Below are positions 1 through 64,000 of a DNA stretch of 64,000 bases, in pieces (within the stretch, counting starts at the first letter, position 1; each line of letters begins with the position of its first letter). A program made the translations under genes and the position numbers. The notes under the pieces were generated by a model. That model did not search any database. It saw nothing but the letters and a program-made list of their open reading frames with translations, and had not been told where the DNA came from. The stretch comes from Prasinococcaceae sp. CCMP 1430. Its lineage: Eukaryota > Plantae > Prasinodermophyta. The stretch spans positions 270,787-334,786 of the forward strand of contig RQSC01000004.1 of assembly GCA_013416795.1 (NCBI GenBank), given 5' to 3'.

Positions 1-606
1 ATATGAGCGCACGTGCATGCTTCCGAAGAGCAGTTTGCTCAGGACGAGCATGTCCGGGTGGTTGTGGAGAGGCAGCCGCGCGCGCGCAGGCAGCACGAAG
101 ATGCCAACGGAGAAGGCCGCACACTCGAAAACGTTGAGGTACGTGATAGGCGGCGCACGGCCGGACGCGGCGTTGCCGGGCACCCCGGGCTCACCGGGCA
201 GCGGCGGCGCCGGCAGCATGTCCTGCCCTGCTGCCTCGTATTTGGTCTGCCGCTCGTCGACCCCGTCTTTGCCACCGATGGCGCTGCCGCCGAGCTTCCT
301 CACCACGCCCATCAGCACTTCAGTCGGCGACGACGCGCGGTGCTCCGAGGGACCCAGCCCTACGTCCTCCACCTTGACGCGGTCAAGCTCGGCGGCCACC
401 GCAGCCATGGCCTTTGCGCGCTTACTACCGTCCCCGACGACGGCCGCGGCGGACGCATAGCTCGTGCTGAAGGCGGCCTCGCACGCGTCGCGCAGGCGCG
501 TGATGCGCTCCTGGGCAGTCGCCGTGTCCGCGCCATCGACGGCCTCGGAGCCCGCCGCCGCGGCGGCGCCGCCGCCTCCAGCCGTCCTCCCAAACCACGC
601 CTGCAT
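1..606 (-). CDS. PCO: Plant cysteine oxidase / cysteamine dioxygenase family protein (PCO_ADO), 5' part; runs off the window edge
   Basis: My minus-strand translation (not in the ORF track because it has no stop in the window) reads PITYLNVFECAAFSVGIFVLPARARLPLHNHPDMLVLSKLLFGSMHVRSY. This matches the PCO/ADO cupin motif with the iron-binding HxH. ATG at 606 is assumed; in-frame ATGs also occur at 720 and 936. Confidence 0.9.
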   Translation of the reverse strand, partial: MQAWFGRTAGGGGAAAAAGSEAVDGADTATAQERITRLRDACEAAFSTSYASAAAVVGDGSKRAKAMAAVAAELDRVKVEDVGLGPSEHRASSPTEVLMGVVRKLGGSAIGGKDGVDERQTKYEAAGQDMLPAPPLPGEPGVPGNAASGRAPPITYLNVFECAAFSVGIFVLPARARLPLHNHPDMLVLSKLLFGSMHVRSY

Positions 607-1006
607 GCCCACGCGTCGTGCTGCCGCCCTGCCGCCCGCTGCCACCGCCCCGCTCGCCACACCCGCCGCCGCGCGCAGCTGCGGCTGGCTCGGCGCGCCG
701 CGCCGCGCCCACACGCGCATGCACCCCCAGCCGCGGCCGGACGTGCCGCTCGGCGCACCACCCAACACTTGTTTCCCCTCCGCTCCCCCCACTCTCGCGC
801 CTCTCGCTGCTGCAGCCCTCACCCGCCCACCCACCTCCGCCCACCGCGCTCCCACCCCCTCCCCCACCCCCCCTCACGCGTGCCGCCCCAGCCGCGCCTG
901 GGTACGCTCGCCGCGGGCGCTGTGGGAGCAGCGCATGCACCGCGCCGCACCTCGCTGGCCGTCGGCCCTGGGGAAGCAGGCGTCGCCACGCAATGGTGCG
1001 TCCGTG

Positions 1007-1062
1007 TTAGGGTTTTACTGGCAACAATTTAGGGTGGGAAGTGTGTAGGGTTAGATCTAGGG
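1007..1062. promoter_or_regulatory. Cluster of telo-box-like motifs (TTAGGGTTT and variants) in the divergent PCO / TFIIA-gamma intergenic region
   Basis: Four TAGGG cores in 56 bp: TTAGGGTTT 1007-1015, TTTAGGG 1028-1034, TAGGGTT 1046-1052, CTAGGG 1057-1062. Function inferred from the plant telo-box AAACCCTA. Confidence 0.5.
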
Positions 1063-1298
1063 CATCGCAGCAAGAGGGAGGACGCGGGCGTGCGCGGTGC
1101 GCTTGGCGCCACGCGCCCTGGGAGCCGCGGCACCCACAGGGCGCGCCGTGGCCCCTGTCCACATCCGCGAGGCGTGTCGCGCGCGGGGAGGGAGGGGGGG
1201 TCGCGCTGCGCCCGCGTGCGCGCCGCACCCCCGCACGCGCGCGCGCCCTCTCGGCCCACGGCCGCCTCACGTTTTCTCTGGCAGGGAGGGAGCAGGCG

Positions 1299-2067
1299 AT
1301 GGCGCCGACGGCGGCCCCGCTGAGCATCTACCAGGCGGCGACGCTAGGTCGCACGCTGTATGAGTCGCTGCTGGAGCTCGTCACGGAGCAGAAGATCCGC
1401 CCCGAGCTCGCGGAGCGCGTGATGCAGCAGTACGACCAGGCCGTTGCGGATGTCTTCGACGAGAAGAACGGGGGCGGGGCGACCATCACGTGCGTCATAC
1501 CGTCGCGCGGCAGGAGCGCCCGCCGTCTCAGTGCCCACGCGCGCACTTGCGGCGTAGTAGAGTCGCAGAGTCGCGTGCGCGCCCCACTGTTCCCCACAGC
1601 CGCGTGTCCGCTCCACTGCGGCCGTGAGACGCGCTGCTGAGTGCTTCGCGCACAGCTTTTGCGAACAACCCTACACGCTCGACGCCTCCAGAACCTCCCG
1701 CCCGCGCTGGCCTCACGCGGCGTGCGGGCCTCGGTGACGGCACTAGCCACACCTCGTGCTCGCAACGGACGCCGCTGCGTGCGCTCACTCGCTCGCTCCG
1801 CACACGAGGATAGGAGCTGACACGCGCGCGTGTCGCCGCGGCAACCACGGCTCTCCGCTTGCGCGGGTGCGCTCCGCCCGCAGTGGAAAGCTGCACGTGT
1901 ACCGCGGCTGCAACAGTGTGTGGACTTTCTTCGTGAAGAACGCTCTCATCAAGGAGAGCGGCTCGGTGCAGGAGCTTGGCCGCGAGCCGCGTGAAATGGT
2001 GGCCGAGCTCCTCAAGGTCGTCCTTGTGGACGGCACGGGCCGGCTGCCGCCTGCAAGGAGGGGATAG
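1299..2067 (+). CDS. GTF2A2: Transcription initiation factor IIA gamma (small) subunit; 2 exons (1299-1489, 1884-2067)
   Basis: Exon 1 IYQAATLGRTLYESLLELVTEQKIRPELAERVMQQYDQAV and exon 2 GKLHVYRGCNSVWTFFVKNA match the TFIIA-gamma helical and beta-barrel parts. Intron 1490-1883 (GTGCGT...CGCAG, CTGAC branch) keeps the frame. Confidence 0.92.
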
Positions 2068-2174
2068 GGCGTGGCCTGTGTAATACCTGCGATAATTGTA
2101 CCCGGCGCGACTCAGCGCGTGCGTCCTTGGCAAGAATCGTGCGGTGCACCATGCCGTTACTCATACAAATCCCT

Positions 2175-3693
2175 TCATAGCTTCTTCTTGGCGGCGTCCT
2201 CGCGCAGCGTGACGGTGCGGTTGAACACCAACTTGCCGTCACTTGAATCCGGGTCGACGGAGAAGTAGCCCAGCCGCTCGAATTGGAACTTGTCGCCGGG
2301 CTTGGCGTCGGCCAGCACCGGCGATGCGTACGCGCACGTCACGATCTGCTTGGAGTCGTGGTCGACGTCGTCCAGCCACTTGCCACCGAGCGACTGCGGG
2401 TCCAACGACTTGAACAGCGACGAGTACAATCGCAGCTCTACCGAGAGCGGCTCCTTGCCCGGCTTGGGCTGCGCAACCCAGTGCAGCACGCCCTTGGGCT
2501 TGACCGAGCCGGGCTCGACGACCTCGACCTGGATCTCCTCAACAACGCCGCCCGCGCCCTCGGTGAAGCCCGTGCACAGCACGGGGTACGCATAACGCAA
2601 AATGGCGTGCTTGTTCGGCGCCAGGCCATAATACCCCTTGACGTCCTCCTTCTTAAAGTCCGTGCGCTCGATGTACAGCACCTTGGTGAGCGGCACCTCG
2701 TACGTGTCGGCGGCCACGCCCTTCTTCTGGGCGATGAGAGGCGGTATGCGCTGCGCTGTGCGCACGTCCACCTTATTGGCGTCCCAGTTTGTGATGACCA
2801 CGCGAAGCGGGTCCTGCACGGCCATTGCGCGAGGAGCGTTGAGGTTGAGGTCCTCGCGAATGTAGTGCTCGAGGCGCGCAAGCGGGATCACGTTGGCGTT
2901 GCGCGAGACGCCCACGCCGTGGCAGAACGCGTTGATGGCGTCGGGCGTGGCGCCGCGGCGACGCAGGCCCGACAGCGTAAGCAGGCGCGGATCGTCCCAG
3001 CCGTCGACGTGGCGGTCCATGACCAGCTGGTTGAGCTTGCGCTTGGACATGACCGTGTTGGTGATGTTGAGGCGCGAGTACTCCCACACGTGGGGCAGGT
3101 AGGTCTTGCAGTGATGGCAGAGCCAATAGTAGCTCGCCCGGCGCGTCTCGAACTCGAGAGTGCACATGGAGTGCGTGATGTCCTCGAGCGCGTCCACGAG
3201 GCAGTGCGTGAAGTCGTACGACGGGTAGATGCACCACGCGCTGCCCGCGTGCGGGTGCGGCCTGAACTTGATGCGATAGGCAATCAGGTCGTACATGTTG
3301 AAGTTGACGTTGCGCGGGTCTTGCTTCATGCGCAGAGTGGCGGCGCCCTCCGCCACCAGGCCGCGGCGCATGTCCTCGAAGAGCTGCAGGCTCTCTTCCA
3401 CGGGGCGGTTGCGCCACGGCGAGTCCGTTTTCGCGGCGCGGGACGCGGAAATCTGGTCGCCCGTCTGGTGGCACACGTACGCCTTGTCGGCCTTGATGAG
3501 CTCCACGGCGAGCGCATGCAGCTGATCGAAGTAGTCCGACGAGTAAGTCACCTTGTACGGCTCCCACCCGAGCCATGCGACAATCTCCTGGATGTGGTCG
3601 ATGTACTCCTGGCGCTCGGCGGCAGGGTTGGTGTCGTCGAAGCGCAGGTAGCAGCGCCCGCCCATCTTCTTGGCGTAGCCGAAGTCAATGTGC

Positions 3694-3725
<32 letters not shown>

Positions 3726-4541
3726 ATTGGGCTCGGGCGGGAAGCGCGTCACGACAGCCCCGCCCGTGCGCTCGAGGTGCGCCTGCAGCGTGGCCTTGTC
3801 GTTGGCGTAGCGCTCGGTCTCTCCCGTTGAGAAGACGTTCTCGGTGTGCACCTGGTTGTTGTCCGTGACCTTGGGCAGGAAGTGGAAGAGGTCGACATTG
3901 GCATTGTCCTCACCCTCGCCCTCGCCCCCCTTGCTGGTGTCCGCCTTGGGCGCCTTGGGTTTCTTCTCCTTCTTCACCTTGGGCAGCGGCGCCTCATCAG
4001 CGGCAGTCTTTGGGCCGAGCAGCGCCTTGACCTGCGCGTCGAGCTCCTCCTTGACCTCCCTGCCAAGCGCCCAGGGGTGCTCCTTCGAAACTGCGACCTG
4101 CAATTTGCCGAAGACGAACCTATAGCGCTTGGCCTCGATCTCCTCCTTGTTCGCGGCGATCTGCTTGCTCACAGCGGCCTGAATCTGCTCCTTGGTCACG
4201 ACCACGCCCACCCCGCTCGCCTCGTCCAGGGCCGCCGTGTCGAGAGGCTCGGCGCCGACCGCCTTGAGGAACTTGTACGCTGCGTCCATTTGCTGCAGCG
4301 TCTTGAGTTTCCCGTCGACGACCATGTTGATGACGTGCGGCCTGTGCACGAGCGCGTTGGCAGGGTACTTGCCCGCCACGGAGTGCAGCAGCACGCCGAT
4401 CGCCTTGTCGCACCCGCCGTCGGCGACGCCCGCTTCAGCGAGGACCTCGACGAGCTTGGCGGTCTGCTTTGCGGCCATGCTCTTGGCCTGCTTCTCATCG
4501 ATGCCGCAGCGCACGAGCACCGCCACGTCGCCGTCCGCCAT
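2175..4541 (-). CDS. QARS: Glutaminyl-tRNA synthetase, eukaryotic type with N-terminal appended domain; single exon
   Basis: TRFPPEPNGYLHIGHAK (HIGH motif), RFDDTNP, YPSYDFTHC, ITHSMCTLEF, VMSKRKL (KMSKS-equivalent), WDDPRL and C-terminal FQFERLGYF...FNRTVTLRE. ATG at 4541. Confidence 0.97.
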
Positions 4542-4775
4542 GGCCGCTGCCGTGCGCCTCGCCCGGCGCCCGCGCACCCGCGCGCGCTGTGTGGCGGTGG
4601 CGGCGTGCGCGGCCCGTCGCGCTCGCGCGCGCGCGCGCGCGCGCGCGGCCGCCGCATTTTTCCCCCGTTCGCTTTTCGCGGGCATTCCGCGCGCCCCGAC
4701 GTACGCGGCCAAGGACACTCGCCAATGCGCACCCACGCGCGGCGCGCAATTTCGGCCGCCGCGGTTCCCGTGTTG

Positions 4776-4810
4776 TTAGGGTTCATTTTAGGGGTTGATT
4801 TCAGGGTTAA
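4776..4810. promoter_or_regulatory. Telo-box-like motif cluster in the divergent GlnRS / ABCD promoter
   Basis: TTAGGGTT 4776-4783, TTTTAGGGGTT 4786-4796 and CAGGGTTAA 4802-4810, in a short AT-richer patch between divergent ATGs. Confidence 0.5.
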
Positions 4811-4953
4811 TATCGAGCGCGTGGGCGTGGGCACGAGCGCACGTGCGCACTGGCACCGCTGCGCCGGGCGCCACAGTGCTCACGCAGGGGGTTGAGGGCG
4901 GCGGAGGGTGGCGCGCGCGGCGGCGCGCGCCCGCGGCGCGCGCCGGCACCGCC

Positions 4954-7076
4954 ATGGGATCGGACGGCGCGCCTGCCGACAAGGTGCCCGCGGGGGTCGC
5001 CAGCGGTGCTACGCTCAGCAATCGTGGCAGCGCCCCATCGTCTTCGTTCGGGCTGGGGGTGGCGGGCGCATCCGGCCCAGAGGCATCGCCGGGGATACGT
5101 ACGCTGCTGCGCCGCTTCAAGAGCGTGGGCGCGCTGTACTTCCGCTCGGACCGGGCACGGAGGGCGCAACGCCAGGCCGTCCTGCTGCTGGTGCTGAGCA
5201 TTCTGAAGACGGCGGTAGGGGTCGTCTTCAGCTACATACAGAAGGGCTACATGACAGCGCTGACCGAGAAGGACGTGCCGCTCTTCTATCGGCATCTGTT
5301 GTACGTTCTCGGTCTCATCGTGGTGGCGGCGCCGCTCTACGCGTATTTTGCGTACGAGCGGGGCATGCTCGCGCTCGAGTGGCGCGACTGGCTCACGCGC
5401 CATCTCCTGGGGAAGTACTTTGCCAATCGCAAGTACTTCGATCTGCAGCGAGGGCTCGCGGGAGACCTGGACAACCCAGACCAGCGCATCTGCAACGACG
5501 TGGCCTCGTACGTGAGCGTCACTGCTGAGCTCGCCGTGGTCCTGGTCGAGAAGGTGCTAAACATCCTGGCTTTCTCGAGCGTACTCGTGTCGGTCGACGT
5601 GCGCCTGATGGTCGTACTTGTGGGCTACGCGGTCTTCGGCTCGTACGTGACCACGCGGCTTTTCGGGCGAAAGCTCATGGTCCTCCACAACAGCGCGCTG
5701 CAGCAGGCGGCCGATCTGCGCTTCGCGCTCATCCGCGTGCGCGAAAATGCTGAGAGCGTGGCATTCTATCGTGGCGAGACGACTGAGGAGCGCGGCGGGC
5801 TCGCGCTGCTTGGGCTACTCGTGGCCACGCTCAAGGAACAGGTGCTGTGGAGGCGCCACCTCACTCTTTTCACAACGTGCTACCATTTTGCGACTTTCGC
5901 GGTGCCCAGCCTGGTGACCGCGCCGCTGTACTTCGCAGGCAAGGTGGAGTTCGGCACCATCTCACAGGTGTCGATGGCTTTCCACGTGGTGATGGACGCA
6001 CTCGTACTGGTCGTCGACCGATTGGGCGAGCTTTCTGCCTTCTCGGCAGAGACGGACCGCATTTACGCGCTTTTGGGTGCGCTCGCGGCGCCGCGGCACG
6101 CCGACGGTTCGACGGGAGGCATTCTCTACGCGGAGGCGCAAACGGTGTCTATGTCCAACCTTACCTTGCGCACCCCAAACGGTGTACAGACGCTCGCCGA
6201 TGGGCTCAGTGTGCACCTACAGCCGGGCGAGAGCTTGCTCGTTATGGGCCCTTCCGGTTCGGGGAAGTCGAGCCTGCTTCGTGCCCTGGCAGCCCTGTGG
6301 ACTGATGGTGCAGGCACGGTCACGACGCCGCCGCACGAGGACTGTTTCTTTCTACCGCAGCGGCCGTACATGCCGCATGGCTCGCTCAGGGACCAGCTAC
6401 TTTTCCCTGCCAGTCTGCAGCGAAGGGTGCGTGAGGAATAGCGACTTCTTCATGCACGCGCGACTTGCTTTGCTGTGCACCCATAGCTCGCGCGCTCGCC
6501 ACCAGCGAGCGCTTCTCCGCTTCAGCGTCAACGCAGATCAACTGACTCGCGCCTTTTTGCATGGGTACGCGTACTGGCCAAACACCCACGGGTGCGCACG
6601 CGCGCGGACGCCTCTCCCCGCCCCACCTTCCGCAGGACCACGCACTGGACGGGCGCGTGCAGAACGCTGCCGAGACCGTGAGCGACGAGGACATGGCGCG
6701 CGCGCTTTCTACGGTATGCCTCACGGACCTACTCCCGCGTATGGGCGGCTTCCACGCCGTATGCGACTGGTCCGCGGTGCTCTCTGCGGGTGAGCAGCAG
6801 CGCTTGTCCATCGCCCGGCTCCTGTTGCGCCTCCCGCAGCCTAAGGCCGCCTTCATGGACGAGGCCACATCTGCGCTCGACCCTGCGACCGAGGCGGCGG
6901 TGTATGGCGCCATCAGCCGCGGGAAGTACACGTACGTCTCGGTGGGACACCGTGCGTCACTGCTCAAGTACCACACTTGGCTGCTCATCGCGTCAGGGAA
7001 TGGGCAATGGGAGCTGCACAGAACGGCGGACCCTGCCGCGCGCAGCAAGCTCGCGGACGCAGTGGGGGTGCAATAG
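4954..7076 (+). CDS. ABC transporter subfamily D half-transporter (TMD + NBD); 2 exons (4954-6426, 6636-7076)
   Basis: LDNPDQRI and LIRVRENAESVAFYRGE (EAA-like motif), Walker A GPSGSGKS, FLPQRPYM, signature LSAGEQQR, Walker B FMDEATSALD, SVGHR. Phase-0 intron 6427-6635 (GTGCGT...CGCAG). Confidence 0.93.
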
Positions 7077-7256
7077 CGATAGACCACACACCAACAATTA
7101 AAACAGCATACATTAATTAATCAACTGTGCCCACGGTGTAATAATATTCCGCATCATATCGTCGTTCACCAGATTTTCGCGCGCGTGCGCACACGCCTGC
7201 AGCCGCCCGCAGGGCACAACGCGCGCGCCGGCGACGCTGCCCCGCCCGACGCGCCA

Positions 7257-10200
7257 ATGGCGTCGGCGGGGGGTGCGACCGGCGATGCGTCCGCTCGCAC
7301 GGCGCCGCTGGAGGGATCGGTCTCGCTGCCCGCGCTGCTCGGCGCGTTCTCGCGCTCGTCGCTTGCCGAGCTCGACCAGGCGTCAACCGCGCTCGGCCGC
7401 GCAATCATGAGCTCGGACGAGGAGCGCAAGCGCGGCCTAGGGCTCTACCTGCACGGCGTGAGGCAGCGCGCGGCGAGGCTGGTGCGTGTCGGTGGGCGGG
7501 CGCGGGACGAGCGCGATCCGCCGGCGAAGTCGCGGTGCACGCGACCCCGCGGCGCCTGTGGCACGCCCGCTCCCGCGCTGCCCCCCTCGCGCCGCGCGCC
7601 CGCGCGCCCGCCGCGCCCTCGCAGTCGCTGCGCCCTCGCCAACATGCCACGCATGCATCGCCAATTCGGAGCTGACGCTCGCGCATCCGCCGCGCGTGCG
7701 CTGCGTGGCTGCGCAGCTGGCGGTCGCGCGGTGGGTGGGCACGACGACGGAGGTCGCAGGCTGTGCAGCCGTGCACGAGCGCTTGCACTCGCAACGCGAG
7801 GCGCTCACGCACGCCGCCGACCACCTCTTCTACACGCACGGCGGGCTCGAGGCATGCCGCGCCCCACTTTACGCGGTCCCCGACGCACTCACGGCGCTCG
7901 CGAGCCGCGGTGCAACCGCAGCCAGTCACGGTGGCAGTGACGATGGGAACGCAAGAAAAGGGAGCGGAGGTCCGATGCGCGCGGCACCGCGCGGTATGCT
8001 GCCCGCCTGCATTGAGGAGCACCTCCTCGGGCCTGGCGCGACGACGTCGGCTGCCGCATTTGCGGCGCGCTCGCGCCGCGCTGGCTCGCGCCGCGCGCTG
8101 CTCCTCCGCGCCGAACGCGAACTGCGCAAGCTGCTCCGGCGAGAGATGTTGCCGATGCGCGCGAGCGTCGTGGAGGTGCGCAACGGGCGCGTAGTGGTGG
8201 CCGTCGATGACGAGTTCGAGATGCACCTGGGTGTGATGCTTCGTCCACCAGCGGCGGCCTCGAAAGTTGCTGGGGAGGTTCCTGCGGATGCCGCCGCCGT
8301 CGGAGCTAATGAGGAGCAGAGATCTGCACCCGAGCAACTGCACACACCCACACCTCGGGAAGAGGGTGATCGAGAGCTCTGCTGGCGCATGCTGCGCGTG
8401 GACCTCAACGCGGGATCAAAGGCTGGCGCCTTTGCGCCGACGATCTCTGCGGCACACCGTGCGCTTTTGCTGCGGTCGCTCGACCAAGTGCTTCAGCGCG
8501 CCACTATTGGCCACGCGATCGCTCAGGCGGTGGATACACTCCACGGCGCAGCGCTCGCCCTCGTCATCGACCGCGTGGTCTTCCGACAGGCGCAGTCGCT
8601 GCGCGACGGCCCTTGGAAAGGGCAGCTGCGGGTTGAGCGGCTGACGCCATCGGCAGAGGCAGGCGCACCCAAGCACGAGCAAAAGGGCGGCGGGACGCTT
8701 GGCGACGGGGTGCGCGTGCGGTACTGGCTGGGCTCGCCAGACGCTGCTAGCGCCCTGACGCTGACGCAGGCGGGCGAAGCGTCCGAGTCGCCAGCTGTCG
8801 TGGTGTATGTCACGGATGGTGGCGACCTCGCCGCAAGGCTCGAGCCGTCTCCTGAGGAGCTTGTCGGCACTGACGGCGATGGCATGGAGGTAGAGCTGGC
8901 TAGTAGTGCCTCGTCCTTGGATATCTCGATGGCCAAGATGGATCTCATGGCGCTTCTGTCCAAGGCAATGAGAGTACACGGGTCGACATGCCTGCAGGTC
9001 CTCCAGAGCAAGCTGCGAGGTCACCCGCTCGTATGTGGTGAGGAGTCGGATCTGCAGACAGCCTCGCAAGGTCCCACAGATGCAGAGCTCACGACGCTGT
9101 CGGTCCGAGTGTGCGGGGAGGCGTTCGCCAGCGTGTCGCTCGACATTCGCACCGGACGTTTCACTGTGCGCACCCCTGAAGACGCGGCAAGCAGCCAGCT
9201 GCTCGCCACGGCAGCGCTCGACGCGGAGGCTGCGTTACGCGCAGGGAAGCGACCTCCTGCCGAGATATTCCTGCAGCTGCGCTTCCAGGGCTTGCGCGCG
9301 TGCCTTGAGGCCGCCGCAACGGCGCTGGGGATGGGCGTCGTCAGCGGCGCTGGCGTCGCGCAGGTGATTGCCCAATCCCGGGCGCATGGCTTCGGGCAGG
9401 ACGCGCTCGTGCTCTCGTTCGTGGACGCGCCTTGCTGGCACCTGGTGGTCGGGCGGACCGCACCGCACGCGTGGCCCCCCCGGATGGCTCTGCTGCGCAT
9501 CGCCACGGATACCACCTCGTCAGTGCACAGAGCACTGGTCGCGCCAGGCGTTGCGCAAATCACCGAGCTCGCGGCCGTCGAGGGCCTCGCTCTTTCAGCA
9601 AAGGGTGGAGATGCCGGCGGCGTTCCGGCGCGCTTGTTTTCCCCCGGCGTCGCGCGTCGCGTGATGAAGGCATGCGCGATGCAGTGTCGCATGCTCATCA
9701 AGGAGGCGATGCTCACGGAGCAGCTCCGCGCGCAGGACAAGAAGTTCATGTCGGCCGCTTCATTCTCCGGGGGTTGCGCAGTCGACGGGGCGGCTGGCGG
9801 GGCGCAAGGAGAGCAGACCTCGCAGGTCGGCCAGGGCAACGTGCACTTCCACTTTCAGGTGCCGAGCCCGTCGGCTGGCCCTGCGGCGCCTCCTTCGGGT
9901 AAGAACGTGGTGGTGTCTGCCAATCTGGACTCCTCCCTCAAGGCCGGCTGGGAGGTCACCCTCGCAGACGATTACTTCGGCGACCTCTGGCGAGAGCACC
10001 GCACGGCAATGGGTAGGCACGCAGCGATGAGTGACGATGCGCACGCTGCGGCTGGCGATGGCGTCGTCGCATTGACCCCCACGGGCCTCAGGTTCTCGTA
10101 CGATCGGCTTCACTCGACCAGCCTCGGGGACTTTCTCGCGCAGTGCAAGAGCGTGCTACGCATGCGCTTGCTCGTCCTCGCCCTTCACGCCACCTCCACT

Positions 10201-10749
10201 GGGAATGACGACGCCGTCCCCGCCGGCGCGCTTGAGATAAACGCTTGCGAGGTATGGCCGCAACGCTGCGCATTCACGTACAAAGGCGTGCCCGGCTCGC
10301 CAGTGTACTTCGAGGCTGTTTCCAAGATTGACGGCATCAGCATGCGCTCCTCGCCCAAGCTCCCAAGCGATCTGGATCACGTCGACCTGATGCTTAAGCG
10401 GAGGCAATACGACCAAGTGGGGGCTGCCATCCACTGCAGCGTGCCGTTCCTCCTTGCGCTGATGGCCTCCGACCTCGAAGTGGACGGCGCTGGGCCCAAG
10501 TCAGTGAGCGTTTCAATGTCAACCGACAGGGCTCGCCTCATCTTCTCCAGGCAAGTGGTCGTCGACCTGCGCCTGCTTCCGGGCGGCGCTGTCAAGCCTG
10601 AGCCCCTCAGCTCCGCGGCGGCTGCCGCCGCGAGCGCCTCGGGCCTGAGGGAGCTGCCGCTGGGCACGGTGGATCAGCGCGAGTACGCCCAGCCCGAGTT
10701 CGCAGCTCTCGTCGATGCCATTGGCACGGCGGTACAGGCGGCGCTCTAA
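7257..10749 (+). CDS. MED14: Mediator of RNA polymerase II transcription subunit 14; 2 exons (7257-7481, 7717-10749)
   Basis: The N-terminal Med14 domain is restored by splicing: SDEERKRGLGLYLHGVRQRAARL|LAVARW, then LTHAADHLFYTHGGLEACRAPLYAVPDALTAL. Intron 7482-7716 has GTGCGT, CTGAC and GCAG. Confidence 0.85.
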
Positions 10750-11160
10750 TGTAATGCATCACATCCCTCAACGGTTCCCGCAGACACCCAACAATTCCAT
10801 GGGACGCGCGGAGCGATTTTCGGGGTGGCCCCGCGCGGCAACGGGCCGCGGGCGCGTTGCGTTTCGCTTGCGTTGCCCGGCGGGACGCGCGGCGATGGGC
10901 GCGCGACAACACCGGAAAATAGCCAGGACACAGAGGCACGGAAAGGGCGGGTTTGCGCGCGAGAGCGAGAGTGTGAGTGTGAGTGTGAGTGGCGGCTGCT
11001 GCGGGGCGATGGGCGGGCTGCAGGGGCTGGGCGAGGGCTCGAGGAGGGCGAGGGGGAAAGAGGGAGGCGGACGAAGCGGGGAACAGGAGGGGGCGGGGGC
11101 TTTGCCTGCGCCGTCCCCGGCCGGAGGACGCGAAAGCACGGCCGCGGCCGCCTTGGCGCC

Positions 11161-12957
11161 ATGGGGGCGGGCGGGCCCTCGCCCGGGGGCCGCGCGGACG
11201 CGGATGCATCACCGCGGCCGCCTCGGTCCACGCCGGACATCGACAACCCCCCGTCCTTCGCCGACTGGACGGACGGTGCCCCATCCCGCCGCGTCGACGG
11301 GCTCGCGCTGCTCGCGAGCGCGGCGGACGAGGGGCCGAGCCCCACGCACGCGCGTGTGGGGAGGAGAGCATCGGCGGAGAGCGACAGCGACAGCTGGCAG
11401 CTGCGCATGTCCTCCTCGGAGGACGGCTCGGACGCAGGCGAGCGGAGGCACCGCGGGGGCGTGCACGAGAAGCATCCGCTGGATTTGCTCGCGCGGCGCG
11501 TCGAGCGGGCGCTCGCGGCGGGCTCGCGCGGCTTCGCGACCGGCGCTGCTCTGCGCGGCGGCATCGGCGTGCTGAAGCTCGTGCTGGGCACGTCGCGCAC
11601 GAAGCGCGCGCCCACGCGCCGGAGCGCGGCGGCGGTGCTCAAGGACGCGCTGCGCTTCGGCACTTTCCTCGGGACGTTCAGCGGCGGGTACGTCGCGATT
11701 GACGAAGCCCTGGAGCGGCGCTTTGGCGAAGACAGCAAGAGATGGAGGCACCTCGTCGCAGGCGTGGCGGCGGGGCCATCGCTCCTGCTCGCTGGGGGCA
11801 AGGACCACGGCACCCTCGCCACGTACCTGCTCGTGCGTGCCGCCGTGCTCGTCGTGCGCGCCGGGCTCAAGCCCGGGCGGCCGCAGTCGAAGCGGCTGCT
11901 CACGCAGCTGGGCGCGACAGCGAAGCACGGCGACGTCGGCCTCTTGTGCCTGACTGCCGCGCACATCCTGTCGTCATACATGTTCTGGCCGGGATCCTTC
12001 GATCCGGGCTACCGCGCATTCCTCGACTCGCACGGCGGGCCCGCCGGCGTGCTCGTGCGTGAGCCTTACGTTGCGATCGTGCGCGGGAGCGACTCGAGCG
12101 CGAGCGTCGAGGCGGTCAAGAGGGCGACCCAGGCGGCGGCCGCCAAAGTCGCGGCCATCGGAGGGGCGCGGGCCGGCCGGGTGGTGGCAAGACAGGGCGA
12201 CCCTTCGATGGGGCCGCCGCTCACAAGGGCCGCGCGCCTGCTCAATCCCTGGCAGCACAGCGTTGGCAAGTACTTTGCCGTCGCATTCGCCGGCGAATTC
12301 AAGCGCGCACTGTCCATGTACGCGCCCTTGTACCTCGCAACATCGGCCATCGTTCAACGCGGGCGCTGGCTGCAGTCCCCGCGCGAGCTTCTCTTCAAAA
12401 ACGCCGTGGGCGTGGGCCGCTCGAGCGCGTTCCTCGCTTCCTACGTCGCCACGGCGTGGACGGGGCTATTCGTGGCCAACGCACTGGGGGGTATGGTGCT
12501 TCCGCGCGGGTTGCAACGAGGGCTCCCCGCCGTCTTTCTCCTCACCTCCACCGTGAGCCTTGGGGGCCTCAGCGCGTTCGTGGAAGCGAAGAGCCGCCGC
12601 ATGGAACTTGCTCTGTTCTGCGCGTCGCGAGTGCTGCACAGCGTGTACGGGCAGGTACTGGGGCGCCTCGGCCGAACATGGAGTGCGCGCCTTCGGGTGG
12701 ATATATTCCTGTTTTCAGTATCGATGGGTGTGCTCACGCACTGCTACGAGCGCGAGAGAGATATCTTCCGAAGCAAGTACCTGAATGTGCTTGACTTCAT
12801 CTTCGGCCCACCGACGAGCAGCGGCCTGCGGCCGAGCGCGTCCCAGGTGTTTCAAATCTTGGAAGGGCAAGGCCTGTACTACATCCCCGAAATGGACAAG
12901 AAATGGAGGCAGCCGGAATCGCGAGGAGGGGGCGAGGAGCCCGTGGTTGGACGGTGA
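11161..12957 (+). CDS. TMEM135: TMEM135-family multi-pass membrane protein
   Basis: DALRFGTFLGTFSGGY...HLVAGVAAGPSLLL, FKRALSMYAPLY, EAKSRRMELALFC and IFLFSVSMGVLTHCYE match TMEM135/PMP52-like repeats. Start codon assumed. Confidence 0.75.
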   Translation: MGAGGPSPGGRADADASPRPPRSTPDIDNPPSFADWTDGAPSRRVDGLALLASAADEGPSPTHARVGRRASAESDSDSWQLRMSSSEDGSDAGERRHRGGVHEKHPLDLLARRVERALAAGSRGFATGAALRGGIGVLKLVLGTSRTKRAPTRRSAAAVLKDALRFGTFLGTFSGGYVAIDEALERRFGEDSKRWRHLVAGVAAGPSLLLAGGKDHGTLATYLLVRAAVLVVRAGLKPGRPQSKRLLTQLGATAKHGDVGLLCLTAAHILSSYMFWPGSFDPGYRAFLDSHGGPAGVLVREPYVAIVRGSDSSASVEAVKRATQAAAAKVAAIGGARAGRVVARQGDPSMGPPLTRAARLLNPWQHSVGKYFAVAFAGEFKRALSMYAPLYLATSAIVQRGRWLQSPRELLFKNAVGVGRSSAFLASYVATAWTGLFVANALGGMVLPRGLQRGLPAVFLLTSTVSLGGLSAFVEAKSRRMELALFCASRVLHSVYGQVLGRLGRTWSARLRVDIFLFSVSMGVLTHCYERERDIFRSKYLNVLDFIFGPPTSSGLRPSASQVFQILEGQGLYYIPEMDKKWRQPESRGGGEEPVVGR

Positions 12958-13162
12958 CACGCGGGAAGGACTCCTTGCAGCTTGCGAGTATCCAAAATTG
13001 CTGATTAGTGACTCTAGTACATAGACATGGCGACACAATCACTGGCAGGGCCTGATGACCCACAGCGTAGTACATCCAATTCATCCGACACGTACTCTAG
13101 AGACTCACGAGCACGCCGGGCGCTGGAGTCGAAGCGAATCGTACTTGATGATATGAGCTGAG

Positions 13163-14677
13163 TCACGCGCGCCTAGACCTGCGCTTGTGGATCCTCGCTG
13201 CAACAGCCATGATGCCGGCGCAGAGTAGGAGCACGAAGAAGGCGCCCGCGCCGGCGGCGCCACGACCCGAGCTCGCCCCCGCCGCCACTTTCGCGCTCCT
13301 CGGCCATGTGGTCGCGGCCGAGGTAGTGGCCGCCTTGAACGCGGCAGCAACTTTGTCCGTAGGAGGAAAGGGATACAGCATGAAGTTCATGACAGCTTGC
13401 CCGATAGCGTCTGGCACCCCCGGCTGGCAGAAGTGCGAGCAGTCGGGCAGCTCGTAAGGCATGGCGTCGGCCGCATCCGCTGTCATCTCCCAAATGGGAA
13501 GCACCGGGATGCCCGCCTGAAGTATGATGGATGGAACGTTGCGGTTCCGAAAGTCCGTCCTTTCCATGACCTCCCTGGGCCACGCGCCGCACGCGGCCCC
13601 CTCGGCGTTGAGGGGCATGTCCGCGCTCTTGCTGTAGCTGTTCGAGACGTTGTAAATACCTCCGGGCGTATTCCAGTGCTGCGCGGAAGAGTCCAGCCAC
13701 ACCATGTGCGGCAGCGCCATGGGGCTTCCTCCGGCGCCGGCAGCGCCCCCCGAGTCGATCTGTGGCGAGCGACTGCGCACGAGGTCCGCCATCATGCGCG
13801 CTTGCGCGTCGAGGTCCCTTTCCGCGCCGAACGAGTACCACGCTCCCGTGTTAACGACCACCAGGTCCCCGGCGCCGAAATCGTCCTCGGAAATGGCCTT
13901 CCGCACGGTGCTCGACAGCTCGAAGGCGCTCTTGTACAAGCGCAGTTCGGTGCCCTTCGCGAACTTGAGCACCGCCGACTCGATCTGCCCCTGTGGCCCC
14001 GTCGAGTGCGCGCATCGCCCGCGATAGCACCTGAAGTCGTACAAAGGGTGACCCTTTATGCTCGGCTGGTCCTGCCAGCGCACGTACGAGCCCGCCTTGA
14101 GCGCGCTGCCGGGCGCGTCCGGGTTCATTGGGCCACACAGCATCCCGTCGCACCCGAGGTCGCTCACCTCCAGGTACTTGAGTATGCGGCACGCCACAGC
14201 CACAAACACCTGTCCAATCACGCTGTCGCCGACGAAGGCGACCTTCTTGCCCTCTATGCGCGTGAGTACCTCGTGCGCGAGCCCGAACTGGAAATCTTGA
14301 TCGCCACGCATCGCGCAGCCCGATGGCTCATAGCGTCGTGCGGCGATCTCGGCCGCGCGCTCGATGCCGAGGTGCGCGCAGCTCCACGGCGCCTGCTCCA
14401 GCGGACAGCTCAGATTCCAGTAGTGCGAGCTCACGGGAGCACCGCTGTGGGTGAGCTTCGGCCCAGCGCTCGGTGCGTGCCAGCGTCCCCTGAGGCTGTC
14501 GCGGCGGATCATGTCAGAAAGCCGCGTGAAGCACGCAGGACGCGGGTCGGGACGAGCCCTGCCGTCGCCTGTGCTGCCGGAGGTCCCCGCATGGCGCGAC
14601 TCCCGCGCGCGCTCGGCCGCGCTGGCGGCCGCGTTCGCCTCCGCTCCCACGAGCGCGCGCGCCTGTCCCGCCGTCAT
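13163..14677 (-). CDS. Trichome-birefringence-like (TBL / PC-esterase) SGNH O-acetyltransferase with a C-terminal hydrophobic helix
   Basis: PMR5N-like segment (RGRW...SCP...WSC...RRYEPSGC), GKKVAFVGDS (GDS), DLVVVNTGAWY, DCSHFCQPGVPD (DxxH), and C-terminal AFFVLLLCAGIMAVAARIHKRRSRR. Start uncertain (ATG 14677 or 14512). Confidence 0.85.
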   Translation of the reverse strand: MTAGQARALVGAEANAAASAAERARESRHAGTSGSTGDGRARPDPRPACFTRLSDMIRRDSLRGRWHAPSAGPKLTHSGAPVSSHYWNLSCPLEQAPWSCAHLGIERAAEIAARRYEPSGCAMRGDQDFQFGLAHEVLTRIEGKKVAFVGDSVIGQVFVAVACRILKYLEVSDLGCDGMLCGPMNPDAPGSALKAGSYVRWQDQPSIKGHPLYDFRCYRGRCAHSTGPQGQIESAVLKFAKGTELRLYKSAFELSSTVRKAISEDDFGAGDLVVVNTGAWYSFGAERDLDAQARMMADLVRSRSPQIDSGGAAGAGGSPMALPHMVWLDSSAQHWNTPGGIYNVSNSYSKSADMPLNAEGAACGAWPREVMERTDFRNRNVPSIILQAGIPVLPIWEMTADAADAMPYELPDCSHFCQPGVPDAIGQAVMNFMLYPFPPTDKVAAAFKAATTSAATTWPRSAKVAAGASSGRGAAGAGAFFVLLLCAGIMAVAARIHKRRSRRA

Positions 14678-14845
14678 CGCCCCTCGCCCCCCACCCCACC
14701 TCCCTGCGCACCCTGTGGCGCACGCACGCCCCTTTCGTGATGGGTCGCGGCCCCCTCCCACGCCCGCCACGCCCAGGCTCCCGCCTGCGGGTGCGCCGCC
14801 ATTCCCCCGAGCCGCGGCTCCGTTGGTTGTTCGGAGTGATTTGAT

Positions 14846-16597
14846 TTGCATCTGCGCCGGCCGCCATCGCAACGCACCGTGCCGCTGTCCTGCTGCGCGT
14901 GCGCTTCCCTGCTGCCGCGCGGCACACGCCGCGCGCGCGGCGCCGACCCTCGCGCGTCTGGACGCGCTGGCGGCGTCCGGCGTGCGCTTCCCGCGCGCGT
15001 CGACACCGCGCTGCATGGCACGGGGCTCGTCGAGGCGGTGGTCGCAGCGGCCGCAGCGGCAGCGGGCAAGTCGGTGCTGCACGCCGACGCAGAGGGGCGG
15101 TACGGCGGCGCGTGGGCCACGCTGAGCCTCGACGAGGCGCACGAAATGCACCAGCGGTGCGAGCGAGCCGGCGGCGGTGGCGCATACGAGGCGGTGCGCG
15201 TGGCATCTCACGAGGGAGGCTCCGGCGAGCTGCGCGCGTCACGCGAGTACCTGATCGACGCTTGCGGCCCGGTGGCGCTGCTGAGCGCGGGAGCCGCGGT
15301 CGAGGCCCTCGTTGCGAGCGGCGCACACCAGTACCTTGACTTCAAGGCGAGCAGCGGCACATACATGCTCAGCGCGTCGGCACGCTCTCTGCGACGCGTG
15401 CCAGGCGGCCGCGCCGATGTTTTCGAGGACACTGCCCTGAGCGTCGGCGAGAAGCGCGCGCTCATGCGGCTCCTCACTGGCGCGCAGAAGGCTGCGCAGG
15501 CAGAACCGGGCGCTGCGCTGAAGTTTTGCGGAGCAGATAGCTTAGAAAGCGCGACGTTTGCAGACGCGCTTGCGAAGAACGGCGTCGGGGGCGAGGTAGC
15601 GGATATGGTCACGTACGCAGTCGCCGGCCTGGACTCGCCCGACGTGAGCGCCGCGTCGGCGCTGGAAGCTCTGGTCCGGTACACGCAGTCGGTGGGACGC
15701 TTCGGCCCTGGACAGGGAGCGTTCTTGGTGCCGAGGTACGGTGCGTCTGAGCTGCCCCAGGCGTTCTGCCGAGCGGCCGCCGTGCACGGTGCAATCTACA
15801 TGCTGCGCACCGGAGTGGAGCTCGTCGGAAGCGCCGAGGTCGACGGTGCGGCGGCGACCGTCATCAAGCTCTCCAGTGGAGAGAGCATTGAGTGCAGCGC
15901 GCTAGTGCTCGATGCGAGGAGCGCACACGACGTCGCAGGCGAGGGATGCCTCGCGCTGGTAGATTGCACGAGCGGGGTCGCGCGTCTGGCGGTCGTGCTA
16001 AGCGGATCGCTCGTCGAGGCTCCCGCCGAGGGCGATGCAAGCACTGTCGGGGGGGAGGCGGACGTCATCGTCGCGGTCGTGCCCCCTGAATTCCCTGGCA
16101 TTGGCAACAAGGCGGCCGTCCGCTGTTTGCAGGTTGGTAGCTCCACCGCGCAGTGCCCGGCGGGCCAGTGCGTTCTCTACCTGGCGACCGAGGTCGACAG
16201 CACGGACGCCGACTGCGCCGACGCCTTGCTCCGGACGACTCTCGAGGTCATGATTGCAGCGAATCAGTCCAGCGCCCCGCCGAGTGCGTTGTGGAGCATG
16301 TTCACGTTCCAACGATCACTGGCATGCACCGATAGCACCGATGTGCGAGGACAGGCGGGCGTCGGCGCTCTAGTGCCTGGTGCTGCGCCGGACGCCTCGA
16401 TTGGCTGCGAGTCGGCGCTGGCGGCGGCGCTGTCATCGTGGGGACGTGTGGCATCGGCGGTCGGCATGGGCGCCGACGGAAAGGGCGGCGATGGCACGCG
16501 TGAGCTCTTTCCAGCCGACGAACAGGGAGGCGATGATAGCGACGAGGATGATCTCGCTCTTCTGAGCAGCGCCGCGCTGGGCGACGATGAATTGTGA
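14846..16597 (+). CDS. REP: Rab escort protein (GDI/CHM family); start codon unresolved
   Basis: VDTALHGTGLVEAVVAAAAAAAGKSVLHADAEGRYGGAWATL, AVEALVASGAHQYLDFK, RRVPGGRADVFEDTALSVGEKRALMR, PRYGASELPQAFCRAAAVHGAIYML and an acidic C-terminus. The track start at 14846 is TTG. Confidence 0.88.
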   Translation: MHLRRPPSQRTVPLSCCACASLLPRGTRRARGADPRASGRAGGVRRALPARVDTALHGTGLVEAVVAAAAAAAGKSVLHADAEGRYGGAWATLSLDEAHEMHQRCERAGGGGAYEAVRVASHEGGSGELRASREYLIDACGPVALLSAGAAVEALVASGAHQYLDFKASSGTYMLSASARSLRRVPGGRADVFEDTALSVGEKRALMRLLTGAQKAAQAEPGAALKFCGADSLESATFADALAKNGVGGEVADMVTYAVAGLDSPDVSAASALEALVRYTQSVGRFGPGQGAFLVPRYGASELPQAFCRAAAVHGAIYMLRTGVELVGSAEVDGAAATVIKLSSGESIECSALVLDARSAHDVAGEGCLALVDCTSGVARLAVVLSGSLVEAPAEGDASTVGGEADVIVAVVPPEFPGIGNKAAVRCLQVGSSTAQCPAGQCVLYLATEVDSTDADCADALLRTTLEVMIAANQSSAPPSALWSMFTFQRSLACTDSTDVRGQAGVGALVPGAAPDASIGCESALAAALSSWGRVASAVGMGADGKGGDGTRELFPADEQGGDDSDEDDLALLSSAALGDDEL

Positions 16598-16651
16598 GGC
16601 TTATCGTGCATTACCATGTGCATCGCCAGAGTCCTCAGCGGCGAGAGGCGC

Positions 16652-18124
16652 TCAGTCATTGTCGGTGGCGGACACCACAACCAGGCGATTCTCCGGCGAG
16701 ACAGACTCCTCGGCGTACCGCACAACCTCAGCGCTCACCTTGCCCACGCCCAGTATCGCCAGCTTCTCCTTGAGCCACTGCGCGCGCCCACAGTCGAGCA
16801 ATCTCTTGCATCGCACGCCCATGGCGATGCGCTGGTCCTCATCGAGGCCGAGTGCAGCTGCGGCCGCAGCTGTGCCGGCTGCTGGCGTCAGTGTGTGGCC
16901 GCCGCCGTCCGGGTCGGTTGCGACGATCTCTTCGCTGCCTTGGATGTCACTGTGCCCCTTGCCTGCTGCCGCCGCCGCCGTTGCAGTGGTGCCCCAGCTT
17001 GACATTTTAGCGATGGCCTGGAAAAGTCTCAAGCTGATCCCGTGCTTGGACAGCAGCTGCTGGTTCACGTACTCTTCAAACAGGCAACGGTGGTGACAGC
17101 ACGGTGCCATGGCGACCCCGCACAACCTTGCGCCGGCAGCCGCGATCGCGTCAGCCTCCGAGCCCGCTGCGTCGGCCGCCAGCCCGACCGCACAGCGAAG
17201 CGCGTAGTCCGTCCCAACGCCGCAGACATGCTTCCCTACACAGACGACGCGCCTGCCGCGCAGCGATTTGACCCCAGCCAACCGCACGTCGGCGAGGTCT
17301 GCGCGCAACCTGTCAACGTCGCCGCCCATAGCGCGCAATGCGCGGTCCGCCTTGAGACGAAACGAGTCCCTGTCGACCATCACGAATCGTCGCGGCCCAC
17401 CCGCGGCTACCATCATGCTTAGGTACCCGCGGCCTGCGCCGAACTCGACACACGCAAGCGTCTCGGCACTTTCGTCGCAAGCCGCGGCGCGCGGCAGCAC
17501 ACCGCGCTCAAGCATGTGCCCGAGAAATGAAGCGCCCTGCGCTGCGTGTTTCAGCTGCATGGGTGGAACGTGGCCCCCGGTGAGTGCTCGCCCTGTCCGA
17601 TCGCCCGACAGCAGCTGCTCGGCCTGCGCAGGTCGCAGGGTACCACCCGCGAGCGGCACGTCCCAACCCTCCGCCGCCAGAGCTTTGTCGACGGCCTCCA
17701 GCGCTGCGCGCAGCTCGCACGTCGAGAATTCGGTGAGCGCAGGCGAGCGGACAGCCACGCCTCGGCGCGCCGCTCGGTTGATGCCTGCGCTGTGCCATGG
17801 CTGTGCGTCACGACGGGCGACGCGCACCGCCGCCGGACACTTGCGCACGTGCTTCTCCATCGCCGCGGACGCCACAGGCGTGCCACAGTGCATGCACGCC
17901 ACCCTGTCACCCCCTCGCGCGTGCGCCGCACAGAACTCACCGCACACCGCCGTCAGCCCGCACCGGCGCCCCTTGCGGGGAAGCACGTGCGCGCAACGCG
18001 CCTGGCCGAGCCGGTTCGTTGCTGCAGCCGCCGCCTCGGCGGCCTCGGCACGACCAGCGGCGCGCGGCGCGGCGCGTGGCGCGCGCTCGCGCTCACGCTC
18101 GCGCGCGTCACCTTCCAATCCCAT
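16652..18124 (-). CDS. TRM13: tRNA:m4X modification methyltransferase TRM13
   Basis: N-terminal CCCH (CAHVLPRKGRRC...FCAAH) and CHHC (CMHC...HVRKC) fingers, VEFGAGRGYLS, VGKHVCGVGTDYALRC, APCCHHRC, SPENRLV. Confidence 0.92.
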   Translation of the reverse strand: MGLEGDARERERERAPRAAPRAAGRAEAAEAAAAATNRLGQARCAHVLPRKGRRCGLTAVCGEFCAAHARGGDRVACMHCGTPVASAAMEKHVRKCPAAVRVARRDAQPWHSAGINRAARRGVAVRSPALTEFSTCELRAALEAVDKALAAEGWDVPLAGGTLRPAQAEQLLSGDRTGRALTGGHVPPMQLKHAAQGASFLGHMLERGVLPRAAACDESAETLACVEFGAGRGYLSMMVAAGGPRRFVMVDRDSFRLKADRALRAMGGDVDRLRADLADVRLAGVKSLRGRRVVCVGKHVCGVGTDYALRCAVGLAADAAGSEADAIAAAGARLCGVAMAPCCHHRCLFEEYVNQQLLSKHGISLRLFQAIAKMSSWGTTATAAAAAGKGHSDIQGSEEIVATDPDGGGHTLTPAAGTAAAAAALGLDEDQRIAMGVRCKRLLDCGRAQWLKEKLAILGVGKVSAEVVRYAEESVSPENRLVVVSATDND

Positions 18125-18564
18125 CTCGCTGGCCCCGCCCACCTTGCCCACCTGCCCGCCCGCCGCCCACGCGGCGCCGCACGCTGGGTGGGCTGTGGCA
18201 GCGCCCTCAGCGCTGGCGACCGACCGGGCCCTCCGCTTCGACCTCAAACAACATATTCACGCCCATTGCAATGATGTGACTACTTGGCCGGGGCAGTCGC
18301 GCTCGCGGCGACAGACGCGCGGGAGAGAGACGAACGCGCAGTGGTGGGGTGTGCTCCGGGTGCGCGCGCAGCTTCGCTCGCATGGTAGTTGGCGGGCGGC
18401 GGCTGGCATGTGAGGTCCGCGCTGCGCTCGGGCTGTCGCATTTCTATGGCACATGATTTAGCGGCTGGGCTAAGAACCTAGCACGAGCGGCCGCACTGTC
18501 GCGTGCGGCGCGGCGGCCTTCTACCTCTACCCCTACGTGCAGCATGCGGGCGGTGGCGCTGCGC

Positions 18565-19516
18565 TCAACCGCGCAGGAACGACAGGTATGCCGTCCAGAC
18601 GAAGCTCACCACATGGCGCACTGGCATGCGAAGCCACAGCGGTGCGGAGAAGCACACGATGTCCGTGGGCACCCACACGTACACCAGCTGCGGCACGTCC
18701 GTCCACCAGTTCGCGACGTACTTGCTGCAGCCGTCCTGCACCCACGCCACGGGGTCGCTCTTGCCGCCCTGGACCATCTCTTTCACGCAGTAGAACGTCG
18801 GCAGATATATGAGCGGGAGGTGGATGATGGCGTCCAGGAAGACTGTTGAAGGCACGCAGCGCGAGCGTCAAGAGGAGCGCGCCGGCGATCGTCCATCGCG
18901 ATGGGTTGACGGAGGCGTGCGAGATCCCGTCAGCACTCGGCGACGAGAGTCGAGCGCGGGCGGCAGTGCGCACGAGGTCCGTGTGCGCCCTCGCGGCCAG
19001 GGCGCGGGTGCCTCGGCGACAGCGCGGCGCGCATGCGCTCACCTTGCTTGGCCATGTCTATCTGGCCCCTCGTGTCCTTGAGCTTGGCCGCCCACGAGGC
19101 CTCCGTGAAGCGCAACATGTTGGGAAAGAGCTTGCTGAAGATGTTGACCTGTATCAACCACTGGAAGCCCCCCAGGTAGGCCGCACCAAACACGACGAAC
19201 GACAGGTTGCGCTGCCAGTCGATCTCGTCGAAGCTCTTCTTCTCGACGGCCACCTGGGTGAGCAGGTCCGCCGCCGACGTCTTGCACGTCGCGATGATGA
19301 TGTTGTTTGCAAATGGGTAGGTCTTCTGGAAGGCCACGATGGCACCCATCACGCCAGGCGTGGCCTGCGCCGCCTCGACGGCCTCCGCGGTGGCGGGCCC
19401 GCCTTTGGACGCGAACGCCCGCCCGGCGGGCGCCGCCGCGCGCCTCGCGGCAGCGCTCGCGGCGAACCCCGCAGCCGAGGAGCACGGCGCGCGGAATGCG
19501 TGCGCGGTGGCCCGCG
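18565..19516 (-). CDS. Mpv17/PMP22-family membrane protein; 2 exons, intron 18843-19042; 5' end obscured by the N at 19517
   Basis: PFANNIIIATCKTSAADLLTQ...IDWQRNLSFVVFGAAYLG, spliced to KQ|VFLDAIIHLPLIYLPTFY...VWVPTDIVCFSAPLWLRMPVRHVVSFVWTAYLSF. The Ala/Arg-rich N-terminus resembles an organellar presequence. Confidence 0.85.
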
Positions 19517-20590
19517 NACGCCGCGCGCTCGCAGAGGGGGGAGTGCGCGCGCACTCGCGCGCGCCGCCCGCGGCGCACCGCTCCCCGCGCGCGCCGTGAG
19601 AATGCGATCCGCAGGGCGCAAACCCTCCCGCGCAGCTCATCAGGCAGGCAGCTCAAAAAGTGAAGAAAGCGAAGCCTCATACTCCATCCACAGCTGCTCG
19701 CTGCTGCGTCCCGACTCGACTCCCGGTGTCTTCGAGTCCTGGCTGATGGCACGTCCACCGCAAAGGTGGGCACCCGGCATCGCGCCTCGCGCCTAAAGGG
19801 TGTGTGTAGCTCGCCCGTGGGAGAGAGAACGCCTCCGCGACGTACAGTATCGAACTGTTCTGGACAGCGCACACCTGGGGTGCGCCATGACGAACCCGGG
19901 GGAAAGCCAGCGGCGTCGGCGCCGGACGCAGGGGGGGACGCGGGGGCTCCCCCGGGGGTCGAAGGGGCGCGTCCGGTCTGCGGGGAGGATCGATCGAACG
20001 TGGGTCGTTCAAGCGGCCGAGCCGACGTGCGAGGCACGCCTTGGCCATCGTGTGGCCCGCGTGCCGCTGCGGCGCGACGCTCACGTCCAAAGGCGAGCGT
20101 CCAGTCACCGCGGACCGCGACAGTTCCGGTCAGGTTTGCTATTTGGGGCTGGGGGCGACGGCTCAGATCAGGGTTTGTTGCAGCGTTTTGGGTGGGCGCC
20201 GGGCGCGCCGCGCGAAGCGGCACAGCACGCCCGCGCGGCGCGCGCGGCGAGCTCGTGGCGAGGCGGCACGGGCGGGCGCGGCGACGCAGGCCGCGGCGAC
20301 GCAGGCCGCGGCAGAGGGCGCGTCGAGGTCAGCGGGGTGTGGGAGCGGGCAAGCGGTCCGAAGCCGGTCCGGCGCGCTGCTTGGTGCGGTGATCCCCCGC
20401 TGCGGCTCCCCCCCCAACACACACCGGCGAACGCAGCCGTTACACCTCGGGCGGCCGTTACGGCGCGAGGAGGCGGCGCGCGGCACGCGGCGCGGCGCGC
20501 CCGCAAAGGGCAAAGGGCGGCTAGACGGTCCGGGGGGTGCGGCTGCGGGTGAAACGGGGCGGCGCGGGCGCCTTGTGACTCCAGGAGCCC

Positions 20591-21247
20591 ATGCCGGGCG
20601 ATGGCGCGATGGCAATGCCCCACCACACCAAGGAGGAGGTGGAGGCAATGCGGGGCGGCATGGTGCGCCGCGTGAAGCAGAGGCTCGCGCCGCTGCATGC
20701 CACGTACGGCGCGCTCGTGTGCGCGGACCCGGCATGCAAGATATGCAATCCGAACGACATCATCGTGGAGGGGGGTCTGCGCAGAAAGGTGGTCAGGTGC
20801 CGCAACTGCCGCGCGGCGATGGAGAGCCACGAGGTGATCGCCAGGGAGGTGCTGCAGGTGCACACCTGCGGCGACGCGTGCGCCGCGTCGCCGCTGCTCT
20901 CTCTCGAAGGCGAGGCCGCTGGCGCCTCGGACACGGACGTGGTCAAGCGGTGCGGCTGCACTATTCACTTTCGTCCCTACGCCTTCTGCGATGTGTGCTT
21001 CCAGTGGGCCAAGGATCCCGGGGGGGACCCACCGCACTGCCGTGGCATTGCGGCCGCGCGTAGGATGCTCATCGACACGCCTGGCGTGCGCTCAGACCTC
21101 TCGTATAGGCAGGCGGACAGCAACCGCGTGTGTGCGGTGTGCACCGAGGTCGCCAACAAGGTGTGCCGATGCAAGAGCGTACGCTACTGCAGCGAGACGT
21201 GTCAGCGGGCGCACTGGAAGGAACACAAGGCCCAATGCAAGCGCTGA
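20591..21247 (+). CDS. MYND-type zinc finger protein with a Cys-rich N-terminal region
   Basis: C-terminal CAVCTEVANKVCRCKSVRYCSETCQRAHWKEHKAQC is a zf-MYND pattern. ATG start and coding-like codon usage. Confidence 0.8.
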   Translation: MPGDGAMAMPHHTKEEVEAMRGGMVRRVKQRLAPLHATYGALVCADPACKICNPNDIIVEGGLRRKVVRCRNCRAAMESHEVIAREVLQVHTCGDACAASPLLSLEGEAAGASDTDVVKRCGCTIHFRPYAFCDVCFQWAKDPGGDPPHCRGIAAARRMLIDTPGVRSDLSYRQADSNRVCAVCTEVANKVCRCKSVRYCSETCQRAHWKEHKAQCKR

Positions 21248-21363
21248 GAAGTGCGCGCACGGGCCGGAGCCGCAGTGTTGGCACGCACCCGCTGCCTTCA
21301 GAGAATGAAGTTATTACAGCATACAGTAGTATTACAGCAAGTCATTTCCTAGCTGGCTAGAGC

Positions 21364-22756
21364 TTAGGCGGCCTTGCTCTCTGCCTTGATCGAGCTGCCA
21401 GTGGGTTGTCCGACCATGGGCAGAATCCACGTCCACACAGGCCCCGAGCCGAAGACCAGGCGGGCGTTGTCCATTTTCTCGCCCCAGCTGAGACGCACGT
21501 GCGGGTCTCGACCAGATTCGGCCGACTTGAGCACGGCGATGTACGTTTCTCCGCTCAGCAGATATCCCAGCTGCTGCGCCAAGAGGATGCCGACGAGGAC
21601 CAACACTGTCCCGCACGCGACGATGAGATACAGGCACGCGAGGCGTGGCACGGAGCGGGGCCAGTCGACGCACTTCGAGAGCACGTACATGAGTCGATCG
21701 TTCGTGCGGCGGGGAAGAGGAATGGGAGAGAACATCAGCTGCTTGACCTCGTCGTAAGTGAACTGGTCCGAATAGCGCACGACGATAATCATAGTAAGGG
21801 CGAGCACATACGACACAGAAAGCACTGCCCAGTAGAGGAAGAGGATGAAGTGACGTCGATTGGAGGCACCCACCGCCTGCAGCGGGACCGCGGAGGCGCG
21901 GCCCAGCGCGAGAAGGGCGCGCGGGCGGGCGTCAGTGCGCGTGCGCGCGCGCGCAAAAGCGCGTGCGCGCGCGTGTAAAAGCGCGTGTGAGCGCGTGTGC
22001 GCAAGGTACACTCACGTTGTTGATGAACGGGCAGAAGTGGTCCAGGTCGCGCACGCAGCGGCCACTGGCACGGCAGTGGTGGCTGTCGGGTGGCTTGGGC
22101 GCCTTACACCTTTTGCAGTAAAAGTGATTGTCCAGACCGAGCGGTGGCACCGCGTCGGTGCTTCCATACGCGAGGCGAGGCACGTATCCCGGGTCCTCGA
22201 AGCACGCGCAAAAATAATTGAAGAACGTGTTGAAGGAGAGCGTGATGCAGATAGCCCAGGCGACGTAGTACATCGCCGCCGGTGGTGGCGGCAGCAGCAC
22301 GGGGTACAGCTTGCACACGCCCAGCACGATGATTGAAATGATGAGCACGATGACCGTCGGCAGCATGACCAGCCCGAGGAGTCGCCGCAACGGCAGTGGC
22401 GTTCCGCAGCGGCTCAAACAGGTCGCCGCGCCGCGCGTGCACGTGTGCGCCGCGTCTCCCACCCGTGCGAGCAACCCCCCTCGTCGGCTGCCGCCATCGC
22501 CCGCGGCTGCGCCTTTGTGCGCCGCTCCTCCGCGCGGCCGCTCCTCCTCCGTGATCGCGCCGCAGTAGCCGCACTTGAAGATGGGCGCGCCGGCCGGGGG
22601 CCGCACTCGCACGCTGCAGCCCCAGCACGTGACCACGCCGCCCGCCTCCAGCCCGTCCTGCGCGTCCTGGAGCTTCCCCTCGCGCGCCTGCGGCTGCTGC
22701 GCCTGCTGCGCGTCGCCTCCACCGCCCGCGCCGCCGCCGTCTATTCCGCCGTCCAT
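21364..22756 (-). CDS. PAT11: DHHC-family protein S-acyltransferase, PAT11-like, with a DHFC motif; 2 exons (22756-22016, 21876-21364)
   Basis: N-terminal TCWGC...APIFKCGYCGAIT (recalled as characteristic of Arabidopsis PAT11), four TM segments, YCKRCKAPKPPDSHHCRASGRCVRDLDHFCPFINN|AVGASNRRHFILFL, and QQLGYLLSGETY (TTxE-like). Intron 21877-22015 (GTGAGT...CTGCAG). Confidence 0.87.
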
Positions 22757-23417
22757 CGCCTCCGGCGGGCGCGCTGCCCCGCCCCGCGCGCCACCGCGAT
22801 GTGAATGTATGGGCATCCCAACAAGCGATCGTGATTGAGAGGGCCGTCCACCGCGCCCGCACGCGCAGTGGCCCGCCCCCCGGCCCATCGGCCGCTCGCT
22901 CGAGCCTCGTCCGGCCCGGCAGGGGGAGGTGAGCAACGACCGACCGACCGACGAGACCGGCGCCCCCCCCATCCCCCCGGCGCGCCCCCGAACTTGGATT
23001 ATTCGTCAGGCTTCCAAAGGCGCGGGAGCGCGCGCGGCAGCGAGCGGTGCGCATTTCTTCCATGTGTTTCTGAGTTTTTGTCCCAGCCCGGCGAGGTGCT
23101 CTTTCAACAACATGAAGCTTTTCGGAATCCGTTGCGCATTCGTTTCTTCTTTCCGCGGAAGCACAAGGCATCCGTACTTGCCCTCGGCCCGAGTTTTTGA
23201 GTCTCGACTTCGGCGCGCGCGGCTGTGGCTGTTGGAGAGGTGGCCGCTGCAGGGCGTGCGCCACCACGCGCAGCGCGCGCGCTCCCCCCCCCCCCCCGGC
23301 GGGCCCTTGGCCCGTCGGGCGCCGGCGAGGAGGAGGGACTTGGGGTCGAGGGGTGGAAAAGCTCCCCTATTCGTTCGCTCTACCCTCCCACCCGCGGCGC
23401 CGGCGCGAGGGCGCGGT

Positions 23418-26400
23418 ATGGGGCGGGGCGGACCGCCTCCGGCGCTGCCGCTGGGCGCCCAACGCGGCGGGGGCGCAGCTGGCGAGCAGCGCCCGCAGAG
23501 CCAGCAGCAGCAGCGGGCGCACACGGGCGGGCGGGTGGGCGACACGGCGCCGCGCCTGAGCGAGTACATGCGTCAGATGTCGGGCGCGGGGGCGGGGAAG
23601 CAGGCGCAGCCGTACGATGCACTCAGGCGGTCCCTGCTCGAGATGTCCGCCTCTGAGCCGAAGCAGGCCGCGAAAACGCTGCTGCAGATCATGCCACGGA
23701 TGTGCGTGTACGAGGCGCCGGACGGGGGCTGCCTCCTGGCGCTGGTGAGCATCCTCACTTTGCACACCGACCGCACGATCCTGCGGCTCGCCGCGCTGCT
23801 GCTGTCGCGCTCGCTGCATCGCGCATCGACAGGGCGGAACCCCAACGAGCGCACCGCCGCTGCGCAGGCGGCTCGGAGGCTCGCGCAGTTCGCCATCGCG
23901 CCCCAGAAGCCCACGTCGCTTGAGCACGTGAAGCGCGTGTATTCGACGCGCGCGCTCGCAGGGGTACCCGCGCGCGTGCTGGAGGAGGCCACAGGCGAGC
24001 GAGCGCACGCGCTTCCGCTGCGCATCCTGGAGGCTGCGCAGCACCAGAAGCAGGAAGCCAGCAAGCACAAGCGCGACAAACTGCGGCAGCACCTGCTTGG
24101 GATCGCCACGCTGGAGCGCGCGGCGCTGCAGCTGGCTGTGACTGCAACCGGCTTGTCCGCTGGGGTTGTCAATGCTGGAGCGGGGGCGCAGCGGGCACAG
24201 GACGTTGATGCGGCACTCAGCATGGCAGCTTTGGGGCTGCACTCGGCGGATGCTGCCGCCGCGCGCCACGCGGCGTTGCTGTTGCTCAACGCGGCGGAGG
24301 CCGATCCCGCGGCGGCGGAGGCGGCAGCCGCGCAGGGATCGCCGCTGCTGGCCGCGTTGCGCGGTGTGGCCTCTGCGCAACCGGGCCAGGCGCCGGAGGG
24401 GCGCCGGCCATCAAACCCGGAGTCCGTGCCCTTCGCTTCCGTTCTTGGCGACACGCTTGCTCGTGGGTTCCTGGCGCGCGCCGCGGCATGCGTTCTACTC
24501 GCCGCTTCGGTGGGATCCCCAGCTGGCGGAGCTTGCAGCGCGCTGCTGGGGCGATTTGCGAGCGATCCGAGTCCATCGGTGTGCCTCGAGGCAATTTGCG
24601 GGCTGGTGGGCGCCAGGGGTCTCAAAGCGCTCTCCGCCCCGGACAAACCCAACACCGCAGCTACGGAGGCGCCTAAGCGAGCGAAGGCATGGCTTGTGCT
24701 GGCTGCGGATGGTGCCCTGGCACAGCGTGTCATTGCGCGCGTGGAGAGGTGCCTCGCCCTCCAAAGCAGGCCAACGCTGCACGCCGCGTGTCGAGCGGCC
24801 TCAGCATTGCTCGAAGCGCGCGTGCACGCGGGCAAAGCAGCGGCGAAGTGTGCAGGCCACGCGCAGGCGGACGCGGCTGTGGCGAGTCTCGTGCAGACAA
24901 CGCGTGCCCTGGTGGCTTGTGAGAGCTACGACGTGCGTGCTGCTGCCATGGAAGCCCTCGTTTGGGCCGTCGATGACAAGGAAGGCTCAGCTCTGCGCCC
25001 CGCGGACTTTGTGGACCTTTTCCACCGGGAGGTCAACGCAGGCGGCTGGCACGAGGGCCAGGTCGATTTTGTCTTCTACTCTGTGGCGACGCGCGTGCGT
25101 GCGTCTCCTTCGGTCGGTCCCGGGCTTGTCCGCGTCGTGGCGCGCTGCGCCCGCGCTGTGTCGCAGAACGTCACATCTGAGGCTGCCGAGGAGATATGGC
25201 AGGCTGGCCTGAGCACGCGCAGCAAACAGGCGATTTGCAAGGCGGCTGTGGTCGTGTCGCTGGACGAGGTGCTCGCTCAGCCACCACCGCCGCCGTCTAT
25301 CATCCCCTCCAAGGCCAAGCAAGCCGCTGAGAACGGGAGGGCGTGGATCCGGCTTCAGCGCTGCGCCGCCTCGTTCCTCGGCGAGAATGCGAATTATGCC
25401 GCTGGTGAGTACGCGTGGCAGGACAGACCGGTTCCGATCGTGACCGGCGGCCCCGACACTGAGGATGCCTCGTTGTCGCCCGTAGCCTCGTGCGAGGCCG
25501 CCAACCCCATCCTCAGCGCGGCCATCGAGCGGCTGGAGTGTCTGCTTGCAGAGGGCGTGTGGGAGGTGCGAGCTTCGGCCGCGCGCGCTCTCGCCAAGAT
25601 TGCTGTCCGGAGCGGCGAGCCGTTCAGGCTCGCGATATACCGCGCGCTGCGTGCTGTCTCTGTGCCAAGCATCGTCGCGAGGAGTGCTGGTGGGCGTGGG
25701 CTCTCAGCTGTTGCAGGGCCCGCTGTGCGTCTTCTCGACGACATGTATGCCGCGCAAGAGGAATTGCTCGCGCGCGTCGCGCGCGCGAGAGAGAGCTCTG
25801 GTGGCGACGGCCTCGAGGGAGATGGGATGAAGTTCGGCAGGGAGGACAGGCGGTGGATACGCGACAAGCACGAGCAGCTCATGGCGCGGATCCCGAGCGT
25901 GGCCTTCGTGCCTGCCAATGTCTATCTACCTCTGGGCAGGAAGAGCGTGCGGGCTCTCGGCCGTAGGATGGAGATGGCAGGGGCGAAGAGAGCTAGCGAG
26001 GGGGCCGGGGCGTCGCTGGGCCTTCAAATAACCCCCGCGGACACTCGAATTGGCGGCCTGGGCGCAGCGAGCCCACTGGGCGTTGGTGTCCACGACCAGC
26101 TTGGTATGGACAGGCCCGCCCCGCAGGACATCGTCGTCTGCGTGCAACCGTTCCAGGGAGAAGAGGAGGGCGAGCTCACCGTCGCTGTGGGCGAGCGCTT
26201 CGTCCGCGTGCCCAACGATGCCGAGGGCTGGGTCCTGCTGGAGGGCCGCAGCGGGTCGCTCGGCCTGGTGCCGGAGTGGGCCGTCGAGCCCGCAAACGTT
26301 GACAGCCCTCCGCCCATGCGCGCGCGAGGCGCGGCAGTTGCGGCGACGGCACCAGCGCCCCGCATCTCGGATGCCTCTGAGGTCGCTAGCCCTCGGGAAA

Positions 26401-26903
26401 CTGGGGCGGCGGTCAACGCCGCCTTGACGAAGGCGGCGCCCGCGCCTGTGCAGTCGCCGCACATGTCCGACATGCGTCCTTCGAACCTCTTCGGCGAGCA
26501 GAGCCCTGAGCGCGGACTGCACGGAGGTGGTGGTGCCTCACACACGCAGGCTCACGCGGAAGTGGAGGCATCGTCGTCGTTTCCGGCCACGGACAATTTC
26601 GCTGCAGCGCCACCTGGCAGTGAGGCGTTTTCGGCGGTCATGGGTGGAGACGCGCAGGCCGGCGCAGGGAACGCAGACGATGACGACGTGTCCGTAGACG
26701 GCGAGCCTGTGATGGGACGGGCTCTGTATGACTTCGAGGCGGCCGCGGAGGGCGAGCTCAGTGTGTCTGCGCACGAGGATCTGCACATACTGTACGAGGT
26801 CGAGGGCTGGTACTTCGCCGTGAAGAGGAACGACTTCCCGCACGCGACTGACAGGGGCGGCCTTGTGCCAGAGACGTACATCGAAGTCGAGGATGAGGAC
26901 TGA
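23418..26903 (+). CDS. TASH3: TPLATE/TSET complex subunit TASH3 (TSAUCER) with two C-terminal SH3 domains
   Basis: SFLGENANYAAGEYAWQ...NPILSAAIERLE...GVWEVRASAARALAKIAVRSGEPFRLAIY closely resembles plant TASH3 as recalled. Two SH3 signatures: QPFQGEEEGELTV...GW...GLVPEWAV and ALYDFEAAAEGELSV...GWY...GLVPETYI. Confidence 0.87.
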   Translation: MGRGGPPPALPLGAQRGGGAAGEQRPQSQQQQRAHTGGRVGDTAPRLSEYMRQMSGAGAGKQAQPYDALRRSLLEMSASEPKQAAKTLLQIMPRMCVYEAPDGGCLLALVSILTLHTDRTILRLAALLLSRSLHRASTGRNPNERTAAAQAARRLAQFAIAPQKPTSLEHVKRVYSTRALAGVPARVLEEATGERAHALPLRILEAAQHQKQEASKHKRDKLRQHLLGIATLERAALQLAVTATGLSAGVVNAGAGAQRAQDVDAALSMAALGLHSADAAAARHAALLLLNAAEADPAAAEAAAAQGSPLLAALRGVASAQPGQAPEGRRPSNPESVPFASVLGDTLARGFLARAAACVLLAASVGSPAGGACSALLGRFASDPSPSVCLEAICGLVGARGLKALSAPDKPNTAATEAPKRAKAWLVLAADGALAQRVIARVERCLALQSRPTLHAACRAASALLEARVHAGKAAAKCAGHAQADAAVASLVQTTRALVACESYDVRAAAMEALVWAVDDKEGSALRPADFVDLFHREVNAGGWHEGQVDFVFYSVATRVRASPSVGPGLVRVVARCARAVSQNVTSEAAEEIWQAGLSTRSKQAICKAAVVVSLDEVLAQPPPPPSIIPSKAKQAAENGRAWIRLQRCAASFLGENANYAAGEYAWQDRPVPIVTGGPDTEDASLSPVASCEAANPILSAAIERLECLLAEGVWEVRASAARALAKIAVRSGEPFRLAIYRALRAVSVPSIVARSAGGRGLSAVAGPAVRLLDDMYAAQEELLARVARARESSGGDGLEGDGMKFGREDRRWIRDKHEQLMARIPSVAFVPANVYLPLGRKSVRALGRRMEMAGAKRASEGAGASLGLQITPADTRIGGLGAASPLGVGVHDQLGMDRPAPQDIVVCVQPFQGEEEGELTVAVGERFVRVPNDAEGWVLLEGRSGSLGLVPEWAVEPANVDSPPPMRARGAAVAATAPAPRISDASEVASPRETGAAVNAALTKAAPAPVQSPHMSDMRPSNLFGEQSPERGLHGGGGASHTQAHAEVEASSSFPATDNFAAAPPGSEAFSAVMGGDAQAGAGNADDDDVSVDGEPVMGRALYDFEAAAEGELSVSAHEDLHILYEVEGWYFAVKRNDFPHATDRGGLVPETYIEVEDED

Positions 26904-27128
26904 CAGATCGTGGAGGTGAGGGTATTACCCCTGCGGAGGCGCAGGCGCGCCGAGGGCGCGCCTCCGTGTGCCGCTGGTGGCAGCAGCAGCAGGCGAGCTC
27001 CGCAGATAATAATTTTCTGATAGCGATACTTTGTACAAAGAGTCTCATACTATACATGGGCTGCAAGGTCTCGAACGGTCGCTGCAGCTCGCGAGGGTCG
27101 ACAACGGCACGGCGGCGGCGGGTATGCC

Positions 27129-27698
27129 TCACGCGCCTGTGCGCTGGACTAGCCTCTGCGACTCCTCCCCGCGCAGCTCGTCGCCAAGGCTCGTGGCGGA
27201 GCGCACGCTCGTCGAGCGGGCGCTCGCTGCATCCCTCGTGTTGACGGTCGGTAGGGAGATGTCGCGCATCTCCCGCCGCGCGCAAAGCCACTCCCCCAAG
27301 ACTACCATCAGCCCGAAGGCCAGCCCCTCCGTGATCCACCATGCCGCCGAGGTGGGGAACCCGCCGAAGCCCACCGTCGCCATCAGGTGCAGGATGTAGA
27401 CAGTCGCGGTGAAGTCGAGGCACTTCTTCGCGCGCTCGACGACGGCCGTGAGGAGGAACGCGCCCACGAGCGCCGTGGCCGAGTGCGCGAGTATGGTCAT
27501 CCAGCCGATGAAGTGCTGCGTCGAGAGCGTGCGGTAGTCGAAGAAGTGGTGCAGCGTGACGCTGCCGTACGGCGCCACGAGCACCAGCAGCAGAGCGCCC
27601 AGCGTGAGGTAGTGCAGCGCCTGCATCGCGCCCATCTGCGCGACGATGAGCACCGGGTCCCACGCGTTTGCGCCGTAGAACTGCCCGCTGCCCGCCAT
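27129..27698 (-). CDS. SYS1: SYS1 integral Golgi membrane protein
   Basis: FYGANAWDPVLIVAQM, VVERAKKCLDFTATVYILHL, FPTSAAWW and VLGEWLCARREMRDI are SYS1 family motifs. Confidence 0.93.
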   Translation of the reverse strand: MAGSGQFYGANAWDPVLIVAQMGAMQALHYLTLGALLLVLVAPYGSVTLHHFFDYRTLSTQHFIGWMTILAHSATALVGAFLLTAVVERAKKCLDFTATVYILHLMATVGFGGFPTSAAWWITEGLAFGLMVVLGEWLCARREMRDISLPTVNTRDAASARSTSVRSATSLGDELRGEESQRLVQRTGA

Positions 27699-28192
27699 CG
27701 CCGCGCGCTCCCTCCCACCCTCTCGCCGCCTCCGCGCGCGCGCACGCGGCGCTGCCGCCGCCGCGCGCGCGCGCGCGCCTCTCTGTGGCCCGCCCGCGCC
27801 CTGCCGCAGCCGCACCCCGCCAGCGCTGTCCGGCAGATGCGCGCGCGAGCGGGGGAAGCGCAGCCGGGCAGGCGCGCGGCGCAGCAGGTTCGAACGCGGC
27901 CAGATCTGATTTTGTGTGTGATTTGGGAGCGCAAAAAAAAGTTCGGAGTGGCAGTGTGTGCGTACCAATGTTTTTGCCCCTCTGCGCCGTGGCGTCCGCC
28001 TCTGCCTTTCGCATCTTGTTTTTTTATGCGGGGTGTGTGCGTGTGCGGGGGGTTGTGGGTGTTGTGACTGTTGCGGAGTGCGCATGGCAGCGCGGGCAGG
28101 GTGGGCACCACAGCGCGCACGAGGGAAGAGGGCCAGGGGGGGAGGGGCGCCGGTGCCGCGCGGCGCTGGTGCCGCGCGCACCACGCGGCGCG

Positions 28193-31100
28193 ATGAGGGA
28201 GCGCGCCGCGCCCGGTGGCGGCGGCGGCGGCGGCGGCGGGCCAAAGCCGCTCAAGCTGCTGCGCTTCCGCGCGTCGGAGCGCAAGAGCGTGGACGCGTGC
28301 CTGCACCCGGTGCTGCCGTGGGTGGCGCTGTGCGACCAGGGCAATGGCGCGGTGCTGTGGGACTACGAGCAGAAGGAGACGCTCTACGAACTCAGCCCCG
28401 AAGGCGTCAGCAACGAGTGGTTCGTTGCGGCGGCCGTGCAGGCGAGCGCTGAGGCGCAGCCGTCATACACGGGGCAGCGCGACCACGCGGCCATGCGCCC
28501 GCGGACGGGGGGCAAGCTGGGCGCGGTGCGCTGCGTGAGGCTCTACGACGACGACGTGGCTGCGTGGCGGGAGTGGGAGACGGCGCGCGCCGCGCGCTCG
28601 GCGCCGCGAGATGCGTCCGCGCTCGGCGGATCTGCGCGCAGCGGGGCGGTGCGCGGGACGCAGTGGCTCGCGGTCGTGTGGGAGCAGGGGGCGACGTTCG
28701 TCGAGCTGAGCTCCGGCAAGGCGCGGCAGGTGTTTCGCTCTGAGCTCGAGGGCAAGCCTCAGATGTCGCGCCTCGAGATCATGGGTGTGCACTCCCACAC
28801 CATTGCGGCGATCGGCTGCAACGACGGCAGCATCCGCGTGCTCGCGCTCGGCAGCTTCAAGCCGGTGGCACGGCTCGCCGGGGGGCACCGCGGGGCAGTG
28901 CTGAGCATGCTGGTGCTTCCTAACTCGAGGCTGCTCACGGGTGGCGCAGACGGTTCGATCGCGCTCTGGGACCTCTCCATGGCCCGGCCGAGTGGCGACA
29001 CGGACCCCAAGATGGTGGTCCCTGCGCACAAGGACGGCGTGTCCTCGCTCGCGATCTACCCAGGGCCGATGATGCCGCGCGTCGTCACTGCCGGCGGTGA
29101 CAAGACGGTCGCGCTGTGGGACCTGGCGACCCTCCGCGAGCTGGCGAGGCAGCAGCCCAACGACAAGCTCCAGTGCATTCGCGCGGAGCCGTGGTTCCAC
29201 CCGCGCTTCCCTCGCGTCGACTGCGTGTTCGCGACGCGAAACGCGCAGATTGGCGTCGTTGCGCTGGAGAGCAAGGGGCAACCGCCCAGCATGCTGCTGG
29301 ACCTGGACCAGGTCATCCGGCCGCCTGGCGACAAGCCGCACGTCAAAGTGTACACGCTCGCGGTGCACCCGCTCCGGCCGTCCGTCGTGAGCATCGGCAC
29401 CAACGCTGGCCTCGTCATCATCGAAGTCGATCCCTCCTTCGCCCCCGCAGCTGCAGCTCTGCCCGTCGCGCCTGGCGGCGACGTGTCGCACCGCGCCGTG
29501 TACGCGCGCGGACGCAACCTGCTGTCGCTTGGATTCAGCGTCGCGGCAGGCGGCGGTGACGACGGTTTGCCAGGCGTCGAGCAGACGGAAGAGCGTGTTG
29601 CAGTGCTCCGCAGCGACGCCGCCTGCAGCCTGCACGCCCACCCGTCGGAAGAGCTGCTCGCGGTGTTCTGGCCAGGCGCGCAGTCCTACGCGGTGTACCG
29701 CACGAGCGACTGGCGCATCCTCGACGAGGGCCGTGCCTCCAGCCTGGGCTGGGATGCGGTGCATCCGCGCCTGGTCCTGCTCTCGGCACCCCCGCCGCAG
29801 CAGCAGCCTCCGCAGATGCGCGGCCGCGGCAAGAAGGCGAAGGAGGAGTACGCGATGGCGATGAAGGCGTACATCGCCGTGCAGGAGGCGTCGAGTACGG
29901 AGGCGAGGGTCCAGATCAAGGGCCTTGAGGGCGACAAGATGGAAATGTACAACGACGCGCTAGAGGTCGAGTCCGTCGAGAAGCGGCTGGGCGTCTTCGG
30001 CGGCGGCTTCTTCGGCGTGCGCGGCACGGAGCCCCCACAGCGGGCGGACGAGGACTCGTTGGAGGGCTACCGCTCGTCCAAGGCGGCCTCGGCGCGGCAG
30101 AGGGAGCGCGTGCAGCTCTTCCGGTGGGACACGCATACGGCCATCGGCCCCGCCATGCCTTGTCCGTCCAAGATCGTGTGGGACGTCGAGTGCGAGTTCG
30201 TGGCGTTTGTCTATCCGCACAGCGTGAGCTTGTTCCAGGCGCAACCCTCTTTCCACCTGCTGGGGTCCGTGAGCATCGAGGGGGTAGCGGACGCGCAGTG
30301 GTTCCGCTCGCAGCTCTTCATGCTGACACCGACGACCATTGAGTGTTGCTTCATCAGCGGCGGCGGGGCCGGGGGGGCCGGCGACGGGGGGGGCATGCGT
30401 GCGAGGGCAAAGAGGCCGTCCATGGAGTTTGTGACGCTGGCGACGCTGAGCCCGTGGGCCGGCGCCTCGATGGCGTGCCAACAGACAAACGCGACGCCTT
30501 CGCCGTCGGAGGTCGCCGCAGCCGCGCGACTGCCGCCTCCCGCGCGCCGCCCGGCCGGCGCGCTGGCGCTGCTGACAATCCGCGACGGCGCAGTGTGGCT
30601 GTGCGATGCCCTCGGCGTGGTGCACAGCGTGCCGTTGAAACACCCCGGCGTCCTCTGCCGCTGCCTGGCTGCGTACGGTGACGCCGGCGCCGCCGTGGCG
30701 TGCTCGGCGTCGCTGGACGCCGCGCACGCCGACGATTTGGCCACACACCTCGCCGTCGCGGGGGAGCCGCGTGCGGCTCTGGCGCTGAGAGGCGTGAGCC
30801 CTCGCGCGCGCGCCATCGTTGCCTCCGGTCGCGGCGCCGGGATGAGGCCGCTGCCACCAGCTGAGGCGCTGGCCATCGTCGAGCAAGCCGCCGTGGACAT
30901 TGATCCGCTGAGCGGCCGCGGGACGGGCTTCGTGACCGACCCCCTCGAGGCCCTCACGCTCGGCACGGCTGCCAAGGTCGGGCGGGCGGCTGCCGCGGGC
31001 ATCGCCGCCGTCGCGCATGACTACTTGCACGTCGCCGCGCACGCCCAGAGGCAGGGGCTGCGAGACGTGGCCGCCAAGGCCCTCAGTGCGCTCGCAGCGG

Positions 31101-31456
31101 CCGCGCCGATGCTCGAGGAGGACGCCCTGCACGCCACGCTCGCCAGGCTTGCGCAGGGTGGGCAGTGGGCCAAGCTGGAGGCGACGGCGGAGGCGCTGCT
31201 GCGCGCTGCGGACCTCGGCAGCGCCGCCGCGGACGCGCGCTCCACGTCGCTCGCGAGCAACGCGACCATGGCAGCGCTGCTGCTTGGGCGCAACGCCGGC
31301 GGCGACGCGCTCCTCTTCACGGCGCTCAAGAGGAGCGGCGCGCACGCCGAGGCAGTGGTTGCCGCGCGAGCGAGGGGGCTTGAGGACGACGGCGGCGCGC
31401 TCGAGGCCGCCAACGCGGCGCTGGAGAAGCACGGCGTGAGAATCGCCGACGCGTGA
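28193..31456 (+). CDS. TWD40-2: TPLATE/TSET complex WD40 subunit TWD40-2 (TTRAY2)
   Basis: LRFRASERKSVDACLHPVLPWVALCD...WDYEQKETLYEL...VRCVRLYDDDVAAW and KVYTLAVHPLRPSVVSIGTNAGLVIIEVDP match plant TWD40-2 as recalled. Multiple WD repeats are followed by a helical C-terminus. Confidence 0.85.
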   Translation: MRERAAPGGGGGGGGGPKPLKLLRFRASERKSVDACLHPVLPWVALCDQGNGAVLWDYEQKETLYELSPEGVSNEWFVAAAVQASAEAQPSYTGQRDHAAMRPRTGGKLGAVRCVRLYDDDVAAWREWETARAARSAPRDASALGGSARSGAVRGTQWLAVVWEQGATFVELSSGKARQVFRSELEGKPQMSRLEIMGVHSHTIAAIGCNDGSIRVLALGSFKPVARLAGGHRGAVLSMLVLPNSRLLTGGADGSIALWDLSMARPSGDTDPKMVVPAHKDGVSSLAIYPGPMMPRVVTAGGDKTVALWDLATLRELARQQPNDKLQCIRAEPWFHPRFPRVDCVFATRNAQIGVVALESKGQPPSMLLDLDQVIRPPGDKPHVKVYTLAVHPLRPSVVSIGTNAGLVIIEVDPSFAPAAAALPVAPGGDVSHRAVYARGRNLLSLGFSVAAGGGDDGLPGVEQTEERVAVLRSDAACSLHAHPSEELLAVFWPGAQSYAVYRTSDWRILDEGRASSLGWDAVHPRLVLLSAPPPQQQPPQMRGRGKKAKEEYAMAMKAYIAVQEASSTEARVQIKGLEGDKMEMYNDALEVESVEKRLGVFGGGFFGVRGTEPPQRADEDSLEGYRSSKAASARQRERVQLFRWDTHTAIGPAMPCPSKIVWDVECEFVAFVYPHSVSLFQAQPSFHLLGSVSIEGVADAQWFRSQLFMLTPTTIECCFISGGGAGGAGDGGGMRARAKRPSMEFVTLATLSPWAGASMACQQTNATPSPSEVAAAARLPPPARRPAGALALLTIRDGAVWLCDALGVVHSVPLKHPGVLCRCLAAYGDAGAAVACSASLDAAHADDLATHLAVAGEPRAALALRGVSPRARAIVASGRGAGMRPLPPAEALAIVEQAAVDIDPLSGRGTGFVTDPLEALTLGTAAKVGRAAAAGIAAVAHDYLHVAAHAQRQGLRDVAAKALSALAAAAPMLEEDALHATLARLAQGGQWAKLEATAEALLRAADLGSAAADARSTSLASNATMAALLLGRNAGGDALLFTALKRSGAHAEAVVAARARGLEDDGGALEAANAALEKHGVRIADA

Positions 31457-31544
31457 CGCGTGTCCGCTGGGGGGGTGGCGGTCAGATATAGTCATAAGTA
31501 CAATGTATCATACCATCGACCACCTTCGCCTCTCCTACTGATAC

Positions 31545-32432
31545 TTACTCCTCGCCGTACGCGGGACAGACGCATTGCTTCAAGTACTTTCCCTCGCTCG
31601 CGGCATCGAGGCTGAAGCGGGCCAGGTCGGCGAAAGGCAACGAAGTGCCAGGTTTGCCGGCGCACATTGGCTTGTCAGTCGGGGCCTTGTCGCTGTGGTA
31701 GAGGCGCCCCGGGCGCGTGACAATCCACTGCAGGTCGCTGCACTCGCTCGAGAGGTACTCGATGACGCTGGTGTTATCCTTCACCATGGGTCCTATGCCG
31801 AACACCGGCACCAAGACGGTCGCCTGCGTGTGGGTTGGCGCCGCGCGGGTGCGCCGGCGCGAGAAGGGGGTCCGCCGCGCTGACAGTCAGCGGTGGAGAC
31901 CAAGGGGGAGTAATCGCGCTTTGGCACATTCGCCGGGCGACGCCCGGGTCGTCGCCCCCAGCGACGCTCGCCTGTCCAAAGCGGGCGGCCAGCTGCTACT
32001 CACCATGCAGCTGGTCATGCCACTGAGCTGCTCTCCCGGAGGGGGTGAGAACGCCCCCGCCTGGAAAAGCACTCGCTCGACGCCCTTGGCTCGCATCGCC
32101 GCCGTCAGCTTTTTCACGAACGCAAGCATCATGTCCTTGGGCTGGTAGGCCTTCGCGTTCATGGGACCGCCGGTGTGGCACAGAACGGCGTCCACCACCA
32201 CGCCCTCCTCCTCGCCCTCACCGCCGCCCAGTACCAGCCCCGCTGCGACATCCTCCGCGTTGGCGAGGTCCCCCTTGAGAATGGTGAGGTTCTCATGCGT
32301 GCCGAGCAGGTTCTTGCCCTTCACGGGGTCGCGCACGCACGCCGCGTTCACGCGCAGGCCGCGCTGGATCGCCCACTTCACCACCTCCTTCCCGGTCCTG
32401 CCGGTTGCGCCGTAGACGGCGACGGAGCGCAA
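31545..32432 (-). CDS. NAD(P)-binding Rossmann-fold oxidoreductase (flavin reductase / BLVRB-like); 2 exons (32432-32004, 31823-31545); apparent TTG start
   Basis: VAVYGATGRTG, LKGDL, VDAVL, LQWIVTRPGRL, DLARFSLD. Phase-0 intron 31824-32003 (GTGAGT...CGCAG). Confidence 0.82.
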
Positions 32433-33220
32433 GGGGTCGGAAGACCCCGCCGCCCGCTGCGCCGCGCACCAAGCGTGGGCTGTCGGCGAAAGCCGCTGCC
32501 TGGGCCTCGAAACGCCTGGAGCAGATCGGCTCGGCGGCGGAGCAGTTCGGGACGCTGCTCATCCAAGTCCTGGCGAGCCCGGCCGAGTTGGTCGGCGGGG
32601 GGCTGGTGAAGGGGACGCGGGGGGCAAGGAGGAGGCTCGGGAAGGCGCTTAATAAGAATTTCGGCGGGATGTCGCAGCACGTGGTCCTGGCAGGCACGGG
32701 CCTGGCCCTCCTTCAGATCAACAAGATGATCGTGCGAAAGCAGAACCGCGCGCTCATCCGCAGCCCGAAGGAGATCAAGGCGGCGCGTGAGGCGCGTGCG
32801 GAGGCGGCGGCCATCGAGAAGTTGCTCGCCGGAGAGCTCGGGAAGGGCCGCATCGAGCGCGTCAAAGGCGCCACGGCGTACAAGGGCTCGTCAGCCGCGC
32901 AAAGCCGTGCCGAGGCGGCTGCTCGCGGCCGCGCGGGCAGTGGCAGGGCGCGAGCGCGGGCTGCGAAGCTCCCACAGCTGTCGGTGGCCGAGAAGGCCGA
33001 CGGCCAGACCGTGTCGACGCACAAGGCGAAGGGAGTCCGCGTCGAGGAGGAGGAACTCGCGCAGGCGCCCAAGTCAGAAACGGCAAAGGGGGCGGGAAAG
33101 GCCGAGGCGGCGGACAAGAGCAAAGGCAAGGGCAAGGCTGAGGCGGCAGACGGGCCCAAGGCCAAGGCCAAGGCCAAGGACGACGCCAAGCCTCCCCCGC
33201 GCATGCCAGTGTTCGGATAA
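32405..33220 (+). CDS. Hypothetical protein with one hydrophobic segment and a Lys/Ala-rich tail; start unresolved
   Basis: Coding-like G/C-ending codons from about 32460. First ATG is at 32669 (MSQHVVLAGTGLALLQI). No family recognised. Confidence 0.5.
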   Translation: MRRRRRRSARGRKTPPPAAPRTKRGLSAKAAAWASKRLEQIGSAAEQFGTLLIQVLASPAELVGGGLVKGTRGARRRLGKALNKNFGGMSQHVVLAGTGLALLQINKMIVRKQNRALIRSPKEIKAAREARAEAAAIEKLLAGELGKGRIERVKGATAYKGSSAAQSRAEAAARGRAGSGRARARAAKLPQLSVAEKADGQTVSTHKAKGVRVEEEELAQAPKSETAKGAGKAEAADKSKGKGKAEAADGPKAKAKAKDDAKPPPRMPVFG

Positions 33221-33286
33221 AACCGCGCGGTCGTCGTTCTGACGTGCGTGCCTTAACGTAATGCATGCGGGTTGGTTGGATTCGAA

Positions 33287-36127
33287 TTACATGCTCGAAA
33301 CGTCTGCCGAGCCGGCGGCCGCATCGCTGGCGTCGGCGGCCAATTGAGCTTTGAGGCGGGCGCGCAGGCGCGCGCGCGGGTCCTCGGCCAGTGGCGTCGA
33401 TATGGGCTGCGAGCTGACGTTCTTTTCGCCCTCATTGCCCAGCGCCCTGCTGTAGTTGGTCATCGACCCCTGGCGCTTTGCCTCCAGGTAGTTGAATTTG
33501 CGTGGAGGAGTGTGACTACCCGAGTCGCCCTCGAGCGCGGGGACGCCACCTACCTCGGCGGCGTGTTTGGCCGACATCCCCTCCGCCTGGCCCGCCGCCA
33601 GCGCCCAGCGGGCCGTGTTGCGACCCTGTGCGCTCATCGCTTCCGCGTAGTTGACGCCGCTGCCGGCACGCCTGAAGCGGGCGTCGCTGCCGTTGATGGG
33701 CGCATCCATCGATGCCGTGCCAGGGGTAAATTTGACATGGCGCCCGGCGGCCGCGTCGTTAGCGCCAGCCTCGGCGTCGGCCTCCTCCTTTTCCTCTGCA
33801 ATCGCGCGCTCAATCGCTTCGAACGATGCGCGACGGCCTTGAGGGCCCATAACGTCCCCGTAAAACACGCCAGACCCTGCCCGCTCGAGCGACGAACGAC
33901 GTGGCTCATCAGTGCCTGGCTCGGCAGGCACAAAGGCCACGTGGCGCTCGCCCTTCTCGGCGGTCGTGCCGCCAGGTTCGGACACCAGCGAGTCCTGATG
34001 CTGCGCTTTCTGCTCCCTAGCCAACAATCTGATGGCCTCATCCGCTGCTGCGTCCTCCTGGGCCTGGCCCGTCGCCAGCGCCCACTTTGCCCGGCGGTTG
34101 CCCTGCTTGCTCATCGCCGCGCTGTAGTTCACGAAGGAGCCCTTCTTGGAGGCCTTGACGACGGGTTCGGCCGAGCCATCGGAGGCAGTGCCGGGCGCGA
34201 AGTTGACGTGGCGGTCTGCGCCACCGGCAGGCGAGTCCTCGCCCGGGACCTCGGCCCCATCCTCCTCCGCCTGGCCCGCCGCCAGCGCCCAGCGGGCCGT
34301 GTTGCGACCCTGCGCGCTCATCGCTTCCGCGTAGTTGACGCCGCTGCCGGCACGCCTGAAGCGGGCGTCGCTGCCGTTGATGGGCGCATCCATCGACGCC
34401 GCCTCGACGGTGAACTCGACGTGGCGGCCACCACCAGAGTTGCTCGGCTCGCCTGTGACCTTTGCCCCATCCTCTTCAGCCTGACCCGCTGCCAGAGCCC
34501 AGCGGGCCGTGTTTTGGCCGTGCGTGCTCATCGCTGCGGCGTAGTTGACGCCGCTGCCGGCACGCTTCAAATTGCTCCCTCCTTGCGGCGAGGACGTGTC
34601 AGGAGTAAAGGACACGTGGTGGCCGCCGTCACTCTCTCCGCGCTCTTCTGCAGCGCGTTCATTGCCTTGCAATCGGTCGGAGGATGAAGGTGAGGCTTGT
34701 GCGGGTCCCGGAGCCATCACGCTCGCGAACGCCTGCTCAAGATTGCGCAGAGCTGCACCGGCTGCGCGAATGTGTTCAATCGCAGCGCCCGCCTGCTGCA
34801 ACTTCTCCGCGAGGTAGGGCGACAGGTCGGCGGGACCTGCTGTAGGCGTGGCCCGTGCCATTTCGGCTGAGGCGGGAGTGCCAGGGGGCGTGGTCGCGCT
34901 CGGCGCAAAGCTTATTGGGGCAACCGCCTCGGGCTCGTCATGCGCACTCGACAGGCGCTCGTCCAAGCGGAGCAGGCGGAGGCCGTTCCGGATAGCCTCC
35001 GCGCGCCGGAATTCCCTGCGCACCGCTGGCGAAGCGGCTGTGCCGGCAGGAGGTGGAGCGCAGCAGCCGATGAGTGCATCCAACACGTCGCTGGGCTTGG
35101 CGGGTCCCTCACCGCCCTCGCCTGTTGCCTCAAGCGAGCGCACCACATCGAGTGTGTCCGAGAGGGCCGCGTGCGCCTTGTCGAGCTCCCCCGCGTCAAA
35201 GGTCTGCGTAGACCACATCTCCGCGTGCCATCGGGCGATCCAGCGCAGCCGGCGGTATGAGTGTTTGGTGGCATCGGACGACCTGCTCCCAGAGGCCGAG
35301 TGCATCGCCGCCCGTGCTGCGATGGCCAAGAGCGCGCTCCGCACGTGCCCCCCGCTGCTCTGGCTACCGGAGCCCGTGAAGGCCGCTACGAGTCGCGCCT
35401 CATCGTGCGCGCTCGGCGGTTTGAAAGGTGCGGTGGATGCACGCTCCGCCACGCGCGCGGCAGCTCGCGCTAGCGGCAACCATGCGAGCGCCCCCGCAGG
35501 CTGGCCTCCAGCGCTCGACCGTGCCGCATGGGCGTCTGGGCGAGTGAGCGCGGCCTTCGCCGCAGAGGCAACCTCTGCCAGCCCCCCTGACGAAAAGAGC
35601 AACGGCAAGCGGGCCTCCAGCCCTATGAGGTCCTCCACCGCGCGGGCGAAGGACGCCACATTGCCGCCGAGGCGCGCAGCGCATCCCACTGCGACGGCGA
35701 CCGCGCCAACCTCCTTTCGCCACCGCGTTCCGTCCAGTGGGCATCCGTGCCAAGCCCTCACGGCCCACGCCAGCAGCGCCTCCGCCCCCTGCTGCGCCTG
35801 ACCATGCTCGCCGTCCCCGGCAGCGAGGGCACTCAGCACCGCCCTCGCTCGCTGCGCCGGCGTCTGATCCGCGCCCACCCCGACCGCAGCGGCCGCGTGA
35901 GCGTGCCCGTCCGCGCCACTCGCCGCGGTCGCGCGCGCGAGGCAGCGCAGCAGCAGTTCGGAAAACGCCAGGTATGCCATCGCGGCCGCGCCCTTTGACC
36001 CCGCCGGCGCGAGCGCGGCCGCGAGCGCCGCTGCACGCTCGCGCTCGATGGGTATGAGTCGGTACCCCTGCTTGTGAATGAGAACGACAAGTTCGTGCGC
36101 GCTGAGCTGGCGCGGCCGCGCCAGCAC
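33287..36127 (-). CDS. Uncharacterised protein: helical N-terminal half plus five ~65-90 aa C-terminal repeats with RVxF-like motifs
   Basis: 946-codon ORF with clear internal protein repeats. The track start is GTG; the first ATG is at 35980. Confidence 0.75.
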   Translation of the reverse strand: MLARPRQLSAHELVVLIHKQGYRLIPIERERAAALAAALAPAGSKGAAAMAYLAFSELLLRCLARATAASGADGHAHAAAAVGVGADQTPAQRARAVLSALAAGDGEHGQAQQGAEALLAWAVRAWHGCPLDGTRWRKEVGAVAVAVGCAARLGGNVASFARAVEDLIGLEARLPLLFSSGGLAEVASAAKAALTRPDAHAARSSAGGQPAGALAWLPLARAAARVAERASTAPFKPPSAHDEARLVAAFTGSGSQSSGGHVRSALLAIAARAAMHSASGSRSSDATKHSYRRLRWIARWHAEMWSTQTFDAGELDKAHAALSDTLDVVRSLEATGEGGEGPAKPSDVLDALIGCCAPPPAGTAASPAVRREFRRAEAIRNGLRLLRLDERLSSAHDEPEAVAPISFAPSATTPPGTPASAEMARATPTAGPADLSPYLAEKLQQAGAAIEHIRAAGAALRNLEQAFASVMAPGPAQASPSSSDRLQGNERAAEERGESDGGHHVSFTPDTSSPQGGSNLKRAGSGVNYAAAMSTHGQNTARWALAAGQAEEDGAKVTGEPSNSGGGRHVEFTVEAASMDAPINGSDARFRRAGSGVNYAEAMSAQGRNTARWALAAGQAEEDGAEVPGEDSPAGGADRHVNFAPGTASDGSAEPVVKASKKGSFVNYSAAMSKQGNRRAKWALATGQAQEDAAADEAIRLLAREQKAQHQDSLVSEPGGTTAEKGERHVAFVPAEPGTDEPRRSSLERAGSGVFYGDVMGPQGRRASFEAIERAIAEEKEEADAEAGANDAAAGRHVKFTPGTASMDAPINGSDARFRRAGSGVNYAEAMSAQGRNTARWALAAGQAEGMSAKHAAEVGGVPALEGDSGSHTPPRKFNYLEAKRQGSMTNYSRALGNEGEKNVSSQPISTPLAEDPRARLRARLKAQLAADASDAAAGSADVSSM
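33440..34630 (-). repeat. Intragenic tandem repeat array (5 full units and 1 partial): [RH]HVxF...(R/K)xxGSxVNYxxAMSxQGxxxARWALAxGQAEE
   Basis: Units begin at HHVSF 34621, RHVEF 34426, RHVNF 34213, RHVAF 33946 and RHVKF 33742. Segments 33581-33712 and 34265-34396 are identical over 132 bp except for one base. Confidence 0.9.
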
Positions 36128-36785
36128 CGGCGTCGGCTCCGCGAAAACGCGCGGGAGCGGCGCGCGTCCCGCGCGCGTCCGCGTCCCGACCCGGCGCCAC
36201 GCAGCCTCCGTCGATCATCCGCGCCGCGCGGAAAAATCGCGCCGCGCGCCGAATTACAACAAATTACCCTGTCTGGACGTGGCTGTGTATGCCAAACCTC
36301 AGCGCGGCGCGCGTCGCTGCGCGCCAATACCAGCTGGGCTACTCCGCCCAGTACGCGCCTTCACGCACGTGTAACCACACACACTGAGGTCCTATCACAC
36401 GACGCTGTGGTCGTGTGCAGCTGCGAGCGACGCGCACGCGTCGCGAGCAGCAGAACTGGCACGTCGCCGCGAATGTCTCCCCCCTTCGGCCCTGATAATT
36501 TCTGCCCCTGCAGAATTTAGGGCTCCCTCGAGATCCACGTGGGTTCCCTTCGCGGCTCCGAAATGGCGTTTGATACGATGTAACCTCTATAACTTCGCTA
36601 TGACCAAAACGGCGCGCGCCAAAATGCGCCCCGCAGCGCGAAATCGGGCTCCCGCGAGATCTCCACGGGAGTGCGCGATATCGGATCGAGCGCCCCGTCG
36701 GAATCAAAACGCGCCGCCGCGCGGCGCGCGCGCCCCGCCGCTGCCAGCGGCGTGGCGCACCGACCCGAGCGATGGGCAGTGATGA

Positions 36786-38759
36786 ATGAGGGGTGACGAG
36801 GGGGTGATGACAGGGCTGGGGCGGAGAAGAGCGCGCGCGCGCTCTTTTTTCCGCCCCGGCGGTTCGCGCGGCGGGATCGTTTCCTGCGTCGCCCTCCGCG
36901 GTTTTTCGCGGGGGCGCGCGCGCGCGCGGCGCGCGCGGGGCGTGCGCGAATTGCGCGCCACACACGCGCCACGGCGCGCGCGCGGCACGCGCGGCGGCCG
37001 GCCACCGAAGGGGGGTGGGAGGGAGGACGAAGAAGGCGCGGGGGGAGGCGCTCGCACGCTCGAGCGCGCCGTCGAACGCGCGCTCGCGCGGATTCGGCAG
37101 GGGCAGAGCGCCGCGAGACCCGGCGCGTGCGCCGGGCCCTCAATGTGCTGGGGCGCGGGGAGCAGACGGGTGCAGTCGCAGCTACAGCAGGGGGCGGGCG
37201 CTGGCGAGGCGAGCTGGGAGGCGCTCGCGCGATCGTCGGCAGTGGACCGGGCGAGTCAGGGCGAGGGCGCGAGGCGGGAAGGAAGCCCGCCGACGCCGCA
37301 GGAGTTGGGCGAGCTGCAGGGGCAGCAGCGGCAGGTGGCGCCGTGCTGGTCGTCGCGCCTCGATAAGCTGGACCTGCCGAGCCTGACGTGCCTCGACGGT
37401 AGCCTAGGCGCGCTGGGCACTGTTGGCAGCTGGGACACCACGTTCGCGGGAGGGGGGCAACCCCGCGCCGCCGCCGCCGCCGTCGCCGCTGCGGCGGCCC
37501 AGGGGTCGCCGCACTCGTTCAAGTCTGTCGTGACGGTCGCGCCAGTGCTTGCCTCGCCCGCCCTTGCGGGCGTACCCGCACCGTCGACGGAAGCACCCCT
37601 TCTTCTGCGCCCGACCACGAGGTCTACCACAGGCAGGCTCAAGATGGGCAGCGGCGGCGGCGCCGCCGCCAAGCAGAGCAAGGCCACCAAGACGACGACG
37701 AAGAAGATCAACGGCGGCGGCAAGAAGAAGAAGGGCTCGTCGAAGTTGTCGCTGGCGATCCCCAAGAAGGGCGGCGCCTCCGGCAAGCAGACGCGCCCTC
37801 ACCCCAACCAGTACACCGCCAGGCCGCGACCCAAGCGCCCTGAAGGGGCGGCGCCCATCGCGTGCCAGGTTGTCGGCTGCCCGCACACCGACCTGAGCAG
37901 CCTCCGCGAGTACTATCAACGCTACAAGGTCTGCGAGGCGCATTCCAAGCAGTCGGTTGTCATCTTCCCCGACGGCGAGGCGCAACGCTTTTGCCAGCGC
38001 TGCGGGCACTTCCATTCGCTCGACGCCTTCGAAGGTTCGCGCCGCAGCTGTCAGGCCAAACTCGAGGAGCACAACCGCCGCCGCCGCCAGCCCAACTCCC
38101 CGCCGCGCCCGGCCAAGTCGGAGGCCGCCGCGAGGGTGCACGAGTCGAAGCGCTCGCGTAGCGCCAGTGCCGAGAAGGATTGGCAGGACGCGGCTGCCGC
38201 GTTCGTGACCGAGCACCACCGCGCAAGCCCGGCGTCGCCGCTCGCGGCGCTGCGCGGCGACGATGACTTGAGTGACGTCGACACCGATATGACGGCAACC
38301 AACAGCGTCGAGACCGCGCCGGACGACGCTCCGATGACACCCGCGCTGCAGATGATGTCCGCAGTGCCAGTGGGAACTCCGATGGCGCCCCTCAGGACTC
38401 ACCTGGCGCTCCAGACGCGCTCATCACCGCAGCCGCAGCCGCAGTCGCAGCCGCAGCCGCAACCGCAGCCGCAGCCGCACGGGCGGCCTGACTCGGCGCC
38501 GCCAGACGAGCTCGGCCCTCTCCCCCTGCCGCGTCTCGGCGGCATGGGCGTGTCGAGCATCGACCTGCTCGGCCTCGGAGAGCACTATATCGGCGGGTCG
38601 CTGCAAACAATCGATGGAGGCGCTTCTGAGGACAGCAGCGATGACAGCGTGATCTCGTTCGGCGACGAGGATGTGGCCGAGCTCTACCAGATGGTCGCTA
38701 ACGACGAGGCAAACGACAAGCACGTCCGTCTGGAGGCCCTCAGCGGCAACACCTTCTGA
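36786..38759 (+). CDS. SBP-box (SQUAMOSA promoter-binding) transcription factor; start uncertain (ATG 36786, 36807 or 37143)
   Basis: SBP domain at about 37863-38091: CQVVGC...YYQRYKVCEAH...QRFCQRCGHFHSLDAFEGSRRSCQAKLEEHNRRRR, with two zinc sites and the basic NLS. QP-rich tract and acidic C-terminus follow. Confidence 0.92.
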   Translation: MRGDEGVMTGLGRRRARARSFFRPGGSRGGIVSCVALRGFSRGRARARRARGVRELRATHAPRRARGTRGGRPPKGGGREDEEGAGGGARTLERAVERALARIRQGQSAARPGACAGPSMCWGAGSRRVQSQLQQGAGAGEASWEALARSSAVDRASQGEGARREGSPPTPQELGELQGQQRQVAPCWSSRLDKLDLPSLTCLDGSLGALGTVGSWDTTFAGGGQPRAAAAAVAAAAAQGSPHSFKSVVTVAPVLASPALAGVPAPSTEAPLLLRPTTRSTTGRLKMGSGGGAAAKQSKATKTTTKKINGGGKKKKGSSKLSLAIPKKGGASGKQTRPHPNQYTARPRPKRPEGAAPIACQVVGCPHTDLSSLREYYQRYKVCEAHSKQSVVIFPDGEAQRFCQRCGHFHSLDAFEGSRRSCQAKLEEHNRRRRQPNSPPRPAKSEAAARVHESKRSRSASAEKDWQDAAAAFVTEHHRASPASPLAALRGDDDLSDVDTDMTATNSVETAPDDAPMTPALQMMSAVPVGTPMAPLRTHLALQTRSSPQPQPQSQPQPQPQPQPHGRPDSAPPDELGPLPLPRLGGMGVSSIDLLGLGEHYIGGSLQTIDGGASEDSSDDSVISFGDEDVAELYQMVANDEANDKHVRLEALSGNTF

Positions 38760-39176
38760 GCAGCGCTCACGCAACTCGACGAGCCAGCCACTGCGATACC
38801 AGTGGGCCCACCACCGAAACCACTGGCAGCGGTTGCGTCGAATGGCGAAACTGGACTGGCGAGCGTTTTCATGTACTGTGCTCAGCCAACCACGTGTGTT
38901 AATAGTGGAGCAGCGCCGAGGGGGGGATGGATGCATCGGGCCGCGCATGCGGCATCTGAGAGAGTCGGCTCTGCTGCGCACGGATTGATAGTACGTAATG
39001 ATGCACTGCAATGCACAGCACTCTAGTCACGAGTTGCAAGCGCGCGGGCAACGTTGCGTGCGGAGCCACAAGGGCGGTGTGAACGTGATTACTCCATTAA
39101 AGTTGCTAAGTGACTAAACTAGATAGTGCTCCTCTACAGAGACAGCGTCACGACGACAGCTCGAACTAGCCAGGCG

Positions 39177-40106
39177 CTACTCCTCGTACCACTCTTCAAA
39201 CTCCTCAAACTTCTCCAGCGCGGGGTCGAAGCCGAGGTCAGCGCTGAGCTCCAGATACTCGAAGCCCTCGTCGGTGTCTCCGAGCTCGTCGTAGAGGTTG
39301 TACGCAGCCTCCTCGGCGCCGTCGTCAGGCGCCATGGCGGCCGCTTTGCGCCACTGCTCGAGGCCCGCGGCGCGGTCACGCACGGTGCCCTCGCCGTGCA
39401 CAAGCGCCCACCCCAGATTGAAGCGCCCGAGGCACTGCCCACCGCGCTCCTCGTAGCCGAGGCCGCTCGCCTCGGCGGCGAGCTCGTACAGCTCGACCGC
39501 GGCGTACGCGTCTCGCACCACGCCGCTCGCCCCTGTTTCCATGAGAGCCCCGAGCTTGTTGAGGCCCGTCGGCACGCCGAGCTCCGCACACGCCTCAATG
39601 ACGCGCACACCGCGTGTCTCGTCGAGTGGAGCACCGCGGCCCGAGCGCACGCAGCCGGCGAGGGTGGCTAGCCCGTCCAGGTTGCCGAGGCAGGCCGCGC
39701 GCGCGTGCCAGCCGGCGGAGGCAGCGAGGCTCTCCTCGCTGCCTCCGCCCGACGCGCCGCCCAGGGGCGCGCCGCCAGAGCCACGATAGAGCAAGAGAGC
39801 AACGCTCTGTGCAGCACGCCCGTCACCCCCCTCGGCGAGCGGCAGCAGCGTGGCGTACCGCCTCGCGAGGGCCTCGCGCCCACAGGGCGTGCTGAACGCA
39901 TACTCGCCTTGCAGGCGCCACAGCGCCGTCGTGTCACGGGCGGGCGCTTCGTCCGCCTTCGACGATAGCGAGGCGATGACCGCATCTCCGACCACGCGTA
40001 GCACCTCGTCAGGCTCATCCTCGGCGCGCTCCAGTAGCGCCGCGCCGGCTGCGCGGGCCGCAGCCACGGCCGCGGCCGCCGCAGCTGCGCTTCCACCTCC
40101 ACCCAT
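39177..40106 (-). CDS. Sel1-like repeat protein
   Basis: Repeats such as GNLDGLATLAGCVRSGRGAPLDETRGVRVIEACAELG, GLNKLGALMETGASGVVRDAYAAVELYELAAE and GRFNLGWALVHGEGTVRDRAAGLEQWRKAA. Confidence 0.8.
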   Translation of the reverse strand: MGGGGSAAAAAAAVAAARAAGAALLERAEDEPDEVLRVVGDAVIASLSSKADEAPARDTTALWRLQGEYAFSTPCGREALARRYATLLPLAEGGDGRAAQSVALLLYRGSGGAPLGGASGGGSEESLAASAGWHARAACLGNLDGLATLAGCVRSGRGAPLDETRGVRVIEACAELGVPTGLNKLGALMETGASGVVRDAYAAVELYELAAEASGLGYEERGGQCLGRFNLGWALVHGEGTVRDRAAGLEQWRKAAAMAPDDGAEEAAYNLYDELGDTDEGFEYLELSADLGFDPALEKFEEFEEWYEE

Positions 40107-40115
40107 GCCGGTCCG

Positions 40116-40622
40116 ATGGCGCCGTCCGGCAGCTCGCCGCCCGCGGGCGCCGGGCGGGCGCACTTCCAGCCGAAGAGGTGCGGCAGGAGCCCCGCGTGCG
40201 CGGCGCTCAAGGGCCTCACCAGCGTGTCCGCCGTGGTGCGCGCTGCGGCGGCGCCCGGGAGCGCGCTGCCGCCCGTCGCCAAGGTGCACACGCTCGCGTA
40301 CGGCGACGTCGTGGACTTCGCGCCCCCCGCGCAGCGCAGGCCGGACGAGCTCTACCCGGTGGCGTGGTTCCGTTTCTCGCCCAAGAAGGACGGCAGGCGC
40401 GCGGGGTGCGCCGACAGCGCGAGCGCGGACACCGACACGCTGGCGGTGGACCTCGCGCGCGTGCACGTCGGCTCGGCGCTGTGCGTGAAGCTCATCGACA
40501 GCGAGAACCTGATGGAGGTCTTCAACGACAACCACCCGGAGCCCAACATCGATTGCTCGTTCGTCGGCCTGCGCGGCGCGTGCGTGCGCATGCCGCCCGC
40601 CGACCTGGTGGCGTTCGCGTGA
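40116..40622 (+). CDS. Hypothetical 168-aa protein
   Basis: ATG-initiated ORF with strong G/C-ending codon bias and a globular-looking sequence (LYPVAWFRF...LCVKLIDSENLMEVFNDNHPEPNIDCSFVGLRG). TGTAA at 40784. Confidence 0.6.
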   Translation: MAPSGSSPPAGAGRAHFQPKRCGRSPACAALKGLTSVSAVVRAAAAPGSALPPVAKVHTLAYGDVVDFAPPAQRRPDELYPVAWFRFSPKKDGRRAGCADSASADTDTLAVDLARVHVGSALCVKLIDSENLMEVFNDNHPEPNIDCSFVGLRGACVRMPPADLVAFA

Positions 40623-41539
40623 GGCGGCTTGCCCGAGCGCTCGACGGGAAGCGAGGGGGAGGCGGCGGCGCGGCGAGGCCATCCCACACCCTGCTGGCGG
40701 AGTGTGATGGAAGAGGGCACCGACCGAGCCCGTATCATAAGATGTATGTATGTACGTAGCAAGAAGAGCCATAGCATAAGTACTGTAAGTAACCAAACAG
40801 CTCCTTTCTTTGTGCACGCGCGTCCGTCGGTTGGGCCTTGGTTGAAAAGTTGGATGTGACGCAGCCTTTTTGGGTTGGTGGTTTCTCAACCAATCGGCTG
40901 GCTGGCTGGCTGGCCTTCCGCGGCGGCGGCAGAGGTGGCGGGGCGTCCCATCCGCGGGCCCTTTCGCGCGCGCGGGCGCCGCCCCCTTTGGCGCGCCCGG
41001 GGGCCGCTGCGCCCATCCGTTCCTCAGTGGTGACGTCCGCCGCGATGGCTGAGCGCCGGCAGCCCGTCCGGCCAGGCGTGATGTGATGTGCGGGGTGGCC
41101 GCCGCGGGCAGCCGCCGGGCTGTTTTGCAGAGGCGCATTTCGGCGCGCGGAGTGGCGAAAATGCAAACATCAAAACGCATTGGATCTCCGCGGCTCGCGC
41201 GCCGCGAGGCGTAGCGTGTGGTTCGGCGGGCGGCGCCGGCGGCTGCCGCGCGCGCGCGGCATCGAGCGGGAGGCCGCCAGCGTGGCCGCCGCTGGCGCGG
41301 GCAAGGCCCCCCTCCCCCCCCCTACACACACCGCCGCGCCGCGCCGCGCTGGCGGCAGTGTGGGCTCTCGCGGGCTGGGAGCAGCAGCGACTGCGTAGCC
41401 GGCCACCGGAACCGAGGTCGAAACGAACACCCTCGGAAAGTCCGCGTGTGCGTAACACTACGCTCCCGCGCCCGCGCCATGCGCGTAGCCGCGTCGGTGG
41501 CCACCACACCGCGCGCGCGGACAGCGCGGGGGCTCCGTC

Positions 41540-43104
41540 ATGGCGGCGGGCGGCAGCGCGCACGCCTCGCAGCGGCGGTGCGTGCTCGCGCTGCTGGGAT
41601 TGATCGTGGTCGCAGCTGCGGGGATCCTGGGGGCTTCGGTAGGGTACTCGTACGGCGCGTATAGTAGCTCGCGCTGGGCGCCGCTGCGCATTGAGAGCGC
41701 AGCTCCCGACGGCATGGCGATGGCGAATGTGGAGGCACCGGCCGGCCAGGAGACGGCCATCGTGCCGCTGCTGCTCCCGCAACTCGCAGATTTCGCCGCC
41801 TGTGCAGACGGGAACGGAAACAACTTCGCGAACGGCACGACTCTCCCAGTGCCGCTGCGCTGCCCGAAAGCGAGCCTGGGCGGGCGCACAGTGGTAGACG
41901 TTGGGGTGCGTCGAGGCCTGAATTCCCTCTCCCTGCCGTCATCGTGCAGCTGCGCTCATGATGCGTGGAGGCTGACCCGCGCACGCTCGCGTGCGATCTG
42001 CGCTGCTGCGTTTGCAGCTGAAGAGCGGCATAGAGACGCTCGGTGCTTGCGAGCTCAACGCTACAATCTTTGCCTTCGAGCCAGTGCCGGAGTTTGTCAC
42101 GGACATCGCCGCAAAGCTCCAGAAGCTCGGCGTGACATATGACACGCTCCACGTCCCCATGCCCGATGCCCTCCATCGGCTCGAAGCAGGTCCTCAAGAA
42201 AGTGCCGTTGTTGCGCTTTCTGACGAATCTGCGTATCGCCCACCAGCAGTGCCGCAAGAACTGCTCGCGGCGGCAAGAGCGAGGGCAGAGGAGGCGCGAC
42301 AAGGCGGCAAATGTCACGTCGTGCTCGTAAACGCCGCGGCAGGTGCGGAGGCCAGATGGACGACGCTTTGGACGAACAATGGGTGGTGAGACGCGCATAG
42401 TCCGCGCAGAAGCTCGCGCACGCGTTCGAGCGCTCAAGATGAGTCCAGCACGAAGGGGCTGGGTTGAGTTTAGAACCGTTGGGCTGACGCAAGGCGCGCT
42501 CGCAGGGGAGCATCACTGGTCGATAAGCTCTCACCACGGAATCAGATGGCCGGGAAGACGTGGAGGGTGGTGCCGACGCTGCGTGTGGACTCGGTAGTTC
42601 CACAGCAGGACATTTACCTGGTGTGTCAGCGCGCGCGCACGCCACCTCACCGCCTGCGCGCGCGCGCGCACGCGCGCATGCAACTGGCCGCTGATACAAC
42701 CACCACAGATGAAATTGGACGTGCAGGGATACGAGCACGAGGTCATCCGGGGGGCGAGCAAGCTCTTCGCGGGAACGCGCGGCAGCGTGCGGCAGCTTTG
42801 GTCAGAGCTGTGGGAGACGGGCCTGCGCAAAGCGAAGACGACGGTTGCGGACTATCTCGTCGAGCTCCAAAAGCATGGCATGGCTTGCTTCGAGACCACA
42901 AGCCGTGCTCAGCTGCTCGCGGACTCCACCAAGTGCCAGGCAGCCATGGCAACAAACTCGACCCTGCGCGCTCTGTACGGGTCGAGCGTTTCGAGCACGG
43001 ACGCCAGGGTTGCCCAGGCGCTCAAAGTGGAGTGTGGCGATGATCCCGCACATTATCACTTCTTCGAGGACATGTGGTGTGTCAACGTGCGGCACCATTC
43101 ATAA
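41540..43104 (+). CDS. FkbM-family (Methyltransf_21) SAM-dependent methyltransferase with an N-terminal membrane anchor; 4 exons (41540-41905, 42018-42385, 42506-42620, 42709-43104)
   Basis: The spliced product gives TVVDVG|LKSG (motif I), IFAFEPVP, LVNAAAG, PTLRVDSVV and IYL|MKLDVQGYEHEVIRGA. Three GT-AG introns, each with a CTGAC/CTGAT branch site, keep the frame. N-terminal TM CVLALLGLIVVAAAGILGASVGY. Confidence 0.85.
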
Positions 43105-43642
43105 ACAGCGACTTGCGTCCCTCATGGTCGTCGTCGCGTCGCCGGGAGTATCTCTTGCCTCATGCGATACCACCCGCCACCTTCACTGCTGCCAGTCAGA
43201 CCCCCCGCCCCTTGGACCTCCTCAAAGCGGGCCTCGCCCTTGCGCCGCTGCGCGAGCTGGTACTCATACAGCCCCTCGCACATATTTTCGAGCTCATGCC
43301 CGCAAATGTCGCGCTCCTGCGAGCGCGAGTTCTGTGCGAGCGCCCACACACCGCCGCCTGCTCCGACGTCTAGGAAGCGCGCCCCACGCATCCCTGCCGC
43401 CGGGCGCGACAGCGCTGCCTCAACGAGCGGCGCGTTGCGCTGGTCGTCGTGCACCGCGCCACTCTAGGACGCAGGCAGCAGCTGTATGCGCGTGCCCTCG
43501 CCGAGTAGCATGTTGCGCACACCGGCGGACGAGGGCATCCAGCAGCTGCGCGGGCGCACGCGCTCGCGCGCACGCGTGTGGAGCCCAGGTTTTCGCCGTC
43601 ATATCCGGAGGAGGCGCGTGCGCGGCTGTCACACCTCGCGCG

Positions 43643-44287
43643 ATGGCGACCATCCGCGCCGCACTCCCACAAACTGCGATGACGCGGCCGCGGTGGCGCG
43701 TGCGCCGCAGCCGCCGTGGCGCCGCTGCGCTCGCCGCCGCCGCCGCCGCTGCTGCAGGTTTGGGCGCCGCGGCGCCAGCGCCGAAGTTCGCGCTGCTGCC
43801 CGTCGCGGGAGACGGCCGGTGCCTGTTCCGGAGCGTGGCCGCGGCGCGCGCTCTCCTCGCTGGCGGCGGCCGCAGCGATGAGCGCACGGAGCGCGCCACC
43901 GCCGACGAGCTCCGCGGCCGCGCAGTCGCAGAGCTCGCAGGGCGCCGCGAGGAGCTCTCGTGGGCGGTTGAGCATGAGGCTTCAAGCTTCGAGGACTACC
44001 TCGCACGCATGTCGTCGCCGTCCGCGTGGGGCGGCGAGATTGAGATGCTGTGCCTGTCGCACGCACTACAAGAGCCCATCGCTGTCTACATGCCGGCAAC
44101 TTCAACCGCACACCACAACGGGGCTCTAGTGCACGGCGGCCAGGAGATGCCGCTGTCGCGCATCGCGCTGTACGGCGAAGACTACGCGCCCGGCGAGTGC
44201 GAGCCCACCAGTGTCGCCTCTCTGCTCTTCGACGGCGTCGGCCACTACCAAGGGCTCACCCCACTGCCGGGCGACTCCAAGCTGTGA
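43643..44287 (+). CDS. OTU-domain cysteine protease (deubiquitinase), plant OTU3/OTU4-like, possible transit peptide
   Basis: PVAGDGRCLFRSVA (Asp/Cys box), YLARMSSPSAWGGEIE and LLFDGVGHY (His box). Confidence 0.9.
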   Translation: MATIRAALPQTAMTRPRWRVRRSRRGAAALAAAAAAAAGLGAAAPAPKFALLPVAGDGRCLFRSVAAARALLAGGGRSDERTERATADELRGRAVAELAGRREELSWAVEHEASSFEDYLARMSSPSAWGGEIEMLCLSHALQEPIAVYMPATSTAHHNGALVHGGQEMPLSRIALYGEDYAPGECEPTSVASLLFDGVGHYQGLTPLPGDSKL

Positions 44288-44364
44288 GCGCGAGCGTGAG
44301 GGCTGCCTGAGGTACTCGTTGCGCTCGCAGTGAGCGCACATGTAACAAATGTGAAATATACAGG

Positions 44365-44547
44365 TCACGTGTCCTCCCACGCACTACCGCTGCTGTCGGA
44401 CGAGCCGGCGTCGCCCGATTGCTCGGAGTTCTCCCCATCGCTGACGTCCGACTCAGGGTGTGCAGGAGCGTCGGGCGATGATGCGAGCACTGGCGCGGCC
44501 GCCGGTGCCGGTGCGAGCGCAGCCACAGGCGAGATAGGCGAGGGCAT

Positions 44548-44580
<33 letters not shown>

Positions 44581-47500
44581 AGAAGGCACGGGCGCTGGCC
44601 CGCGGGAAGCCCCCTCGGTAGATGCGGGAGCGGTAGATGGCACGCGCGCAGGTGGTTGTGCGCGCACGCGGAACGCGCTGGCAATGTCGCGCTCCACTGC
44701 AGCGTTGGCAGTATCCACCGAGCAGCTGCTGACGCGAAGACTGGTGGGCCTGCCTTTGGATATGTGCTCCTCCGCACCGTCGGTGCCCGCGTCGCACCAC
44801 GCCACCTCGTACGAGCCGAGGTCGAAGACGCCTGGTGCAAGCACTGCGAGCGTCGCGGCCGTCTCGGTGGTGGCGCCGGGTGCGAGCTCGCCGAGCTCGA
44901 CGTTCGTGCGCCCTACCCATACCCACGACGTGGAGCGCGGTGGAGACACGACCAGGCCCTGCGCGAACCACGCACCCCCGACCGTCGGGGGCGGTGCGAG
45001 CAAGCGAAGTCGACAGCGCGCCGCCACGCTGCCTGCGTTGTGCACCCTCACCGTGCAAGCAACCAGGGCCATTGCCGCCGACGCGAAGTCGTGGGCGACG
45101 CTCACGGGCGCCTGCACCGTGCATCGGACACCGCCGCACTGGGTCGAGCCGGCCGCAGCAGCGCGTACGAGCGACACGCCGGCGCAGGCCCCTTGGGCGC
45201 CATGCAAGTCGATGCTCTTCCACACCACAGCAGCATCCGTCACCACAGCTGGCGTGCCAGACCCGCCCGCGCGCGAATCTGACACGCGCTCACGCTCGCG
45301 GCGCCAGAGCTCGCCGGCGGGCCCGCCGCTGAGCGGCCCAGGGCCCGCCCCCTCGAGTAGTGGAACTGCACACTCACTGCGCGGGCCGGTCTTTTCACCT
45401 GCGCCGAGCGCGCAGAGCACAGTAGTCGCCGCGCCCGGCGGCAGTTCAGCCGGCATCCTCTCACCCGCCACCAGGCTCGCGCATCCGACGCCACGAGCAC
45501 AGACGCTAAGCTGCTGCACGGAGATGGCAGTGGTGCCGAGGTTGTGCAGGTCGACCCGAAGCAGCGCGCGCTCAGCGTTGGCCGCAGATGCGATGACCGC
45601 TCCGCTACATTTTAGCGCAGGCAAAACGTCGACGGTGCGCACCATGCGGAGCGCCATTCGTCGTAGCTCGAGGGGCGGGAGCGATCCATCCGCCTCTCGG
45701 ACGGGCGAGTACAGCGTCGACAAGAGGAGTCTCTGCGTCACCATGGCAGACGTGCCATTAGCAGGTGCTCGCAGCCACAGCGGCACGTGCACGCTCGCAC
45801 CGGGGACGAGTGTCCCCCCCGCCTCGAGCACCGCAAATGCGCGCGCTTTGTTGCCCATCGCCGCTGCGGACTCGGTCAGTGCCAGCTCCTCCAGAATCGT
45901 CGACGACGACACGGCGGCAGCCACACGGTCCTCATCCGCACCCTCACCGACGCTCAGAGCGCTCATCTCCGTCTCGATGGAGGCAGCGTCGCCGCCATCG
46001 CGAGGTTTGCCTGGCTGGGCGATAGCACCATCCTCCACCACGAGTTTCAGCCCCTGCAGTCCCATGGCACCCGCGTTTGTGAGCCGGAGATTCGTGCGCA
46101 CCCACTGGCCCTGCAACATCGACGATGGGAGGCCGGTGAGCTCGCACGTCAGCCGCGGGGCAGGCGGCGAGACCATGAACGCGAGCCGCCTGCGAGGTGA
46201 GGGGCCCTTTGAATTGCTTCCTGGGCCCTTGCGCGGGCGTTGGAAGTCAATGCGACCGCAGGCTTCGCCCTGCAGGGTCCACTCGACGCCCAGTACGCGC
46301 ATGGTGCCGTGCTCCAGCGGCTTGCAGCGCAGCTTGAGCGATGTGCGCTCGTTCGGCAGCAGCGACACACTCTGCTCAGGACACTCTACTTTCTCCATCT
46401 TGGACAGCTCGCTCTCGGACTCGACCTTGCTCATATCATCACCGACGAGATGTCCCAGCACAGGCTCGCTGGCAGCACGCACGTGGCCCTTGCGACTCCC
46501 GAGCCCCGCGGCGTGCTCCACCGGGTGCCTGAGCTCGCACACCAGCCGCACATGCGTGAGCGCGATCGGGAGCGAAGTCACATTGTGGACTTGGACGATC
46601 ACCGTCACTTCCTCACCAGCCACGCATGCGTTCGTTGGCTCTGCCTGCTTCTTGCGCCCCGCCACCCCTGCTGCGGTGTCCATCCAGGTCGGGCCGCCAG
46701 CACGCTCGCCACTCGGAACGACATCCTCCATCGATGTCCAGGTGGCCTCGTCGATGGTATCAGCCCCAACGCCATCGTGGCTGCGCCAGTCCTGGAAATG
46801 CACCGAATACCTGCTGACATCGATCAGCGGCAGCGGCAGGGCCATGGGCGCGGCCGCAGTACCCAGAAGCTCGTCGACGTGCGTGCCCTCGCCCTTGCGC
46901 GAGCTCTTCAGCACATACATGAACTCGTTCATGAATGATTGCTGTGTCTGCTGCGACTGGTGGCCCGAGCCCAGCAGCTTCGAGAAATGGGATGCTGCGA
47001 GCACGTGGTCGCCGAGGTGCGCGGCGTGCCGTCCGAGCGTGGCATGGATGTGGTCGTATATGAAGCGCCATCGCTTGTTGTCGAACTGCTCCTGTGTCGT
47101 GGCGTACGTGCGCATCGCGTGCGCCCGGAGGCCTGCTTGCGCGTAACGGAAACCCGCCAGCACGAGGTGGAAGCCCGCATGGCGCCGCAGCGACTGTGGC
47201 GCCCGCGCTGCCAGCAGCGCTCCTCGCTCGCGCAACACGCCGGCTGCTGGCCCAGCCTCGTAGTCGGCGCTGCGGCAAAGCTCGCGGCTCGCCTCGCGAT
47301 AGCTCCCGCGTGCGACATACAGATCCGCGAGCGCCATCGCCGCACGACAGGACAGCAGCGACGCGTGGGGCGCGGGCACCGAGCTCGCGGGGTCGTCCTT
47401 GGGACGAGGGGGCGCCTTGCGATACGCCTCGAGCGCATCCAGGAACGCCGCCTCCGCCTCGCGCCGCGTCGGCTCCGCCTGCAGCAGCGACATCGCGCGA

Positions 47501-48564
47501 GCCTCGTGCGCAGCGCCGAGATGGGCCCACGCACGGTCGACCTTGTAGTCCGCCACCAGCAGGGCATAGTGCCCCGCTGCGAGCGCGTAGTCATGCATCA
47601 TGAAGGCCAGGTCGCCGGCGAGGCGCAGCGTCGCCTCCGACGACCCTGCCGGATACGCGACGTCAGCCCCGCCGTTCGCGCCACCGCTATCGCGAGTGTC
47701 CGCGGCCTTGCGCCATCTGTTTTTCATCACATTCATCATGCCCTTGCGCGTGGAGCTCACGTGGTGATCGATCGCTCGTACGCGCCTCTCCAGGTACGGG
47801 ATCAGGTGTTTTGATAGGAGGTCGCCGACGTACGCGCCGATGGGGTCGCCCTGTTGCGCCAGGTCCGCGCCCGCCGCCTCGGCCGGCGCGAGCCTGAGCA
47901 TGCGCACCACCACCGCCGCGCCAAGCGCCTCCTGGCACTGTCTGAGCACCTCTACCGCTTGCTGGTCTGTGGTGCCGCGGGCCGGATCATGCACCAGCAG
48001 GTAGTACCTGTCCATGTTGGAATCCATCGTGCCGTCCGCCAGCGGGATGGGCACGCGCGGTGCCCCGTACATCGAGCGCAGGAGGTTCGGGGGGTCCCGG
48101 CACTCGGTGGACGCAATGCTCAGTACTGCGACGGGGTGGTCGAACGCCTCCACCTCGGAGAAGGCCAGCGCGTCGCCGATCGCGCCGCGCGCCTCCTCCA
48201 GCCATGGCATGTGCTGCTCGACCTGGCCGCCGCTGTCGGCGAATCGCTCAAGGCAGAACGTCTTCGAAGACGGCAGACAGCCGGGCTGCACGAGCGGCTC
48301 CTGCGCGGCCGTGAGCACTTTCATTAGCGCCTCCTCTGCCTCTGCCGGCGAGCGCGCGCGCATCTCCGTCGGCGTGACGAAGCGCGCCGCGAACTCAGTC
48401 AGGCGGTATGCTGCCTCGGCGCTCGTACGCAGCGGAACGTTGATGCCGCGGACGACGCCACGCGCGCCGAGTGCGGCGGCAGCGCCTTTCCCCCCGAACG
48501 CCTCGTCCGCGCCCGGCGACGCCATGGTCAGCACCACCGGCGACCGCTTCGACCGGCCCAACAT
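44365..48564 (-). CDS. TRAPPC8: TRAPP III complex subunit TRAPPC8 / TRS85; single exon
   Basis: SEVEAFDHPVAVL, DSNMDRYYLLVHD, KHLIPYLERRVRAI, RKGMMNVMKNRW, EATLRLAGDLAFMMHDY, DYKVDRAW, RRHAGFHLVLAG, ACVAGEEV, NPL-like HNVTSLPI. Confidence 0.92.
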
Positions 48565-48940
48565 GGCTGCCGCCTGGCCACCCCGCCTGCGCCTCCTGTG
48601 GGGACAGTCCCCACGGGCCCCGCTCACTCGCCTCGCCCCAGCGCGCTCAACACCTGCGCACGCGTCCACGAGCCCGCTCTCCTCCAAGCTCGCGCGCGCC
48701 GGCGTGCGTGCGCGCACGGGCGCCCTGTCGGTCGCGCCTGCGGTTCTTCCCCCCCACGACCTCCCCCTCTGGCCAGAGGCGCGCCACTCCGCGCCGCGCG
48801 GCCCGCCCGCCCGCGCGCCGCGGCGCGTGCACTGTGTGCCCACGCCTCCCGATCGTGTCCAACCCCCTCATGCTCCCCCCCCCCCCCCCAACGCTGCTGC
48901 TGCGGGGCGCCATTCGGATCCTGCAACAGCCGCGCGCGGT

Positions 48941-48980
48941 GCGCGCGCGCGCGCGCGCGCGCGCGCCCCTAACCCTAACC
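48941..48980. repeat. Perfect alternating (GC)13 tract directly followed by CCCTAACCCTAACC (telomere-like / telo-box)
   Basis: Read directly from the sequence, in the TRAPPC8 / mL54 divergent intergenic region. Confidence 0.8.
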
Positions 48981-49521
48981 TCCTCCGTTCCCCCAACGCC
49001 TCCCTTCGCGTTCGCTTTGACCGCTCCTTCCGCCCGTTCGCGGACCCTGCCACGGATTCGACCCGTCCATCCGCGCGCGCGCGCGCGCGCGCGCCGCGGG
49101 CCATCGAAACGCATGCGTCGCGCGCGAGAGCCATCCGTCGGCGGCGGGCGGGCAATCGCCGTCCCGCGGAACGCGCGGCCGCGAAACGCCGCGCCCGGCC
49201 GCGCGTTTTCGCGGACGCGCCGGAATTTCGCCGACGCGCGGGCGCGGGTTCGCCCCGGGGGGGAGGGGGCGAAGAGACTCAAAATGACCTAACTCTGATG
49301 CATCCATTTTCTGGGGATGAAAATAGAGGGGTTCTCTCTGCATGCGCGTCTGAGCGAAGAAAGAGTCTTCCTTTGATGTCCCTTGCACGCCCCACGAGCG
49401 CGCAATTTTTCAAAACGTCACGATGAAATATTTACATTACCGTAATACTGATATTTACGGTTACTGCGCGCTCATCATGCGTCGACCGCGAGCAATACTT
49501 ACATCTTATACCATCCGGGAG

Positions 49522-50052
49522 ATGGAAGAATTAAACCCTAGTCAAGGGGCGGCGCGGCGGGCGGGGCGCGCGACCCCGCCGCCGTCGACGTTCCGGAGGC
49601 GCCGTTTCGAGCGCGCGTCGCGCGCGGGGGGCGCCCGACCGCCTCTGCGCTTCGCGCTCACCGCCGCGGCAGCGGCAGCGGCTGTGGCCGCGCCGCCGCT
49701 GGCAACGTCAGCCCCCCCTCTCGCGGTGGCGGCGCCCGGCGCTGCGCTGCTCGCTGGCCGTACTCGGGGCTTCGCCAAGCGGCCGCCGCAGCCTGCTGTG
49801 GACCCGCGCAGCGTCACCGAGGAGCCGACGCACGTGTGGGGACTCAACATCCGCAAGGGCGGTGAGGACCCACCTGTGGGCGCAGACGAGGACTACCCCG
49901 AGTGGGTGTTTTCGCTCGCGGACGAAATGCCCACGCTCGCGCAGCTCGAGCGCATACCGCCAGAGGAGCGCACGCCCGCGCAGGAGAAGCGCATGGCGAG
50001 GCTGTCGAGGCGCGCGCACATCAAGGCGAAGAACGCCTCCAAGTCCTTCTAA
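49522..50052 (+). CDS. MRPL54: Mitochondrial ribosomal protein mL54 (L37/L54 family); start uncertain
   Basis: THVWGLNIRKGGEDPPVGADEDYPEWVFSLADEMPTLAQL...RMARLSRRAHIKAKN matches the Ribosomal_L37 / mL54 motif. Confidence 0.85.
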   Translation: MEELNPSQGAARRAGRATPPPSTFRRRRFERASRAGGARPPLRFALTAAAAAAAVAAPPLATSAPPLAVAAPGAALLAGRTRGFAKRPPQPAVDPRSVTEEPTHVWGLNIRKGGEDPPVGADEDYPEWVFSLADEMPTLAQLERIPPEERTPAQEKRMARLSRRAHIKAKNASKSF

Positions 50053-50396
50053 TAGAGGAATCGCGCGCTGTGGTGCCGGGGCGGGCGTCTGAGCCGCCGC
50101 GCTCTGCGGCGCATGTTGGCAGGGCGAGAGTCGCGTAGGGTGGCGATGGGACGCGATGTGTTTCCTCCGATGCCCTCGTCGCGGGCAAATTTGTGTGATA
50201 AGTATTCTACCATTTCCTCACCTGCGGTCGCACACCGACGGGCAGCCACGAGCAGCCACACGGAGCGTCGCCGGCTCTCGCGGCGCTCTCAGTCCTGGGG
50301 GAGCCTATCAGCGCGCGTTGCACGGCGTGTGCGGTTGCAGTATTCTACAAGTATCTTACAGCAGCCACGAGCCCCCCCCCCCGGGCCCCGACCGAC

Positions 50397-52391
50397 TCAG
50401 CGGTCGTCGCTCGCCGACGAATTGCTGCCTGACGCGGTCACGGGCTGCCCTGGCGAGTCGGAGAGGCGCAGGAGGCGCGAGGCCTCCTTGCCTGCGGTAG
50501 CGCTCTTCGGCGCAGCATTGCACAGCCTCGCAATCAGTTTCCCTTTCGTTGACGTTCCCTGAGGCAGCCCTTGGCGCTCGCACGCGCTGAGGAGCTCGCG
50601 TGCCTTGCGCTGCATCATCCAGTCGAGCAATGCCTCGTCGGAGAGCGCCTCGGCATCGGCTTCGGACAGGCCTGTCGCAACGCACGCCCACTCTAGCTGC
50701 CCACGCTTGCGCCCCTCGACCGACGCACGTGCACGCGTGAGACGCGCGCGCGAAAAGCGGTTCAATGGATTCGTGTCCTTCGGTGGATCCCGCGGAGGAG
50801 GCGGAGATGACTCGCCCGCGAACGAGCCGTTGTCGCTAGCGGCCAGCTCACCGGCACGCTGGTCGGCGCGGACGTCGTGCTCCTTCGTCTCGTCTGAAAC
50901 GGCAGCCAAATCCGAGGGGCGCAGTGCCTCCAGCGAGAGGTCAGCGTACGCGGCAGTTGCCGCCACGGCGGCGGCATCGCTCTCGTCAACCGCGGCATCG
51001 TCGTCGCGGGCAGTTGCCGTCGGGAAGGGCGCGCGCCGACCACCTTCGCACGCCGGGCACAGCACGTAACCCCAGCCGCCGCACAGCGCGCACGACAGAT
51101 TGACGGCGGTGGGCTCAAGCCCGCACGAGGGGCACACACGTCGGCCTGTGTTGTCGCACACTCGACACTCGGTCGGAGCGAGGCCCTTGCCGCGCCTGCG
51201 ACCGCTCTTCCCAGTGTCTGTTGTGGCGCTCTCGAGCATCCGCCGCGCCTGCGTGAATTTGAGGCGCGTGCGGAGATCTTCAACCTTTCCCGCCGTGGGA
51301 ACGCCGTAGAGCATGAGCGCTTTCTGTAGCATGCGTTTGTACATGGCATCGATCTCGGTGACCGTGAAGAGCGGCGGCGTCGACGACCCATACTCGTCAT
51401 TCGCGTCGGAGGCGTCGGGTTCCTCCGCCCACTCACCCATACCCTTTCCTAGTGGCACGCCACCGCCCAGCTGTCCCCTTTGCACCGGCGCGCCGCCGCC
51501 CCTGCCCTCGTTGGCCAGCCTCGCCGCGCCAGAAGGCTGCGGGAACTGCATATTGCGCCTGCGCGAGGTGTTCAGTAGCATCTTCTCGAGCTGCTTGTAC
51601 GTTGGGCGCTGCTCGACGACACCGAGAGGCGCGTAGCGACTGCCACCGTCCAGCAGCGCGTAGACGGCCCAGCCGTCGGGGTAGGCACGCATGACGCGCA
51701 CGACACCGCTCCCAGGCGTCTTGAATATGCCCGTTCGCGGGTTGCCCACGCGAACTTCGTACAGCTCGAAGCACGGCGCGAACGACTCGACGAACTCCTC
51801 TGCCCGGCGACGCGCGGCGCCGAAGCCGAAGTCGGACACGCCGAAAGCGTCGGCGCGCTCGCTCCACTCCGGGTTGATGACGAGCAGCGGCTCGCCGCGC
51901 GCGGCGCGTGCCTTCTCAATTGCGACAACTTTTTCCAACGTGTCGCCGTAGGGCGTCACCACCGCAGCGACCGCCCCGGGCCGCGCCTCGGCGCGCCGCA
52001 GCAGCGCGCTCGGCTCGGTGCCGTCGTCATCCAGACGCTCCGACACGACCTCGCCCGCGGCTGAGCCGTCCAGTGCGTCGAGCAGCGCGGCACCCATGAG
52101 GCGTGCTATGCGGAACTCCTCCGCGGCGGTCGCTTCCCCTGTCGAGTTCGTCGACATGTAGTTTGCGCGCCGAGCACCGCTCGGCAGAAGCCACCGCACG
52201 CGCACGCGGCTCACGCCCGCGTCGAGCGCGCGCCGCACGGCGCGCGCCGTGGACTGCACAACATCCTGCGGCGTTGTTGGCAGCGCGGGGACGCCCGCAC
52301 GCGACGCCCCCGGCCCGCTGCTCTCGTAGCCATCCCCCACGCATGCGGCCGGCCGGGCGCGCCGCAGCTGCGCTCGCGCGCGCGCACGTGC
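50397..52391 (-). CDS. Multidomain protein: DUF1995-like domain, SAP-like motif, DnaJ-type CxxCxGxG zinc finger and second SAP-like motif; 5' end obscured by the N at 52392
   Basis: LPTTPQDVVQSTARAVRRALDAG...PLLVINPEW...DFGFG...EEFVESF...VMRAYPDGWAVY...EQRPTYKQLE (DUF1995-like); LQKALMLYGVPTAGKVEDLRTRLK; CRVCDNTG..CPSC..CALCGGWG..CPACEG; LLSACERQGLPQGTSTKGKLIARL. Confidence 0.7.
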   Translation of the reverse strand, partial: ARARARAQLRRARPAACVGDGYESSGPGASRAGVPALPTTPQDVVQSTARAVRRALDAGVSRVRVRWLLPSGARRANYMSTNSTGEATAAEEFRIARLMGAALLDALDGSAAGEVVSERLDDDGTEPSALLRRAEARPGAVAAVVTPYGDTLEKVVAIEKARAARGEPLLVINPEWSERADAFGVSDFGFGAARRRAEEFVESFAPCFELYEVRVGNPRTGIFKTPGSGVVRVMRAYPDGWAVYALLDGGSRYAPLGVVEQRPTYKQLEKMLLNTSRRRNMQFPQPSGAARLANEGRGGGAPVQRGQLGGGVPLGKGMGEWAEEPDASDANDEYGSSTPPLFTVTEIDAMYKRMLQKALMLYGVPTAGKVEDLRTRLKFTQARRMLESATTDTGKSGRRRGKGLAPTECRVCDNTGRRVCPSCGLEPTAVNLSCALCGGWGYVLCPACEGGRRAPFPTATARDDDAAVDESDAAAVAATAAYADLSLEALRPSDLAAVSDETKEHDVRADQRAGELAASDNGSFAGESSPPPPRDPPKDTNPLNRFSRARLTRARASVEGRKRGQLEWACVATGLSEADAEALSDEALLDWMMQRKARELLSACERQGLPQGTSTKGKLIARLCNAAPKSATAGKEASRLLRLSDSPGQPVTASGSNSSASDDR

Positions 52392-53031
52392 NGGGAGGGG
52401 GCGTGGCGGCCGCGCGCCCGCGCGCGCTCCCTCATCCGCTCGCGCGCGCCCCGGGCGCCGCTCCAGGGGTAACAAACGGCGTCATCAACCCAACGAGATG
52501 CACTCTCACGCCAGTGCAGTTTGCTCATTCATCCAACGCACCGCCCGCGCGCGCGCGCAGCGATTGCCCCATCGAATCGCAAGGCGCTGAGCCGCACCTT
52601 CGCAAAGCAGCGCCGCGCATGCGGGGAAACCGAACCAACGCGAACGGGAGGGGCGCGCGCATACTACGGACGTGAACCCCGCTCGAACCCGGTCTGAGCG
52701 CTAGGGTTCGCTGGATTGACCGTCTTCAGCGGCTTAGACCCGGTCGTCCGCGCGCGGTCACCCCGGGCTGTGCCTCCTCTGAACCCCAGGTGAGTGTGCG
52801 CCCTGATGAGGAGCCGGAGCCGCCGGGCGCCGCTCGTGGTCAGCGGGTGCGGCGCGCACTCACCGAGTGACCGTGGGCCTCGGCGCCACAGCGCACGCGC
52901 GAGGGCGGCGCGCGGACCGGGGCTGCCTCCCGCCGCTGCATCGCGCGCGGGCGCGTGGTGCGGGCGCGGGCGCCCGAGAGTGGCGCGGCGGCGGCCACGG
53001 CCCCACTCGGGCTCGGTGAGGAGCGGGCACG

Positions 53032-54411
53032 ATGGCGCCGCGGAGGGAGAGGACCTCGGGGTCTAGGTCGGGCGCCAGTAAGGACGCCGTGAAGGTGCGC
53101 TGCCTGCGCCGCCCGCGCTCGAGGGGGGGCTTCGCCGCGCTGTGGAACGGGAGGACTTTCTTTCCGCCGAAGCGCGTGAAGTGGCGCCCCCGCGCGCGCG
53201 CCGCCGCTGACCCTCGCTCTGGCCTCCACGCAATGCAGCGCCCGCCTCCGTTCCTGCAGAAGACGTGGGAGATGCTGGAAGAGAAGGAGACAGACGGCAC
53301 GGTCTCCTGGTCGGAGGACGGCAAGTCGTTCATCGTGTGGCGCCCCGACGTGCTGCAGAACGAGCTGCTGCCCAAATACTTCAAGCACCAAAACTACTCG
53401 AGCTTCGTGCGGCAGCTGAATACGTACGGCTTCCGCAAGGTGAACCCCGACAGGTGGGAGTTCGCGCAGGAGCACTTCCGGCGCGATGACAAGGACCGTA
53501 TGGTCCAAATCGTGCGCAAGAGGCCGTCGAAAAAGGAGGCAGCTGCGGGCGCCGGGGACGGCTCCGGCGGCGGCAACGCAGGGATCCTCCTCCCGGGCGG
53601 CGCGCACTCGGCGGTGCCGCCGATTGAGGTGGGCAATTTTGGCGGGCTCGACCAGGAGTTTGACAGGATGAAGCGCGACAACAGCGTGCTTACCATGGAG
53701 CTCCTGCGCATGCGGCAGGAGCAGCAGCAGATGAGGCAGGAGATGGCCGAGATGCGCTCGCGGCAGGACCACGCGGAGAGCGTGCAATCGGCCATGATGA
53801 ACTACGCGCTGCAGGACCCGTACTCGTTCAAGCTCCTCCTGGAGCGGTACCAGAATGCCAAGGGCATGAAAGACTCGTCGAGCCGCAAGCGGCGCGCGCT
53901 TGAACAAGGCGAGCAGACTGCCGCGGCCGAACCCCTCTCTACGTCCCTGATGCTCCGCGATCAACCGCAGAGCTTCTACGAGGGGGCTGCCAGGGGGCCG
54001 ATCATCGAGCCCGTGAGCTCGCCTTCCAAATTGGAGGAGCTCGACGACGCGGACGACGCTATTATGACGCCCGCGGCGCGCAACAGTCTGAGACAGCAGG
54101 GCACAAGCATCGAGGGCGGAGGCGTTGGGGGCATGGTCGGCGCGCAGTTGGCAACAGCCTCAGCCCCGTTGGAAGACACTTTCGCTGCAATTTCGATGGG
54201 GAAGGGCGGGCGGGCGGACGGGGCGGGGCCTTCGAGGGGCCTGGGCCTGCAAGAAGCGCTGCAGATGCAGCCACCCGCCTCCGTGCCCGTGCACCCGCAG
54301 GCTGTCGAGGAGCTAAGTCCGGACGACCGGCTGATGTCGCTTGGATCGGTTGACAACGACCTGCTCAGCGCACTGCTGGAGGGCCTGGACGTGCCTATTA
54401 GGGAGGACTGA
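53032..54411 (+). CDS. HSF: Heat shock transcription factor (class A-like); probably 2 exons (53032-53094, 53239-54411)
   Basis: PPPFLQKTWEML...SWSEDGKSFIVW...LPKYFKHQNYSSFVRQLNTYGFRKV...WEFAQEHF (DBD), followed by an HR-A/B heptad region. Putative 144-nt intron 53095-53238 (GTGCGC, CTGAC, GCAG). Confidence 0.95.
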   Translation: MAPRRERTSGSRSGASKDAVKVRCLRRPRSRGGFAALWNGRTFFPPKRVKWRPRARAAADPRSGLHAMQRPPPFLQKTWEMLEEKETDGTVSWSEDGKSFIVWRPDVLQNELLPKYFKHQNYSSFVRQLNTYGFRKVNPDRWEFAQEHFRRDDKDRMVQIVRKRPSKKEAAAGAGDGSGGGNAGILLPGGAHSAVPPIEVGNFGGLDQEFDRMKRDNSVLTMELLRMRQEQQQMRQEMAEMRSRQDHAESVQSAMMNYALQDPYSFKLLLERYQNAKGMKDSSSRKRRALEQGEQTAAAEPLSTSLMLRDQPQSFYEGAARGPIIEPVSSPSKLEELDDADDAIMTPAARNSLRQQGTSIEGGGVGGMVGAQLATASAPLEDTFAAISMGKGGRADGAGPSRGLGLQEALQMQPPASVPVHPQAVEELSPDDRLMSLGSVDNDLLSALLEGLDVPIRED

Positions 54412-54641
54412 GCCCCTTTATCGGCAGCTCCCGACTTGCGCACGCGCGCCCCCGTACATATGTAGTATAACAAGAAGGAATGGGCAATGGGGGACAACCC
54501 ACCCACCATATACATTGTCATCATCGAAGTGACGCGTCACTTGGCCGATGCCGCGGGGGCAGAGTCTCTCGGAGGCTCGCACTGCTACCGCCGCTACCGC
54601 CGCCTCTGCCACGCGCGCTTTGAGGCTCTCGTGCCGCCAAA

Positions 54642-57040
54642 TTATTTACGCAGGAGGGCATACGCAGCTAGTAGCACAGCGGCTGCAATGGCGCCGAGCG
54701 CCACCCCATGGCCTCCGAACGCCGCCGGCCGCGCGCGACGCAACTCGCAGCACATGAATTGGGAGCGCGCGGCGTCCAGCTCGTCGATGGCATACCTCTC
54801 GAAGGAGATGGCAGCGGTGAGGAGCGACGCACTCACGCGATGGGCCTGGCCCAGGTCACCCGACCACAGCGTTTCAGCCAACGTGACGAAGCGCTCCTCG
54901 AGTGAGTCGAGGTCGCGCTCAACGGCAGCCAGCGTGGCGTGCGGCAGCGGAGGATCGGGCCGACTCGGGTCGTGGTAGAGCGCGTCAATGGCCGACGGCA
55001 ACCTCGAGCCCACATCACCGTCACGGTCAGCGCCATCGAGGGCGGCGGGCGTCACCCGCCCGCCCATGGGGTCGCGCAAGTGCTCGTCGACGAATCCTTC
55101 GATGTGCGCCAATGCAGTTGCCACCTTGGCGGCTGCAGTGTCGGCCCGTGCGAGTGCCGCGCCGCGCTGCGCCGCGCCCACGAGCGCCTTGCTCACGGAA
55201 TGGAACGCTGCAGGCGCGAATGCCCCGAAAGGATGTGCGCCCGCAGCCCACATCCAGGCCTCCTTCCTCTCCTCGTGCGCCGAGCTCCAGCGCTCGTGCG
55301 GATCAGCGGCGCCTGCGAGGGCGCGGGCCACACCGGCGACGATCGGGCCCATGGCCCTGCGCGCGTCCACGGTCACCGTGCGACCTTGCGAGACAAACGC
55401 GAGCGGCAGCGCCTCCTCCGCTGTCTGCAGCACAGCCACGCCGTCTGGGGCGGACGCCACGAGGCTCTCTCCGTCCATGGCAGTTCCGCGCGGCAGGCCA
55501 GTGCACGAAAAAAGATACACAGGCAGCACGTGCGTCCCCCCGCTAAAGGCCGAGCCCACGTCGCCGGCCTCGGACAGAAATGCTGCCGCCTTGCGAGCGT
55601 TGCCCTGCGAGCCTTCGCTCGTGGCGGTGTCTGCCTGACGCAATCCCTGCGTGAGCACGTCTCGCGCGGATCGTAGCTCCTCAAGCAGGCGCGCTCCGTG
55701 CACGCGCGGCCTGCGCCGCGTGACGTGCGCGCCGGTCGTGTCCGCACCGCCAGCCGCGGTGGCCGACGCTAGCGCCATGGCGATCGCCGGGTGATCGGCC
55801 ATGCTCTGCAAAGTCGGCACGACCACGATCTTCTGGCCAGGCAACGCCAGCGCCCTGAGCTCGTGCTCCAGCTTCTCAACGTCAATGTACGTGCCCATCG
55901 AAGCGCTGCTTCTCTTTGCAAGCGGGTCGAAACTCTCGTGGTCAACGAATACCACTAGCGGCACCAGCACGCGCTCGGCTGCCATGGTTGTGTGAGGCGC
56001 CTCCACCACATCCGGCGCGAAGAGGTGCTGCACTGCCGACCTCGCGACGTCGGCGACGCGCCCGCGCAGCTGCGCGTCGGCGGCCTCCTGCGGCATGCCC
56101 GAACCGTACCTCATTTCGTCCTCATGGTAGTCGGCGACACGCGGGAGGGTCAAAGGACCAACCGCGCCTCCCACGCCATCCTCATCCTGCCCGGCGCGCC
56201 CGAGCGCGCACGGGCCAGCCGACAGGTCGACGACCGCGTACTCGCCTTCGCTGACCCACGCGGCCGTCAGGCCGCCGCCTCCGTACCGGTAGCGGTACAT
56301 GTATCCTCCCTCGTCGACGACCGGGCGCATCGTCGCGACGCGCTCGCTGGCTTTCTGCTCCTTCGTGCGTGGGTCTAGCACGTGCTTGTTCGGGCTGAGG
56401 ACGATCAGCGCCGCGCGACCCGACTTGCCCACGGTCTCCTTGTACAGATTGCTCAACGCGCCCTGGACACTCTTGGAGGCTTCGACATTGAATACGGGCA
56501 CGTTGACGGTGCCCTCAACATTAGCGTCGTCCTTCGACACGGCAAGCACGGCCTCGTCGCCCGCGAAGACCATGTTCGAGGACAGCTCGCGGCTCACGTC
56601 CCTCAGCCTCCTGGCATCTGCGTGCGTCACGCGCCACTGGATCTCGAGCTTGGCCCCAAGAAGCTCTGCGCCCCGCGCGCCGCGCGCGCCGCCCGTGAGT
56701 TTCGCAGGCCTGCGATACGGAAGCGTGGCGTTCAGCAGCCTCTCTAGCTTGCCTGCGTCCATGGCGTGCGCGTTCTCTCCGTCTCCATTGAGCCCTACAA
56801 GCACGACGTCAACCTCGAGTGGCGCCACGAACGGCACGCGCTCGACGCCGTCGGGGGCGCCCGGGTGGTGCACGGCGTGGCGAGAGTGCAGCATGTCGTG
56901 TGCGCTGCGCCCCGCGGTCGACACCATCCGCGATAGCACGCGCTCCGACCACGGGCGGAACCGGAAGCCGGCGCCCGGCGCGTCCGGGTCGCCGCCCGCG
57001 TCCGTCCCCGCCGCAGGCACCGCCGCCGCAGCCGCCGCCG
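54642..57040 (-). CDS. KNS3/SPOT1-like (At5g58100 family) ER membrane protein with a C-terminal TM helix; 5' end in or next to the N gap
   Basis: VPFVAPLEVDVVLVGLNGDGENAHAMDAGKLERLL, YMYRYRYGGGGLTAAWVSEGEYAVVDLSAGPCALG, THVLPVYLFS, WMWAAGAHPFG and FMCC followed by a TM helix resemble this plant family as recalled. Confidence 0.72.
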
Positions 57041-57220
57041 NNNNNNNNNNNNNNNNNNNNNNNNNNNNNNNNNNNNNNNNNNNNNNNNNNNNNNNNNNNN
57101 NNNNNNNNNNNNNNNNNNNNNNNNNNNNNNNNNNNNNNNNNNNNNNNNNNNNNNNNNNNNNNNNNNNNNNNNNNNNNNNNNNNNNNNNNNNNNNNNNNNN
57201 NNNNNNNNNNNNNNNNNNNN
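57041..57220. other. Assembly gap (180 N)
   Basis: Run of N. Confidence 1.
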
Positions 57221-57380
57221 GCACGCGAAGCAGAGCGCCGCGCCGGCGTCCCGCGGAGTTCAACGCGCTCGCGCCCGGCCCAAACGGGTCGCCGAACGCG
57301 CGGAGCGCGCGCGCGAACGCGCGCGCCCGCCGCAAAACGATAATAACGGCGCGCGTGCCGGGCGAGACCAATCGCGCGAA

Positions 57381-57410
57381 CAAAAAAAAAGGCCCAAAAA
57401 AAAAAAAGAG
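57381..57410. promoter_or_regulatory. Site-II-like motif (AGGCCCA) flanked by poly(A) tracts between divergent genes
   Basis: Sequence CAAAAAAAAAGGCCCAAAAAAAAAAAAGAG. TGGGCY is an established plant promoter element; function here is inferred. Confidence 0.3.
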
Positions 57411-57422
57411 CGCAGCAGGGGG

Positions 57423-58215
57423 CGCCTGTCGCGAGCGGGCACCGGTGCCGGGGTTGCGGGGGGGGCGAAGGACGAGGACGAGGCACTGAAGGCGCAGCTA
57501 TCGGTTGCATGTGCGTGTGCGAATAGCAGGCGGAGCGCGCTGGCGCCGGAGCGGAGCCGCCGCGCGCGCGGGCGGCGCGCCCTTGTGCGCAGACGCAGCG
57601 CCTGAGCGCGCAGCTGACTCGTGCTCGCGGACGCCGCGTCGGCTTCTTGTGCGCACAGGGCTGCCCGCGCGTGGTCAACCCGGCGCGCGCGAGCGTCGCA
57701 TGGCAGCGGCAGTGCGATCCGTGCTCGCGTCGGCAGCGGCGTTGCGCATGCTCCCGCGTACCGCCGTGCGCGTGTCCATCCAGGAGCTCTCCGACGACGG
57801 AGGCTTGCTTGCCGCGGCCGTCAACGCAGCGATGGCAGCGCTCGCGGATGCGGGCATACCTTGCTATGGGCTGGTCGCGGCGGCATGCGAGGCGATAGCC
57901 GACGCCGAAACACCAGCGTCGCTGGCGGACCCGTGCGCCGCTGAGGAGAATGACGGAGCATACTCGTGCGTCACTGTCGCCACGCTGCCGTCGGAGTGTA
58001 GCGAGGCGGGCGAGGAGGGCGGCGGCGACGTGGTGCTGTGTGAGGCAGGCGGCGGCGTCCCCGCGCGCGCACGCGTGTCAGCCGAGGCGCTCGCAGCCGC
58101 GGTCGCCGCCGCACGTGCTCAGTGCGCAGCTACACGCGAGGAGATGGCGAGTGCGCTCGAGGCCACACAGGTCTGGAGTGATAGATTACGCGCGCCCGAG
58201 GAGGCCTCTGGCTAG
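57423..58215 (+). CDS. RRP46: Exosome complex component RRP46 (EXOSC5, RNase PH-like); intron 57511-57658; start not found
   Basis: Splicing gives AKDEDEALKAQLSVA|WLPARGQPG, followed by LRMLPRTAVRVSIQELSDDGGLLAAAVNAAMAALADAGIP...DPCAAEE. Confidence 0.82.
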
Positions 58216-58362
58216 GCGACAGTGCGAGGCCGCGCGTATCTGACGCCGCCCTCGGAGGTGCGAAGAGCTGCACACAGGCGTGGTGCGTCCACCCGCGTGC
58301 CAGATACTCAAATTAATTACATGCACTGTGTAGACTCCCCGCTGCCGCTGCTGCATACGCGC

Positions 58363-59827
58363 TCACCCGACTGCGTCCGCCTCACTCGGAACGTGAAGCA
58401 CGCTCTGGAAGCTCTCCGAGACGACCTCGACAACCTCCGCTGAGAACGTCACACCATTGGCACCAGCGTGCAGACCAGCGCAGCCCGCACCGCACGTGTA
58501 CACCATCGCGGTGAGCCACTCCCAAGACGCGGCCACTCTGCCAGCGGGCGGCGAAGCGTCCTCATCATCCTCGTGCCACTCTGAGAGTCCCGTGGTGAGG
58601 TAGTACAGCAGAGGCGGCATGAGCTGGCACTCGGCGACGAGACCGGCTCCACAGCGTGTGCACGCGCGCGCTCGCCCCAACGGCGCGCCCTTGAGCGGCC
58701 ACGCGAGCATCGCTGTTTCATCCGTACCCCCTTCCGGCGAGAAATATCGCGCGCACTGCTCAGGCGCGCGCTTGAGCCGGCGTTGGAATTTGAGGAACTT
58801 GCCGCTGTGCGCGCCGCCCCAGTCAAGCGACGCGGACTCGTACTCTTCAGCGGCGAAGCTTTCCTTGTCCCCGGAAGCGCCGCCGGCATTGGTGCCGCCA
58901 CTTCCGCCCTTGCAACCCGCAGTAGCATCCTCCGAGCCCGCCGCTTCGTCTGACGCTATGTGCAGAACATCGAGGCGCGCGGGCGGTTGGCGCGAGGAGG
59001 TCAGCATGCGCGCGCGTGAGTGGAGACGGGGTTGAAGCGTGCGCGAGGTCACGGGGCACACATCGGCGCAAACACACCGTTGTAGCTCTCCAGCAGTTCC
59101 GCCGCGTGGATGGCCTCCGCTTTGGCCTCCGAGCCGTCATCCTCGGGCTCGTGCTGCGCCACCAGCGCGAACGACGGCACGTGCGGCACAGTCTCCGCGT
59201 CCTCTGCCTGTTCCTCCTCGCTGGCCGCTGCAAGTGGCTGCTGCGCGCATTCAGCGCCATCGGCATGCGCCTGCGAGCCACGCGCCTGTGTATGCTGCTG
59301 GGCGAGCCCAGCAGCCTCCATGGCGGCGGCGAGGTCCTCCAGCGTGTCGTCCTTGCCGTCACCGCCGCTGCCACCAGTTGCGCCTCCTTCGCCCCCCCAC
59401 TCATCGCTGCCACCACTGCCGCCCCAATCGTCGGCGCCGTCGCCACCACCCCAATCGTCACTCGCACCGCCCCAGTCTTCGGTGGCCGCCGCTGCCACCG
59501 CTCTAGCTGGCGGCGCCGCCGCCTGCGGTGCACCCGCGTCTGCGCACTTGCTAGCGCTGCGCCGCTCGGCGAGCATTGCCGCCCATGCGCCGGACGTTGC
59601 GCATCCCTTCGGGCAAGCGCTCACGTACAGCGACCGCTCGGGGGCGCGCGCGGTGGGCGCGGCCGCCTGCAGCACGAGCACGCGCGGCGCGCCGCACGCG
59701 CTGCACACGCCGCAGCCCCACGACTTGGCCGCCTCACCTCGCCCCGTCCCAAGTGCACGCGGCGGCGGCTCGCCGCCGAGCCAGTCGGGCGCGCCACCCG
59801 CCTTTGTCCCCGCCGCCCCCCACCGCC
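58363..59827 (-). CDS. PDCD2L: PDCD2-like / TSR4 ribosomal-protein chaperone; intron 58956-59077; 5' end in the N gap
   Basis: N-part PDWLGG...CSACGAPRVLVLQAAAP...RSLYVSACP..C...W; C-part FLKFQRRLKRAPEQCARY...CTRCGAGLVAECQLMPPLLYYL...WEWLTAMVYTC (PDCD2_C). Confidence 0.88.
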
Positions 59828-60115
59828 NNNNNNNNNNNNNNNNNNNNNNNNNNNNNNNNNNNNNNNNNNNNNNNNNNNNNNNNNNNNNNNNNNNNNNNNN
59901 NNNNNNNNNNNNNNNNNNNNNNNNNNNNNNNNNNNNNNNNNNNNNNNNNNNNNNNNNNNNNNNNNNNNNNNNNNNNNNNNNNNNNNNNNNNNNNNNNNNN
60001 NNNNNNNNNNNNNNNNNNNNNNNNNNNNNNNNNNNNNNNNNNNNNNNNNNNNNNNNNNNNNNNNNNNNNNNNNNNNNNNNNNNNNNNNNNNNNNNNNNNN
60101 NNNNNNNNNNNNNNN
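59828..60115. other. Assembly gap (288 N)
   Basis: Run of N. Confidence 1.
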
Positions 60116-60650
60116 GACGGTGGCGGCGGCGGCGGCGGCGACAAAGGCGCGGGCGGGTGGGGCGGAGGGCGGGCGGGGCGGTGGCGCGCCGGAGCTCGCT
60201 ATCGCCGCGGCGGTGCTTGCGGTTGGTGCGACGGGATGCGGTGCGATGGCCGCGGCATCGACGCGCTACCCGCCGGCGGTTGTGGGCGCGGGTGCCGCCG
60301 CAGCATCCGCTGCGTGTGCCGCAACTGCGGCAGCGGTCGCCTCGAAGCGGGACTCGCCGGCGGCGCTCGCGCGGGCAACGGCCGCGCTGCCCGGAGACAT
60401 GCGCGCGATTGAGATGCGCCTCAGGGAGCTGGAGAAGCGCAAGTCGGTGACCGAATCTGCGGCTCGCTCCGCCACGCGCCTTGCCGCGCGCGCGCGCGTC
60501 GACGCCAAGGACGCGCAGGCGCTCGAGGACATGAAGCGCCTCATTCGGCGAGGGCCGCCTCAGTCGCGCCCGTCGCTCCAGCGCACGCCGAGCACCACCG
60601 CCGCGCCCCGCTGCGGCATCGCGGCGCACTGGCGGGGTGGAACGGTGTGA
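60116..60650 (+). CDS. Hypothetical protein, 3' part (hydrophobic segment plus coiled-coil-like stretch); 5' end in the gap
   Basis: Open frame after the gap with ELAIAAAVLAVGA and MRAIEMRLRELEKRKS...ALEDMKRLIRR. No family recognised. Confidence 0.4.
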
Positions 60651-61169
60651 TGTTGTGGGTGGAGGGCCTCGTCCGGGGGGGCGAGGAAGGGCCCGCCCCC
60701 GCGCCGTAGGCGGCGCGCTCCCGCGCAAGCAGGCGCTGTGGCCCACCCCAGCCGCCGGCCAGCGTCCTCCCTGCTGGCTGGTGCGCTTTGGCAAAGTGTC
60801 CCTTTTCAGCTCTTCTCTTCTGTGCGATGCGTCCGTCGAAAGCCCCCGTCGTCGTTGCGCATCGGCGGGCGCCAGAGGGGTCGCGCGGCGCGCAGCGGCA
60901 GCGTGTGCCCCGCCGCGGCCAGGTGTGCGTGAGGAAGGGCGACCGGGCGGGCGGACGGGCGGGAGGTATGAGCAGGGGGTGCGTGCGGGGACGGGGTGCG
61001 TTTGGGGACGGGGTGCGTTTGGGGCGGGGCTGTGTGCTGGTAGCGAGAGCGAGCTCCGCCAGGCGTGGCTCGGCGCTGGGCGCTCTGCTCTCGGCGCCTT
61101 TCGGGCGGCCGCGGCGGCAGGCGGGTGCCCTCTCGCGCTCGGTGCGCGGTGTGGTGCCGATGTCGGCGC

Positions 61170-61934
61170 GGCCTCGGCGTCGCGCCTTCACCTTTGCCAG
61201 TGGCGTGGCCCCTTCGCTCAAGCCGGAGGCGCAGCTTGCACGCGCACAGGTGAGCAGGGCGCTAGCTCTGGACAGCGAGCATCCCCTCGCGATGCACCTC
61301 AAAATACACTTGGAGGAGCAGCTCGCACAAGGAGGTCCCGAGGGAGGTACTGTGGCCGCCGCCGATGCAATGGAGTCCATTGCACCACAACAGGCACACC
61401 TGGTACACATGGCGAGCCACATCTACATACGGTCTGGGAAGTACAAGCGCGCAATCGAGGCCAATGAGGAAGCGATGAAACTCGACGTCCAGATGCGCGC
61501 ACAGTGCATGGTGCCGTACGCGCCTGGCCACCAAATTGCCGTGCTGATTGCCGCAGGAATGCTCATGGGGCGTCCAGCCGTGATCGAGCAGGGCGTTCCG
61601 ACAGTCGCAATCGAATTTCCGCTCGCGGAGATCCTACAGGCCTTGTGGCCATACCCTCGCGTGCTTGTCGCGGCGCGCTTCGGCATGTGGGACGTCATCA
61701 AAGCTGAACCGCTGCCTGGCGCAGGTGCGCACCCGTACGCGCGCGTGATCGGGCACTACGCTGCTGGCCTCGCCGCAACGGGTGGGAAGCGAGACGAAAG
61801 TGAGCTTGAAGAGGCCGCCAGCCACCTGGCCGAGGTCGAGCGTGCTGCGAGTGAGCTGCCAGCAGACGGCCCCATGATGGAAGGCACGGACGTCGAGGGC
61901 GCACTCCTGCGTTCGGGGCCGTTCTTCTCACACG
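61170..61934 (+). CDS. Fragment of a TPR-like protein of a family common in bacteria and fungi; truncated at the N at 61935
   Basis: RALALDSEHPLAMHLKIH...AADAMESIAPQQAHLVHMASHIYIRSGKYKRAIEANEEA...PYAPGH...VLVAARFGMWDVI resembles the HPGAxHxYIH...HLVHMPSHIY family motif. Confidence 0.65.
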
Positions 61935-61935
61935 N

Positions 61936-62702
61936 CCGCCGCGTTCTCCGCGCGCGGCGCGCGGCGCGCGCTCGGGGCGCGCCCGCTGCTGGTCGTCTCG
62001 CACCCCGACGACGAGGCCATGTTCTTCGCGCCGACGCTCGCCGCATGCGCCGAAGCGCGCCTGGTGCCCACGGTCCTGTGCCTGTCGAACGGTGATGCGT
62101 TTGGCCAGGGAGTCACCCGCGAAAAGGAGCTCGCGCGAAGCTGCGCATCGCTCGGCGTCGGCGCCGACCGCGTGCGCGTGGTCCACGCGCGCGAGCTGAG
62201 CGATGGCATGGGCGAGGCGTGGCCCGCCGAGGCCGTCGCGGCAGCCGTGCGCGCCGAGGTAGCGCGCACGCGCGCCACCAGCGTGGTCACCTTCGACAAG
62301 GGGGGCGCCAGCGGTCACCCGAATCACGTGGCGACGTGGCGCGGCTGCGTCGAGCTCACCCGCGCGGCGGCCACGCGCGGACAGCCTCCCCCCGTGCCCG
62401 TGTGGGCACTCCGCACGCTGCGGCCGTACCGGCGGCTGCTTGGCCCCGCGGACGCGGCGCTCGCGGCAGTGCTGGCCTTCGCGCGTGGGGCGATGCGGGG
62501 CCAAGCAGCCGAGCTCCTGCTCGCCCCTCGGGGCGCCGCGGCGGCCGCGCGCACCGCGATGGCCGAGCACCGCTCGCAAACGACGTGGTACCGCGGCGCG
62601 TTCATGCAGCTCGCCGCGTACGTGCACATGAACGCGCTGGCGCGCGTGGCGCCATCCACCGCGCGCAAGCCCGTGCACCGGCGCAGCAAGTCGTATACAT
62701 AG
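61936..62702 (+). CDS. PIGL: N-acetylglucosaminyl-phosphatidylinositol de-N-acetylase (GPI anchor step 2); 5' end missing
   Basis: LLVVSHPDDEAMFFAPTL (HPDDE at 62001), LCLSNGD, REKELARSC, VVTFDKGGASGHPNH, AMAEHRSQTTWYR. Confidence 0.9.
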
Positions 62703-62775
62703 CACCGTGCTCGCGCGTTCGCTTGGACACACCTCCACTCTGTACAATTTGTCACTTACTGTCCCGTTCGGGTTG

Positions 62776-63400
62776 TCATGACACGCCGAGCGCCCAGAAC
62801 CGCCTGCGCACGCCGCGAGCACGAGAGGTGCCGCCGCCGCTGCTGTCGCCACTGCTGCTGCCGCCGTCGCTGTCGCTTTCGCTGTTGCTGTCGCTATCTC
62901 CGGGCCAGCACACGCCTGCGAAGTCTGCAGCGCCGCTCCGTATGTCGTTGCCACTGCCGTCGCTGTCACTATCGCTGTCTGTGTCGTCGTCCTCTGCGGC
63001 CATGACGCAGCGAGCCACAAATTGTGGCACGACCTCAGGTGGTACGCGGGCGCGCGGGACGTGCTTGCATGGCCTTCGCGCGCGAGCGCGGCCGCCGACG
63101 CCCCGTGCGTGCTCAGGCGCACCGCCGAGCACCCAGAACGCGCACCTACATCGCGCGCAGAGGTGCAGCCCGTCGCGCGCGGTGGCACCGTTCGTGGTGT
63201 TCTCCTCGGCAGCCACCGATGCCGCGGCTTCGCGCCACGCGCGACAGACGCCTGCGGCTCGCGCCGCGTCGCGCGCACCAGCCGCGCGCAGCACTGCCTC
63301 GAGGGCGTCCCGCGGTAGCTCGTCTGCTGCGCAGCCGCAGCCGCCCTTCCTGCGCGATGCAGCGACCCGCGCGGCCTTGAGACGCGCGCGCGCGCGCGCC
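62776..63400 (-). CDS. F-box-like protein with a Cys/His cluster and an acidic Ser/Asp tail; 5' end unresolved
   Basis: DELPRDALEAVLRAAGARDAARAAGVCRAWREAA is an F-box-like pattern, followed by LCARCRC...CKH and DDDTDSDSDSD. Confidence 0.55.
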
Positions 63401-63404
63401 GCCG

Positions 63405-63767
63405 CTTTGGCACCCCCATCGCGACGTACAGTGCGGAGCACATGCCGCTCGCCACAGCCACGAACCTGGCCATGCGCGCCTCGCGCGCCGACCAGCGCGC
63501 GACGCGCGCGACGTGCAGCCCGCGCAGCGTCGTGAGCTCCGCTGCGAGCCCGCCATGTCCAGCCACGCCCGTGATGTCGGCCGGCGGCGAGCTGAGCGGC
63601 AGCACATCCCCGCCCGTCGACGCGCCAGCGCCGTTGTCGCTGTCGTTGGCGCCCACGTGACCCAGCTCGTAGAGGATGGGCACCACCTGGATGTGGGACT
63701 GGTACGCGAGGAGCGCGATGGGCAGCGCATTGAGCGGCGAGGTCTGCGCGTCCAGCCAGTCGGTGAG
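63405..63767 (-). CDS. Internal fragment of an amino-acid transporter (Aa_trans, SLC38/AVT6-like)
   Basis: LNALPIALLAYQSHIQVVPILYEL...MARFVAVASGMCSALYVAMG, bounded by the N at 63768 and a (CG)n tract near 63400. Confidence 0.6.
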
Positions 63768-63863
63768 NTCTCGGCGCGGCGGCGCGCGCGAGGGCGTCCG
63801 GGGGGGAGGGGAAGCGGTGCGCTGCGCAGGGCGCGCGGCGGCGCCGCGGGGGTGGAGCGCGCG

Positions 63864-64000
63864 ATGAGTTCCTGGGACAGCGACGTTGCGCAGGCTGCCG
63901 TGGACGAGGCTCTCGGCGCGCCGAGCTCGGCGCTCGATGTGGAGGGCGCCGTCAACGATGCGGTGAACGCGCACGCCGCGCCGCGCCCCTCGTTGCGAAC
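63864..64000 (+). CDS. Possible 5' end of a gene running off the window (MSSWDSDVAQAAVDEALG...)
   Basis: ATG in GCG-ATG context followed by an open, coding-like frame to the window end. Too short to identify. Confidence 0.3.
   Translation, partial: MSSWDSDVAQAAVDEALGAPSSALDVEGAVNDAVNAHAAPRPSLR

Follow-up and report, generated by a model that had tools for sequence, protein, structure and literature searches.

PP1 owes its specificity to hundreds of partners that carry short motifs, very few of which are known from green algae. In the literature the RVxF docking motif is given in a stricter form as [KRL][KRSTAMVHNQ][VI]{FIMYDP}[FW], and its N-terminal flank in PP1 binders is usually basic. 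Inhibitor-1 and DARPP-32 are animal inhibitors of PP1 that PKA activates. In inhibitor-1, 23 residues separate the motif R8KIQF12 from Thr35, and both elements are required for inhibition of PP1 (PMC5758809). In inhibitor-3, residues 27-68 join a canonical RVxF motif to further contacts (PMC10066265).

Here we analyse a gene of the marine green picoalga Prasinococcaceae sp. CCMP 1430, located in a window of 64,000 nucleotides, of which the product carries a comparable arrangement in tandem. As in inhibitor-1 and DARPP-32, an RVxF-type motif, a basic run and a candidate phospho-acceptor about 20 residues on (18-23 in the algal protein) lie in a chain that in the alga is predicted to be disordered. 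RVxF-type PP1 partners such as inhibitor-3, where an element that engages the active site lies downstream of the RVxF, offer a second parallel: the algal [RK]-x-[VI]-x-[FW] motif is short, its surroundings are predicted to be disordered, and another conserved element follows a few tens of residues on. There are also differences. The acceptor is Ser, whereas it is Thr in inhibitor-1 and DARPP-32; one to four basic residues take the place of a run of four Arg; and the module occurs five or six times instead of once. A conserved helix after the site, a large N-terminal domain and the green algal lineage further separate the two. From generic RVxF proteins the algal protein, in which docking is putative, differs by its tandem copies, an invariant His before the Val and a non-basic N-terminal flank. 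The inhibitor-1/DARPP-32 model in Pfam-A gave no match to the whole protein (E ≤ 1) or to nine individual units (E ≤ 10), and judged by sequence the protein is not a member of that family.

A conserved and transcribed minus-strand gene

The ORF listing contains a stop-free minus-strand frame of 946 codons plus stop (Table 1), of which the GTG 'start' is an artefact of bacterial-style ORF calling. An orthologue, encoded by an ORF on the metagenome contig L001, is 47% identical over its full length (ORF residues 28-930). Differences between the two genes fall mostly on codon position 3, with dN/dS values of 0.05-0.46 in the minus frame (0.22 at residues 98-400 and 0.05 at residues 436-470). In the minus frame of the ORF, GC3 lies above both GC1 and GC2, which is not so in the antisense frame.

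Long overlapping stop-free frames are plentiful across the window, and on the Tara scaffold L002 a gene caller chose an ORF of the opposite strand. Both observations would suit a chance stop-free frame in DNA of 68-70% GC, or a true gene in the form of the antisense 471-codon ORF at 33272-34687 (+). However, protein-level conservation with L001 over the full length, the third-position bias of the divergence, the dN/dS of 0.05-0.46 and the GC3 pattern of the minus frame effectively refute these two readings, which we consider extremely improbable.

Transcription of the locus, on which the sequence-only reading had staked its proposal in advance, was found: contigs from RNA libraries span 33307-36004, and labelled marine metatranscriptome contigs match the gene at 95-99%. 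The minus strand, which that reading had taken as coding, is also the one in whose frame purifying selection acts. In the two culture-derived RNA runs coverage is absent from 36005 (X1) and from 35839 (X2), the upstream intergenic stretch 36168-36555 has zero coverage in both, and the depths of neighbouring genes lie more than 30-fold apart. The first 64 nt of L002, sought upstream in the window as a first exon, gave low-complexity GC matches only. The ORF is a real, expressed protein-coding gene, and we regard it as virtually certain that gene and repeat are real and under constraint.

Tandem modules in the C-terminal half

The C-terminal half comprises five units of 65, 71, 89, 68 and 68 amino acids and a partial sixth. 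Each full unit follows the plan [RH]-H-V-x-F, [KR]-x-G-S 18-23 residues further on, V-[NF]-Y-x3-M-x3-G, and a helix. Five tandem units of about 65-90 residues, each with its own H-V-x-F motif and G-S site, and a truncated sixth had been described from the bare sequence; a motif scan located all of them, with unit lengths of 65-89 residues.

Table 1. Positions of the gene and its features in the window.
Feature	Position	Strand	Details
Whole coding frame	33287..36127	(-)	conserved part from ~36046 (ORF residue 28) to the stop at 33289-33287
Conserved N-terminal region	34703..35836	(-)	residues 98-475; predicted all-helical
Unit 1 (A type, degenerate)	34430..34624	(-)	HHVSF (residue 503) 34607-34621; KRAGS, Ser525 34553-34555
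Unit 2 (A type)	34217..34429	(-)	RHVEF (residue 568) 34412-34426; FRRAGS, Ser595 34343-34345
Unit 2 helix	within 34217..34429	(-)	TARWALAAGQAEED
Unit 3 (A type, longest linker)	33950..34216	(-)	RHVNF (residue 639) 34199-34213; SKKGS, Ser664 34136-34138; DNA repeat D9
Unit 4 (B type)	33746..33949	(-)	RHVAF (residue 728) 33932-33946; PRRSSLERAGS, Ser752 33872-33874; GRRASF
Unit 5 (A type)	33542..33745	(-)	RHVKF (residue 796) 33728-33742; FRRAGS, Ser823 33659-33661
Partial unit 6 (C type, without H-V-x-F)	33290..33541	(-)	KRQGSMTNY (residue 884), Ser888 33464-33466
C-terminal helix after unit 6 motif	within 33290..33541	(-)	conserved; TPLAEDPRARLRARLK

The distance from Phe to Ser in units 1-5 is 18, 23, 21, 20 and 23 residues. 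An Arg or Lys is present at -3 from the Ser in 11 of 11 units, with Tyr at +4 and, in several units, Phe or Leu at -5. The unit 1 motif reads HQVSF in a wild variant on L002. The unit 4 subtype is orthologously conserved, its basic-GS segment being 93% identical to that of the L001 B unit (RHIGF ... PRRASLERAGSGVFYGDAMGPEGRRASF), and its RR[SA]SL and RRASF sites are present in both species. Unit 6 has a counterpart in L001 that reads SRQGSLTHY ... TPLADDPRDRLKSRLK.

Duplication of the modules and selection on their motifs

Homology among the units is far above chance. When the window was searched with unit 2 (tblastn), the other four units were retrieved at E values of 9e-30, 6e-22, 1e-06 and 9e-05, and the DNA repeat families D1-D3 agree with this homology. 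Units 2 and 5 share 93% of amino acids over 54 residues and 87-89% of nucleotides (DNA repeat D3, 193 nt at 87%); by this similarity, unit 5 is a recent duplicate of unit 2. Elsewhere in the window, tblastn detected no paralogues of the units or of the N-terminal domain. The two species differ in copy number, as do two metagenome assemblies, and a word-indexed search with the repeat half recovered the L001 orthologue in two copy-number forms. The tandem modules expand, contract and homogenise through duplication.

Against this turnover, the motifs are held. Identity between the window gene and L001 is 0.75 in RHVxF, 0.75 from the basic-GS site to the Met and 0.59 in the helix, versus 0.21 and 0.13 in the two linkers. 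The residues H, F, G, S, V, Y, M and G are invariant in nine units of two subtypes. Their codons vary synonymously: three units use AGC for the invariant Ser and the rest TCN, Arg appears as CGN and AGG, and Phe as TTT and TTC. The earlier statement that motifs are kept while linkers diverge is borne out by these figures. In the sole orthologue the motifs are RHVQF (three times), RHIGF and a GHVHF stub. H-[VI]-x-F is thus retained; conservation of its VxF residues in orthologues had been made a test. Purifying selection holds R-H-[VI]-x-F, [KR]-x-G-S-x-V-[NF]-Y-x3-M and the W/F-containing helix in each module.

Distribution and predicted structure

Pfam-A gave no match to the whole protein at E ≤ 1, and the nine units searched singly at E ≤ 10 gave only two single-unit matches at chance level. 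A PDB profile search with the nine-unit alignment (E ≤ 10) returned three chance matches (helix composition, fusion-protein linkers). An ESM Atlas feature search with the repeat half and the N-terminal region gave nothing usable (top score 0.76), and for the N-terminal region (residues 98-475) neither Pfam nor the ESM Atlas held a match. The sequence-only reading had recognised no described repeat family; the Pfam and PDB profile searches likewise yielded no meaningful match, and no family of unrelated function. An exhaustive phmmer search (HMMER) that covered 1.84 billion representatives brought up a single orthologue and a single fragment, and two scans of JGI metagenome contigs, with patterns of the N-terminal domain and of the repeat, produced pattern matches and no relatives. 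As to synteny, the large WD40 neighbour on L003 was rejected as an orthologue of the window gene at 27668-31456. Across these collections the family is undescribed, and the gene is limited to the picoalga, including wild variants nearly identical to it, and to a single uncultured relative.

The N-terminal region shows long runs of invariant columns in an alignment of three sequences, and AlphaFold2 predicts helices there with pLDDT below 60. The model of the whole protein (3-row alignment) has a mean pLDDT of 35.6, with the highest values (~72) at residues 920-930. A single unit, unit 2 (9-row alignment), was modelled with a mean pLDDT of 59.2; it contains a helix at unit residues 39-59 (pLDDT about 70-76), and its RHVEF segment is without regular structure. 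The H-V-x-F segments in general are given no regular structure, at low confidence (pLDDT 22-64). The models also contain two helices, a short one at YAEA and one of 21 residues that follows the conserved Gly. The N-terminal region is predicted to be helical and the C-terminal half largely disordered. At these mean confidences no fold is established, both models being too weak for fold searches.

Candidate ligands of the modules

Four of the five window motifs fit both the loose pattern [RK]-x(0,1)-[VI]-{P}-[FW] and the stricter one, with HHVSF falling outside, which is the count given by the sequence-only reading. By inspection the same fraction applies to L001 (4/5), where GHVHF fails. An RVxF motif with a basophilic candidate acceptor some 23 residues on, as in inhibitor-1, is matched in spacing by units 1-5, HHVSF being the exception as to RVxF fit. 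In 2000 shuffles of the C-terminal half the mean number of RVxF matches was 0.19 and the maximum 3, versus 4 observed. For background, the remaining long stop-free frames of the window, 31,734 aa in all, give 0.69 matches per 1000 aa with the loose pattern and 0.32 with the strict one; at least one match occurs in 16 of 60 of these frames. Because the pattern is this common, a chance match in the founder unit would not be rare; multiplicity follows from duplication, and since all five copies descend from one founder they do not amount to five independent hits.

The x position of the motif is occupied by S, E, N, A, K, Q or G, a freedom that would be expected upon docking to PP1, where this residue faces solvent. 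Against PP1 stand the residues preceding H-V-x-F, which are Gly, Asp or Glu in place of the usual basic ones, the misfit of HHVSF (HQVSF in a wild variant) and GHVHF, a Ser where inhibitor-1 and DARPP-32 have Thr, and the lack of a Pfam match. R-R-x-S-hydrophobic is the classical PKA consensus, and RR[SA]SL and RRASF in unit 4 match it. Neither the PP1 groove nor a kinase consensus demands the invariant His before the Val, or the Gly(-1), Val(+2) and Asn/Phe(+3) that are likewise invariant around the Ser, which hints at another or additional ligand, or at a small folded element.

In a rival reading, the modules may be structural elements, or may dock something else than PP1: the N-terminal helical domain of the same protein, a membrane or a further protein. 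R-H-[VI]-x-F would then be a generic beta-strand or hydrophobic anchor, G-S-x-V-N-Y-x3-M and the W-helix a small helical hairpin, and the Ser could be a structural helix cap and no phosphosite. The invariance of His, Gly(-1), Val(+2), Tyr(+4), Met(+8) and Gly(+12), which exceeds what PP1 and kinase motifs require, is consistent with this, as are the two modelled helices and the non-basic flank of RHVxF. However, the low model confidence establishes no such fold, a structural Ser leaves the [RK] at -3 in all 11 units unexplained, and no candidate partner can be named. We consider a non-PP1 or structural role possible, at less than an even chance.

Tau repeats share the core K-x-G-S-x-x-N-[IL]; MARK kinases are AMPK-related, and AMPK/SnRK1-type kinases suit hydrophobic residues at -5 and +4. 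The microtubule-binding repeats of tau contain KXGS motifs that are MARK sites (PMC11447834). The algal units resemble those of tau, MAP2 and MAP4 in being tandem and lying in a region, here predicted, of disorder, with a K/R-x-G-S site that fits AMPK-related kinases: [KR]-x-G-S-x-x-N-[Y] recalls the tau core, every unit has a hydrophobic residue at +4 from the Ser, and several have another at -5. By analogy they could bind the cytoskeleton and be released from microtubules upon phosphorylation of K-x-G-S by MARK. We consider this very unlikely. The tau/MAP repeat family of Pfam matched neither the whole protein nor any unit (units to E ≤ 10), and the PDB profile search gave no tau or MAP chain. 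PGGG is absent from every unit, and the likeness comes down to four or five residues. The units are also 65-89 residues long compared with about 31 in tau/MAP repeats, and carry the extra H-V-x-F element.

Binding of 14-3-3 at the G-S sites was set aside because the canonical 14-3-3 motif disfavours Gly at -1. That motif would accommodate the RRASL and RRASF sites that unit 4 carries. Calcineurin docking through PxIxIT was set aside as well, there being no Pro at position 1; to our knowledge calcineurin is lacking in the green lineage.

Discussion

We tentatively read the tail as a disordered array of docking sites that would be multivalent and tunable by phosphorylation, and for which PP1 is the foremost candidate ligand; we find this reading possible and on balance doubtful. 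What suggests recruitment of PP1 is the set of short-motif matches. R-H-[VI]-x-F would enter the RVxF groove of the PP1 catalytic subunit in the form of a beta-strand, and a kinase of the AGC, CDPK or SnRK1 type would phosphorylate the invariant Ser 18-23 residues downstream. The phospho-Ser segment could then reach the region of the PP1 active site, either as a substrate docked in cis or as a phospho-dependent inhibitor like inhibitor-1 and DARPP-32.

By analogy with the latter, each module might be an independently evolved switch, in which an RVxF anchor is paired with a phospho-Ser that is under kinase control and fills the PP1 active site. Kinases would in that case activate the protein as a multivalent sponge or inhibitor of PP1, its valency set by copy number, which we regard as unlikely. 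We know of no kinase-activated PP1 switch of this design outside animals, or in tandem.

The locus carries an orphan gene that is well documented, and its proposed mechanism is a hypothesis that can be tested. Even without PP1, it offers a clean case of selected short linear motifs in a fast-turnover repeat array of a lineage-restricted gene. If the PP1 reading is true, one protein could hold, or inhibit, several molecules of the phosphatase at a time. Its tandem modules, each pairing a dock with a phosphosite, would offer a compact example from nature of kinase/phosphatase integration tuned by valency, and a convergent counterpart to the animal inhibitor-1/DARPP-32 switch.

Gene structure and expression

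The repeat ORF is a real gene on the minus strand, stop-free over 946 codons. A word-indexed search found two orthologous proteins from ENA metagenome assemblies, P0001 (828 aa) and P0002 (756 aa), on contigs L001 and L003 (~9.4 kb each, 66-72% GC). The stop-free frame of L001 (2249-5026) aligns with window residues 28-930 at 47% identity (E 5e-178). Differences in the minus-frame codon alignment fall mostly at third positions (73, 61 and 159 at codon positions 1, 2 and 3 in residues 98-400), and dN/dS (NG86) is ~0.28 for residues 28-97, 0.22 for 98-400, 0.05 for 436-470 and 0.46 for the C-terminal half. With an orthologue and this selection signal at hand, we give virtually no credence to the ORF being an artefact. 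The minus-frame signal also rules out as a gene an antisense frame that overlaps the repeat array, and marks it as a by-product of composition. Gene calls on the Tara metagenome scaffold L002 show how high GC and repeats mislead automatic annotation: the caller picked an opposite-strand ORF (244-1233, minus) and left all but the final 96 codons of the true gene unannotated.

The stretch 33307-36004 is matched without mismatch by contigs from two small, culture-derived runs of 'organism A'. In these runs, coverage is absent from 36005 (X1) or 35839 (X2), the upstream intergenic stretch 36168-36555 has zero coverage in both, and depth differs >30-fold between the repeat gene and neighbouring genes. 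The gap and the depth differences indicate that these runs are RNA, not DNA. Two labelled marine metatranscriptomes also contain contigs of 200-660 nt on the gene (95-99% identity). The strand is assigned from the selection signal, since the RNA contigs carry no strand information; taken together, the data bear out transcription with coding in the minus frame, as the sequence-only reading presupposed.

An exhaustive phmmer search of 1.84 billion cluster representatives yielded two hits only: P0002 (E 1e-177) and a 96-aa fragment, P0003. The fragment is located on L002, a scaffold that matches the window at 98-99% identity, with an N-gap in the repeat array. Pattern scans of JGI metagenome contigs gave zero relatives, and no paralogue was found elsewhere in the window. 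Neither half of the protein was recognised in Pfam, PDB or ESM Atlas, in agreement with the earlier view that the repeat matches no described family.

The window has 64-73% GC throughout and carries plant and green-algal markers, such as the neighbouring SBP-domain gene, which has high depth in both culture-derived runs. Protein conservation with L001 begins at ORF residue 28 (~36046); the ORF has no in-frame ATG upstream, and L001 has Ala in place of its first Met (residue 50, 35978-35980). In this 5' region (window 36040-36230, minus; L001 2249-2330), an acceptor-like pyrimidine tract with CAG|GG lies just upstream in both species (window ~36068; L001 ~2311, with a CTGAC branch-like site), which suggests a first exon further upstream. 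Both L002 (1-64; 99% identical) and a metatranscriptome contig diverge from the window exactly at 36045/36046, which may be a strain polymorphism or an assembly difference. On the other side, the stop of the convergent Lys/Ala/Glu-rich ORF, which has no Pfam match, lies only 66 nt from the repeat-gene stop. One RNA-library contig (32601-33360) spans the 3' ends of both genes, whose 3' UTRs probably overlap. The NmrA-like ORF has just 181 codons, whereas the profiles are 184 and 298 long, and the match is confined to their first halves; this gene therefore probably continues in another exon.

Coordinates of the repeat gene and adjacent features in the window
Feature	Position	Strand	Remarks
Repeat gene	33287-36127	-	
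Antisense frame, 471 codons (rejected)	33272-34687	+	
SBP-domain (SQUAMOSA promoter binding) transcription factor gene, divergent neighbour	36786-38759	+	PF03110, E 3e-26
Lys/Ala/Glu-rich ORF, 271 codons, convergent	32405-33220	+	36-nt tandem repeat 33094-33179
NmrA-like / NAD(P)H-binding ORF, short	31887-32432	-	PF13460, E 4e-13

Organisation and conservation of the repeat array

The C-terminal half contains HHVSF, RHVEF, RHVNF, RHVAF and RHVKF, one per unit, and in all five units 18-23 residues separate the Phe of H-V-x-F from the Ser of [KR]-x-G-S. Downstream follows V-[NF]-Y-x3-M-[SG]-x2-G, with ARWALAAGQAE-like helices in four units; a partial sixth unit reads KRQGSMTNY. The units (65, 71, 89, 68 and 68 aa) are homologous far beyond chance (tblastn self-matches, E 9e-30 to 9e-05), and DNA repeat families of 92-193 nt occur within the array, which Tandem Repeats Finder does not report because linker lengths differ. 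The five units and partial sixth had been described accurately.

An alignment of all nine full units from the two species revealed three subtypes: A (window units 1, 2, 3 and 5), with R-H-V-x-F, basic-G-S and W-helix; B (window unit 4), with PRR[SA]SLERAGSGVFYGD.MGP.GRRASF; and C (window partial unit 6), without H-V-x-F. The unit order is A-A-A-B-A-C in the window versus stub-A-B-A-A-C in L001. True orthology between the species holds for the B and C units, with 93% identity in the basic-GS segment of B. A units are more alike within than between species, with 0.84-1.00 identity within L001 in every segment bar the second linker, and 93% between window units 2 and 5. Subtype order and within-species likeness indicate that the array turns over by duplication and homogenisation; the 'five motifs' are therefore not five independent observations. 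Exactly one A unit, of 72 aa, separates P0001 from P0002 (L001 3728-4546 versus L003), which could reflect copy-number variation or assembly collapse. The N-gap of L002 sits at the same kind of place.

Between species, A units retain identities of 0.75 in RHVxF, 0.75 in basic-GS..M and 0.59 in the helix, whereas the two linkers retain 0.21 and 0.13. His, Phe, Gly-Ser, Val(+2), Tyr(+4), Met(+8), Gly(+12) and two helix Ala are invariant in 9/9 units, and [RK] occupies position -3 of the Ser in 11/11, C units included. The Ser codon is AGC in units 1, 2 and 5, and TCC, TCT or TCG in units 3, 4, 6 and all of L001. Because a change from one of these families to the other requires two nucleotide substitutions, the Ser has been kept over time, beyond what recent copying would explain. 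Other conserved positions also vary synonymously (Arg CGC, CGG, CGA or AGG; Phe TTT or TTC; His CAC or CAT). These comparisons confirm that motifs are held while linkers diverge, and indicate that the motifs are under selection.

Possible functions of the repeat units

The alignment of only three sequences gave a full-length AlphaFold2 model that cannot be relied on (mean pLDDT 35.6). A single-unit model from nine aligned units (mean pLDDT 59.2) has one moderately confident helix past the conserved Gly and leaves RHVEF without regular structure. The models establish no fold and are compatible with a disordered tail bearing short motifs and a helix.

The Ser context, with [RK] at -3, Phe/Leu at -5 in several units and Tyr at +4 in all, suits basophilic kinases of the AGC, CDPK or SnRK1/AMPK type. 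Unit 4 also has RR[SA]SL and RRASF, textbook PKA-type sites kept in both species. In addition, [KR]-x-G-S-x-x-N-Y resembles the KXGS motifs of tau microtubule-binding repeats, which are MARK sites (PMC11447834). However, the likeness is limited to those few residues, the units are twice as long and have no PGGG, and there is zero profile match in Pfam or PDB; we consider a tau-like cytoskeletal role very improbable.

The sequence-only reading proposed a multivalent PP1 scaffold or phospho-switch array. R-H-[VI]-x-F conforms to (R/K)(R/K)(V/I)X(F/W), given as the docking pattern for PP1 in PMC5758809, and four of five window units fit the looser [RK]-x(0,1)-[VI]-{P}-[FW]. By inspection, 4/5 L001 motifs fit the RVxF pattern, and H-[VI]-x-F is conserved in the orthologue. 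The residue at x is free to vary, in keeping with a side chain exposed to solvent. PP1 inhibition by inhibitor-1 needs two subdomains, R8KIQF12 and phospho-Thr35, 23 residues apart (PMC5758809), a distance and order that the units match, although their acceptor is Ser. In inhibitor-3, too, an RVxF motif is accompanied by a second contact close by (PMC10066265), as the units combine an RVxF-type motif with a nearby second element. By sequence, the repeat protein belongs to neither family (Pfam), and the likeness is an argument of the 'works like' kind only.

The PP1 reading is weakened by the frequency of pattern matches: the other long stop-free frames of the window, 31,734 aa in all, contain 0.69 (loose) and 0.32 (strict) matches per 1000 aa, and 16 of these 60 frames have at least one. 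Further weaknesses are the residues preceding R-H-V-x-F (Gly, Asp or Glu, none basic), the degenerate unit 1 (HHVSF in the window, HQVSF in a wild variant), the Ser acceptor, and the invariant His, Gly(-1), Val(+2) and Asn/Phe(+3), which go beyond PP1 or kinase needs and speak for some further constraint, or another one altogether. The scaffold interpretation stands in part, upheld in orthologue conservation, transcription with minus-frame coding, and the lack of a match to any known unrelated family. A partner other than PP1, or a small folded element, is a possibility of slightly greater weight than PP1 docking, and a lesser share of our expectation goes to other functions. An inhibitor-1-like multivalent PP1 switch specifically, argued by analogy, would be unlikely; judged by its motifs, the tail may dock PP1, which we regard as possible but less likely than not.
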